The notes below the pieces were generated by a model, which was not told the origin of the DNA, did no database searches, and was given only the letters and a program-made list of their open reading frames with translations. From a virus (taxonomy: Duplodnaviria > Caudoviricetes), in IMG/VR virus record IMGVR_UViG_3300030330_000961, positions 1 through 50,048 of that record: DNA of 50,048 bases; one strand, given 5' to 3'. Positions 1 through 50,048 of this stretch are shown here, in pieces. The translations under genes were made by a program, and so were the position numbers. The stretch's first letter is position 1, and every line of letters begins with the position of its first letter.

Positions 1-36
1 ATGAAGAAAGATTAATAGACTTGGAGTCAAAAGCAA

Positions 37-258
37 ATGGAAACCATTAAAGTTGTATTTGCAATACTGATGATACAAAACGGTTCTACCGTAGAGATGG
101 TGCCAACTGACGGCCTTAGCGACTGTCTCAAGCAGAAGCGTATTATCTCTAGAAATATAGGTGAGGGGCAGGATGGAATATACATGCAGTGTAAAGAGGT
201 CACAGCAGAAGTATATGAAGACATGGGTCGATTAAAAATTAAAAAGATTATAGAATGA
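37..258 (+). CDS. hypothetical protein
   Basis: ORF with upstream GGAG; its stop overlaps the next start (ATGA). Confidence 0.6.
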   Translation: METIKVVFAILMIQNGSTVEMVPTDGLSDCLKQKRIISRNIGEGQDGIYMQCKEVTAEVYEDMGRLKIKKIIE

Positions 259-473
259 TAACAAGGGCACAAACTAAAATGACTACAAAAAGAAAACCAA
301 AGAGTAAATCTAAAGTTAACGAAGCTGGCAATTATACTAAACCAGGTATGAGAAAAAGTTTGTTTAATAGAATAAAAGCTGGAGGCAAAGGAGGCAAGCC
401 TGGCCAGTGGTCAGCTCGAAAAGCGCAAATGTTAGCTAAACAATACAAAGCTAAAGGTGGCGGATATAAATAA
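255..473 (+). CDS. small basic protein, DUF5872-like N-terminal half
   Basis: YTKP..R....IKAGGKGGKPGQWSARKAQMLAKQYKAKGGGY motif. Confidence 0.7.
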   Translation: MITRAQTKMTTKRKPKSKSKVNEAGNYTKPGMRKSLFNRIKAGGKGGKPGQWSARKAQMLAKQYKAKGGGYK

Positions 474-601
474 TGGTAGGCAGAAGAGTAAAGCCAGTCA
501 GAATAAATAATGAATGGATAACTTCTACTTACAAAAATTTTCCTATAGAAAGGTTATTAAGGAATGAAATCAAAAATAAAAAAAATAAAAAAAGTAATTA
601 A
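473..601 (+). CDS. 42-aa basic hypothetical protein (not in ORF track)
   Basis: TAATG coupling to the upstream stop; MVGRRVKPVRINNEWITSTYKNFPIERLLRNEIKNKKNKKSN. Confidence 0.4.
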   Translation: MVGRRVKPVRINNEWITSTYKNFPIERLLRNEIKNKKNKKSN

Positions 602-701
602 AGGTTTGAAGAAAGCTTCTAAAACGCATGCAGGTCAAGCTAAATCGTTACAAAGTGCAATAGGTAAAAATGGCAAAAGATCCAAAAGTCGGAACAGGTA
701 A
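564..701 (+). CDS. 45-aa Lys-rich protein (not in ORF track)
   Basis: MKSKIKKIKKVIKGLKKASKTHAGQAKSLQSAIGKNGKRSKSRNR; fills the gap in a tightly packed operon. Confidence 0.55.
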   Translation: MKSKIKKIKKVIKGLKKASKTHAGQAKSLQSAIGKNGKRSKSRNR

Positions 702-972
702 AAAGCCTAAAGGATCAGGTCGTAGATTGTATACGGATGAAAATCCAAAAGATACTGTAAGTATAAAGTATGCAACACCTGCAGACGCAAGAGCAACAGC
801 TGCTAAAGTTAAAAAAATTAATAAACCATATGCTCGTAAGATACAAATACTTACAGTTATGGAACAAAGAAGTAAAGTAGCAGGTAAGTCACAGCAAGCT
901 GCAATAGCTAAAAAAGCTAAAGAAAGTTTAAGGAAAAAACATGGCAATAAAAAAAAGTCAACAAAGTCTTAA
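670..972 (+). CDS. small basic phage protein
   Basis: Lys-rich; RRLYTDENPKDTV...KPYARKIQILTVMEQR resembles marine-phage hypothetical proteins. Confidence 0.7.
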   Translation: MAKDPKVGTGKKPKGSGRRLYTDENPKDTVSIKYATPADARATAAKVKKINKPYARKIQILTVMEQRSKVAGKSQQAAIAKKAKESLRKKHGNKKKSTKS

Positions 973-1180
973 GAACTGGACTAAACAAAAGTGGAGAACT
1001 AAGTCTGGAAAGAAATCTTCTAAGACTGGAGAAAGATATTTACCTGAAGCAGCTATTAAAGCTTTATCTCCTGCAGAGTATGCAGCTACAACTAGGGCTA
1101 AAAGAAAAGGCACAAAGAAAGGTAAACAGTTTGTAAAACAGCCTAAGAATATTGCAAAGAAAACCAGGAGATATAGATGA
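941..1180 (+). CDS. small basic protein, DUF5872-like C-terminal half
   Basis: QSLKNWTKQKWRT...GERYLPEAAIKALSPAEYAATTRAKRKG..KGKQFV. Confidence 0.7.
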   Translation: MAIKKSQQSLKNWTKQKWRTKSGKKSSKTGERYLPEAAIKALSPAEYAATTRAKRKGTKKGKQFVKQPKNIAKKTRRYR

Positions 1181-1482
1181 GTAAAAAAGATTCAAGATTA
1201 GCAAGAGCGGGAGTATCTGGGTTTAATAAACCTAAAAGAACTCCTAATCATCCTAAAAAGTCACATATAGTGGTGGCTAAAGAAGGAGATAAAATTAAAA
1301 CTATTCGGTTTGGGCAGCAAGGTAAAAAAGTTGGTACCTTATCAGGAACTGCAGGTAAACCAAAAGCAGGAGAATCAGCTAGAATGAAAGCAAAACGTAA
1401 ATCATTTAAAGCAAGGCATGGTAAAAACATACGGAAAGGTAAGATGTCTGCAGCTTATTGGGCTGATAAAGTTAAGTGGTAA
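1177..1482 (+). CDS. small basic phage protein
   Basis: KSHIVVAKEGDKIKTIRFGQQG...RKSFKARH...SAAYWADKVKW; ATGA overlap. Confidence 0.7.
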   Translation: MSKKDSRLARAGVSGFNKPKRTPNHPKKSHIVVAKEGDKIKTIRFGQQGKKVGTLSGTAGKPKAGESARMKAKRKSFKARHGKNIRKGKMSAAYWADKVKW

Positions 1483-1555
1483 TTATTAATTTATCTAAAC
1501 AAAAAAAATTTTAAATCGATTCCTTCTGGGAGTCTAACATGCAAAGGAACATACT

Positions 1556-2191
1556 ATGGCTTATCTTAATCATAACATTCCCCCTTTTTCAGCGTACATA
1601 AGAAACGAATATCTTTTTGATCATACAAAGGGGCACGGAGAATTTACATTCTGTGATGTTCATTGTGTGGCCTCACTAGAAAGAAGATCTTTATTATTTG
1701 AATGCTTACTACCAAATGGTGTTAACTGGACTCGAAGACCTATACATTCTTTTGTTTGGAAAAAGGAAGCACCTAAACATGATTTAAATATTCATCAGTA
1801 TTGGGATTGTTTTTCTCCATATGTTAATGTGCAAAGAAGAAATAGATTAGCTAACTGTAGAGCAGAGTTAGTAGATTTTAAAGGTGAAAAAAGAAAAGGC
1901 ACATACATGTTTACTATTGACTGGGCTTGGGAAGATAAGTCATCTTTTTTAGATACAAACTTTTCAGAAGATCCAGAACATAAATGTGCTCACATGTTTA
2001 GAATGGATGAAGGTACTTTTTTTGCTTATCCTAATAATAGAATTATTTGGTATGATGATGCTTATATGGAAAAAAGATTAGATAAAAATCCAGGTTACCT
2101 GATAGATCAAACATTTTATACAGTCGAAAATACAAGAGAAGATTCATGGACAGATGATTCGTACATGACTCAATTTGAACGTGAGAAGTGA
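1556..2191 (+). CDS. conserved-looking phage hypothetical protein
   Basis: 211-aa ORF with AAGGA RBS; aromatic, His- and Cys-rich; GTGA overlap with the next gene. Confidence 0.75.
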   Translation: MAYLNHNIPPFSAYIRNEYLFDHTKGHGEFTFCDVHCVASLERRSLLFECLLPNGVNWTRRPIHSFVWKKEAPKHDLNIHQYWDCFSPYVNVQRRNRLANCRAELVDFKGEKRKGTYMFTIDWAWEDKSSFLDTNFSEDPEHKCAHMFRMDEGTFFAYPNNRIIWYDDAYMEKRLDKNPGYLIDQTFYTVENTREDSWTDDSYMTQFEREK

Positions 2192-2958
2192 AGATCTTTT
2201 TTGATCACATAACAGGCAAGTTAACACATTACGATTTAATATACTCTTTAATACTTGCACAATTTGAACCAGAAGAATATGACTATGCTTTAGATAATGG
2301 TTGGATTCCTTTGTCTTGGTACTATACAAAGCTTGATGGTCAAACATGGATTAATGCCAGAAGTTGTAGATTAGATCTAACTAAATTTAATTTTAATAAA
2401 AACAAAAGATATAAATTAAAAAATAAAGAAATAACAGTTAAAATATTTGATGACTTAACTGATGAGTTGGTAGAAGTACTGGCATCTATTTATAGAAAAT
2501 ACATAAGACATAAAAAGTTTTATGAAAAAAATAATGAAGAAGAAAGTGAGGAGTTTTACAGAGATGACCCTATTGATTGGAGATATTTCGTTTACTATCA
2601 TAATGACAATCCTATTGCTTTTACAGAGCTTATAACATATAACAAACACTTAATTACAGGGCAGTTTGCATGGGATTATGAAAATCCTAAATTAGGTATG
2701 GGATCTTACGCTACACTGTATGAAATTAAATGGGCAATAGATAATGGATTTGATAAATACTACCTATCATATGCCTATGAAAATAGTAGTTTATATAAAT
2801 TACATTATGATGGATTTGAATTTTGGACAGGAAGAAAATGGTGTACAGATAAAACCATTTATGAGAAATTATGCAAAAATGATGATAGTGTTAAAGACTT
2901 AGTTGATTTAAATGAATCTCAAGAAAAGTATTTTGAAATACTTGACAAAGAATTATAA
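2188..2958 (+). CDS. Bpt/ATE-like aminoacyl-tRNA-protein transferase (GNAT fold)
   Basis: Y..ALDNGW, R.DLTKF.FNKNKR and WDYENPKLGMGSYATLYEIKWAIDNGFDKYYLSYAYE....YK....GFE follow the ATE_N/ATE_C pattern. Confidence 0.65.
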   Translation: MKIFFDHITGKLTHYDLIYSLILAQFEPEEYDYALDNGWIPLSWYYTKLDGQTWINARSCRLDLTKFNFNKNKRYKLKNKEITVKIFDDLTDELVEVLASIYRKYIRHKKFYEKNNEEESEEFYRDDPIDWRYFVYYHNDNPIAFTELITYNKHLITGQFAWDYENPKLGMGSYATLYEIKWAIDNGFDKYYLSYAYENSSLYKLHYDGFEFWTGRKWCTDKTIYEKLCKNDDSVKDLVDLNESQEKYFEILDKEL

Positions 2959-2970
2959 TAAGTATATAAT
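2942..2970 (+). promoter_or_regulatory. sigma70-type promoter for hsp20
   Basis: TTGACA-17 nt-TATAAT, perfect consensus. Confidence 0.8.
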
Positions 2971-3002
2971 TAACTTAAGATCGCCGAAAGGGGTCGAAAT
3001 TT

Positions 3003-3025
3003 AATTTTGCTTAACGGAGGAAATT
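3003..3025 (+). promoter_or_regulatory. ROSE-like RNA thermometer hairpin
   Basis: AATTTTGCT pairs with AGGAAATT (the SD), with a bulged G in TTGCT, directly before the hsp20 ATG. Confidence 0.55.
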
Positions 3026-3436
3026 ATGATTAGATCATTAATAGATTGGGAACCATATAAACCATTTACTATAGGTTTCGATTCATTCTTGGACAGACTC
3101 ACATCCATTGAAATGGACTCACCGAGTTATCCACCATATAACATTTACAGAACTGGAGACTTTACATATTCTATTGAAGTTGCATTAGCAGGCTTTGATA
3201 AAAAGAATATTGATGTAACCTACGCTGATAATACTTTAACTATCAAATCTAAAAAACAAGAAGAAAATAAAGATACCTTACATAAAGGTATTTCACAAAG
3301 AGCTTTTACTAGAAGCTTTTGTCTAGCTGAAGATATAGTTGTTAAAGATGCTAGGTTTACTAACGGTATGCTTTGCATAGAATTAGAAAAGATTGTACCA
3401 GAGGAGAAGAAACCTAAGACAATTAAAATTAAATAA
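3026..3436 (+). CDS. hsp20: small heat-shock protein (Hsp20, IbpA-like)
   Basis: YPPYNI, IEVALAGF, LHKGISQRAFTRSF, NGMLCIELEKIVPEEKKPKTIKIK. Confidence 0.95.
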   Translation: MIRSLIDWEPYKPFTIGFDSFLDRLTSIEMDSPSYPPYNIYRTGDFTYSIEVALAGFDKKNIDVTYADNTLTIKSKKQEENKDTLHKGISQRAFTRSFCLAEDIVVKDARFTNGMLCIELEKIVPEEKKPKTIKIK

Positions 3437-3463
3437 TTAACGTGCCCCCTGACAGGAGATTAA

Positions 3464-3679
3464 ATGAGTGTACACACGTTTAAAAATAGAATAGATAAAG
3501 TGTTAACTGATGCTATTCAAACAAATCAAGAACAAGTTTCTAATGGTGCTGCTGAAGATTATGCTACCTATAAATACTTAGTAGGGGTTGCTCAAACCCT
3601 AGCAGATATGAAAAGCAGGATTCATGATGAATATCTTAAACAAATCAAAGCAACAGGAGAAGATAATGAAGATAATTGA
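3464..3679 (+). CDS. conserved phage hypothetical protein preceding GroES
   Basis: AGGAG RBS; G.A.DY..YKYLVG motif. Confidence 0.7.
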   Translation: MSVHTFKNRIDKVLTDAIQTNQEQVSNGAAEDYATYKYLVGVAQTLADMKSRIHDEYLKQIKATGEDNEDN

Positions 3680-3998
3680 TGAAACTCTACCAGAACCATC
3701 TGGCTTTAGGATACTTTTAAAACCTAGAGAAATTCAAGAAAAAACAGCAGGGGGCATTATATTGGCTGACATTAGTAAAGATCATCAAGCTTTACAAACT
3801 AATGTGTCAAAGGTGTTGGCTATGGGGGCCGATTGCTACAGTGATAAAGGTAGTCAGTGGTGTAAAATTGGTGACTGGGTACTAACAGGAAAGTACATAG
3901 GACATAAATTTAGATATAATAATGAAGAGTACTGTATAATAAACGATGATGAAGTTATCGCAGTAGTTCCTGATCAAGATAAAGTTTCTGCTAAATAG
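3666..3998 (+). CDS. groES: GroES-like co-chaperonin
   Basis: LPEPSGFRILLKP..EKTAGGIIL...GDWV...IINDDEVIAVV; start reset to ATG 3666 after AGGAG. Confidence 0.9.
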   Translation: MKIIDETLPEPSGFRILLKPREIQEKTAGGIILADISKDHQALQTNVSKVLAMGADCYSDKGSQWCKIGDWVLTGKYIGHKFRYNNEEYCIINDDEVIAVVPDQDKVSAK

Positions 3999-4000
3999 AC

Positions 4001-4029
4001 TTGCAAGTCGCAAGTAATTAGCGTATAAT
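4001..4029 (+). promoter_or_regulatory. sigma70-type promoter for the head operon
   Basis: TTGCAA-17 nt-TATAAT. Confidence 0.7.
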
Positions 4030-4079
4030 ATTAATAATTAACAGCGTTTAACGTGGGTCGCACCCAAAGGAGGTCTGAT

Positions 4080-5099
4080 ATGATAGACAATGAGCAAACA
4101 GAACAAATTGAAGAACTAGAAGATGTAGTTATAGATTTGGCTGAAGATGAAGGCGAACAGCCTGAAGAGACTAGTGATACTGAGTCTCCAACCACTGAAG
4201 AAGCACAAGAGGAAACAGATACAAAAGAAGAGACAAACGATCAGGAAGTAATTTCTGATGACACGTCCGAAGAAATAAAAGAAGAATCTGAAGAACCTGA
4301 AGCAACTGAAGATGACTCAAAAAAAGTATTCGGCAAGAGGGCTGAAAAAAGGATAAAGCGTCTTGTCGCACAGAAAAAGGAACTAGAAGAAAAACTCAAA
4401 GCCGCAGAGGATGAGAAATATTCTTTACAAGCGAAGACAGATCAATTCGCTAGAGCATCTGCTCAAAACGAATTGGATTCAATTAATAACTATATTGAAG
4501 GCCTATCTAGCCGAGAAGAACAAGCCTTAACTGCTTTGAAGATTGCTAAAGAAAGTGGCAATGTTGAAGAGGAAATCAAAGCAACTGATACTTTAGCTAC
4601 TGTTAAAGCCGAGTCTCTCGTTGCTAAACAGTATAAGGCACGAGCAGAATCTCGTGTACCAAAAAAACCTTCTGGCAATGAATCCAAAGAAGAAGCAGTT
4701 GCTGAACAACCACAAGCTCAAAGAGTGCCTGATAGAAGAGCGCTTGATTGGCAAAAAAGAAATAAGTGGTTTGGGGGCAATGAAACTTCAGACAGAATCA
4801 TGTCACAGGCTGCAGTTCTAATTCATAAGGAAATAATAGAAGATGGTATTATGCCTGATTCAGATCCAGATGAATATTATGCAGAACTTGACGCTAGACT
4901 TAGATCGGAATTTCCAGATAAGTTTAAAGTGAAGGGAGCTAAAAAAGTTCCAACAGTTGTAGGCGGAACACGTGCAACCGTCGGCACATCCAAAGTTAAA
5001 TTGAGTAAAACAGAAGTTGAAATGGCTCAAAGACTAGGGGTGGATCTAAAAGAATACGCACGCCAAAAACAACGCCAGAAATCGGCGGGAGGACAATAA
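4080..5099 (+). CDS. capsid scaffolding protein
   Basis: Acidic N-terminus, coiled coil, W..RN.WFG, C-terminal KLS..E...A..LGV...EYA; upstream of capsid genes; start reset after AGGAGG. Confidence 0.7.
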   Translation: MIDNEQTEQIEELEDVVIDLAEDEGEQPEETSDTESPTTEEAQEETDTKEETNDQEVISDDTSEEIKEESEEPEATEDDSKKVFGKRAEKRIKRLVAQKKELEEKLKAAEDEKYSLQAKTDQFARASAQNELDSINNYIEGLSSREEQALTALKIAKESGNVEEEIKATDTLATVKAESLVAKQYKARAESRVPKKPSGNESKEEAVAEQPQAQRVPDRRALDWQKRNKWFGGNETSDRIMSQAAVLIHKEIIEDGIMPDSDPDEYYAELDARLRSEFPDKFKVKGAKKVPTVVGGTRATVGTSKVKLSKTEVEMAQRLGVDLKEYARQKQRQKSAGGQ

Positions 5100-5564
5100 A
5101 TGACAAAAGCAACTCAAAGTAGTCGTACGACACGGGCTTCGACAACTCGTAAAAAAACTTGGGCACCTCCAGGTAAACTTGATGTAGGTCAAGATACTCC
5201 TGAAGGAATGCACTATCGTTGGGTTAGACACGAATTATTAAATAATCCTGATGACGCAAATGTGAATAGCAGAATTCGTCAAGGTTATGAGCCAGTCAAA
5301 CCAGAAGAATTAGGAGTAACAGCTCCTGATGTTTTGGACAAAGGTAAATATGAAGGCACTGTGAGATCAGGGGATCTTATCTTAATGAAAGTCCCACAAG
5401 AAATTGTAGATCAACGTGATGCTTACTATCAAGACCAGAGTAAAAGAATGGCCGCAGCTTATAACCAAGATCTAAAGAATGCTTCTACAGATCAAATGCC
5501 TGTCTCTGATGAGTCTAAAACAACGTACAGTTCGGGTCCAAGAACAACTAAGTTTGAAGATTAG
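5100..5564 (+). CDS. conserved head-region protein
   Basis: W.PP..L...G..YRWVR...GYEPV...GDLILMK.P pattern; located between scaffold and capsid. Confidence 0.7.
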   Translation: MTKATQSSRTTRASTTRKKTWAPPGKLDVGQDTPEGMHYRWVRHELLNNPDDANVNSRIRQGYEPVKPEELGVTAPDVLDKGKYEGTVRSGDLILMKVPQEIVDQRDAYYQDQSKRMAAAYNQDLKNASTDQMPVSDESKTTYSSGPRTTKFED

Positions 5565-5625
5565 AATTTATCCAATCCTAGTCTTCATTAATTTTTAACA
5601 ATTTTTTTCAAAGGAGAAAATTATT

Positions 5626-6228
5626 ATGGCTGGATTTGGGCTATCACCCGTAAAACACATCAAAGGTGGTGTTGTCCGTTCTAATAACTTCACCGACGGA
5701 AATGGTTACAAGATTGCAGCAACTGCACCAACTGCCTATTTTGAAGGCGACTTGGTTACGTTGTCTGCTGGTTTACTTGTAACAGACATGGGCGCAGCAT
5801 CACCAGGTGCTGTTGTTGGTGTTTTCTGGGGTGCAGAATATCAGGACAACTCTACAGGCGACGTAAAATTTGTGAGATCAATCGCAAATGGAACTGTTGC
5901 TAAAGCAAAATACAAAGCGTATGTCTATGACGATCCAGATGTTATGTTTAAAATTCAAGCAGACCAAGCAGCAACTCCAATTACGGAAGCTGAAGTAGGA
6001 CACAACTGTCAAATCGTTGCTAGTCCAACTGGTTCTGCAATTACACATAAGTCTGGTTTAGTAGCAGATTCAAGTACTGCAGCAACTGGCAATGCAGGTT
6101 TTCCATTAGCTATCTTAGGTAGTGCGGAAACTGACATGGGTTACACTGCAGCTGGAACTACTATGGACGTACTAGTTAAAATCAACACTCATCAATTCGG
6201 CATAGCTGCTGGAAATGCTGGGATTTAA
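5626..6228 (+). CDS. head decoration / minor capsid protein
   Basis: FGL.P..., VGVF.G.EY, YVYDDPD..F.IQ; Ala/Gly/Thr-rich; directly before the MCP. Confidence 0.65.
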   Translation: MAGFGLSPVKHIKGGVVRSNNFTDGNGYKIAATAPTAYFEGDLVTLSAGLLVTDMGAASPGAVVGVFWGAEYQDNSTGDVKFVRSIANGTVAKAKYKAYVYDDPDVMFKIQADQAATPITEAEVGHNCQIVASPTGSAITHKSGLVADSSTAATGNAGFPLAILGSAETDMGYTAAGTTMDVLVKINTHQFGIAAGNAGI

Positions 6229-6245
6229 TTTAGGAGGAATAACAA

Positions 6246-7151
6246 ATGGCAATTACTAGAGGTCAACTCCTCAAAGAATTAGTACCTGGCTTAAATGCCA
6301 TTTTCGGAACCGAGTACGCTCGATACGAAGATGAAGCGTCAGTACTATACGATCAGGAGTCATCAAACAGAGCTTTCGAAGAGGAAGTACTTTTCCCAGG
6401 ATTTGGAGAAGCGCAAACTAAATTCGAAGGCGCAGGCGTAGCATACGCTCAAACAGGGGAAGGCTGGGTAGCTCGTTACACTAACGAAACAGTTGCTCTT
6501 GCTTTTTCAATCACTGAGGAAGCTATGGAAGATAACTTGTATGACAAATTATCTACACGTCTAACAAAAGCTTTAGCACGATCTATGTCGGCTGCTAAAC
6601 AAACTAAAGGTGCAACAATCTATAACGATGCATTTACTGTTTCTAATGGTGGAGATGGACAACCATTGGTGTCTAACGCTCACCCACTACAAAACGGTGG
6701 TACTGCATCTAATAGACCAACTACATACAGTGACCTTTCTGAAACATCTTTGGAAAGTGCACTTATTGATATCGCTGGATTTACAGACGATAGAGGTCTA
6801 CCAATTGCACTACAAGCAAAAACCTTACACATACCAAGACAATTGGTATTTGTAGCAGAGCGTCTGATGGCATCTCCATACAGACCTGGCACTGCAGATA
6901 ATGACGTTAATGCTCTTAAATCTACTGGAATGATTCCAGGCGGTTACTTCGTTAACCATAGATTTAATGATCCTGACGCATTCTTCTTGAGAACTGACTG
7001 CCCTAACGGCATGAAAATGTTCCAAAGAACTCCAGTGGCTACAAGCATGGAAGGTGACTTTGAAACTGGTAATGTAAGATACAAAGCTAGAGAAAGATAC
7101 GTTTACGGTTTTTCTGACTGGCGTGGTATTTTCGGTAACAAAGGAGCTTAA
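6246..7151 (+). CDS. major capsid protein
   Basis: MAITRGQLLKELVPGLNAIFG..., ALAFSITEEAMEDNLY, DFETGNVRYKARERY..GFSDWRG; strong RBS. Confidence 0.9.
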   Translation: MAITRGQLLKELVPGLNAIFGTEYARYEDEASVLYDQESSNRAFEEEVLFPGFGEAQTKFEGAGVAYAQTGEGWVARYTNETVALAFSITEEAMEDNLYDKLSTRLTKALARSMSAAKQTKGATIYNDAFTVSNGGDGQPLVSNAHPLQNGGTASNRPTTYSDLSETSLESALIDIAGFTDDRGLPIALQAKTLHIPRQLVFVAERLMASPYRPGTADNDVNALKSTGMIPGGYFVNHRFNDPDAFFLRTDCPNGMKMFQRTPVATSMEGDFETGNVRYKARERYVYGFSDWRGIFGNKGA

Positions 7152-7160
7152 TAAGCTTAA

Positions 7161-7190
7161 TGCAAGGGGGGCTTTAGAGTCCCCTTTGTA
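7161..7190 (+). terminator. hairpin after the MCP (putative terminator or processing site)
   Basis: TGCAAGGGGG...CCCCTTTGTA inverted repeat; weak U tract. Confidence 0.5.
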
Positions 7191-7283
7191 TCTTGGATTT
7201 AACAAATCTTACTGACTGACCAAGCAGACTATATAGAGACAGTAAGAAAATAATAGGGACTATATTTCCCAGAAGGATTAAAA

Positions 7284-7748
7284 ATGGCAACAACAACTTT
7301 TACAGGCCCAATTAAAGCAGGATCAGTTATAAATACAACAGGTACTGCTGCTAATGGCAAAATGAAAAACGTAGGTTCTGTGTTAATGTCACAGGTTACT
7401 ACAAAAATTTCTCATGATGATACATCTACTGCGTCAACAGGCGTGGTTATACCTGCAAACTCTTTTATTTTTGGAATGGAAGTTTATGTAAACGAACTAT
7501 TTGCAAATTCAAATGGATCAACTACAACTTTAGATATTGGCACTTCAGCTGATCCAGATTTCTTTGTAGATGGTTTTGCTTTAAGTGCAACTGCAACTAG
7601 TGGTATAACAAACCCTCCAGCTGTTGCAAGATGGAGTAACGTTGGAACTAGTGATGTAGAAATTTTTGCAAACATGGCAACTGGTAACGCAACTGCTGGT
7701 GAGCTATTTGTTGTAATAAGTTACATACAAAACGCTAACGTATCATAA
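7284..7748 (+). CDS. virion structural protein
   Basis: MATTTFTGPI start; Thr/Ala/Gly-rich beta-type sequence after the MCP. Confidence 0.65.
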   Translation: MATTTFTGPIKAGSVINTTGTAANGKMKNVGSVLMSQVTTKISHDDTSTASTGVVIPANSFIFGMEVYVNELFANSNGSTTTLDIGTSADPDFFVDGFALSATATSGITNPPAVARWSNVGTSDVEIFANMATGNATAGELFVVISYIQNANVS

Positions 7749-7759
7749 TAAAATAATTT

Positions 7760-7784
7760 GGGGAGGCTTCGGCCTCCTCTTCCT
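7760..7784 (+). terminator. UUCG tetraloop hairpin (putative terminator)
   Basis: GGAGGC-TTCG-GCCTCC followed by a pyrimidine run. Confidence 0.6.
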
Positions 7785-7797
7785 AGGAGGATAATAT

Positions 7798-8118
7798 ATG
7801 GGAATTTCATTCCAAGGTGATGCTAATTCGACTAACATAGCAACAGGCGCAACAGGCACTAGTGCTACTAGTGATGGTCAAAATACAACAGCACACAGAC
7901 AAAGACTTTTAGCTCTTTTATTAACAGCAGGAAGTAATACAGCTACGGCAACTATATATGATGGACAGTCTAATGGCGGAACTAAAATATTAAAAATATC
8001 TGCAGTTGCAAACACTAGCACACATATCAATATCCCTGATCAAGGTAAAGTTATTGATACAAATATTTTTGTAGAAGTTACGGGCACGTCTTCAGAAGCT
8101 ACAGTATTCTGGAATTAA
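7798..8118 (+). CDS. virion structural protein
   Basis: AGGAGG RBS; composition and position. Confidence 0.6.
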   Translation: MGISFQGDANSTNIATGATGTSATSDGQNTTAHRQRLLALLLTAGSNTATATIYDGQSNGGTKILKISAVANTSTHINIPDQGKVIDTNIFVEVTGTSSEATVFWN

Positions 8119-8119
8119 T

Positions 8120-8323
8120 ATGGCTACTTCACAATCTAATAAAGAAGCCATAATAGAAATAAAAGGCGAACTAAAATTATTGCATCAAAAAATAGATCTT
8201 ATGAAAGACAATCATCTTGATCATATGGCTAAAGATATTGACAGATTAACTAAATTTGTTTGGGTAGTTGGTGGTACAGTATTTGCACAAATGTGTTATT
8301 TAATAGTTCGCTCTTTAATGTAA
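8120..8323 (+). CDS. small coiled-coil protein with a C-terminal transmembrane helix
   Basis: Heptad-like N-terminus with NHL.H, then FVWVVGGTVFAQMCYLIV. Confidence 0.6.
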   Translation: MATSQSNKEAIIEIKGELKLLHQKIDLMKDNHLDHMAKDIDRLTKFVWVVGGTVFAQMCYLIVRSLM

Positions 8324-8332
8324 GGAGGACAT

Positions 8333-9118
8333 ATGGCTACTTCAGGTACCCATAACTTTAATTTATCACTGGACACTGTAATACAAGAAGCTTACGAAAG
8401 ACTTGGTGATGCAGCTAAAGGTGGATATGATTTAGTTACAGCTAGACGTTCATTAAATTTATTAATGATTAAATGGATGAATGAAGGAGTAAATTTATTT
8501 ACTTTAGATCTAGAAGACACACAAACAACAGTAAATCAAGATCACATTACATTTTCATCAAGCACTTATTCTGATGTGTTAGATGCAGTTGTAGGTGATG
8601 CTAGTGACACAGATATAGGAGATGTACCATTAGAAAGAATTAGCTATGCAGAATACTTAGCTATTCCTAATAAAGCTACTAAAGGTAAGCCAATACAATA
8701 TACTGTAGAAAGAAACGCACAATATAATTCATCAGGAACTGCAAGTCACAAAGTTTTTTTATGGCCTGTTCCTGACAAAACGTATGTAGAGGGCGGAGTC
8801 ACTAAAAGTGCTTATGTATTTAAAGCATGGATGATAAAATATCCTGATGATGTGGGATGGGCTAGTGCAGCTAGTGGACAAGCAACAGTGGGTGGTCCAT
8901 ACATAGATTATACACAAAACGCACAAATACCTAAAAGACTATTACCAGCATTGATTAGTGGGCTAACAGTAGAGTTAGCTAATAAAATGCCAGGCTCTGT
9001 AGACATACAAAGGCGACAAGAACTTACAGCTATTTATAATGAAGAGTGGCAAAAAGCACAGGAAGAGGACAGAGAACGAGCATCGTTTGTTGTTACCCCA
9101 TCAGTACCTTATATATAA
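8333..9118 (+). CDS. head-tail adaptor / tail tubular-type protein
   Basis: MATSGT..F.L.....I.EAYER.G....GYDL.TARRSLNL...W.N; LWPVPD; AQEEDRER. Confidence 0.7.
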   Translation: MATSGTHNFNLSLDTVIQEAYERLGDAAKGGYDLVTARRSLNLLMIKWMNEGVNLFTLDLEDTQTTVNQDHITFSSSTYSDVLDAVVGDASDTDIGDVPLERISYAEYLAIPNKATKGKPIQYTVERNAQYNSSGTASHKVFLWPVPDKTYVEGGVTKSAYVFKAWMIKYPDDVGWASAASGQATVGGPYIDYTQNAQIPKRLLPALISGLTVELANKMPGSVDIQRRQELTAIYNEEWQKAQEEDRERASFVVTPSVPYI

Positions 9119-9121
9119 ATT

Positions 9122-10111
9122 ATGGCAAGATATACACGAGGAAAACATGCAGTCTTAATGGACGACATCTTTGGTCGCAAGATCAAATATAAAGATGCCA
9201 GGACTCAGTGGGATGGTAAGAGAGTATATAAAGGCGATTTTACTCCTAAACATCCTCAGTTAGAACCTCAGAAGTATATGAAATTAGATGGCACGGATGC
9301 TTTAAAAGATCCACGTCCTGATAATGATGGAGCTAATCAAACTATCACTGTTCAATTAGGATCTTTGCACGGTAAATTTTCTGGACAAATAGCAGTACAG
9401 CCACCACTTGAACCACCACGACTAGGTTTAAGTCTACTTGATACTCCTGTCACAGGACTTGCAGCTACTTCACAATTTAGTCTGCCTGGTAAGAAATCTG
9501 CTGAACCTGTAACAGGTATTGAAATGACATCTGCTAACGGTTCTACAGGGTTATTCTTTAACAGTACTGAGGTTCCTCCTTCACAACTCGCAACTAGTAG
9601 CCAAGGAACAATAGCACTTCTGCAAGCAGAAGAAGCTGACGGACAACAAGCAACATCAGGTCAAGGGTCGGTAACGTTTAGTTCAGCAGATCAACCAGAT
9701 GGTTTAGAAGCAACATCTGCACAAGGCACTGTTGGATTCTTTATAGCACAAGTAGCACCCGTTACTGGTATAGAAATGACCGCTCAACAAGGCACTACAG
9801 AATTCTTACAAGCTGAGCCAGTGTCAGGTATTGAAGCAACATCAGGTGAAGGAACTGCAAATATAGTTTTAAACTTTACTGAAAATGTACCAGGTTTAAG
9901 TATGACTTCTGAGCATGGTGGTCCAGGATTTAGCTTTAATTCTGTGGAAGTACCGCCTGGAATACAAGCAACTTCACAACAAGGAACTATAGCTATTAAC
10001 ACCGCACACCCTGTATCAGGGTTGTCTTCTACTGCTCAACGTGGTACAATAGCTGTAGCATTCCCAGGATATGGTTTAAATCCTTGGGGTCACGGAACAT
10101 GGGGTAACTAA
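9122..10111 (+). CDS. virion protein with about 10 internal repeats
   Basis: PKHPQL...ALKDPRPD N-domain; repeats like PV(T/S)G(I/L)E(M/A)TS.QGT; ends in WG.G.WG. Confidence 0.7.
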   Translation: MARYTRGKHAVLMDDIFGRKIKYKDARTQWDGKRVYKGDFTPKHPQLEPQKYMKLDGTDALKDPRPDNDGANQTITVQLGSLHGKFSGQIAVQPPLEPPRLGLSLLDTPVTGLAATSQFSLPGKKSAEPVTGIEMTSANGSTGLFFNSTEVPPSQLATSSQGTIALLQAEEADGQQATSGQGSVTFSSADQPDGLEATSAQGTVGFFIAQVAPVTGIEMTAQQGTTEFLQAEPVSGIEATSGEGTANIVLNFTENVPGLSMTSEHGGPGFSFNSVEVPPGIQATSQQGTIAINTAHPVSGLSSTAQRGTIAVAFPGYGLNPWGHGTWGN

Positions 10112-10818
10112 TGCAATTTACATACGTACAATTAAAACAAGCAATACAAGATTTTACAGAGAACGACTCTACTGAATTAACTACAGCAACAGGATCAGGC
10201 ATTGCTCCTATAGATGTAATTATAGGTTTAGCTGAAGAGCGAATGTATAAAGAGGTAGATTTTACCAATGCTCAATTTACTACTACTTTGACCTTATCAG
10301 CTAACACAAATACAGTTGCTGTTCCTCAAGATTTAATATTTGTAAGATGGATTAGAACATCTAACGGGGACTGGGTATATCAAAAAGATGAATCATTTAT
10401 ACGAGAATATTGGCGTGCCCCCGCTACCACATCAGGAGACGATCCAGCTTATTATGCTTTTAGTAAGACCAATAAGAGCTATACGTCTTCAAACAGACAT
10501 ACAAATTTCTTATTTGCACCAACTCCATCGGTTGACAAAACCTTAGAGATCAGTTATAATATACAACCAACAGGTCTATCATCTACACAAGCAAATACCT
10601 ATTTAGGAGATTACTGTGGAGATGCTTTACTATATGCTTGCTTGTTGGAGTCGGGTAACTTTATGAAAGTTGACCAGGGGCAGATGACAAGATGGCAGCA
10701 ACTATATGAAAGAGCTGTCCAAACACTAGCTACTGAAGAGCAAGTAAGAATGCGCAATTCTACTCTATTACAGGGTGAATTAAATGAAATGCAACGAACA
10801 ACTAAAAATAGATACTAA
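10111..10818 (+). CDS. head-tail adaptor-type protein
   Basis: TY.QLKQAIQDFTEN, AEER, KDESFIREYW, APTP, LLYACL.E; position. Confidence 0.7.
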   Translation: MQFTYVQLKQAIQDFTENDSTELTTATGSGIAPIDVIIGLAEERMYKEVDFTNAQFTTTLTLSANTNTVAVPQDLIFVRWIRTSNGDWVYQKDESFIREYWRAPATTSGDDPAYYAFSKTNKSYTSSNRHTNFLFAPTPSVDKTLEISYNIQPTGLSSTQANTYLGDYCGDALLYACLLESGNFMKVDQGQMTRWQQLYERAVQTLATEEQVRMRNSTLLQGELNEMQRTTKNRY

Positions 10819-10831
10819 AAGGAGAATCTAA

Positions 10832-11293
10832 ATGGCAATTACATCAGCAATAGCAACTAGCTTTAAAGTTGAAATTTTAAAAGGTGTCCATAACTTTACT
10901 AACAGTTCTGGAAATACTTTTAAAATAGCTCTAATTAAAGCAAACGCTTCGCAAACAGGTACTTACGGTGCTGCCACAACTTCTTACACTACTGTAACTG
11001 GTAATTCAGATGAGCTTCCTAATGGTAACGGTTATGCTACAGGGGGTGTTACACTAGTGAACACCACTCCATCATCATCTGGTACTACAGCTCACTTAAC
11101 GTTTACAAACAACGCAACATGGACATCAGCTACATTTACTACAAGAGGTTGCATAATTTATAACGATTCAGCTACTGGTGATCCAGCAGTTATGGTTATT
11201 GATTTTGGAGCAGACTATTCCGTAGCAGGTGGTACATTCGAAGTACAATGGCCTACTAACGATGCGTCAAATGCAATTTTAAGAATAGCATAA
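10832..11293 (+). CDS. tail-associated structural protein
   Basis: TSFK.E.L...HNF.....TFKIAL, GY..GG.TL, GCIIYN, VIDFG.D....GTF, AILRIA. Confidence 0.7.
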   Translation: MAITSAIATSFKVEILKGVHNFTNSSGNTFKIALIKANASQTGTYGAATTSYTTVTGNSDELPNGNGYATGGVTLVNTTPSSSGTTAHLTFTNNATWTSATFTTRGCIIYNDSATGDPAVMVIDFGADYSVAGGTFEVQWPTNDASNAILRIA

Positions 11294-11304
11294 GGAGTTA
11301 AATT

Positions 11305-12840
11305 ATGGCATCAACTTGGTCAAATTTAGGTTTGCGTTTAATGGCTACAGGTGAAAATGATAACACCTGGGGCGCACAGACTAATGATAACTGGAATAGA
11401 ATGGAAGATTCTACAGACGGTTATATATCTGTCGCACTAAGCTCGACAACACATACTGCAACATTTACTACACAACCGACATCTTACGCTTCTGAAGAAG
11501 GAAGAAAACGTGTCATCAATTATACAGGTTCTCCAGGGGGCACGTGTACGGTAACACTTCCTAATATTGAAAAGGTGTTTGTGGTTAGAAATAATACTGA
11601 CCAGTCATTAATATTTACTGCAGGAACAGGAGCACAAACAGTTACTCTTGCGTCTGGCTTTGATGCTCAAATTTATGTAGATGGATCTGATGAAGTTCAC
11701 AATTGTTTTGATGCACTGTCAAATGCTGTCCCTACAACTTCACAAGTAGTTACAGCATTATCAGGAGCTACACTAACAGGTGCTCTTACTATTGATAATG
11801 ATCTTACACTACAAGGAGCAGCAGCTAATATAGTATTTGATGAGTCTGACAATGCTTTAGAATTTGCGGATAATGCAAAAGCAAGATTTGGTACTGGAAA
11901 CGATTTAGAAATTTATCATGATGGTAGTAATAGTTTTATTTCAGATGAAGGTACTGGAGTATTAGCAGTTACTACTAACGGTACTGCAATACAATTAAAT
12001 GCTGCTGGTGAACAAATGGCTGCATTTAATAAAGATGATGCAGTAGAGCTTTATTACGATAACGCAAAAAAATTAGAAACTTATGCGTCAGGTGTACAAG
12101 TAACTGGAAATTGTTGGCTCAATCAAGACAATGGAATACTTGCAGTTGGAGCAGGCACAGACCTTCAAATAAAACATGATGGTACAGATAATATTATTGA
12201 CAACCATGCTGCTGATTTACACATAAAACATGGTTCAGAGTTTCAAGCAAAATTTATTAATGATGGTGCAGTAGAACTTTTTCACAATAATGTTCATATG
12301 TTTTCTACTACATCTCAAGGGGTTCAAGTTGAAGCTGACAGAAGAATAGAAATCGTTAATGGCACTAACTGGTCAGGGGAACAAGTTGGAAAAATAGAAC
12401 AGCATTCTGATAGCATGTATCACCAGTATAACACTAGTTGGATTGCAAGAAATTCAAGTGGTAATAATATGTTCGTTCTTGATAGCTCGGGAAATGGTAC
12501 TTTTAACGCCAACGTCACAGCCTTCTCCGACTACCGTATAAAAGAAGATATTAAAACAATTGACAATGCACTAGACAAAGTTTCCAAACTTAGAGGTGTT
12601 GAATACACAAGAAAAGAAACAAAAGCTAGAGAGATTGGTGTTATTGCTCAAGAGGTAAAAGAAATCGTACCAGAGCTAGTAAATATAGAAAATACTAAAT
12701 CAGATATTAACCCAGAAGGTCTTGAAGATTTACACACAATGAAATATCAAAATACTGTTGGTTTACTTATAGAGGCAATCAAAGATTTAAAAGAGGATTT
12801 GGATAATCATAAAAAGCATTGTACTTGTGGAGATAAATAA
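11305..12840 (+). CDS. tail fibre with C-terminal intramolecular chaperone (peptidase S74)
   Basis: TGENDNTWG..TN.N N-terminus; DL.IYHDG and AVELY/F.DN repeats; SDYRIKEDIKTIDNALDKVSKLRGVEY...GVIAQE. Confidence 0.9.
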   Translation: MASTWSNLGLRLMATGENDNTWGAQTNDNWNRMEDSTDGYISVALSSTTHTATFTTQPTSYASEEGRKRVINYTGSPGGTCTVTLPNIEKVFVVRNNTDQSLIFTAGTGAQTVTLASGFDAQIYVDGSDEVHNCFDALSNAVPTTSQVVTALSGATLTGALTIDNDLTLQGAAANIVFDESDNALEFADNAKARFGTGNDLEIYHDGSNSFISDEGTGVLAVTTNGTAIQLNAAGEQMAAFNKDDAVELYYDNAKKLETYASGVQVTGNCWLNQDNGILAVGAGTDLQIKHDGTDNIIDNHAADLHIKHGSEFQAKFINDGAVELFHNNVHMFSTTSQGVQVEADRRIEIVNGTNWSGEQVGKIEQHSDSMYHQYNTSWIARNSSGNNMFVLDSSGNGTFNANVTAFSDYRIKEDIKTIDNALDKVSKLRGVEYTRKETKAREIGVIAQEVKEIVPELVNIENTKSDINPEGLEDLHTMKYQNTVGLLIEAIKDLKEDLDNHKKHCTCGDK

Positions 12841-13460
12841 TGACATTACCTTCATCTGGGGCAATATCAATTAACTCACTCGTTGGAGAATACGGAGGGT
12901 CTGCTCCTCATGCATTGAGTGAATATTATAAAGGTGGTGGCCTTGTACTTAATCATGCTAACAATGCAAACGTACCAACTTCAGGAACGATAGATTTAGC
13001 AGACTTTTATGGGCAAAGCAATACAAACCCAGCAGTTACACAGTACAACTATACTATGACTTGTGGAGGAGGCACTCCTGTAGGCGATACAGGATTTGAT
13101 ACTGCTGGCGCTACACATGGTACGAGCCCACAAAATTTTGGGTCACTTAGTAATAACCCACAATCAGGAAGCACTTTTGCAAGTGGTTTTAATCCTACAA
13201 TTGTTTCTTGGCAAACAGTTCTAGCAGGTGGCAAGGCACCCACAACTAGCCTTATCTTTGAAGTCGCAGGTGCTTTTGCAAATAGTGGTTGGACAAGTCT
13301 ATTCATGAGCTCAAGCGTCATTTTTTCAGGTACTGCCCAAACTATGACTAGAGCTTCTGCTAGTTATACTCAGTTGGGTAGTAATACTGTTTGGAGATGG
13401 AACAATATTATTTTTGCTTTTGGCAATGGGCAATCTGGAACTGTGAGTATTAACGCATGA
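12840..13460 (+). CDS. tail-fibre-associated adhesin-like protein
   Basis: LPSSGAIS...EYGG..P..LSEYY...VPTSGTI...DFYG N-terminus; Gly/Ser/Thr-rich C-domain. Confidence 0.65.
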   Translation: MTLPSSGAISINSLVGEYGGSAPHALSEYYKGGGLVLNHANNANVPTSGTIDLADFYGQSNTNPAVTQYNYTMTCGGGTPVGDTGFDTAGATHGTSPQNFGSLSNNPQSGSTFASGFNPTIVSWQTVLAGGKAPTTSLIFEVAGAFANSGWTSLFMSSSVIFSGTAQTMTRASASYTQLGSNTVWRWNNIIFAFGNGQSGTVSINA

Positions 13461-13801
13461 TTTTAGAATACGAAAAAAAACAGTCTATCGCTGTAGAAAA
13501 CGGGTGTGAACACGTAGTTAATGGTGTTATTCGTTTTGATGATTTAATACGAACTGATTATACACCTACAAACTTTTCAGCAGAGCCTAAAAACTTTTTA
13601 TTAAGAGATGGTCATATTGATTGGGATAAAAAACATTTAGATTTTGAATTAAATATGCACGAGGAATGGCTTGAAGAACTTGGGTATGATACAGAAGAAT
13701 ATTATGTCGATTTTAGTTCTCACAAAATTAAAAAAAAGAACCCATCAGTAGATGAAATGGTTATGAATGATGTTGAACAAACCGAGAGCATAAAGATATG
13801 A
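13457..13801 (+). CDS. hypothetical protein
   Basis: Acidic ORF with ATGA overlaps at both ends. Confidence 0.6.
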   Translation: MILEYEKKQSIAVENGCEHVVNGVIRFDDLIRTDYTPTNFSAEPKNFLLRDGHIDWDKKHLDFELNMHEEWLEELGYDTEEYYVDFSSHKIKKKNPSVDEMVMNDVEQTESIKI

Positions 13802-14514
13802 CAATTAATTTTACAAATGATTTTAAATTTATTGAACAGCTTGACGATAGTTTACAGTTGTCTTTTGTTTACCATGAACACAATCCAGAAAAAAATAAAA
13901 CTGGAGCATTGATGCAACGTGACTCTAAAGAAGACAGAGTTCACATGGATTTAAAAACAGTGCACCCTGATAGTGACAAGATATGTGTCAATGGCATGAC
14001 ATATATTCTTATTAAAGGAAAGATAAGAGCTACTTGGAAGTGGACTGATGAAGATGGTATTACTGAAGATGATATAAATGTATTCAAAAGCTATCACGAA
14101 AACCTAACGTGTTCTTCCATATTTGAAATAAATTATGATATGAATGCGAAAGAATTTACAATTGATATTGACTACAAACCTACCTTTACAGAATGGGAAG
14201 ATCAGCCGTGTATTTATGATATTGACAGCTATTTTGCTAGCATTGAGTTTTTATCTGATGACGTAGAGCTTTTATGCGTAATGAGAAAAAATAATGTTAC
14301 GGACTGGCAAGTTAAACAAACAGACTTGTTACCTGATCAAGAAATAACAGTTGATAAATCAGGAACTGATTGTTATGTTATAAATACTAATGACATTTTA
14401 ATTAATGATACAGTTGCATATGAAAGAATAAAAGGTGTTATGCTTACAAATGATTCAGCCAAATATAAAAACACAAGCTCATCACCACAAAAAATATTGA
14501 AGTTTTATAAATGA
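13798..14514 (+). CDS. hypothetical protein
   Basis: 238-aa ORF coupled to both neighbours. Confidence 0.65.
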   Translation: MTINFTNDFKFIEQLDDSLQLSFVYHEHNPEKNKTGALMQRDSKEDRVHMDLKTVHPDSDKICVNGMTYILIKGKIRATWKWTDEDGITEDDINVFKSYHENLTCSSIFEINYDMNAKEFTIDIDYKPTFTEWEDQPCIYDIDSYFASIEFLSDDVELLCVMRKNNVTDWQVKQTDLLPDQEITVDKSGTDCYVINTNDILINDTVAYERIKGVMLTNDSAKYKNTSSSPQKILKFYK

Positions 14515-15215
14515 AATATATAAAGTTTTTATTTTACTATTTAAAAAGTAAAAATGTAGAGACAAATCCAAGTGTAGATGTCTTGTTAGAAATAATTAAA
14601 GAGCTAGATAACAAGTCAGATAAAATAAATATTGCTAAGTTTGAAAAACATCCTATTGCAAAAAAATTATATAAGGAAGAACAACATTTATTAGATTACA
14701 TAAATACACATGACTTTGAAGAAAATACATTTGGTTATGATTTAAAAGCATTTTGGTCAGAGCAGAGTGTAGATCTATTAAAAGAATATGCATCAAAAGT
14801 AAAACATAAAAACAAAGACAGAAAAAGATTTGGTGATTTATTTTGGATTCAACATGATATTATGCATTTCTTAAATGGTTATAATACAACACCTTTAGCA
14901 GAAGTTGCTGTCTTATCGTTTACTTTAGCTCAAGAAAAAAGATCTAGCTTTGTATTATTTATTTTAGCAGGATGGATTATTTCTTTTAAACACGGATTTA
15001 TAAATGCAATAAGATATCCACGCATATGTTGGGAAGCATACAGAAGAGGTAAACAGTCAGAATGGTTTATGACTATCGATTGGAAAGAACATTTAAATAA
15101 AACAACCAACGAAGTTAAAAAGTTAGTAAATTTAGAGGAAGAACCAAAATTTTGGAATAAATTTTTAAATGAGTATATGCGTTTACATAATCATTTAAAA
15201 AAGAAAGCTGCGTAA
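14511..15215 (+). CDS. Coq4-like protein
   Basis: ENTFG....F...HDIMHFLNGYNTTPLAEVAVLSF..AQ matches HDxxH-x11-E; C-terminal AY.RG.......DW...L......K. Confidence 0.7.
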   Translation: MKYIKFLFYYLKSKNVETNPSVDVLLEIIKELDNKSDKINIAKFEKHPIAKKLYKEEQHLLDYINTHDFEENTFGYDLKAFWSEQSVDLLKEYASKVKHKNKDRKRFGDLFWIQHDIMHFLNGYNTTPLAEVAVLSFTLAQEKRSSFVLFILAGWIISFKHGFINAIRYPRICWEAYRRGKQSEWFMTIDWKEHLNKTTNEVKKLVNLEEEPKFWNKFLNEYMRLHNHLKKKAA

Positions 15216-17152
15216 TGGGAACACTATTAAAACTATCACCACCATCTCCTGGTATAGTAACTGAAGTTTCAGACTATCAGGCACAAATGAGATACACTGA
15301 CGGTGATTTAATTAGATTTAGAAATACTTTTCCTGAAAAGATTGGTGGATGGGAAGAAAGAACCGCATCTGTTGGCGCAACTATTAATGGAACTATTCGT
15401 TCCATACTGTCTGGTATTACTGATGCAGGACAACGATGGGCTATGTATGGAACTAACACTCACGTATATTTAGAAAATGGGCAAGCGATACATGATGTCA
15501 CACCATTTAGAACAGCAACTAATACACTAACAAATCCTTTCACAACAGGCAGTGCAGGCACAAATACTATAACTGTAACATGGGCTTCACATGGCATAAG
15601 ATCCACTAGTCCTCCATCAAGAGTAATTTTTTCTAGTATAGCAAGTGGAACAGTAGATGGGGTGACAATAGCTGTAGGTGAATATTTTGCCACAGTTGTT
15701 AATACTAATACATTTACCATAACTCCTGTTGCAGGAACAGGGGCATCAATATCAGGCACTGCTAGTTCTGGTTCTACAACTGGTGGTGGTTCTGTAGATA
15801 TTAGGGCATTAACAAACAATGGTCCTGATGATAGTACCTTGGGTTTTGGTTGGGGTGCGGGCACTTATGGACTTAGTACATGGAACACGGCTAGAAGCAC
15901 GGGAATTACACAAGACACTAGAGTATGGTCTTTTGATTTATTTGGAGAAGACATTGTAGGATCCACTGGAGATGGTACAGAAGAAATATATTATTGGGAT
16001 GTGACTAATCTTACGTCAAGAGGTGTTACTCTTTCCCAATATGTTGCAAGCATAGGTTTACCTACTACTGGAATTCCTCAAAAGGTTGGAAGAGTATTAG
16101 TATCTACACCTGACAGACATCTAATTGCTTTTGGTTGTGAACCTGAAGGTAGTTCTGATTTTGATCCATTAACAGTTAGATTTGCTTCTCAAGAAACTTT
16201 AAACATATGGAATGCTGACGAATTAAATTCTGCAGGTGATCAAAGATTAGGAACAGGTTCTACAATAGCAGCAGTTAGAAAGTCAAAAGGACAAATGTTA
16301 ATATGGACAGATCAAGATCTTTATGGTATGCAGTTTATTGGACCACCGTTTACCTTTTCATTTAATCAGCTAGGAACAAGATCAGGAGCTTTATCTATAA
16401 ACTCCGTATCAACAGTAGAGGGTGTAGCCTATTGGATTGGTGAAAACAATTTCTATGTATACGATGGATCAATTAAAGTATTACCATGTCCAGTACATAA
16501 TCTCATATATGGTGGTTTAAGACCTGATTCTAATATAAAAGAAAAAATTAGCATGCTACAATCACAGAAAGTATTTTCTGCACAGGTAGCAAAATATAAT
16601 GAAATATGGTGGTTTTATGGAGCTGATGTTACTAATATAGACACAGGTGTTACAACTATAGCAACAGATATTAATAGATATGTAATTTATAACTACGTTG
16701 ATCAGACTTGGTCAATAGGACAAGCATTAAATAGAACAGCTTGGGAAGATAGCGATGTATTTGATACTCCAATAGCTGCAGATATAAATGGAGATATTTT
16801 TAATCAAGAAACAGGATTCAATAACAATGGATCTGCAATGACTTCATTTATACAAACAGGATATTTTAACGGAGATCAGAACGGAGATCAAGTTTTCTTT
16901 ATGGATAGAATAATACCTGACACAACTTTTGCAGCAGGCAATACTATTAAAACTGAAATAAATACTAAGAGATATCCAAACGACGCTAATGTTATAACTA
17001 AGGGTCCTTTCTCAATAACTTCTACTCAAGGTAAATTAGATTTTAGAAGTAGAGGCAGAGCATTCCAGGTTAAAATATTTAGTGATGCAGTTGATACTCA
17101 ATGGCGTTTAGGAACTTGGCGTGTTCGTGGGCAACCAGATGGGACAAGATAA
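15215..17152 (+). CDS. tail nozzle / stabilisation protein
   Basis: RF....PEKIGGW, WSFDLFGED, VSTPDRH, RFASQE, AGDQRL, WTD, EIWWFY, W.LG......PDG.R; propeller-like, in the podovirus position. Confidence 0.75.
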   Translation: MGTLLKLSPPSPGIVTEVSDYQAQMRYTDGDLIRFRNTFPEKIGGWEERTASVGATINGTIRSILSGITDAGQRWAMYGTNTHVYLENGQAIHDVTPFRTATNTLTNPFTTGSAGTNTITVTWASHGIRSTSPPSRVIFSSIASGTVDGVTIAVGEYFATVVNTNTFTITPVAGTGASISGTASSGSTTGGGSVDIRALTNNGPDDSTLGFGWGAGTYGLSTWNTARSTGITQDTRVWSFDLFGEDIVGSTGDGTEEIYYWDVTNLTSRGVTLSQYVASIGLPTTGIPQKVGRVLVSTPDRHLIAFGCEPEGSSDFDPLTVRFASQETLNIWNADELNSAGDQRLGTGSTIAAVRKSKGQMLIWTDQDLYGMQFIGPPFTFSFNQLGTRSGALSINSVSTVEGVAYWIGENNFYVYDGSIKVLPCPVHNLIYGGLRPDSNIKEKISMLQSQKVFSAQVAKYNEIWWFYGADVTNIDTGVTTIATDINRYVIYNYVDQTWSIGQALNRTAWEDSDVFDTPIAADINGDIFNQETGFNNNGSAMTSFIQTGYFNGDQNGDQVFFMDRIIPDTTFAAGNTIKTEINTKRYPNDANVITKGPFSITSTQGKLDFRSRGRAFQVKIFSDAVDTQWRLGTWRVRGQPDGTR

Positions 17153-17340
17153 TGAGTTTATATAGTAAAGGAATATACCCACAATTAACCGAAGAAGAAA
17201 GAGTAAATAAAACTATTCTTGCTAGAACGTATGATGCTTTAATACAAGCATTAACACTAAGAGACAATTCTCTAAGCCCAATACCAAGACGTTTAGCAGA
17301 TGATACAGAACAAAAATCTATGAATTGGTTTTTAGGATAA
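17152..17340 (+). CDS. small tail-region protein
   Basis: Start reset to ATG 17152 (TAATG coupling); ends in NWFLG. Confidence 0.6.
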   Translation: MSLYSKGIYPQLTEEERVNKTILARTYDALIQALTLRDNSLSPIPRRLADDTEQKSMNWFLG

Positions 17341-17675
17341 TGGCAATAAAATATGAAATAGTAGGAAAATCTTTAACGTCTACTTCACAGACTAGTTTAT
17401 TGACAGCTCCTGCTAAACAACAATTAATAATAAAATCTATTAGGGTTTCAACTATGGGAGTATTTACTCCTTCAGTGACCTTTGAAGTAACAGACAGTTC
17501 AGCGTCTGCAACATACACAATTGAACGATTAAAAGTATTAGTGGGGAATCAAACTATAGAGTTATTAACTCACCCGTTGATATTAGAAGAATCAGATATA
17601 TTGAAAGTAACTTCTACTTCCACAGATCAGCTAGATATTGTAATCAGCTATATGGCAGTAGCTCAAAATGAATAA
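17340..17675 (+). CDS. virion structural protein
   Basis: TAATG coupling; IIKSI.V...ELLT.PLILEESD.LKV. Confidence 0.65.
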   Translation: MAIKYEIVGKSLTSTSQTSLLTAPAKQQLIIKSIRVSTMGVFTPSVTFEVTDSSASATYTIERLKVLVGNQTIELLTHPLILEESDILKVTSTSTDQLDIVISYMAVAQNE

Positions 17676-17685
17676 GGGTGCCCCC

Positions 17686-17714
17686 TTGCAAATAGGGGAC
17701 ATATAAGGTATAAT
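17686..17714 (+). promoter_or_regulatory. sigma70-type promoter for the ejection-protein operon
   Basis: TTGCAA-17 nt-TATAAT. Confidence 0.7.
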
Positions 17715-17720
17715 ATAACA

Positions 17721-19085
17721 ATGTATAACAGCCAAAAAATGGACGTTACAGGTCCAATACAACCTAATGATATTGTAATGCGTGCCTCTGAGATTGGGCA
17801 AAGTATGCCTGGTATCGGAGCTTTAGCCTATAAACAAGCTAGAAAAGGGGCACAAAAAGGAGTCAAGGGTATACACATGATTCCTGAATCTAATAATCAA
17901 AACGTAGATTTTATGAATATAGCTAGGCAAAATGTAAATGCACAGCTAACTGGCATGGCCAATGCAGTCGAGGCAGCTTCAGCTCCTCCTGGTCATATGC
18001 TGGCTTTTATTACACCACAAGAAGCAGGTATATTGAAACTACTTGGAGGTAGTGGTGAAATGACTGAGTCGGGTGTTCCTTCTTTTAGGCCTACGCCATC
18101 AGATACAAAAAAGAATACTGAGAACAGGAGAGAAAAAGACGATACTAAAAATAGAGATGGTATAAGCAGTCTTGATAAAGCTATGCGAAGAAGACCTGAT
18201 GCCTTTGCAGCAGCAGATGTAGCAGCAGCAACAGATAGAATTACAGCTGCAGGAGGAAGTTTAGCTGATGAATTTGGAAGAGGTGGAAGAGATACTAAAG
18301 AACGAATAGAAAATTTAGGAATGACTCAAGCAGAGATTGATAAAGAATATGGTACACAAATGATGGCAGATAAAAGTTTAGCTGTCAGAGATATGATGAC
18401 AAAAGCTTCTGGCTATAATCCAGATATAAAAGGGTATGATAATCCTTTTAATCAAGGCATGAGCTTAGATGTAGGATACGGTGCATACGATAAACTTATA
18501 GGCAAAGGGTATACACCACAAGAAATAGCTAGAATGAAGTTTGATCAAAGTAAAGGGTTATTAGGAGATATGAAGTTTAACGCTACTTTAGATGGAAAAC
18601 CTGTTGGAGCATTTAATATAAATAAAGCAGGAGGATTTCTCGATAATGTATTTGGTAGAGGTGGTTTTACTTTTACTCGTGATTACATGGATCAAGGGAA
18701 CCGTGGAAGAGATAGAGATAACAGAAGAAATTTTGTAGAAGAAATGATTGACCAAGAAGTGGGCAGTGGTGCTGGTGAAACTGGCGACTACTTAGATCCG
18801 AGTGAAGCGTACTTACCATCAGATTATACTAGTGATAGAATAACAGAAGGTGACTTAGTTCCAGGTCGAAGAAGATTTATGTTAAGAAAAGATGGTAAAA
18901 AAATTCCTGAAGGTGATAATTTAACTTTAGATGAAATAAGAAACTACGCAATGGTGGGCGGTTTTAATTTATTAGAACCATTTAGTGAGTACCAAGCAAG
19001 ACGAAGACAATATTATGGTGCTCCTGATTTTGGTCAAGGCACAGACTTTGACTACTCTGGTTCAACAGGAGGCACAGGAAACTAA
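17721..19085 (+). CDS. putative internal virion / ejection protein
   Basis: HMLAFITPQEAGILKLLGGSG...GVPSF motif; position after tail genes. Confidence 0.55.
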   Translation: MYNSQKMDVTGPIQPNDIVMRASEIGQSMPGIGALAYKQARKGAQKGVKGIHMIPESNNQNVDFMNIARQNVNAQLTGMANAVEAASAPPGHMLAFITPQEAGILKLLGGSGEMTESGVPSFRPTPSDTKKNTENRREKDDTKNRDGISSLDKAMRRRPDAFAAADVAAATDRITAAGGSLADEFGRGGRDTKERIENLGMTQAEIDKEYGTQMMADKSLAVRDMMTKASGYNPDIKGYDNPFNQGMSLDVGYGAYDKLIGKGYTPQEIARMKFDQSKGLLGDMKFNATLDGKPVGAFNINKAGGFLDNVFGRGGFTFTRDYMDQGNRGRDRDNRRNFVEEMIDQEVGSGAGETGDYLDPSEAYLPSDYTSDRITEGDLVPGRRRFMLRKDGKKIPEGDNLTLDEIRNYAMVGGFNLLEPFSEYQARRRQYYGAPDFGQGTDFDYSGSTGGTGN

Positions 19086-20122
19086 TGGCTTTATTTGATT
19101 TTTTATTTGGTGGTGGTCAATCTGCTCCTGCAGTTCAATCATCAGGAATTCAAACCACTGATATACCTACATACGTAGCCCAACCTTCAGCTCAATTAAT
19201 TGGTGCGGCAGCAGATGTTGCATCTGAAGATTATGTATCTTATGCGGGTCCAAGACTTGTTGGACTAAGTCAAGCAGAACAAGATGCAATTGCTCAACAA
19301 AGAGAACAAGCAGGAGAAGGTTATGAGGCGGCAACAAGAGGTATTACAACGTTAGGCGGCGCTGGTCAATTTTTATCAGGTGATGCAGGTACTAGAGGTT
19401 TAGTACAAGGAGGCGTTAACTTATTAGGGCGAGGTGCATCAGGCGTATCAGGTGCTGAAATACAAAATTATATTAATCCATATGTAACTCAAGCTTTAGA
19501 TCCTGCGGCAGCAAGATTACGTGAAGAATCGCAAAGACAAACTATGGCTGATGCAGCTAATGCTGCACAGGCTGGAGCTTTTGGCGGTAGCAGGCAAGCA
19601 GTACTTCAAGGTATTAGAGGTAGAGATTTATCTAGAGGCATCAGTGACCTATATCAAAAAGGATATGCAAGTGCTTATGACTCTGCTTTGAAAGCCGCAC
19701 AAGATGATAGAAAACGTCAAGTGCAAGCAGGAACATCTATGAGTAGTTTAGCAAAAGCTTCAACAGGCGCTGCTGATTCACTACGTAACATTGGATTAGC
19801 AGAAATTACTGGCGCAGCCACTAGACAAACTTTAGGTGCTGCAGACGTTGCTTCTCAACTAGGAGTGGGGGCACTAGAAAGAGGAATAGATCAGCAAGCT
19901 TTAGATATAGCATATAGTGATTTCTTAAAAGAGCAATATTACCCTAAAGAACAATTAACATTTATGAGTGGTATTTTACAAGGGGCACCGTATCCTGTAA
20001 CTACGTACACTCAAGCAACCGCACCAGGACAAGAAGGTCCTAGCGGATTCTCTCAACTATTAGGCTTTGGACTTAACGCAGCTAGTGTAGCTGGTGGTCT
20101 AGGCTGGACACCGTTTGGATAA
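19085..20122 (+). CDS. DNA ejection (transfer) protein
   Basis: Ala/Gly/Gln-rich; Y.NPY, AGAFGGSRQA, Q..LD..Y..F.....YP..QL. Confidence 0.7.
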   Translation: MALFDFLFGGGQSAPAVQSSGIQTTDIPTYVAQPSAQLIGAAADVASEDYVSYAGPRLVGLSQAEQDAIAQQREQAGEGYEAATRGITTLGGAGQFLSGDAGTRGLVQGGVNLLGRGASGVSGAEIQNYINPYVTQALDPAAARLREESQRQTMADAANAAQAGAFGGSRQAVLQGIRGRDLSRGISDLYQKGYASAYDSALKAAQDDRKRQVQAGTSMSSLAKASTGAADSLRNIGLAEITGAATRQTLGAADVASQLGVGALERGIDQQALDIAYSDFLKEQYYPKEQLTFMSGILQGAPYPVTTYTQATAPGQEGPSGFSQLLGFGLNAASVAGGLGWTPFG

Positions 20123-20125
20123 AAT

Positions 20126-21565
20126 ATGGCAGAAAAACCTAAATTTGATTATTCTCAAGATACTGGCTTTGGAAAATTTTTAGAGTATGGTGACTTTCTT
20201 GGAGAAGATAGTATTTACAATCCTCTTAATATAGGAACAGCTTTGTATGATCTTGGTGCTGTCCCTATAAATAAAACATCAGAATATTTTACTGGTTACA
20301 ATCCTGGCTTATCAGGTACTAGGTTCTTTGGTAGAAAAGATAAAGATCCAAACATAGCATATTTTTTTGGGGCAGAAACTGACGCTACTCCAGGTTATTT
20401 AAGTTATGAAGAAAGAATGCAGCTGGCAAGGGAAAACGCAGAACGAGAGGCGGACATATTTCAGAAAAGACAAGATCAAATGCAAAAAAGGAAATTTGAA
20501 AAAAATAATCCTAAACCAAAGTTTGATACTAACATTGACAATTTTATTATTAATCAAGAAAATGCCATGGACAAATTTAGAGATCCAGACTACAAACCTG
20601 CTGATCCATTTCAAGTTGCTGGAGAAAAATCTTTTAATCCTGCAAGACTAGAGATAGGTAACATGAAATTAGATCAAGCTATTTTTGAAGATAAAATGGA
20701 AAAAGGTCTTAGAGAATTAAGTGATATATCTAAAAAGAAAATGGACGAGAAAGATTTAAAAGATAAAGAAGCTGCAGCTAAACTTGCTAAACAAGAAGCT
20801 TATGAGTCAAAAAGTTTCTTAGAAAAAATGTTTGATAAAGATGTTAGAGAAGGTGAATCTATTTCGAATGCCGATAAAACTTTTGCTAGTATGAATGCAA
20901 TAAGTAGAAGATTACTAGAGCCTAGAAATCCTGGAGAATATCGTAGCTTCCTTGGAGATATAGCATTAGGATTAGATGATGCAGGTCAAACAATAAAAGC
21001 TTTAGAGACAGAAGCTGAAGACAGGGCAACGGATGCGGCGGCTGCAAATTTAGAAGCATTATTTAAACAAGCACAAATTAATGAAGCTACAGCACGAACA
21101 AGCAAGACGATGGCAGACGAACAAAAAGTTTATGCAGATATGAACTTAGACCAGGCAAAAGAATATAGAGCAGGTCTTACTGATGCAGCTAACATAGCTG
21201 TAGACCTTAGACAAGCGTCTTTACTTGACCCAAGTAAAGATCAACCTTCAGATCTATTAACAAATGATGCTAAGAACGCAATGATAGTAGTTCAAGGTGA
21301 AAAGGGATTAAAGCCAGGAGATGCAAAATACGCTGAAGCAGTTGCCGCTGAACTAATAAAAAGTTATGATTTAAATCAGAAACAAGCAATGTTAGAAGCG
21401 TTAAGCTTTGAATACATTCAAATGGTTGAAGATCCAGATTTAAGACAACAATTAACCGATATAAAAAATTCTCTTGTTATGAGCATGGCGGGGGCAATGG
21501 GCTCTGGCGCTTCAGATAATGAGGTGCCTTTTAACGAACAAGTATTAAACAAAAACAAAACCTAA
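20126..21565 (+). CDS. putative internal virion protein
   Basis: Helical, charged 479-aa ORF between ejection genes. Confidence 0.55.
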   Translation: MAEKPKFDYSQDTGFGKFLEYGDFLGEDSIYNPLNIGTALYDLGAVPINKTSEYFTGYNPGLSGTRFFGRKDKDPNIAYFFGAETDATPGYLSYEERMQLARENAEREADIFQKRQDQMQKRKFEKNNPKPKFDTNIDNFIINQENAMDKFRDPDYKPADPFQVAGEKSFNPARLEIGNMKLDQAIFEDKMEKGLRELSDISKKKMDEKDLKDKEAAAKLAKQEAYESKSFLEKMFDKDVREGESISNADKTFASMNAISRRLLEPRNPGEYRSFLGDIALGLDDAGQTIKALETEAEDRATDAAAANLEALFKQAQINEATARTSKTMADEQKVYADMNLDQAKEYRAGLTDAANIAVDLRQASLLDPSKDQPSDLLTNDAKNAMIVVQGEKGLKPGDAKYAEAVAAELIKSYDLNQKQAMLEALSFEYIQMVEDPDLRQQLTDIKNSLVMSMAGAMGSGASDNEVPFNEQVLNKNKT

Positions 21566-21580
21566 GAGAGTTCGCTCTCT
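21565..21580 (+). other. intergenic UUCG hairpin
   Basis: AGAGAG-TTCG-CTCTCT with no U tract. Confidence 0.45.
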
Positions 21581-21606
21581 GAATACAATACGTAAGGAAA
21601 CTAAAA

Positions 21607-24600
21607 GTGACAAATATTAATTATGACTTCATAGAAAGTCTAGAAGGTTTTGAAACAAGGGGTTACGTACCAGACCCTAAAGGATCTAATTCAGGAGTAA
21701 CTATTGGCTCGGGTGTTGACTTAGGAGCAAGGAACATTGATGATTTAAATAAATTAAATTTACCTGAAGAATTAGTAAATAAATTAGAACCTTATCTTGG
21801 TAAACAAAAAACAGACGCTAAAAAATATCTTAATAAAAATCCATTAAATCTTAGTGACGAAGAAGCACGGCTTGTTAGTAGAGCTGTTCAATCAGATATG
21901 GCTAATAGTCTTGCAAGAAAATGGAAAGAAAAAACTGGTCAAGATTTTTCTGAACTATCAGAAAATAAAGCAACAGTAGTTGCCTCAGTCGCTTTTCAAT
22001 ATGGCGACCTTGCTAGTAAAACTCCTAACTTTTGGGAGCAAGTAACTTCAAATAATTGGGAAGCTGCTCTTGCTAATTTAAGAGACTTCGAGGACAAATA
22101 TCCCACTCGTCGAAACAAAGAAGCAGACTTTCTTAGTCCTACACTACCTATACGCAGACCCATCGAGTCTAGACAAGAAGGTGGCCCAGTAGAAGCGGGC
22201 AAACCTTATCTTGTTGGCGAAGCAGGACCTGAAATTATTATACCAGAACAATCTGGAACCGTAATACCAAACAATCAACTACCATCACCATTTAACGCTG
22301 CTTTTGATTTTGCAGCTTTTGCCGATCAATACGCACAATTGTTTCCAGCAGAACCTGAAACTGCGCCAGTTGTTGAAAAGCCAAAAATGAAGTACATAAA
22401 GTTTGACGATCCAAAAGTACCTAGATTTGCTGTGCCTGAAAATTTATCAAAGGAAGACATGCAGAACTATATGAAGTCTCCTTTCGTTGAACAAGAAATG
22501 TTTAACAAAGGTTACTTGTATAAGTATGGTTTAGATCCTGTAAGATATGATGATCCTACAGATTTAGACGATTGGAATTTTACTGCAGGTGCTAAGTCTG
22601 GCTTTGATAATTTAAAAGCCATTGGATCTGGTGTCTTATATACTATGGCTGATTTATTTGATAATGAAGATGCTAAAGAAAAGTTTTCTAAAATGGTCGA
22701 ACAGTATAATCTCGACTCAGGTGTGCATATGTTTAAAGAAGGAGAAGAGGGGCAAGTTGATTTACGTATAACCACCATAGAAGATATGTTACAAGATGAA
22801 AATAAACTTGGAGCATTTTTAGATTGGGCATCTTTTAACATGGGAGTTGGTGCAGCAACTATGCTGCCATTAATAGGGGCAGGTGTTGTTGGCGGAGGTG
22901 TAGGAGTTGCAATAGGAGCACCTACTTTATTTACAATAGGGACCTCACAAATAGGACTTGGAGGATTATCTTTCTTATTAGGTTCATATGCAATGGGTGT
23001 TGGTGAAGCGACTAACGCACAATTAGAAAGATCAGGAGATTCTAATGCAGCCATATCCATAGCCGCAGCTATTCCTTACGCTGCTTCTGAATTTGCATTT
23101 GGTGCAAGTTCTCAAATTGTATCAGCATTTGCTAAAAGAGGTGGTTTGACTGGCGTAAAAAGCCAAATGAAAGATTTAGTAAAAACTAAATTTAATAAAG
23201 TAGTTACAGATCCGTCTATTATAAAAGAAGTATCCAAAGGTGTAGCGAAAGGTTTTGCAGGAGAGGCTACCGCCGAAGGATTGCAAGAAATTATTACCTC
23301 ATCTGCTGCAGAGATTGGAGCAGGTGCAAGTTTACAAGATTTGTATAGCACTCCAGACTTTTGGAAACAAGTAGGAGAAGCTGCTGCAGCTGGTGGTGTT
23401 GCAGGTTTTGGTATTGGGGCAGTGCCTGGAGCAATAAATTACGCAAAACAAAGTAGATCAAAAGTTGAAGGAGCCTTTGGTATAGGAAAAATGAATCCAA
23501 CTGAAACTGAAACTATAAAGAAAACAGGAGCTACGGTTGGTGATACTGTAACCATCGAAGGAGCTTATCAAGCAGATAATCCTGAATTTGAAACAGATGG
23601 CAATCCTCCAGAGTTTACCATATTGGGTGAAACAGTTAACTTGGATGGATCAAAAAATATTGTACTAAGAAACAACACAACTAATACTATTCAATTATTA
23701 AACGAAAAAGATGCAAGTAAAGTAATTAAAGTAGAAGAAAATCAAGTTGATAAACAAGACAAGGACGTAGAACCAGAGTATTTAGAACCAGAAAATATAC
23801 CTAGTGAGGCAAGATTAAAAAGAATTGTAAAAGAATTAAAAAGAAGAGGTTACAATTCTACTGAAGTAATCAGAAATGCATTGGAAGCAGATAAGCTTAA
23901 GTCTAAAGAAGACTGGAAAAGGCGAAGAAAAGAAATAGTTGAGGAACAACAGAACGAATACAGACTAGAAGCAATAGCGGGCATAGGATACAGCAAACCT
24001 GCTTTTGTAAAACCTTACGATGATGCTATGAATAAGGGAGCTATAGAATCTGGAGAAACTACAATGGATGCGCTTCTAGAAAAAGATTGGATAAATTGGA
24101 GTAACATTACATTAGATAGAGCAGTAAACAATGGAGATCCAAATGTTATAACACCAAAACAACAAGAACAATTGACTAAATTAGGATACTACAATGGAAA
24201 AAACGGTAGGGATTTAATAGAAACACATAGGAGAGATTTCACACCAGTTAAAGATAATCCTAACATTAATAGAGGTAGACAACGAATACAGGAAATTATT
24301 GATCAAGGCATTCCATATGAGCCTATGACAGTAAGTACAAGAACTTTAGTAGAAAGTCGTAGGGTGCCCCCTTTAAATCAGCGTAATGATCAAGAATTTG
24401 AAAACTTAACACAGCAACAAAAACTAGCAGACTTTGAAACTGCGAAGGTTGATGAAGAAATACAATCATTAAGATTACAAAAAAGAAATCTAGATACAAA
24501 AGATCCTACGTATAAACAAAATATAAGAGATATAAATATTCAGATAAACGATTTACAAACTCAAAAAGAAGCTAGAGTATTGCAAGCGTCAAGTGCTTTA

Positions 24601-27600
24601 GGAAGAATAGATGCTATAGTTGATATATTAAATAGGTTAGATATTCAAGGTATTAGGTTTAATCCTAAACAAATGCTTAGAGCTGCTTTAAAAATAGCTA
24701 AGAAACAAAAAAATCAAATAGAAATAAATGCAATACAAGGGGCACTAGATAAGGCTAAACCTGAATATACTCCACTAGTTAGATTTGGAACAGGCACTGT
24801 ATTTGTTTACTCAGACATAATGGTTGATACAGCTAGGAAAGAAATAAAATTCTTAGAGAGTCAAAGAAAGGGAGGGGCAGAAGGTCTTTCGGCGGCAGAA
24901 GTTGAAGCGTTAACTGATGAGCAAAAAGCAATTTACATAGACCAGACTGAAAAGATACAAGAGTTTCAAGATATAATAGAAGTTTCTTTAGCAAAAAGAA
25001 AAGAATTAAATACCTTACTAGAAAGTTTTAACATAGAACCTTTGTTGAATTTTAAAGATAACAAACCAAGAATACCTGGCGCTCAAACAATAGAAAAAGT
25101 TAAAAAACAAATTAGACAACTAAGAAAAGAGTTATATGGGTATGATGAAAATGTGTACGAAAAAAATGTAGATACTTATTGGAGTGTCTCAAACTATCCT
25201 AATTCTTTAGATCGTCCAAAGCTATCACTTGAAGCTATAAAGTCAATGGCTGTAATTAGTGATCAGTTTCAGAAAGAGCTTAATCAACTAGGGCTAGACA
25301 ATCTTAGCATTAGATTAATTGATTCTATAATGACAGAAGAGGGCACAGTATTAAACGGTAGATACTTTGGAGGTTTAGGTTTAATCGAAGTTGCTATGAA
25401 TGCTACTACTCCTGTTGACAATATAGCGCTAGCAGATTCACAACGTTACACCATGCATCATGAATCAATGCATTATATATTTAATAATTTATTAACACCA
25501 AAGGAACAAAATGTATTACGTGATGCGGCTCGAAAAACTTTAATTAATAGATACAACATTAAAAATAGATATGGTCCGTTTGGTTTAAATCAAAGTCAAA
25601 TGGAAGAAGAAGCAATCTCTGACTACTTTGCAGAATATATGGCAACCACCCCAAATGGGGCATTAGATAGTCCTAAAGGTATAATAGGTAGAGTATTTGA
25701 AAGGATAAGAACTTATTTAATTACATTAGCAAATATACTTAGAAACAATGGATTAAATGGAGCCAATCAAGTGTTTGATAAATTAGACTATGGCACAGTT
25801 ATAGCAAGACGAGCTATCATGTCTAAAACTGTTATGCAAACCACAGAGATAAGTAACATAGCTAAAGCTGCAGGCATATCTGTAGACGAAGCCCAGGCAT
25901 TTATACAAAGAGGACTTAAAAAAACTAAAGTATTAAATTCAGGATATAATACAGGAAGTATTACAGATAACATAGGTTTATATAATTCATTCATATTATA
26001 TCAACAACCAAGAACGGGATTAATGACTGATCCAAGTTTGCGGAAAATAACTACGTTAGTAAACGGTTTAATGAAATCGCTTACAACTAAAGTGGGTCTA
26101 CCAAATATAAGTGAAGCTAATTATTATCTAGCAGAGCTAAAGAAAGTAACTTCTCAAGAACTGAATGCAGCAATAGCTTCTTTACAAAGTGCAGATTTAG
26201 ATTTTGCAGGCAAGTTTGAAACATTCAGTGCTATGGAATTAGGGACTGCAACCAGGGCACAAAGACAAGTGATGAACCTTTTAGCTTCTTTAAATTCTAG
26301 AACTCAAGGCGTAGAAATATTTACTAACAGATTAAATAGAATTACATTACCGACTGAATCTGATTTAAGAATAGCAGGTTCTATTAAAAAGACATATCAC
26401 TTTACTTCTCAAGGTTCAACTATTCCTGTGCTTGAAACAAGTAAAATTAGTGAATTAGGTTTGCATTTTGCAAGCAGTGAAATGCAAGCAAAAGATAGAT
26501 ACAACATGAAAGTAAGGGGAGGAGAGACTACGCTAACACCAGTCGTAGGAAGACGAACAAAAACGGGCGGCGTATTATTTCAAGATGGTCGCTTTGATAT
26601 AGACGAAGCAACTGAGGAAGATTTAGGTAGTATTAATACAGCAATATTATACATTAACAATCCATTAAGGATGCCAGACATGGGAAACTGGGATACATTT
26701 AAAGTTTTAGAGAGGCTTACTGAAACACCTACCAGTAAAAACTTTAGAGCTTTTAGAACTTTTTATAAAACTATTGATGTTTCTCCTGTTCTATTTACAG
26801 AAAAAGAAAATGCTGCAATATCTCGTGCGTTAGGAGAAATTGAGGCTAACTTTATGGAGGGTAAAAGTCAGTTTAAAAATTACAAAAATATGCAGTCAGC
26901 TTACTTAGTAAAAAAAATAAAAGAAAAAGGTTATGATGGTATTGTATATGTTAACATGGCTGAAGGCATGCGTGCAGGTGATTTTGATAGGGGAGTAGAA
27001 AAAGGGGCACAGGAATCTTTTATAGTTTTTGATAGCAATCAAATACAAGAGGTTGAGTTTAACAGCAATCCAGATTTTACAGACATAAACTATCAAGCAT
27101 CAGTGCAAATGCAAGAGTCAGTTGCAGATGATGAGTTAAGTAAACCTGAAACAATGAATAGACAACAACAGAAAAAAGGTGTTGATGATTTAAAGAAAAC
27201 AGCAGAAGCCACTGATAAAATATTTGAAGATGGCAAAGAAGCTAGCTTAAAAGATATAAGTTTCTTTGGTAAGTGGGCAAACCATGCTAGAAACTTTGCT
27301 ACTAAATATCCTGTAGTAGCAAGACTATGGGACTCCATATCTAGAATGGAACAAAAAGGAAGAGAAATTCAAACGCAATTTGTTATGGATATGAGAAGAT
27401 ACTTTGATGTTATAAACAATGTAGAAGGAGCAAAGGTGGCACTAGCTAAAGCTCACATAATATCTCAACAAGAAGGCGCACAAGGTAGATACAGAAGAGA
27501 TGCCAACGGTCAAATTATATTTGTATCACCAATAGACATGACTACTGGGGGAACTGGTCAGAATGTTATAACAGTTAACAAAGGTGAAATAATTATATTG

Positions 27601-30276
27601 GAAGGGGATATTGCTATAGCCTACGAAGAAGCTCAACTTGCGATTCAAAAATTATTAGAAGAAATTAAAAAAGGAATGATAGCATCTAACTATGTAGATG
27701 ATATTATTAACGCTGCTCAAATGATAAATATAATGGATCCCAATTTACTACAACAAGTAGGATTAGATGTTAATACATTGAATAGAGATACTGTGGAAAA
27801 TATTAACTTTCAACAACTAAGTACTATAGTAGTTGGACTACAGACAATGGAACAAAGACAAATAGATTCAGCACAATTAGAATTATTTGCCCCTCTTCCT
27901 GTTATACAACAGTTACTAGGGACAGAGGAAGCAGGACTAAAAGCTTTACAGAAACAAATAGGCATATACGAAGAATATAAAACATTTGATTATGTGCCAC
28001 TGCAAAGATATGGGGAGTTTTTTATTACTGTTAAAGATTCTGAAGGTAAAGTAGTTCATGCAGAGAGTATAGAAAAACCATACGTAGAAGAACGGGCAAC
28101 AGGTCAAACTTTTGAAAAAAAGAAAGACGAAGTGATAAGCAAGTTAGCTGGATTATACCCAGCATCAGCAGGGTTTGTAATATCAGATGTAAAAGCAAGT
28201 AAAGATACAGAACGTGAAAAAGTTATACAAGAATTTTCTGCATTGGATGTGCTAGCATCTAAACTGCCAGAACCTAATGCCAAAGCTTACGCTGAAGTCA
28301 GAGCGATATTAGATAAACGTATAGAAGGCGGCACTTTAGTTGGATTTGACCAATTCTTAAGAGGCAGAAAAAAGATTGGTGGTGTTCCAGGATTTGATGG
28401 AGATATACTAAGAGGTATAACTTCGTTCGGTATGGTAGCTTCAGAGTACGCAGGAAGAAATAGATTTTTAAAAGAAGTAAGAGATCGAACATCAACTGCT
28501 ATAAAATACACAGAGCAGCCTGGTAACCAAAGACCAAAGTTAAAAGAAGCTATACAAAGTATGGTTAGCTATGGGGTGGACAACTCGCATCATCATGAGT
28601 TCGCTTTACCTAGACGTTTGGGATTCTGGTGGTTTTTAGGTGGTAATCTATCATCTGGCATATTACAAATAATGAGTGCGGTGCAGTTTACTGGGCCGAT
28701 CTTAGCTCAATTTAGTAACTCGGGCGCAGTTCTCAAAGAGATGACAAGAGCTGCTGCGGATGTAAGTAAAATGATTACATTTACCAACAATGAATTTAAT
28801 GATGTTTATCTAGACTTCGATAAGATACCTGCAGACGTTAGAGAAGCAGTCAAAGAAGATGTGGCTAATGGTATTATTAAACAAGGACAAGCAATATACG
28901 AAGCAGGCATGGCTCCAGGATATGCTATGACTCCAACTGAAAAAACAAAATTACGATCCAAAGTAAGACAATTTGAACAAAGCGTTATGGGTGGTGTCTT
29001 TAATACTTTCGAGACTATATCTCGTTTAACTGCGTACATTGCTGCTTATAGAATATCTAACAATAATACAGTTATGGAGAGAGCAAATGAGTATTACGGT
29101 TCAGCTAATGAATTGTGGAATGTTTTTAAAGAACGTAGAGGTGGTGTGGCTACTCAACAAGATTTTGCTAGAATATTAATTGACGATACGTTTGGTAATT
29201 ATTCTAAAACTAATAGACCTAGAATAATGAGAGGACCTGGTTCTGTATTCTTCTTATTCCAAACTTATATCAGTCAAATGTTTTTCTTATTACACAGACT
29301 AATGACACAGGGTGGACCTCAAGGTAGAAAAATGTTTGCAAGAGTTATGGTTATGCTATTTATTACAGGAGGGTTAATGGGTATGCCAGGCATGGAAGAG
29401 CTTGATCAAATTTACAAAATGATACAAAGAATGAGAGGTGTAAATGAAGACATGAGAACTGTAATGCGTGAAATGTTTACAGAAACTGTAGGCCCACAAG
29501 CTACAGAATTTTTAATGCAAGGTGCCATAGAAGCAGGAACGGGGGCAAGTGTGCAACGTAGATTATCTTTAGGTGAAGTGCCAGGGTCTGCTCAAATAAG
29601 AGCACTTATGGGCATGATGGGTTTCCCTACTGGAGCAAGAGCAGAAGAATTTTTAGGAGCACCTGGTGCGGTGTTTATAGATTCAGCTAGAGAAATGAAA
29701 GATATATTTTCAAGAGAAGGAACTGCAGCCTTTTACAATGATCTAGATTTATACATGGCAGCTATGCCTACATTTATTAAAAACCTATACAGAGCAACAT
29801 ACAAATATCCAACCGAAGGATATGTAGAAACTAAATACGGCACTATTGTTACTGCAGACTTAACGGCTTTAGATTTAATAAAGCAAGGTATCGGATTTAC
29901 TCCTACTAAAATTTCTAAAGAAAGAACTGCTTTATATTATGACAAAGCAATAGAGGGTAAGTATAGTGGAAAAATTAGAGGATTTAATACTAAACTTAAA
30001 AGAGCTTATCGAGACATTTACATAGGACTAAACGTAAATCCTGATCCAGGCATGGTTAGAGATGCACAACTAGAAATTAATAAAATTATGAGAGAGATAA
30101 TGGCGTTTAACAACAAAGTAGGATACGAGTACATGTACTTTCCACAATTAAGTAGATTGCAATCAGAGGGGATACAGCAAGCAAATACTACATACCGTAA
30201 TCTTAAAACTGACAAAAGCACAAAACGTTTAAAAGATAAAATGCGTGAGTCTTTAAATATTAAAGATTCCAACTAA
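21607..30276 (+). CDS. giant polyvalent internal virion protein (pesticin-like muramidase, hydrophobic segment, HExxH peptidase, ART-like, PLxRFG-like)
   Basis: LEG....GYVP.....SGVTIGSGVDLG; HHESMH..EEEAISDYF; YHFT..GLHFAS..GYDGIVY.N..E; YVPLQRYG. Confidence 0.8.
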   Translation: MTNINYDFIESLEGFETRGYVPDPKGSNSGVTIGSGVDLGARNIDDLNKLNLPEELVNKLEPYLGKQKTDAKKYLNKNPLNLSDEEARLVSRAVQSDMANSLARKWKEKTGQDFSELSENKATVVASVAFQYGDLASKTPNFWEQVTSNNWEAALANLRDFEDKYPTRRNKEADFLSPTLPIRRPIESRQEGGPVEAGKPYLVGEAGPEIIIPEQSGTVIPNNQLPSPFNAAFDFAAFADQYAQLFPAEPETAPVVEKPKMKYIKFDDPKVPRFAVPENLSKEDMQNYMKSPFVEQEMFNKGYLYKYGLDPVRYDDPTDLDDWNFTAGAKSGFDNLKAIGSGVLYTMADLFDNEDAKEKFSKMVEQYNLDSGVHMFKEGEEGQVDLRITTIEDMLQDENKLGAFLDWASFNMGVGAATMLPLIGAGVVGGGVGVAIGAPTLFTIGTSQIGLGGLSFLLGSYAMGVGEATNAQLERSGDSNAAISIAAAIPYAASEFAFGASSQIVSAFAKRGGLTGVKSQMKDLVKTKFNKVVTDPSIIKEVSKGVAKGFAGEATAEGLQEIITSSAAEIGAGASLQDLYSTPDFWKQVGEAAAAGGVAGFGIGAVPGAINYAKQSRSKVEGAFGIGKMNPTETETIKKTGATVGDTVTIEGAYQADNPEFETDGNPPEFTILGETVNLDGSKNIVLRNNTTNTIQLLNEKDASKVIKVEENQVDKQDKDVEPEYLEPENIPSEARLKRIVKELKRRGYNSTEVIRNALEADKLKSKEDWKRRRKEIVEEQQNEYRLEAIAGIGYSKPAFVKPYDDAMNKGAIESGETTMDALLEKDWINWSNITLDRAVNNGDPNVITPKQQEQLTKLGYYNGKNGRDLIETHRRDFTPVKDNPNINRGRQRIQEIIDQGIPYEPMTVSTRTLVESRRVPPLNQRNDQEFENLTQQQKLADFETAKVDEEIQSLRLQKRNLDTKDPTYKQNIRDINIQINDLQTQKEARVLQASSALGRIDAIVDILNRLDIQGIRFNPKQMLRAALKIAKKQKNQIEINAIQGALDKAKPEYTPLVRFGTGTVFVYSDIMVDTARKEIKFLESQRKGGAEGLSAAEVEALTDEQKAIYIDQTEKIQEFQDIIEVSLAKRKELNTLLESFNIEPLLNFKDNKPRIPGAQTIEKVKKQIRQLRKELYGYDENVYEKNVDTYWSVSNYPNSLDRPKLSLEAIKSMAVISDQFQKELNQLGLDNLSIRLIDSIMTEEGTVLNGRYFGGLGLIEVAMNATTPVDNIALADSQRYTMHHESMHYIFNNLLTPKEQNVLRDAARKTLINRYNIKNRYGPFGLNQSQMEEEAISDYFAEYMATTPNGALDSPKGIIGRVFERIRTYLITLANILRNNGLNGANQVFDKLDYGTVIARRAIMSKTVMQTTEISNIAKAAGISVDEAQAFIQRGLKKTKVLNSGYNTGSITDNIGLYNSFILYQQPRTGLMTDPSLRKITTLVNGLMKSLTTKVGLPNISEANYYLAELKKVTSQELNAAIASLQSADLDFAGKFETFSAMELGTATRAQRQVMNLLASLNSRTQGVEIFTNRLNRITLPTESDLRIAGSIKKTYHFTSQGSTIPVLETSKISELGLHFASSEMQAKDRYNMKVRGGETTLTPVVGRRTKTGGVLFQDGRFDIDEATEEDLGSINTAILYINNPLRMPDMGNWDTFKVLERLTETPTSKNFRAFRTFYKTIDVSPVLFTEKENAAISRALGEIEANFMEGKSQFKNYKNMQSAYLVKKIKEKGYDGIVYVNMAEGMRAGDFDRGVEKGAQESFIVFDSNQIQEVEFNSNPDFTDINYQASVQMQESVADDELSKPETMNRQQQKKGVDDLKKTAEATDKIFEDGKEASLKDISFFGKWANHARNFATKYPVVARLWDSISRMEQKGREIQTQFVMDMRRYFDVINNVEGAKVALAKAHIISQQEGAQGRYRRDANGQIIFVSPIDMTTGGTGQNVITVNKGEIIILEGDIAIAYEEAQLAIQKLLEEIKKGMIASNYVDDIINAAQMINIMDPNLLQQVGLDVNTLNRDTVENINFQQLSTIVVGLQTMEQRQIDSAQLELFAPLPVIQQLLGTEEAGLKALQKQIGIYEEYKTFDYVPLQRYGEFFITVKDSEGKVVHAESIEKPYVEERATGQTFEKKKDEVISKLAGLYPASAGFVISDVKASKDTEREKVIQEFSALDVLASKLPEPNAKAYAEVRAILDKRIEGGTLVGFDQFLRGRKKIGGVPGFDGDILRGITSFGMVASEYAGRNRFLKEVRDRTSTAIKYTEQPGNQRPKLKEAIQSMVSYGVDNSHHHEFALPRRLGFWWFLGGNLSSGILQIMSAVQFTGPILAQFSNSGAVLKEMTRAAADVSKMITFTNNEFNDVYLDFDKIPADVREAVKEDVANGIIKQGQAIYEAGMAPGYAMTPTEKTKLRSKVRQFEQSVMGGVFNTFETISRLTAYIAAYRISNNNTVMERANEYYGSANELWNVFKERRGGVATQQDFARILIDDTFGNYSKTNRPRIMRGPGSVFFLFQTYISQMFFLLHRLMTQGGPQGRKMFARVMVMLFITGGLMGMPGMEELDQIYKMIQRMRGVNEDMRTVMREMFTETVGPQATEFLMQGAIEAGTGASVQRRLSLGEVPGSAQIRALMGMMGFPTGARAEEFLGAPGAVFIDSAREMKDIFSREGTAAFYNDLDLYMAAMPTFIKNLYRATYKYPTEGYVETKYGTIVTADLTALDLIKQGIGFTPTKISKERTALYYDKAIEGKYSGKIRGFNTKLKRAYRDIYIGLNVNPDPGMVRDAQLEINKIMREIMAFNNKVGYEYMYFPQLSRLQSEGIQQANTTYRNLKTDKSTKRLKDKMRESLNIKDSN

Positions 30277-30397
30277 CATTTCTATATATCCAAATTAACC
30301 ATTCCATTGGATTATGCTGTCCGCCGTAAGGTGAATAGTGTAAAATTAAAGCTACGGATATTGCAAATATAATGACAGATACTATCGCTGCTTTCAT
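30260..30397 (-). CDS. 45-aa membrane protein (not in ORF track)
   Basis: MKAAIVSVIIFAISVALILHYSPYGGQHNPMEWLIWIYRNVSWNL, downstream of the holin-like gene. Confidence 0.45.
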   Translation of the reverse strand: MKAAIVSVIIFAISVALILHYSPYGGQHNPMEWLIWIYRNVSWNL

Positions 30398-30409
30398 GGA
30401 ATAAGTTAA

Positions 30410-30841
30410 TTATTTTTTAACTAAACTTCCACCAAAGTACAAACCAATAATAGCCGCTACTAAATTAGTATCTAATGGAGTTATAATAATTCCTCGTTGA
30501 GCCATAGGCACCCATTGCATTACTTCCTTACCTTCAAAGAATAAGAAACCTGGTTTCCATTCTGTGTACCCAACTATTACTTGTGCTTGTGGATCTATTA
30601 AAGGAAGTATCTTAGGTAAAACAACAATTGCAAAAATAGCAGTCAATGCTATGATTCTTCTTGTCCATTGAAAACCTACGTTCTCATACTCTCTTGCTTC
30701 TCTAAACGCATTAGTCTGTGCTTCTGCCCTTTGTAAAAGCATCTTCTGTTCAGCTTGTTTAGCTTTTATACTTTGTGACCAGATACTCATTACTCCACCA
30801 AGAACGGTAGAGCCTAGCATGGTTATCATTTCAAATGGCAT
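30410..30841 (-). CDS. holin-like membrane protein (3 hydrophobic segments)
   Basis: WTRRIIAL...; C-terminal AIIGLYFGGSLVKK resembles 3-TM holins. Confidence 0.55.
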   Translation of the reverse strand: MPFEMITMLGSTVLGGVMSIWSQSIKAKQAEQKMLLQRAEAQTNAFREAREYENVGFQWTRRIIALTAIFAIVVLPKILPLIDPQAQVIVGYTEWKPGFLFFEGKEVMQWVPMAQRGIIITPLDTNLVAAIIGLYFGGSLVKK

Positions 30842-30903
30842 TAGAAGCAGCCTTTAATTTTTTCTATTATACTTTTTATTTTTTCTTTTATTTTGTCTAT
30901 CAT
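30841..30903 (-). CDS. 20-aa amphipathic cationic peptide (not in ORF track)
   Basis: GGAG RBS, MIDKIKEKIKSIIEKIKGCF, TAATG-coupled to the holin-like gene. Confidence 0.5.
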   Translation of the reverse strand: MIDKIKEKIKSIIEKIKGCF

Positions 30904-30962
30904 TCTTTTCTCCAAAAGATTTTTTGTTTAACATATCTACTAAAGATTTAAATGTGTCAACT

Positions 30963-31133
30963 TTAGTCGTCATTGAATGAACTGTCCCAGTTACTGCTAA
31001 CCTGTTTCCATTGATCGTCAATAGGATCTTTTTTATCATCAGCAATAGGTTTAGCATCGCCACCTATTTGCACTTTACCGATACCCATATCTGGTTTAGG
31101 CATCTCAAAACCTGTTTTTTTATCGTCATTCAT
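30963..31133 (-). CDS. 56-aa acidic protein (not in ORF track)
   Basis: MNDDKKTGFEMPKPDMGIGKVQIGGDAKPIADDKKDPIDDQWKQVSSNWDSSFNDD; ATG at the predicted transcription start. Confidence 0.5.
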   Translation of the reverse strand: MNDDKKTGFEMPKPDMGIGKVQIGGDAKPIADDKKDPIDDQWKQVSSNWDSSFNDD

Positions 31134-31139
31134 ACTCAT

Positions 31140-31168
31140 ATTATATCAAATAAAAGGGGCACATTCAA
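31140..31168 (-). promoter_or_regulatory. sigma70-type promoter for holin-region genes
   Basis: TTGAAT-17 nt-TATAAT with extended TGn. Confidence 0.6.
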
Positions 31169-31169
31169 G

Positions 31170-31373
31170 TTATAATTTTATTGCTATAGTAACTAAAATA
31201 CCTGCTAATAATACTATGATAATCAACAACTCCAAAGCCATAAAAGTGTGATACCATATCCATCTAGTTTTATAGGCATTGTCTATCGTCAAATCTTCTG
31301 GATCTGGCTCACCTGCAATACCTTTATCGGGTGCACCCCATAGTGTATTTATGGCTTCTTTTATTTTACCCAC
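31170..31373 (-). CDS. small membrane protein
   Basis: NAYKTRWIWYHT followed by a long hydrophobic helix. Confidence 0.65.
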   Translation of the reverse strand: MGKIKEAINTLWGAPDKGIAGEPDPEDLTIDNAYKTRWIWYHTFMALELLIIIVLLAGILVTIAIKL

Positions 31374-32593
31374 TGAACCCAGTCATTTTTAGTTTTAGAT
31401 ATCGTATTAGTTTCTGACAATATTGGCAATTGAAAAGTAACCCCATATTTAGGATGTGTAAACCACAGAGCTTGCTTAGGAATCTCAAAAGCAAACCTAG
31501 AACTAGCCGCATACTCATCATATCCCTTTAACGATCCATTTACTATGATTCCATTAAGAGTTATATATTGATGCCAGTGTCCCATAATGACATAGTCTAT
31601 GGGCTTTTTGTGTGTGGCATACTCAGTCTTTATTTTTTGAACACCTCTAGCCACTGGACCAAGCATTCCTATTATACCTGCTCCGCCTTTAGCTCCTAAT
31701 CTATCTCCATGTGTTAACAAGTAGTTTATGTTGTATACTTTGTAATAAGCATCGTAGCCCGTAGGAACCATAAATGTAATACGAGGATCTTTTTTGTAGT
31801 GTTTTTCCAACATTAGATAAAGCATCCAGTCAAAGCTAGTGGCTGCTGCTTGTTTATGTCTAAACTGTTTAAACATTCTGCCATGATTACCATAAGCACA
31901 TGGTACAAATACTTTACCAAATACATCTGCTAAAGAATCAATTGCCCATATTAAATGATCAAACAAATCTAATACACATTCGATATTAGTTCCTGCATTT
32001 GTTTCAGTTAACTCTTCATGAATATGACCTGAGATCATGTCGCCGCCTAAAGCTACTACAATTCCAGGATATTTAGGATTAACCATGTGATTTGTGCACA
32101 GATCAATAGTAGTTTCTACAGTTGTTCTTAATCTTTTTTGTGCAATTTTATTGTTATAATCATTTAGATTATTAATGGAGTCAGGATCAACTACTTCACC
32201 CCAGTGAAAATCTGATAAAAACAAAGTAGGAACTCCAGGTGCCCCTTTGGCAGGAGAAGATTTTACTAACCACTTAGGTGGTTTAGGTGTATGCTTTTCT
32301 AACTTAAATACAATCTTACGTACATTTTCAGCTGTTATATTTTCTTTTGCAAGTTCTTGTATATGTTTTTTTAATTCTGAAATTTGTAAATCATATATAA
32401 TCTTTTGTTCAATCAAGGCAGCTTGAGTATCTGGAGGATTGACAGAAGGTTTCAGCCCCTCTCTTTCAGCCGCTTCTAGCCTGCTTACCAGAGTAGTTCT
32501 GGGTATGCCTAAAGTTTTAGCTGCTTCAGATTTATTTCCTTTCGCAACTACTACAGCATTTAATGCTTCTAAGTTTTTATTTTCTGTTACCAT
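31361..32593 (-). CDS. Fis-like HTH + calcineurin-like metallophosphoesterase
   Basis: GNKSEAAKTLGIPRTTL..RL; SDFH, GGD, GNHG, THGD, GHWH motifs; start reset to ATG 32593. Confidence 0.85.
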   Translation of the reverse strand: MVTENKNLEALNAVVVAKGNKSEAAKTLGIPRTTLVSRLEAAEREGLKPSVNPPDTQAALIEQKIIYDLQISELKKHIQELAKENITAENVRKIVFKLEKHTPKPPKWLVKSSPAKGAPGVPTLFLSDFHWGEVVDPDSINNLNDYNNKIAQKRLRTTVETTIDLCTNHMVNPKYPGIVVALGGDMISGHIHEELTETNAGTNIECVLDLFDHLIWAIDSLADVFGKVFVPCAYGNHGRMFKQFRHKQAAATSFDWMLYLMLEKHYKKDPRITFMVPTGYDAYYKVYNINYLLTHGDRLGAKGGAGIIGMLGPVARGVQKIKTEYATHKKPIDYVIMGHWHQYITLNGIIVNGSLKGYDEYAASSRFAFEIPKQALWFTHPKYGVTFQLPILSETNTISKTKNDWVQWVK

Positions 32594-32969
32594 TTGATAC
32601 ATCTCCATCATTAATAATTCTTCCTTGTCCGTCGACAATAGATCCTTCAGGTGCACTTTTCAATTTACCATTATCGTCGTACGCTTCAGCCACCACTCTG
32701 TAATATATTTCTTGATTAGTTCCTGGCACCATGTTGTTAGTCCATTCGCCAGTTCTTTCATATCGTCTTAGTTCAGACAGATTAGCTTTATGATTTAAAT
32801 AATTACCATAAGCTTCTGCATGATTTTTATCTCTCTTACCTAAACGACGTGACACTTTATAAGCTTGTGCCGCCGCTTCTGTCTCTTGTTTCTTTAATTT
32901 ATCTATGTCTTCCTGCGTATATTTTTTAGCAGGCTTAAGTTTGATGGGATAGTCTGGGTGATATTTCAT
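32577..32969 (-). CDS. hypothetical protein
   Basis: Start reset to MKYHPD after AGGAG; downstream of a promoter. Confidence 0.65.
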   Translation of the reverse strand: MKYHPDYPIKLKPAKKYTQEDIDKLKKQETEAAAQAYKVSRRLGKRDKNHAEAYGNYLNHKANLSELRRYERTGEWTNNMVPGTNQEIYYRVVAEAYDDNGKLKSAPEGSIVDGQGRIINDGDVSNGNRK

Positions 32970-33042
32970 ATTCTCTCTCCTATAAAAAGCTAGGGGCAAA
33001 CTAACCTAAATTAATTCGCCCCTTGTGCCCCCCTTAATTCGT

Positions 33043-33072
33043 ATTATACCACGGGGAGGGGTTGTTTGTCAA
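33043..33072 (-). promoter_or_regulatory. sigma70-type promoter
   Basis: TTGACA-18 nt-TATAAT with extended TGn. Confidence 0.65.
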
Positions 33073-33075
33073 GTG

Positions 33076-34989
33076 TTAATTTGCACTAACATCTACCAAC
33101 TCACAAACACCTCCTGTGCATGCCAGTTCTTGAGAACCTGTGGTATTATCTTGATCTTCTTTAAACGCTGCAAAGTCCACACCTTTGGGCATTATTTTTA
33201 AAAGTTCGTCATATTGTTTTTTATCACAATCTTGGTACGGTGCTTGTTGATACACATGATCAGAGTAAGGCAAGAAACTTATACCTGCTACATGATCAAA
33301 GTTTTTATAAACCCAAGCACCTACGTCCATCCACTCATGATCTTTGACAGATATAGTTACTGATGGTTTATGTTCGCACCAATACTTTTGATACATCAAC
33401 CAAGTTTCCAACTGTTGTATTGCTCCTACATCATTACGACAAATTGCACGGTCTGGTGATTTAATAGGAAAAGAAAATACGGTCACGGCACTTGGGTTTG
33501 TAACATCAGGTTCATTTGGAAAACCTTTCTCAATCATAAAAGTAGTCAGTGGATCTTTCGTATCACATCGCACAGTTCTTATGTAGTATGGACTATGTCT
33601 GGTATGTATGCCAGAAGCACTATCAACTAACTGACTGACCGTACCACTTGGTTTAACACAAGTAATAGCAGTTGATTGATTTATTTTTAATTGTTTAGCA
33701 AATTCTTTATTAGTATCTATCGCTACTTGTTTTAATTCAGAAAGCAATCCTTTATCTGGATTACTAGTCAATCTATTGTCCATAATACCTGTTAAAGATA
33801 CACCTAATAGTCTTTCATCTTCTGTGTTTTGTTTCCATATCTTACGAATGTATTTAAAATCAGTAAGTGTAGATTGAAATGTACCTAGTATAGTAGCGAG
33901 TCTAATTTTTTCTTTTAAACCTAATTTATTATCAGTGCCACGCACAACAACTTCTGTAAGATTGCAAAATTGATAAGGCCTTAATATAATCTCTGAGCAT
34001 GGGTTAGTTCCAAAATCATAATCACTTTCTCTACGCCCATTTTCAGCAGCTTTATTTTTGGCGGATTTCCTATTAAATATGCCACGTTCCCCTGACTTAC
34101 TATCAAACAAACTTTTCCATTCGTGCATAAACAACCCAATATCTGGAGTTCTAGTATAACAAGCAGAGTTATTAGCTAGTGCTCTATGTGGATCTGTATT
34201 CCACCATTGTCCGCTTTTTGCTTTTCTCATTCTGTCATCTTGTATGTTACTAAGTGATAGCAAAGCACTACGCCTTACACCTCCAACAACTACAACCTCT
34301 CCAATCTTGCAAACTAAATCGTGACACTCAATGGCATCCAGCTTTCTGCCAGTTGCGTTCTTAAACATAGTTATAGTAAAGTCAAAAAGATTAACTAAAG
34401 GTTGTGGACCACTAGCTCTACCCCCAAATGTTTTTAGTCTAGCACCTGCTGGTCTTACTTTAGTTATATCTATCTTTGGAATTTGTCCACCGTACAACAT
34501 AGCTAATAATTCTTTAAAAGCTTTTGCCCACCCCGTCTTACTATCTTGAACCACTATAACTGTATCACTTTCTTCCATAGTTTCATGGACTGGGGGCAGT
34601 TGTTGCACAAAGTTTCTTTCGACAGAAAATCCTACACCCGTCCCACACATAAGTATATACATCAACTCATCAAACGCTCTTACATTATCTATAGGAATGT
34701 AACTACAGTTGTACCCTGCAACATGTTCTTTGTCCAATGCTGTGCCTGCAGTCATCAATGCTCGCATAGACGGCATTACTTCTGCTGACAAAACTGCATT
34801 TTCTAAATCATTTCTAAGCACAGGATCTAGTGTATACTTGTGATTAGATTTAAGATGGGCTGCAATATAATCAAAGTAACGACCAACTGTTTCAGTCCAT
34901 GTCTCTCTTCGATTATCGTTATCTAAATATCGTGCGTACCTGGAAGTGTGTATGAATTGTTGATATTCAGTCGGAAGTGTATTGCTCAT
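33076..34989 (-). CDS. nrdJ: class II (adenosylcobalamin-dependent) ribonucleotide reductase, monomeric RTPR type
   Basis: MPSMR, YNCS, GTGVGFS, GGVRRSA, NPCSE, CNL, VKPSGT, C-terminal CTGGVCE; no beta-subunit gene nearby. Confidence 0.92.
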   Translation of the reverse strand: MSNTLPTEYQQFIHTSRYARYLDNDNRRETWTETVGRYFDYIAAHLKSNHKYTLDPVLRNDLENAVLSAEVMPSMRALMTAGTALDKEHVAGYNCSYIPIDNVRAFDELMYILMCGTGVGFSVERNFVQQLPPVHETMEESDTVIVVQDSKTGWAKAFKELLAMLYGGQIPKIDITKVRPAGARLKTFGGRASGPQPLVNLFDFTITMFKNATGRKLDAIECHDLVCKIGEVVVVGGVRRSALLSLSNIQDDRMRKAKSGQWWNTDPHRALANNSACYTRTPDIGLFMHEWKSLFDSKSGERGIFNRKSAKNKAAENGRRESDYDFGTNPCSEIILRPYQFCNLTEVVVRGTDNKLGLKEKIRLATILGTFQSTLTDFKYIRKIWKQNTEDERLLGVSLTGIMDNRLTSNPDKGLLSELKQVAIDTNKEFAKQLKINQSTAITCVKPSGTVSQLVDSASGIHTRHSPYYIRTVRCDTKDPLTTFMIEKGFPNEPDVTNPSAVTVFSFPIKSPDRAICRNDVGAIQQLETWLMYQKYWCEHKPSVTISVKDHEWMDVGAWVYKNFDHVAGISFLPYSDHVYQQAPYQDCDKKQYDELLKIMPKGVDFAAFKEDQDNTTGSQELACTGGVCELVDVSAN

Positions 34990-35022
34990 GTGCAGTCCTT
35001 TCTAAAATTTGGGTAAGTTTGT

Positions 35023-35051
35023 ATTATAACATTTTTCATTTTCACTGTCCA
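35023..35051 (-). promoter_or_regulatory. sigma70-type promoter for nrdJ
   Basis: TGGACA-17 nt-TATAAT with extended TGn. Confidence 0.55.
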
Positions 35052-36319
35052 GATTTAAATCGTTTTTCCACAGGAAAAACTATATTCCCTTCTACTTTTA
35101 TATAGCCAGAGTCTTCCATAGCTTTAATAGTTTGCTCTAATTCTCCAGGGTTAGGAACCTTTCTTAACAATTCTCTTTTAAATAACTTAAGAAGCATATG
35201 ACTTCTGCCATTATTAAACAATGTACCATGCAACCAAGTAACCATATCGTGCGCAATACGACCAGTCCTGCCCATACCAAATCCCTCTAAAGCTTTAGGC
35301 ATAGCAGCTTCTGCATCAAACATAATTTCTTTTGTTGTATCCCAATCTTCTTTCATTATCTTTCTGGTGCCCCTCCTTGAAGCAGAGACAGCCATAGCAA
35401 TCTTTATAAAGTGGGATACTCTACGTTGTACATACTCAGACAAATGATTATCAGTAGGCTCTGGTGGTATACCATTATGTATATCTTCTTCTACGTAATC
35501 AAATGCATCTTTATCAAACTGCATAGGCCCATACATCTTAGCAATATCAGATAGATCTTGTACTAAATTATTAACAGTATTATCACTTATTCTTTTTTGC
35601 AAAAGGCTCTGTGGTATGCGATCACCCTCATAATATATGGGCAACATACGAGATAACAAACCTTGTGATCTTGCATCTTCAGGCAGATTATCTACAAATT
35701 GTTCAGGTGTTGCACAAGCTAGCCAATTAAGGCATGGACCTTTAATAACGTATTCACCTGCCGTCTTAGTCTTATGGCTATATTCCATTTTAGAATCCCA
35801 CATATCAGTTAAGAACATCTGTAAATATCTTTCATGCCTGCTCATAAAGGTACCAAACTCTGACGTAACTAAAGTTAAAGACGAATCATAAAACTCATCC
35901 ACCGCTGGGGTTGCAATTCTTAGGTCAAGTCTTGTGACCTTTGTCATATCTACTGCAAGTTTTTCTGGTGTGATTCTATCTTGTATAGAGTACAAAGGAT
36001 ACTTACGCAAACCATACTGGTCTAATCCTGAATTAAAATTCTGATCGTCTTCACTAGTACCCACTGGTGTAGTAAGTCTACTAAACACTCTACTAAAAGG
36101 TAAGATTAAACTAACTGATTTATTTCTGCCAGGAGGGGCAATCAATACTACAAATAAGTTTGAACGTATGTCATAGTTAGCCATAGGATACCACACTCTT
36201 CTACCCATAGCGCCAGCAACTGCACTCAGTGCACTCCATCTAGCAAAAGGCTGAGGTATAGGACTATCCTTTATGGCATCAATACATGCCTCACTAAAAT
36301 CTCTGTAGTTTCTACTCAT
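35042..36319 (-). CDS. DUF3987-like P-loop helicase / replication protein
   Basis: NLFVVLIAPPGRNKS (Walker A-like), TPEKL, SEFGTF, LTDMWD, GLLSR; winged-helix-like C-terminus. Confidence 0.7.
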   Translation of the reverse strand: MSRNYRDFSEACIDAIKDSPIPQPFARWSALSAVAGAMGRRVWYPMANYDIRSNLFVVLIAPPGRNKSVSLILPFSRVFSRLTTPVGTSEDDQNFNSGLDQYGLRKYPLYSIQDRITPEKLAVDMTKVTRLDLRIATPAVDEFYDSSLTLVTSEFGTFMSRHERYLQMFLTDMWDSKMEYSHKTKTAGEYVIKGPCLNWLACATPEQFVDNLPEDARSQGLLSRMLPIYYEGDRIPQSLLQKRISDNTVNNLVQDLSDIAKMYGPMQFDKDAFDYVEEDIHNGIPPEPTDNHLSEYVQRRVSHFIKIAMAVSASRRGTRKIMKEDWDTTKEIMFDAEAAMPKALEGFGMGRTGRIAHDMVTWLHGTLFNNGRSHMLLKLFKRELLRKVPNPGELEQTIKAMEDSGYIKVEGNIVFPVEKRFKSGQ

Positions 36320-36551
36320 CTGATGTAATGTCTATTATATCACCTATTTTTTTAAAATCAATATTTTCTGTAGGTATGTTAACTAGTTTAACCACCTTTG
36401 CCTCAGTCTCTAGCCAGATAGAACCATCTTTTTCTTTATGACTAATCTTACAAGGACCTTCTATTTCTACACCATGACATGGTGTTTTGTTTTTATCTTC
36501 ATAAACAACAAATGGATAATCGCTATTCTTATTGATAGATATTTTTTTCAT
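36312..36551 (-). CDS. hypothetical protein
   Basis: Start reset to MKKISIN after AGGAGG; H.VEIEGP.....W.ETEA.V. Confidence 0.6.
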   Translation of the reverse strand: MKKISINKNSDYPFVVYEDKNKTPCHGVEIEGPCKISHKEKDGSIWLETEAKVVKLVNIPTENIDFKKIGDIIDITSDE

Positions 36552-36574
36552 GTTTACCTCCTGTGTTAAATTCA

Positions 36575-38125
36575 TTATCCTTTGACATATTTTTTCATAT
36601 CCTTCCAGTTGAGTCCTATCTCGCAATCTGATGGTATTATCATTTGTCTACCATTTACTTCAAGAGGATTCTTCATACAATTTAAAATTTTAGGAACAAT
36701 CACGTCAGCTTTATCTTTTGGAAACTGTCCTAGTATGGCATCATGTACTTGTCCTAATATCTCCACATTATCATCTTTAAGTTCATTCCATACTCTGTAT
36801 AAACCAAGGTTAAGCAAATCACCGATGGTGGATTGTGGCACATATGCAATTGCTTTGCGTAAGGTAGTGCCTTCTTCTGTGCGTCCCCAAAACTGTCTGC
36901 GACGACCTAATGGAGTAGTTAACGCACCACTTTCCTTAAGCTGATTAGCAATAGCACTGTGCCACTTTCGGATTCCAGGGAATGCCCCTTCGATACGAAC
37001 GAGAGAGGAAGGGCCTGACCCTAGAACCGTGCCCCCATCAATCAGTTCTTGGAAGCCTCCTTCTCTGTCCTGTTTATGCCATCTCTCAAGAGATGCCAAA
37101 GCAACTACTCCTCCGTAATAAAGTAGTTGAAACCTTGTAGCATGAGATAACTTAATTTTAAGATGTCTGCCCAATGAAGTGGCTGACAATCCATAATTAG
37201 TACCATGCCCTGCTCGCTTACACATATCTCTGTAACTGAAGTGGCCAATGTACGGACGGTCTGCTAACTCTCTGTTTTGCACAGGGTCAGATGACCAGCC
37301 CATATTTGGCCACACCATTTTAACTACTTGTGTGTGTAAGTCTTCTCCTTCGCAAGCATTTATATACCCCTGATCGCCTGCAACGTAAGCAGTTACTCTC
37401 GACTCGGCTTGCTCTAGGTCTGCATAAAATAAAACATTGTCCCCATCAGGTACAAATATTTCACGCATATCTTTTGTGATGTTTTGTAAATTAGTGCCAG
37501 TGCCCCAAGGACTTTCTGAACTAGCCCATCTGCCAGTCTCAGTCCCTGCAACTTTAAAAGAACACCTGACTCTTCCATCACTATCTCGTTTACAATTCAG
37601 TATGTTTAACTGCTTGTCAATATCTCTTAACGCAAGTATAGTTCTGCAGAAAGGTCTAGCTCTAGGATACTCTTGTATTAAATGTTCGAGTGCTTCTTTA
37701 TCTGTAGATACTTTTTGTTTACCCTTTACGTAAGATATAACTGGTGGTAATCCTAGCCACTCATACAAAAAACTTTTAAGTTGTGTAGGACTATTGTGAT
37801 TTAAATCTTTATCCCAGACTGCATTAGCAAACAAGTGTAACATACGCTCAAGCTTAACACGAGATGAGACAAGGGGGGCTTTAAGTTTGCCCACTGCCTT
37901 TTCATCGACCTTTAGTCCACGCAACATCATGTGCATGGCAGGCTTTAACATATCTAACTCAAACTGATATGTTTTCCTATAATCGTGATCGTTCTTACCT
38001 AAATCTTTTTCTATCTTAGTCCATATCTCATGAGTTAATGTACAGTCTAGTCCACAATAAACCCATAAAGTTTGATCTTTAGACAGTGATTTCTGTGAGA
38101 TCTCTGTGTTTTTTATTATTTGCAT
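36575..38125 (-). CDS. polA: family A DNA polymerase, C-terminal part (ExoIII + polymerase domain)
   Basis: YCGLD, TETGRWAS...NLQN, motif A ADLEQAESR, motif B R...KRAGHGTNYG, motif C QVHD. Confidence 0.92.
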   Translation of the reverse strand: MQIIKNTEISQKSLSKDQTLWVYCGLDCTLTHEIWTKIEKDLGKNDHDYRKTYQFELDMLKPAMHMMLRGLKVDEKAVGKLKAPLVSSRVKLERMLHLFANAVWDKDLNHNSPTQLKSFLYEWLGLPPVISYVKGKQKVSTDKEALEHLIQEYPRARPFCRTILALRDIDKQLNILNCKRDSDGRVRCSFKVAGTETGRWASSESPWGTGTNLQNITKDMREIFVPDGDNVLFYADLEQAESRVTAYVAGDQGYINACEGEDLHTQVVKMVWPNMGWSSDPVQNRELADRPYIGHFSYRDMCKRAGHGTNYGLSATSLGRHLKIKLSHATRFQLLYYGGVVALASLERWHKQDREGGFQELIDGGTVLGSGPSSLVRIEGAFPGIRKWHSAIANQLKESGALTTPLGRRRQFWGRTEEGTTLRKAIAYVPQSTIGDLLNLGLYRVWNELKDDNVEILGQVHDAILGQFPKDKADVIVPKILNCMKNPLEVNGRQMIIPSDCEIGLNWKDMKKYVKG

Positions 38126-38360
38126 TTTGTTTCTCCTGTACAAAGGCAATCAACTTTTCAATAAACCATTTAGCTTTTTCTAAATCTTGAATTGGTTTGC
38201 CTTTGTGTTCGTATCTCCATAAATATTTTATAGCGTTGCCCTGCAAGTAAGAAGAAAACTCATTACCCAAACAAGACTTAATAGCATCAATACACTCTAC
38301 TCCACCTTGTTTATAGTGAGGAGGAAAGTTTACTAAATCTTTACTGTCTTCTTCTATCAT
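38079..38360 (-). CDS. DUF3310 family (T7 gp1.7-like nucleotide kinase domain)
   Basis: VN.PPHY..GGVECIDAI...GNAIKYLWRYEHKG...QDLEKA.W. Confidence 0.85.
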   Translation of the reverse strand: MIEEDSKDLVNFPPHYKQGGVECIDAIKSCLGNEFSSYLQGNAIKYLWRYEHKGKPIQDLEKAKWFIEKLIAFVQEKQNANNKKHRDLTEITV

Positions 38361-38628
38361 TTGCTACTCCCATTATATAATAAAATTCATCTCTAGTTTT
38401 ATCAGGATCAAGATAAGCATAATCGCACACTGCATCAAAATCCTGCTTGTCGTTAATCAACCAGTCTTCTGCATCTTTTTTATATCCCATAAATTCTTTA
38501 TCGTTTCCCATATAACTTATGTCTTGTAGTCCTTGATCTAACACTGCTCTCCATAATTCAATCTCGTTGTGTACAGTTATATCTGCATCTTGCAGAGGCT
38601 TTGCCGCAAAATATTGGGGACGTTTCAT
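38341..38628 (-). CDS. conserved phage hypothetical protein
   Basis: E..LWRAV..Q...D...A..W......F..VC..A..DP. Confidence 0.7.
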   Translation of the reverse strand: MKRPQYFAAKPLQDADITVHNEIELWRAVLDQGLQDISYMGNDKEFMGYKKDAEDWLINDKQDFDAVCDYAYLDPDKTRDEFYYIMGVANDRRRQ

Positions 38629-39711
38629 CTATGCCTCTGCTTTCGTACTCTTTGAAAAATTTGTTAGATTTTTCCATGCTCCCTCGTTCGTGTAAATAGA
38701 TCCTAGATAGCCTAAACTTTTTTCTAGTTCGGGTTGTAGTACATGTTGTGCGTGCATGGTATCATGAACCACTCCCTTAACTTCTATGCCATACATGTGT
38801 CGCAACCATGATATGTCATACGTTTGATTTTGAGCAACCTTAGTTATGTCAGGATTGCTTAATATATCTCCCACTAATTTCCATACTGCTAACTCAGTAT
38901 GATAATTATAAAAATCTTTTCCGTCTTCTTTCTTAAAAGGAATAACCATTGCTTTGGCTTTGTGTGGGGCAAACCCTATGCAAGTTATCTCATCATTTGC
39001 AGTCTCAATATCAAACGATAGAGGACTGTATGATGCATTCATTTTTTCACAATAAGATAAAAATTGTTTTACTTCTTCGTATGTAGGCTCGATACATATT
39101 TTTCTTTCTATAAAATCTAGCTTATCTATATTGGTAGCCTTCTTTAAATCAGATAGAACAGTCGGCCTAAATGAGTAATTCTTTAATACAGCAACTGGAC
39201 TATAAGTAGGCATTACTTTATATTTATTATTAATTGTTTCAATAAACGAACCACGATAAGAACCTACCTTATCTAAACCACATAGTGCCCACAAAGCTAT
39301 GCCTCCCATAGCTATAATAATTTTAGGGTTATATTCTTCTATCTCATTCCATAATCTTTTTATATCTTGTTCATATTCTTGTTTTAAATATCCGTATTGT
39401 GTAGGAGCAAAGTTCGATCTCCATTCTGTTTCTTTCTTAATATTTTTGTACTCACTTCTCTTGTAAAAGAAACTTTGTAGATTATCTTGTGCAGGCTTTA
39501 ATTGGATTGCATGAGTGAGCATTGCGCTGCTAACATCAATGCCAGCAAATTTAAACATCGGATCTAACACCATCTGTGTAGACCCTACATTAATCTTACC
39601 AAGCCGAGCTTCAGTCGTCGTAGGACAATCCATAATTATGGCAAATGAATTCCCAGACTCAGGAAGCTGAGACTTGATTCGATTATGTACCGCAAACTCA
39701 CTCATGTACAA
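38629..39711 (-). CDS. DNA polymerase N-terminal part: degenerate uracil-DNA-glycosylase-like domain + 3'-5' exonuclease motifs I/II
   Basis: PKIIIAMGGIAL...RG...PTYSP...L (UDG family 4-like), then SFDIET, QN.TYD..WL, HDTM. Confidence 0.8.
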   Translation of the reverse strand: MYMSEFAVHNRIKSQLPESGNSFAIIMDCPTTTEARLGKINVGSTQMVLDPMFKFAGIDVSSAMLTHAIQLKPAQDNLQSFFYKRSEYKNIKKETEWRSNFAPTQYGYLKQEYEQDIKRLWNEIEEYNPKIIIAMGGIALWALCGLDKVGSYRGSFIETINNKYKVMPTYSPVAVLKNYSFRPTVLSDLKKATNIDKLDFIERKICIEPTYEEVKQFLSYCEKMNASYSPLSFDIETANDEITCIGFAPHKAKAMVIPFKKEDGKDFYNYHTELAVWKLVGDILSNPDITKVAQNQTYDISWLRHMYGIEVKGVVHDTMHAQHVLQPELEKSLGYLGSIYTNEGAWKNLTNFSKSTKAEA

Positions 39712-39713
39712 AC

Positions 39714-40154
39714 TTACTTGTTAATAATTCGTTTAACAGAAGCTTGTAATATGTCTTTGTTCTTGCCAACCATTTCGTGCTTGACTACACCAGAAAAATT
39801 CTGGCCAATAGCTTGCTCTAATAGTTCGCCAAAAGACTGATCTTCATCCATGCTTAGAGTATCTGTTAGGAAACTCTTAAGCGAAAGCGCAGGGTTCTTT
39901 TGCTTCATAGCATTGGGCGTTGCCCAGAACTCCATGCGAGTTGGCTCTGCGTTGGACAGATCTGATTCATCTAAGTCTGACTGAATCACACCTGTTGCCT
40001 TCACATTCACCTTTACAAGTGGTGTTTGATTCTCTCCCACTCGATCAGAACGATAGCTTGTGATCGTAAAATCATAACTACCTTCTGGTAAAACCACAGA
40101 TTGTGGTATCTCTGTTGGTGACATACTTAAGAAGTCACTTACATCTTGTGTCAT
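39714..40154 (-). CDS. putative single-stranded DNA-binding protein
   Basis: LPEG.Y...I; OB-like strand pattern; follows the Sak4-like ATPase; start reset after GGAGG. Confidence 0.55.
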   Translation of the reverse strand: MTQDVSDFLSMSPTEIPQSVVLPEGSYDFTITSYRSDRVGENQTPLVKVNVKATGVIQSDLDESDLSNAEPTRMEFWATPNAMKQKNPALSLKSFLTDTLSMDEDQSFGELLEQAIGQNFSGVVKHEMVGKNKDILQASVKRIINK

Positions 40155-40167
40155 GGTATATACCTCC

Positions 40168-40953
40168 CTATTTAATTGACAACTTCTTCTTTGAGTTACT
40201 TTGGATTGCATCGAATAACTTAGCTAAATCTAACTCAGCATTCGGCTCTATAGCATTTAGAGTCGGTACTTTTAGATCCATCTTATGATCCGATACAGTC
40301 CTCAGTGTTCTCTCTGTGCCTTTGCTAGAACTTTTAGTGTCCACTCTACAAACACAGTTAAAGTATCGACCCAATTTTGTAGATAGCTTTGAGCCAACAC
40401 TAGTTGGGTATGATTTGCTAATACCCAAATCTCCTTCCATGTACTGCATGTGAGTTGTTACCACAACATTACACGGAACTTCTGAACCAGTTATATACTG
40501 GATAATATACTGCACATCTCGTGCCGCAGTTCCCCACTCTGGTTGAGTAGGTTGCTCAGTTGGTTTCTTGTTATTAAATACAAGTGCCCCTCTGAGAGCC
40601 GCCTCACCCATCAGTGTCAGACTATCAATAACTAACACGTCATCTTTAGTCCAAGTTTTTACTGATCCAAAATCTTCATCTCCATCTTTCCAATTAGAAA
40701 TTAAGTTTACACCTTTTCTAAATGCATCAGCTTTTCCAATGGAGTCTTTTAAAGTAACATACGAAACTCTCTTAACTGCTTCTGGTGTAAGCAAGTCTGG
40801 TAATATATCTAAACCATCATCGTAGTCTAAGATACGTAGGTTCTTTCCTGCATTTGCTAGTGCCGCCAATGCAGATGTTTTACCAGACCCACTGTCCCCA
40901 ACTAATAAAAGTTTAGTAACATCTGCTGATATATGTTTTGATATGTTTGCCAT
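40168..40953 (-). CDS. AAA_24 / Sak4-like ATPase
   Basis: KLLLVGDSGSGKT, ILDYDDG, LVIDSLT, NVVVTTH. Confidence 0.8.
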   Translation of the reverse strand: MANISKHISADVTKLLLVGDSGSGKTSALAALANAGKNLRILDYDDGLDILPDLLTPEAVKRVSYVTLKDSIGKADAFRKGVNLISNWKDGDEDFGSVKTWTKDDVLVIDSLTLMGEAALRGALVFNNKKPTEQPTQPEWGTAARDVQYIIQYITGSEVPCNVVVTTHMQYMEGDLGISKSYPTSVGSKLSTKLGRYFNCVCRVDTKSSSKGTERTLRTVSDHKMDLKVPTLNAIEPNAELDLAKLFDAIQSNSKKKLSIK

Positions 40954-40974
40954 TTATATCTCCTCTCAATTTGT

Positions 40975-41003
40975 ATTATATCAAAATAAATTTAATCCGT
41001 CAA
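40975..41003 (-). promoter_or_regulatory. sigma70-type promoter for the replication operon
   Basis: TTGACG-17 nt-TATAAT with extended TGn. Confidence 0.7.
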
Positions 41004-41255
41004 TCATAATTTAATAGAAGAATACTTTTTTAATTTAAACAAACGCTTGAGTTTTTGCTCTTGCATGATGTCTTCATTTAAAAGATCTCGTGAACGAAGT
41101 AAAGATATCATCACTTCTACATCGGCGACCTCTTCGGATAATTTAATTAATTTATCTTTTCTTAATCCAGTACGATAACATTTTGATAATTCTTGTATCA
41201 ATTCGCCACATTCCTCCATAGTAATAATTAATATATCTACTATATCCTGATTCAT
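41004..41255 (-). CDS. MazG-like nucleotide pyrophosphohydrolase
   Basis: EECGELIQELSK...EEVADV (ExxE...ExxD). Confidence 0.8.
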   Translation of the reverse strand: MNQDIVDILIITMEECGELIQELSKCYRTGLRKDKLIKLSEEVADVEVMISLLRSRDLLNEDIMQEQKLKRLFKLKKYSSIKL

Positions 41256-42256
41256 TCTGTTTCAGGTGTCCATTCTATTTCAAATTCAGGTTGTAACTCC
41301 ACTACATTATCTTTGCGCAAGTCTTCGTGTACTTCACGATCAAATAATTCATCAATCACCATACCTCTATGATCTGGTGACTCATTGCAAATTTCTCTGT
41401 ATTTGCAACCTCCATAATTACCGCAAGCAGTAAAGTCAGCAGGATAATAGTTTTTATCCGCATAGATTTTTGCCATAGACAGTTTGTGTATTGTATCTCC
41501 ATACCATTCATCTATAATTGGAGCAGGAACTTTAAATACTGCACGATTAAACCTGCAAAAGTTTACACCAGTTTGTACTGCGTCAATAATAAAACCAACT
41601 ATCGGCAAGCCCATAATATTTTTTGCTGCCCACAAATATGCATAGATTTGATTATTGGGGGCAAAGCCATTGAAGTAATAATCACTTAAACTAGCCTTAG
41701 TTGTTTTTGTGTCTACTAAATATAACTCACCATCTAGCTCAGCTACTTTATCAATGCGACCAGAAAATCTTAAACCGCCGTCAGATATAGGCACTTCAAA
41801 TCTTTGTTCTAATGCAGGAGTACCATCAGGCATGGTTGCGATTTTAATAGAATCTTCCCAGTATTCTTCTGCTCTCCAAACAATAGCACGCAAAGCTGCC
41901 TCAAGATTTCTAGCTTTGTCATCAGATTTATTTAACTCTTCGCCATGCTCTATCAATACAATTTTAATAGCTTCAGTAACAGCTTGATCTTTTGTGCGCC
42001 CCATAAATCTAGCCAAGTCAAGTTGCTCGTACCCATCATGAACCGCAGACCCAAAGCCTGTAGCAGTAGAGTATACTTTAGATTTATAACCTAACAAATT
42101 TTGATAGTTATAGTAACGGGGGCACGAACTAAATGCTGAAAGACTAGACGTATCCCATATCATTTGTTTGGCATTGCCTCCTTCTAGCCACACATACTTT
42201 GGAAACTTTGGTGCTTCTATATATCCTATACCGCTATCCAATTTTATTACCTCCAT
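41252..42256 (-). CDS. PD-(D/E)XK exonuclease (Cas4/AddB-like, possible Fe-S cluster)
   Basis: CPR..Y, G.AVH, E..F...GRIDK....LVDTKT, Q...Y, C....GC.Y..IC. Confidence 0.85.
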   Translation of the reverse strand: MEVIKLDSGIGYIEAPKFPKYVWLEGGNAKQMIWDTSSLSAFSSCPRYYNYQNLLGYKSKVYSTATGFGSAVHDGYEQLDLARFMGRTKDQAVTEAIKIVLIEHGEELNKSDDKARNLEAALRAIVWRAEEYWEDSIKIATMPDGTPALEQRFEVPISDGGLRFSGRIDKVAELDGELYLVDTKTTKASLSDYYFNGFAPNNQIYAYLWAAKNIMGLPIVGFIIDAVQTGVNFCRFNRAVFKVPAPIIDEWYGDTIHKLSMAKIYADKNYYPADFTACGNYGGCKYREICNESPDHRGMVIDELFDREVHEDLRKDNVVELQPEFEIEWTPETE

Positions 42257-42265
42257 TAATAATTA

Positions 42266-42412
42266 TCATCTCTTCTTACCTTGTCCTTTGTATCTTTTAT
42301 AATTACGTCGCTTGTGTTTATTCTTAGGCTTGCTTCTTATACTATTGCCTATGCTAGTTCGCTTTTTTGGTCCTGGTTCATGGGACGAATACGATTTCCA
42401 TTTCTTTGCCAT
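42266..42412 (-). CDS. 48-aa Arg/Lys-rich protein (not in ORF track)
   Basis: MAKKWKSYSSHEPGPKKRTSIGNSIRSKPKNKHKRRNYKRYKGQGKKR; fills the gap in the operon. Confidence 0.6.
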   Translation of the reverse strand: MAKKWKSYSSHEPGPKKRTSIGNSIRSKPKNKHKRRNYKRYKGQGKKR

Positions 42413-42413
42413 A

Positions 42414-42644
42414 TCATGTATCCTTTAATAAAACCGACAACGGATCTCCGTCAAATTGTTTTGGTTTTGTGGTCGCTGCTTTGGCAGTAATTCTTTTACC
42501 TGCTTTCTCTGCAGCTCTTATATTTTCTCTAGTGCTACGTAAGTATGCTATTATTTTTTGTATACCAGCCTCGTTTTCGGATAGTTCTTTGGGATCCATC
42601 TCCAAGTATTCGCTGGGTATTTCAATGCGTTCTTCTTCACTCAT
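42414..42644 (-). CDS. hypothetical protein
   Basis: GGAG RBS, ATGA overlap. Confidence 0.65.
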   Translation of the reverse strand: MSEEERIEIPSEYLEMDPKELSENEAGIQKIIAYLRSTRENIRAAEKAGKRITAKAATTKPKQFDGDPLSVLLKDT

Positions 42645-42859
42645 TTTACTTGTTCCTCCACAGAGAGTAACTGTATATCTGGTACAGTTATAAGTTCTTT
42701 TGTTGCATCTGGGTGTAGATACTGCATATCTTTATGTGACCACTTAAAATTCTCAGATAGTTCTAAACCTTTTCTTGTCGCCTCATCTTTATCATATGCC
42801 TCAACTTCCCAATGTGTTGTATTCATATGTGTGAACACTACTTTATATTTGTTTTTCAT
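42641..42859 (-). CDS. hypothetical protein
   Basis: GGAGG RBS; VEA....EA pattern common in small phage early proteins. Confidence 0.6.
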   Translation of the reverse strand: MKNKYKVVFTHMNTTHWEVEAYDKDEATRKGLELSENFKWSHKDMQYLHPDATKELITVPDIQLLSVEEQVK

Positions 42860-42867
42860 ACGCCCTC

Positions 42868-43200
42868 CTAGTGTATTGTCTCATCTTGTGGTACAATATT
42901 TAAATTACTAAATTGTTTAAAGTTTAAAGGATCAGTGGATTGACCAGCAGCAATCATAGCATCTACTAGTGGACCCATAGTGGATACATTACTAACGCAC
43001 CCTGCAAATATTTTAAGAACACCTGCTGATCCTGATGCTAATAAAAACATACGCAACGAAACTTCTAACATAGAAGCCATGACTACACTTGGTTGATATT
43101 TTTCACACAATTCTTTTATAGGCACGTCCATAGCTTGTATGCATTCTTCTAACTCATCTACGTATTCTTGCATTTCAGTTTTTAATTTCTTCTTTTTCAT
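42868..43200 (-). CDS. hypothetical protein
   Basis: Packed in the operon; ends in TIH. Confidence 0.6.
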   Translation of the reverse strand: MKKKKLKTEMQEYVDELEECIQAMDVPIKELCEKYQPSVVMASMLEVSLRMFLLASGSAGVLKIFAGCVSNVSTMGPLVDAMIAAGQSTDPLNFKQFSNLNIVPQDETIH

Positions 43201-43381
43201 CTAAAGTCCTTTCAATTCTAAAGTTTACAGCATGTAAAGACCTTTTAGATTTCTTCAAGTAATCTTTGTCTAGCTTATTCAATTTATCTCTGACTGTACG
43301 CAACTCATCTAAGTTGGTTGTAGTCACGATTATATTACGATTTCGATCGCTCGTCAAGTAATATTCTCTTTTTGTGTTCAT
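43175..43381 (-). CDS. hypothetical protein
   Basis: GGAGG RBS, ATGA overlap. Confidence 0.55.
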   Translation of the reverse strand: MNTKREYYLTSDRNRNIIVTTTNLDELRTVRDKLNKLDKDYLKKSKRSLHAVNFRIERTLDEKEEIKN

Positions 43382-43695
43382 TCAATTTTACCTCCAGTTA
43401 CTTCATCAAACAATTGTAGTTGTTCCACTTCTAAAGCATGTGTAATTTTTATTTGTTTATCATCATGAGTTATCATAAGTGTATCGTACTTGCGTTCGTC
43501 CACATCTTCTACATTCTTCATCTGTTCTTTGAATGCTTTTATGTATCGACCAAACCTCATAGCTAAACTAAAAGGCTTGTCGCTTTTTATAATAACCGAC
43601 GATTCATTCTCTGTCAAATATCTCTCAGCTTTTTCGAGTGCGTTTGATATATCTGTCTGTCGGTATAGATTGTATGTTTTTGGATTGTACGCCAT
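43378..43695 (-). CDS. hypothetical protein
   Basis: Start reset to MAYNPK after AGGAG. Confidence 0.6.
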   Translation of the reverse strand: MAYNPKTYNLYRQTDISNALEKAERYLTENESSVIIKSDKPFSLAMRFGRYIKAFKEQMKNVEDVDERKYDTLMITHDDKQIKITHALEVEQLQLFDEVTGGKIE

Positions 43696-43861
43696 ATGCT
43701 TGCTCCTGTTGATATTCGTAATCATCTAAATCGTCTGCCACATATCGGCCAGATGTATCGTTATAGATGTCTTCAAGTGTTCCTGTTAATTCATCAAATC
43801 CTTCAACTAGTAATTCGTTTTCTGGGTAGTGATGTTTTTTTGGTCTTTTATTATTAGCCAT
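43625..43861 (-). CDS. acidic hypothetical protein
   Basis: Start reset to MANNKR after AAGGAG. Confidence 0.5.
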   Translation of the reverse strand: MANNKRPKKHHYPENELLVEGFDELTGTLEDIYNDTSGRYVADDLDDYEYQQEQAYGVQSKNIQSIPTDRYIKRTRKS

Positions 43862-43863
43862 AA

Positions 43864-44022
43864 TTAGTTTCTCCTTATTAAGTGAAATGTAAACAAAGCA
43901 GTCCAACAAAGCCACGCAATAGATACAGGGTGGGGAATAGTTGCAATTGCTCCGATCGTTAATAGTATGAATACGCCATACGTAGAAGTCCATATCATAC
44001 TTTGTGCTATCATGTCAAGCAT
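43864..44022 (-). CDS. 52-aa two-helix membrane protein (not in ORF track)
   Basis: TAATG-coupled to GGCT; MLDMIAQSMIWTSTYGVFILLTIGAIATIPHPVSIAWLCWTALFTFHLIRRN. Confidence 0.5.
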   Translation of the reverse strand: MLDMIAQSMIWTSTYGVFILLTIGAIATIPHPVSIAWLCWTALFTFHLIRRN

Positions 44023-44411
44023 TAGTTTCTCCATTCTTTAATGTTATCTTTAATGCTTACATATTCATCTGATAACCACTCATCATTAGGCTCGCCTGTG
44101 TGTATAAACATAGTAGCATTTACACCAGAAGGTTCGAGCAACACTGGTTCTGGTACATATCCTGCCCCCCTTTCCATGAGGTAAATGTATTCGTACTGAG
44201 CAGGGTGTACTGAGTATAGTTCTCCTTTTATTTTAAATCCATTATCTTTTCTAAAGACAATAGGAAATATGCCATTAGCATAGTCGAGGATATCATACTT
44301 GGGGGCAGTCACAAACTCTCCCAAAAATTTATGATCCTCAACTAAACCGTGCAGTCTTAAATCTTTTTTAAGTGTGCCATACACAAATAAGTCTATAGTA
44401 TTCTTTGTCAT
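44022..44411 (-). CDS. gamma-glutamylcyclotransferase (AIG2-like)
   Basis: LFVYGTLK, FP.V, IKGELYSV, E..AGY; start reset to MTKNT. Confidence 0.88.
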   Translation of the reverse strand: MTKNTIDLFVYGTLKKDLRLHGLVEDHKFLGEFVTAPKYDILDYANGIFPIVFRKDNGFKIKGELYSVHPAQYEYIYLMERGAGYVPEPVLLEPSGVNATMFIHTGEPNDEWLSDEYVSIKDNIKEWRN

Positions 44412-44821
44412 TTTACTCTGTTTCCTCTCAATGCAAAAAATAAACCACCACAATAAAGTAGTAAATGAAAGTGTTCATACATTAGCACATACCACAAGCT
44501 CTCTGGTTCTAATATCAATATGACACCTGTCATTATGCCACATATAACTATACCTGAAAATCTAGTTAGCATGTCCCCAACACCAGGTTTAAGTGCAATT
44601 GTAAGACCACCGACTAACAATCCTAAACCTGCAAAAAATTCTCCCCAAGCAACAAAAAACCAAACTGACATGGGCAAACCAAATGCTTCTGCGTCTGATA
44701 TATCAAGTGGTAGTTTTTGTAAACCTTGCAATATAAAAATGATACCTAACGGTACTCTCAGTAACCAGTTAGCACCTTTGAAGTCTGGTATCTTTTTTAA
44801 GTATTGTTCGAGTGTCATCAT
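44408..44821 (-). CDS. DoxX family membrane protein
   Basis: LLR..LG..F...G..K, VAWGE..AG..LL.G...TR; four hydrophobic helices. Confidence 0.85.
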   Translation of the reverse strand: MMTLEQYLKKIPDFKGANWLLRVPLGIIFILQGLQKLPLDISDAEAFGLPMSVWFFVAWGEFFAGLGLLVGGLTIALKPGVGDMLTRFSGIVICGIMTGVILILEPESLWYVLMYEHFHLLLYCGGLFFALRGNRVK

Positions 44822-45252
44822 TACAATTCACTTAGTAGTTTAGGTAATATCTTTTTACTTTTGCCAAATGTTTTAGCATTAGCAATATCATCTTTGTTTA
44901 ATGTATTATCACCAACAACCACTAATGCAATCATACCCAAACCTTTGTGGGGTGTACATTGATATAGATATACACCAGGAACTTTAAATGTAAATGAATA
45001 CTCTTTATTTAATTTACTTTTTTTAGGTATTTCAAATCCATCAGGTCCTGCAATAAACTCTACATTGTGACCTTTGTCTGTTGGCAACCAAGTAATTGTT
45101 TCGCCCACATCTACTCTAGATATATCCTCTGAGTAGACCATCTTAGCACCATCATCTCTTTTGTTAAGCATATCTACTGTTATATCAGCATATGCTGTTG
45201 TTATATCAAACAATATAACTAAAATTAAAATTATATATTTTATCATAATCAC
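44821..45252 (-). CDS. pseudoazurin-like type 1 copper protein with signal peptide
   Basis: V.MLNK...MVY...GHNV...Y.CTPH...GM: His, Cys, His and Met ligands intact; AYA cleavage site. Confidence 0.92.
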   Translation of the reverse strand: MIMIKYIILILVILFDITTAYADITVDMLNKRDDGAKMVYSEDISRVDVGETITWLPTDKGHNVEFIAGPDGFEIPKKSKLNKEYSFTFKVPGVYLYQCTPHKGLGMIALVVVGDNTLNKDDIANAKTFGKSKKILPKLLSEL

Positions 45253-45353
45253 AGTCCTAACAATCTAGCGACAGGATCAATGCACAACAATGCTGAGATC
45301 ACCACACCCATAACGACTGCAATAAGAACTAAATTAGGATTTCCATTTGTCAT
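45249..45353 (-). CDS. 34-aa membrane peptide (not in ORF track)
   Basis: MTNGNPNLVLIAVVMGVVISALLCIDPVARLLGL; 4-nt overlaps with both neighbours. Confidence 0.5.
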   Translation of the reverse strand: MTNGNPNLVLIAVVMGVVISALLCIDPVARLLGL

Positions 45354-45757
45354 AGTCTCGTCACCTCTCTTTTAATTATGTCAAGTAATTTTGGATTATC
45401 ACGGAACACACCCATCAACCAATTCGTCAAAGTGTTGGTGACTTGTTCCTCGTTGTCGTCTTCTTTCAATGCACCTCCGTCAGCATTTAACGAAGACAGA
45501 TAAACTATGGCATGCATTATCTCATGTAGTAATGTATTCGCATAGTCAATTCCGTCAACTTCTTTTTGTATTTCAATTCTGTTTTCACGAGACAGATACT
45601 GCCCCCAACAATCGGCATTGTTCTTAGTAAAAGAAGCAGTAACTCTATCTATTTTAATATCGGCAAAGCCAACCTTTACTTTATCTAACTCTTTGATTTT
45701 ATTGCTCAAAACTAATCTCCATATCTGTATTATACTTTCTTTCTTTTCTACTGTCAA
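45350..45757 (-). CDS. HExxH zinc metallopeptidase-like protein
   Basis: WGQY......I.I......NTLLHEIMHA...EEQ; start uncertain. Confidence 0.75.
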   Translation of the reverse strand: MTVEKKESIIQIWRLVLSNKIKELDKVKVGFADIKIDRVTASFTKNNADCWGQYLSRENRIEIQKEVDGIDYANTLLHEIMHAIVYLSSLNADGGALKEDDNEEQVTNTLTNWLMGVFRDNPKLLDIIKREVTRL

Positions 45758-46154
45758 TCTTTTTATTAATCTTTTTATTCAAAAGACTTTCAGTAATTTC
45801 TAAATGTTGATCGCTAGGTATAATCAAAACTCGACGATTAAATCGTGCAACCTTTAAAGGTAGATTACATCTTTTAACTAGAGATGATAAATGCTGATGA
45901 CTCCACTTAGCATGTGGCAAAGTTCGTCTGAAAAAATACAATGGTTTATTTTCTTCATGTACTTTACGAGCTAGAGCAGTGTGGTTTGTACATTCATCTT
46001 CATTGATACAAACTCTGTCGCCCTCATGAACATATCCCTCGTCATCTTCCCAATCATTTTCGTAATCATAGAGAGGCGAGATATATCTAATGCATCTAGC
46101 ATCACGAAAGTAAGCAGGCAAGAAATCTTTTTTAGTATGCGTATGTGTTTTCAT
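45699..46154 (-). CDS. hypothetical protein
   Basis: 151-aa ORF in the packed operon. Confidence 0.6.
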   Translation of the reverse strand: MKTHTHTKKDFLPAYFRDARCIRYISPLYDYENDWEDDEGYVHEGDRVCINEDECTNHTALARKVHEENKPLYFFRRTLPHAKWSHQHLSSLVKRCNLPLKVARFNRRVLIIPSDQHLEITESLLNKKINKKIDSRKERKYNTDMEISFEQ

Positions 46155-46311
46155 AATCGTAAGCCCTTTCTACTTCATCTTCAAAGACATGCAGTTGCGA
46201 TTGCCCATACTTATCAATAAACATTTTTCTTGCAGTCGGTACATCACGCACCTCTAAAATGTATTGTGAATACTCTTGCATTTCCATCAACCAATTTTTT
46301 ACTCCACTCAT
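46132..46311 (-). CDS. hypothetical protein
   Basis: Start reset to MSGVKNWLMEM after GGAGG. Confidence 0.6.
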   Translation of the reverse strand: MSGVKNWLMEMQEYSQYILEVRDVPTARKMFIDKYGQSQLHVFEDEVERAYDYENTYAY

Positions 46312-46312
46312 T

Positions 46313-46480
46313 CTAAGCCTCCATCTTTCTGTGCAAGAAACATAAATCATCTATTGCTAATTCAACAAAGCTATTCTCTTGCATGTTTTTTATTTCGCAT
46401 ATTCGTTTCATCTCTTCATAGGTTTCCTGCGAAATTGAAAAACCTACTTTAATAATATTTGGGTTAGTCTCTTTATCCAT
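46313..46480 (-). CDS. 55-aa ribbon-helix-helix-like DNA-binding protein (not in ORF track)
   Basis: KVGFSISQETYEEMKRICEIKNMQENSFVELAI: alternating strand plus two helices, CopG/Arc-like. Confidence 0.55.
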   Translation of the reverse strand: MDKETNPNIIKVGFSISQETYEEMKRICEIKNMQENSFVELAIDDLCFLHRKMEA

Positions 46481-46481
46481 G

Positions 46482-46685
46482 TCAGTTTTCTCTCTCTAAT
46501 TTATAGACATCAACAGGTATTGTTGTTACTGTGTCAGTTATTTCAGGCACATTGACTGATTGCACTATGCTCCGTTGTGAATCTGTTACTGCATGAAACA
46601 CAGCAATCAATGCCCATGCCCATATAATTCCTAATATAAAATAAACTCCAAATAATGTTTTATTCATTCCCCATATTTCTCCCAT
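46482..46685 (-). CDS. small membrane protein
   Basis: Start reset to MGEIWG after GGAG; one TM helix. Confidence 0.55.
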   Translation of the reverse strand: MGEIWGMNKTLFGVYFILGIIWAWALIAVFHAVTDSQRSIVQSVNVPEITDTVTTIPVDVYKLEREN

Positions 46686-46703
46686 ACTTTTATCTCCATA
46701 ATT

Positions 46704-47020
46704 GTGGGGTAACAACGATTGGCTAACGAGAACTCGCTTGGCAATACTGTTGCCCCCATGATTCAAACTAACTGCACACACATAGTTAGGTTTGTGGCAA
46801 AATAGATACATAAACTTTCGCCACACCACTTCTCTTTGGCTCTAATCTCCTGTACGAGTACGACTTATTTCGCTCGACCAAATGTATCTAGTGGCATGAA
46901 AGCGATTGAGTAGCCACACTCAATTAAAACTACATTGTCTTACCAATGATGTACTTGGCGAGGTTGATTATGTCAGTCAATAAACCAAGTCAAAGAAGGC
47001 TTTAACTGTCGCTTTCAATT
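46704..47020 (-). ncRNA. unclassified ~320-nt structured RNA or leader
   Basis: Downstream of a promoter; at least eight helices, a 9-bp candidate pseudoknot, and G-U pairs valid only on the - strand. Confidence 0.65.
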
Positions 47021-47024
47021 CCGT

Positions 47025-47052
47025 ATTATATCATATATAAAATATATTTCAA
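47025..47052 (-). promoter_or_regulatory. sigma70-type promoter for the structured RNA and downstream operon
   Basis: TTGAAA-16 nt-TATAAT with extended TGn. Confidence 0.65.
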
Positions 47053-47071
47053 TAGTTTTCTTTTCGTATAT

Positions 47072-47270
47072 CACCGAACAAGCACCGAGTGATTACCGAA
47101 TGGCAACGGTTTGGGGTATGACACCCCTGTACTGCTATATAATATACGATTATTAATATATTATTATTACAATATATAGTATATATCTTTGGACAATACA
47201 TACTAATCTTTACACCTGCCCCCCTTGACAGAGTGTGTCCAGTCGGTATTCAATCGGTGTTCTTTCGGTG
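47072..47270. repeat. candidate replication origin: inverted 11-bp-period iterons flanking an AT-rich core
   Basis: YACCGA at 47072, 47083, 47094; TCGGTR at 47243, 47254, 47265; nearly pure A/T at about 47136-47190. Confidence 0.6.
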
Positions 47271-47278
47271 TTCATAGC

Positions 47279-47306
47279 GAGAGAGGGGTATATATTCCCT
47301 CTCTCT
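47279..47306 (-). terminator. hairpin downstream of the amidotransferase
   Basis: GAGAGAGGG...CCCTCTCTC inverted repeat; no clear U tract. Confidence 0.4.
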
Positions 47307-47388
47307 ATCAGTTACAACCTAGCTAGGTGAAGGTTTAACCTTACATAACGCAACTGAATATTGTAACATCTTTTGGGGCGATACCCTA

Positions 47389-48255
47389 TTACTTATTTGA
47401 CATTCTGTAAGCACAAAGATCAAATAGATAGTCGGCTACACCTTGAGGATTCGAGACAACCAGATCTTCGATATCCTCGAGACTTGCCCCCACAAGCATA
47501 TCATCTGTGATGTTAAACCACGAATTGTCATCAGGCTTAGATGCCGTACCATAGATATCATCTTTGTATGCGTCATCTCCATACTGCCAATCGTCCCAAG
47601 TAAGTCCACCATAGCTAGTTCTCTTACCATATTGAATCACAGATTTCTTATTGTTGGCTACATCATAGTTATACCCAAGTCCTCTACTAATAGAATAGGT
47701 ATTGGATAGCCAACCAATTCCCTTGACATCTTTACCTTCATCAGAGTTGATGATCGTAAATTCTTTTGTCTTACCATCTAAGAACACTAGCTTATCTGTA
47801 CCAATCATCTCACCCAATGATTCTTGCCATTCGATATTGTATAGCAAGTTAGGATTGTTAGCTAGTTGTGGTTTGATAATCCACTTGATAAATTGATGGG
47901 TGTCAGACTTACCTTTATCAATCATAGGTGTAGGTAAGTTTGGTCCATTATGCATGAGCCATAAATCTCTTCCATGATCTTGTTTATTAAGAACTTGAAA
48001 TGGGTGAGACATAGCTCGATTAGTTTCGCCATGCGTATTGAATCTAAAATGCAAAGCCATAGGAATGTCCATATCCTTGTATGACTTCCACATTTTTTCT
48101 ACATCAGCGAAAGTTTTTGGTACAATTTTGTGGGTATGAACCTTGCCCTGATTGAATAGCATAAGTCCAAAGCCATCAGAATTGTTTTCGTAAGCACACT
48201 CTAATAAATCTCGATTGAGATTTTTAGGTGTATCAGTTTGTATAATTAAACACAT
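47389..48255 (-). CDS. class II (Ntn) glutamine amidotransferase-like protein
   Basis: N-terminal MC, N.DGFG, HFR..THG......HPF, MHNG, SDT. Confidence 0.88.
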   Translation of the reverse strand: MCLIIQTDTPKNLNRDLLECAYENNSDGFGLMLFNQGKVHTHKIVPKTFADVEKMWKSYKDMDIPMALHFRFNTHGETNRAMSHPFQVLNKQDHGRDLWLMHNGPNLPTPMIDKGKSDTHQFIKWIIKPQLANNPNLLYNIEWQESLGEMIGTDKLVFLDGKTKEFTIINSDEGKDVKGIGWLSNTYSISRGLGYNYDVANNKKSVIQYGKRTSYGGLTWDDWQYGDDAYKDDIYGTASKPDDNSWFNITDDMLVGASLEDIEDLVVSNPQGVADYLFDLCAYRMSNK

Positions 48256-48285
48256 AACACACTTTCCTTTCTCTAAAGTTAAAAG

Positions 48286-49719
48286 TTATTGATTGACAAC
48301 TGCGTCAATCGCTTGGTCATACTGTCTGGTAATAGACCTCGAAGGTATACCAGATAGATAACCCTTACGAACTAGCCAACCATAGAAGTATGGATAACTA
48401 GCACGATTCTGAGGTGATCGGTTAAACCACTTCAAGAATTCCTTGTAATGCTGATCAGATTCTCGGCAAGTATTTTGTTGTAAGAAATCAACCAGAGCAT
48501 AACTAAATTCCAATGCTCGCATGATTCCATCTTTAGTCAGATTACTTCTGAAGATTCTCAATTCAACAGTACTGGAATGAGCCACATTTACTGCCTCGTA
48601 TTTATTATAGTTTCGTTGCCCACCATCGGTGACTTTCTTTTTACGCATAACTGCATATGAGGTACAGTCAGAATCCTCGTAGAAAGTCTCGGAACGACCA
48701 GCAATTCTCTCAATAAATGATCTGTTAAATTCATTATTGATAAACACTAACAGTTTACCAAGTTGTACAGATGATAGCATTTTACGATCAAGATGAATAT
48801 GCATACCTGCGGTATCAGTATTCCAACCCCTGACAAATGCCTTGCCTTCATCATCACGCAATACACCTGAATCAAATAATTCTTCAATTCGTTCTCGGTG
48901 GTATGCTAGAGTACAAGGGGCAGACACTAGCTCGAACCCATGACTTAACGAACCATCACTTTTAAAGATACAATAGTCCTCACTAAAAACATTTCGTATC
49001 TGTAATGGCAAGTCATCTGGACATCTGCTCGTAGCCTCCATCTCTATCTCAAGCCCTGACCATCTTTGTTTATGGCGAGGTATTGAGGATTCTGATTTAG
49101 TGTGCATGAAGTATAAATAATCCAATGGATCACAGTCGTACCGATATACACCCTCAAAACCTGAATCGTAATCCTCGTCAGATGGTTCTTGGTATTGATC
49201 CCAAGATTCATAGTCATCATCTCTGAAATAGGTATCGGCTTCATCACAATAGCTGTATTGATTTTGACAACACTCGCCAATTATTTCATCACCATTGTAA
49301 GCAGATATTGCGTCTCCATCTTGGCAATAATCATCGCAATTATTACAGGTAATTAAATCATAGTAATCTGATTTGCTTTCGTGGTATTCATCAATGATCT
49401 TATCAATAGCCATATACAATTGCCTTACAGGGCTATCAGGTACATCTGAAGCATAGTGGATCACTCTATCTGAATGAATTTTAAACAATCCCCAAAGTCT
49501 GCGATTGTGTACCTGTAAATCGTAGAAGAAATCATCTGCTCTGCTCCACCCACCAAACCTGTCCATAACATCATATATATCCTCGTATTCGTTTCCAATA
49601 ATTCTATTATAAATAGCTCTTGAAAACGGATAATCTTGATCTAAGTGACTTGTTTGTTGGTAGATAGAAAACAGTTTTTGAAAATGCCTTCGTAAAAAAA
49701 CATAGTCTAATTTAAACAT
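48286..49719 (-). CDS. putative amidoligase (COOH-NH2 ligase superfamily) with Cys-rich N-terminal region
   Basis: GLEIE, KSDGSL..GFELVSAP, AGMHIH, Y.AVN, TVELRIFR. Confidence 0.85.
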   Translation of the reverse strand: MFKLDYVFLRRHFQKLFSIYQQTSHLDQDYPFSRAIYNRIIGNEYEDIYDVMDRFGGWSRADDFFYDLQVHNRRLWGLFKIHSDRVIHYASDVPDSPVRQLYMAIDKIIDEYHESKSDYYDLITCNNCDDYCQDGDAISAYNGDEIIGECCQNQYSYCDEADTYFRDDDYESWDQYQEPSDEDYDSGFEGVYRYDCDPLDYLYFMHTKSESSIPRHKQRWSGLEIEMEATSRCPDDLPLQIRNVFSEDYCIFKSDGSLSHGFELVSAPCTLAYHRERIEELFDSGVLRDDEGKAFVRGWNTDTAGMHIHLDRKMLSSVQLGKLLVFINNEFNRSFIERIAGRSETFYEDSDCTSYAVMRKKKVTDGGQRNYNKYEAVNVAHSSTVELRIFRSNLTKDGIMRALEFSYALVDFLQQNTCRESDQHYKEFLKWFNRSPQNRASYPYFYGWLVRKGYLSGIPSRSITRQYDQAIDAVVNQ

Positions 49720-49743
49720 AATTAACCTCGTTTGTTATTAATT

Positions 49744-49798
49744 AAAAATCCTACCGACTTGATAGGAAACTAGCCATACATACAGTATGACTAGCTTT
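49744..49798 (-). other. tandem hairpins (terminator or leader)
   Basis: AAGCTAGTCATAC/GTATGGCTAGTTT, then CCTATC/GGTAGG followed by ATTTTT on the - strand. Confidence 0.5.
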
Positions 49799-49808
49799 CT
49801 GTCAAGTA

Positions 49809-50012
49809 TTATTTTTGATTGTATTCTTTAACCGCTTCAATTTCTTTCTTTGTTTCCAAAGGGTCAGGGTAATAGTAATTTTTACCAAGATATTTGAGCA
49901 AGCCATTCAACCGCTTTCTAATCTGCTCATTTACTTGAGCTATTTCCTGTTTACTGATTTGAGTTACATTGTAGTCAATCTGCTCAACCCAAAAATCTTT
50001 TTTTAGTTCCAT
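49809..50012 (-). CDS. hypothetical protein
   Basis: 67-aa ORF, same strand as the arm. Confidence 0.5.
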   Translation of the reverse strand: MELKKDFWVEQIDYNVTQISKQEIAQVNEQIRKRLNGLLKYLGKNYYYPDPLETKKEIEAVKEYNQK

Positions 50013-50048
50013 ACCATCAATTAGTAGTTCTTTAGCAAATTGATTAGG

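Follow-up and report, generated by a model that had tools for sequence, protein, structure and literature searches.

Genomic setting of the leader region

What is encoded in the stretch of ~320 nt that separates a promoter from the first ribosome binding site (RBS) of an operon at positions 46704-47020 (- strand) of a marine phage genome? The locus lies in an IMG/VR record of 50,048 bp, estimated to be 84% complete, which was analyzed at full length and is called the window here. The original prediction described the stretch as a single structured RNA, either a new phage non-coding RNA or a cis-acting leader for an early operon, located next to a candidate origin.

Genes of the window lie on the + strand up to ~30.3 kb, including an ORF of 2,889 aa, and on the - strand from the right end to 30.4 kb. 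The - strand genes encode an amidoligase, a class-II glutamine-amidotransferase-like (GATase-like) protein (47389-48255), a plastocyanin-like protein, DoxX, a gamma-glutamyl cyclotransferase-like protein, a PD-(D/E)XK nuclease, a UDG/exonuclease, a family A DNA polymerase, a DUF3987 primase-helicase-like protein, and ribonucleotide reductase. The DNA polymerase is at most 35% identical to those of cultured phages, with Caulobacter phage Kuura as the top match. In G001, a complete 60-kb relative, the - strand array starts ~4.6 kb upstream of the leader RNA locus and proceeds from small ORFs through the amidoligase to the GATase-like gene. The leader is followed on the same strand by a ~16-kb run of replication and nucleotide-metabolism genes. 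The array itself contains no fewer than seven more - strand promoters of strong sigma-70-like type, with 10-12 of 12 matches each, and terminator-like hairpins are located at 42453-42438 and 33023-32992, which are 4.3 and 13.8 kb downstream, respectively. The elements that border the leader are as follows.

47025..47052, - strand: sigma-70-type promoter, TTGAAA (47052-47047), 16-nt spacer, and extended -10 sequence TG-n-TATAAT (47033-47025); 11 of 12 matches, TG present
46697-46694, - strand: RBS, GGAG, from the sequence
46482..46697, - strand: span of the RBS and the first ORF (ATG at 46685), a predicted membrane peptide of 67 aa, from the sequence and the ORF list

The second ORF of the operon (55 aa; 46313-46480, - strand) exhibited a weak PHROG match to the Arc-like repressor family phrog_582 (E 8.9e-4). 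Judging by this match, its product could be a candidate binder of the repeats upstream of the promoter.

Promoter and upstream repeats

The TGnTATAAT promoter that had been predicted before the RNA on the - strand is present at 47052-47025 and is kept in relatives. The TGnTATAAT sequence was found in 33 distinct leader variants, and the promoter of L085, L088, and L093 reads TTGACA-17-TATAAT. On the basis of the spacing, the transcript is predicted to start at ~47019-47016. In all three architectures of the leader, the 5'-most helix begins 7-9 nt past the -10 box, that is, at the predicted transcript start.

The block upstream of the promoter (47060-47272) contains two inverted arms of 32 nt (47072-47103 and 47239-47270; 81% complementary), each of which carries three CACCGA/TCGGTG repeats ~11 nt apart. 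Between the arms lie an AT-rich block, which is highly conserved, and a GGGG...CCCC hairpin, and the repeat-promoter block as a whole is 62-83% identical at the nucleotide level to that of five relatives. An arrangement of this kind could be an origin or an operator array. The GC skew of the window does not turn at 47 kb; its sign changes at ~30 kb, together with the gene orientation. The early operon and adjacent origin of the original prediction remain putative; another possible role of the repeats is that of operators for an Arc-like repressor, which is encoded two genes downstream. An extra copy of TCGGTG was observed within the optional leader hairpin of L033-type relatives.

The leader consists of separable modules

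A search with the GATase-like gene yielded 37 viral loci, ten of which have kept the non-coding stretch by blastn, and the anatomy of the leader was derived from MAFFT alignments. From 5' to 3', the layout comprises the inverted pair of CACCGA repeats, the promoter, domain 1 (optional), domain 2, a tRNA-Cys (optional), a 28-nt hairpin (optional), the CUAACU hairpin, a long hairpin, and GGAG followed by ATG. The idea of one unit of ~320 nt accordingly had to be replaced by that of three modules that are present or absent independently, with domain 1 dispensable and domain 2 universal. Domain 2 was found in every relative having this region and is unchanged by the modules gained or lost around it.

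The optional tRNA-Cys(GCA) is 74 nt long, has an encoded CCA, and begins 6-7 nt past the P4 hairpin of domain 2. ARAGORN detected it in three of the eight sources scanned (L007 2835-2908, L008 1935-2008, and L069 1378-1451), Rfam in L052 and L065 (807-877), and inspection by eye in L073 and L083. The cassette occurs in lineages with and without domain 1, suggesting gain, loss, or recombination. The insert after domain 2 measures 0, 28, ~80, or ~110 nt, and the distance from domain 2 to the RBS ranges from ~100 to ~250 nt, depending on whether the 28-nt hairpin, the tRNA-Cys, or both are inserted. Insertions and deletions of 28-134 nt are tolerated between the modules.

The gene after the leader is also exchanged. 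Following the same RBS and ATG, the first ORF is the membrane peptide in the window, another small peptide in L010, and an inserted gene in L089 and L090. The inserted first genes of the latter two reuse the RBS, spacer, and ATG, and a near copy precedes the displaced gene. From its sequence, the 3' end of the leader in L089 and L090 looks like a recombination boundary at the RBS.

Domain 2 is a conserved pseudoknotted core

The covariance model R1, built for domain 2, returned 45 matches with scores of 118-141 bits, representing 23 distinct sequences. The following elements of domain 2 were assigned.

46794..46895, - strand: domain 2, three-way fold with a pseudoknot, 102 nt, from covariance model R1 and pair counts
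46895-46890/46830-46825, - strand: P1, GCCACT/AGTGGT, three compensatory pairs
46890-46882/46811-46803, - strand: pseudoknot, 7-9 bp, formed by a perfectly complementary 9-nt loop, two compensatory pairs
46882-46877/46840-46835, - strand: P2, invariant
46876-46874/46863-46861, - strand: P3, invariant
46824-46794, - strand: P4 hairpin, GTGGCGAAA/TTTTGCCAC, two compensatory pairs
46841..46860, - strand: purine-rich unpaired segment, nearly invariant in the alignments, containing GUACAGGAGAU (46855-46845)

The results revealed that 99.7% of the 712 cells of the domain 2 alignment are paired, compared with 93.1% in column shuffles and 40-50% when the pairing partners are slid. Compensatory changes occur in seven of the 31 pairs among the 23 distinct sequences, whereas slid registers yield 0-1. 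Both the predicted second domain closed by TGCCACT/AGTGGTG and the predicted complementarity between the loop at 46803-46811 and 46882-46890 were confirmed by these counts, the former as P1 and the latter as a perfect complement with two covarying pairs. G-U pairs fill 46 of the 712 cells and would be C-A mismatches on the other strand; the polarity of the RNA is therefore fixed as the - strand, as had been proposed from G-U pairs found on that strand only.

P2 and P3 never vary in the 23 sequences, so covariation is no test of either helix. The changes in P1 and the pseudoknot separate the window type from all other types, and those in P4 separate the L007 type from the L033 type, with G-U intermediates in L059 and L010. 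Diversity among the relatives is low, and the changes fall on few branches, as few as two or three, and represent few independent events.

The 5' strands of P1, the pseudoknot, P2, and P3 run on from one another without a single unpaired base, and P4 follows directly after P1. Within the purine-rich segment, GUACAGGAGAU includes a Shine-Dalgarno-like AGGAG (46851-46847), which is not followed by a start codon. Inside GUACAGGAGAU, a single position varies: 46848 has G instead of A in the L010/L065, L090, and L060 types. We infer that this segment is a recognition surface.

No other element of the locus is as well conserved as domain 2. In comparisons with five relatives, it is 78-86% identical at the nucleotide level, compared with 59-76% for the adjacent GATase-like gene, a range that sets aside a fifth value of 50% from a truncated copy; domain 3 is 58-90% identical.

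Domains 1 and 3 also covary

Domain 1 forms a multibranch fold upstream of the core and is missing in approximately half of the relatives (L005, L010, and L033 types).

46897..47017, - strand: domain 1, multibranch, optional, from covariation
47017-47009/46905-46897, - strand: closing helix, perfect 9 bp in the sequence, three compensatory pairs
46992-46985/46958-46950, - strand: second helix, two compensatory pairs
46984-46959, - strand: tip hairpin, clade-specific, missing in the L003 and L007 types
46948-46944/46937-46933, - strand: CATTG/CAATG hairpin, one compensatory pair
46924-46905, - strand: ATTGAGT/ACTCAAT hairpin, from the sequence

In domain 1, pairing is kept in 98.6% of the cells. 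Compensatory changes were observed at six of the 27 pairs in eight distinct variants, a count that leaves out two L085-type variants. The predicted 9-bp helix that closes the multiloop was found to be perfect and to covary, and the CATTG/CAATG and ATTGAGT/ACTCAAT hairpins of the original prediction are both in place. The predicted AGTTAAAG/CTTTGACT hairpin fared differently: it is present in the window but is lost through A-G mismatches in the L002 and L007 types, and an alternative helix (46992-46987/46956-46950) covaries where it fails.

Two hairpins make up domain 3, between the core and the RBS.

46768..46789, - strand: domain 3a hairpin, CUAACU/AGUUAG, arms 46789-46784/46773-46768, from covariation
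46706..46757, - strand: domain 3b, long irregular hairpin of ~20 pairs with conserved A-A and C-C mismatches, from covariation

Both had been predicted, as CTAACT/AGTTAG and as a long terminal hairpin before the RBS, and both covary. One pair of domain 3a runs through A-U, G-U, and G-C, and two pairs vary via wobble. Domain 3b has compensatory changes in its base, middle helix, and apical helix, with an apical loop of variable sequence. Altogether, six of the 21 pairs of domain 3 are compensatory in 26 of the 30 distinct variants, L058, L066, L088, and L093 being omitted as near-duplicates. The 3' end of domain 3b lies 8 nt upstream of the RBS, and the RBS is outside all conserved helices. With its irregular duplex of approximately two helical turns, domain 3b has the form of T7 R-site type hairpins, suggesting an RNase III-type processing or stabilizing hairpin.

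Tests of a structured non-coding RNA

A folding energy beyond that of shuffled sequences, which the original prediction would lead one to expect, was not observed. The MFE z-score of 46704-47020 was -1.43 on the - strand, with eight of 100 shuffles as stable, and -3.15 on the + strand; domain 2 alone scored -2.1 in the window and -0.1 in one relative. The folding energy being unremarkable, the case for structure rests on the comparison with relatives, and here the expected covariation was found, with 19 compensatory pairs in domains 1-3.

A protein-coding leader frame was ruled out: all three frames contain stops (1-12 per frame) in all 30 distinct leader variants. The GTG-extended frame, which had been named as a possible coding signal, runs without a stop over 52-78 codons in the majority of the window's clade and over only 3-12 codons in others, so no coding conservation extends beyond the window's own clade.

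Known RNA classes were searched for with Rfam 15 (4227 covariance models), which gave no match at the gathering score in the whole window. At E<=10, the region 46300-47500 produced only sub-threshold chance matches to ceN59 and TeloSII_ncR30, both off the structure; at E<=1, five relatives produced only the inserted tRNA and one chance lncRNA match. ARAGORN reported no tRNA or tmRNA gene in the window. A tRNA or tmRNA identity of the leader was ruled out by these two programs, and the original observation that the RNA resembles no known class held up against them. The leader is a real, strand-specific structured RNA family outside Rfam, an orphan of one uncultured marine phage clade. The proposal of a new phage non-coding RNA or cis-acting leader is therefore supported by covariation, the lack of an Rfam match, the lack of a conserved frame, and presence in RNA libraries.

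The survey of Fremin et al. 2023 (PMC10690425) lists 10,006 viral candidate RNAs without names, and the leader motif may already be one of them; six contig ids of the leader family were not found in the supplement tables covered. Titles and abstract openings in the literature on put RNA and on marine phage structured RNAs contain no description of the leader RNA.

The family is confined to one clade

A pattern scan of viral contigs returned 20 stretches, comprising 14 true members and six chance matches in coding DNA. The scan of metagenome contigs returned 35 stretches, 32 of which fit the covariance model and three of which do not; many of these metagenome matches are the same scaffolds as the viral records. 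When the pattern of P3 and the loop was relaxed, 17 stretches were obtained from viral contigs, namely the 14 known contigs and three new ones, none of which fits the model; two of the new contigs are coding (a collagen-like repeat and a peptidase-like gene). A pattern scan for domain 3 retrieved the same 14 contigs and nothing extra. One genome per prokaryote species gave three chance matches, none fitting the model, and blastn of 46400-47450 against 50,697 phage records gave no match among cultured phages. The homologue scans thus added nothing outside the group, indicating a narrow distribution that is limited to a single clade of uncultured marine phages. G000, G001, and G002 each contain one copy of the leader RNA.

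In more distant phages that carry the GATase-like gene, the leader position is occupied by small protein genes (12 of the L011-L038 loci), and in the genomes of two distant carriers the DNA polymerases are only 27-29% identical. In L011-L027, a conserved TTGACA-17-TATACT was observed inside a small lysine-rich ORF at the position of the repeat-promoter-RNA block.

Presence in marine RNA libraries

Of the sampled words of 46600-47100, 4-37% occur in each of 17 RNA-labelled runs, which come from nine studies. In all four runs examined, from four marine metatranscriptome studies, contigs 95-100% identical to the window were found within 46693-47094; the search of metatranscriptomes for the predicted RNA was thus positive, with assembled contigs attesting presence in RNA libraries rather than ends, strand, or level. 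The runs were picked because they contain the leader stretch. The coverage of the leader is therefore partly a matter of selection, and the uncovered parts (46378-46692 and 47095-47238) are no evidence of absence. One contig stops at 47016, beside the predicted start, which is a weak hint; another continues from the leader into an L078-type first ORF, and a third reaches 40 nt upstream of the -35 box. In a contig of run X1, a 10-nt loose end at 46878 matches the opposite-strand sequence of 46849-46840, a strand-switch join that is perhaps a reverse-transcription or assembly artefact at a structured region.

Possible functions of the leader RNA

We tentatively prefer to regard domain 2 as an autonomously folding, protein-binding RNA module that is possibly excised from the operon transcript, and we infer all steps past the fold. 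The stack of P1, pseudoknot, P2, and P3 would provide a rigid scaffold that presents the purine-rich AGGAG loop to a putative host or phage protein partner. RNase P, acting at the tRNA where present, and an enzyme of the RNase III or RNase E type, acting at the domain 3b hairpin, would free the upstream RNA, and the base-paired 5' end would make the released RNA long-lived. The most can be learned from the module swaps. Domain 2 remains constant despite the swaps, the inserts, and the changing first gene, which argues against an aptamer that works through an expression platform and against mechanisms that depend on a fixed spacing to the RBS; a tRNA located just after P4 and cut by RNase P would sever domain 2 from the mRNA, which favors an autonomous module. 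Against excision, no terminator separates the RNA from the ORFs, so the RNA is always co-transcribed with them; the contig that runs into the L078-type first ORF indicates some unprocessed molecules, or contaminating DNA; and the majority of the leader variants have no tRNA. A stronger form of this proposal, which we consider unlikely, is that domain 2 is cut from the leader as a stand-alone effector RNA, acting in trans on a host factor during takeover or self-assembling through its 9-nt complementarity in the manner of phi29 pRNA or ROOL/GOLLD, in an abundant lineage of uncultured marine podoviruses.

The main alternative, nearly as probable, is a cis-acting role: the leader might be a processive antiterminator that acts through RNA alone, like HK022 put or Bacillus EAR, or a 5' stabilizer or processing cassette for the ~16-kb gene run. 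Its position agrees with such a role, since it is always promoter-proximal at the head of the - strand array, occurs once per genome, places its first helix at the predicted 5' end of the transcript, and is followed by the ORFs with no terminator between and by the terminator-like hairpins at 42453-42438 and 33023-32992 farther downstream; moreover, domain 3b resembles R0.3, the RNase III site of the T7 early leader. However, with at least seven internal promoters on the - strand, read-through from the leader promoter is not obviously needed, an excisable tRNA after domain 2 in several relatives would sever a tethered RNA, and the nearly invariant unpaired segment of 20 nt would be superfluous for a simple stabilizer. 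The put RNAs of HK022 consist of two stem-loops and no pseudoknot, and no Rfam match was obtained, including to EAR, which contains a pseudoknot. Antisense action of the purine-rich segment was also considered. RNAduplex found no antisense target in the 450 nt downstream in eight representatives, its energies were no better than those of shuffles, and the target positions were inconsistent; this lack of a conserved downstream complement argues against a c4-type antisense role of that segment.

The remaining readings are less probable. A riboswitch, with domain 2 as an aptamer whose ligand would control the downstream operon, is improbable, even though domain 2 is a compact junction with a pseudoknot and its unpaired nucleotides are highly conserved, as expected of an aptamer in a 5' leader. 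No expression platform was found: 46690-47020 (- strand) contains no terminator-like site and no helix over the RBS, the spacing to the RBS varies by 150 nt and may include a tRNA, the first regulated gene is inconstant, and the family occurs in one phage clade only and not in the cellular genomes scanned. We consider it very improbable that the transcript activates or primes an adjacent origin-like region in the manner of ColE1 RNA II or the promoter-dependent origins of T4 and T7. The promoter does adjoin CACCGA repeats, an AT-rich stretch, a GC hairpin, and inverted repeats, and genes for a family A DNA polymerase and a primase-helicase-like protein are present in the phage, but transcription heads away from the AT-rich block, the GC skew flips at ~30 kb rather than at 47 kb, the repeats could equally be operators of the Arc-like protein, and the downstream region consists of a conserved RBS and ORFs with no sequence like a DNA-unwinding element. 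It is scarcely credible that the locus has no functional RNA and reflects DNA-level signals, a small coding frame, or chance. Folding on the - strand that is no better than that of shuffles, better folding of the + strand, and the open GTG-extended frame in the window would agree with this reading; the 19 compensatory pairs in three domains compared with 0-1 in slid registers, the G-U pairs in 46 of 712 domain 2 cells, the stops in all frames of 30 of 30 variants, and the indels of 28-134 nt between modules stand against it.

Comparison with known phage RNAs

The leader represents a new RNA family, but one that belongs to a known general class, the structured leader and small RNAs of phages. 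The stable RNAs C and D of phage T4 sit in a tRNA cluster, the GOLLD and ROOL RNAs, both of which are Rfam families, are found next to phage tRNAs, and the c4 RNA of P1 and the CI RNA of P4 are cut from operon leaders with RNase P. By analogy, these RNAs may serve as precedents for processed or tRNA-linked phage RNAs. Like RNAs C and D, GOLLD, and ROOL, the leader RNA is a promoter-driven structured phage RNA of obscure role, and in several relatives it is abutted by a tRNA gene, which implies shared processing. Unlike them, it is part of an mRNA leader and not of a tRNA cluster, and most of its variants have no tRNA; it is also much smaller than GOLLD and ROOL and has no Rfam sequence or structure match.

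The leader shares with HK022 put and EAR a promoter-proximal position at the head of a long transcript and the lack of a coding role, and with EAR a pseudoknot, but its fold differs, the EAR model of Rfam does not match, and the intervening tRNA argues against tethering. As with c4 of P1/P7 and CI of P4, the RNA lies within an operon leader, and RNase P-type processing is plausible where a tRNA follows; the Arc-like repressor gene in the same operon recalls the immI-type regions of P22 and P1. The C4 model of Rfam does not match, however, and the purine-rich loop has no conserved downstream complement. The likeness to T7 R0.3, an irregular hairpin of ~20 pairs with internal mismatches between the promoter and the first RBS, is limited to domain 3b, does not extend to the pseudoknotted core, and involves no sequence relation.

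The structured RNAs of phages have been little surveyed, and a role is known for only a few of them. The leader is a tractable candidate because it combines a covariation-backed pseudoknot, a defined promoter, presence in RNA libraries, and natural module swaps that reveal its essential part. Should a host or phage protein, or the polymerase, be bound by the core, it would show how the replication-gene operon is controlled in uncultured marine phages; if it is excised, it would be a marine addition to the small set of stable RNAs derived from phage leaders.

Other elements of the - strand array

Three further elements were observed on this side of the genome. The 99-nt segment past the stop of the GATase-like gene (47273-47371) contains a perfect 9-bp hairpin, GAGAGAGGG/CCCTCTCTC (47279-47305), and is missing from L002, a relative that is 95% identical. 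A perfect-consensus TTGACA-17-TATAAT lies within coding sequence at 45729-45757 (- strand). At 32980-33072 (- strand), a second near-perfect extended -10 promoter (TTGACA-18-TG-n-TATAAT) has an initial transcribed sequence similar to that of the leader and is followed after ~20 nt by a 14-bp hairpin with a U run (33023-32992) and then by an RBS. On the basis of this arrangement, the element is possibly an attenuator or a small RNA of ~60 nt, and an upstream G run could pair with the C run of the hairpin.
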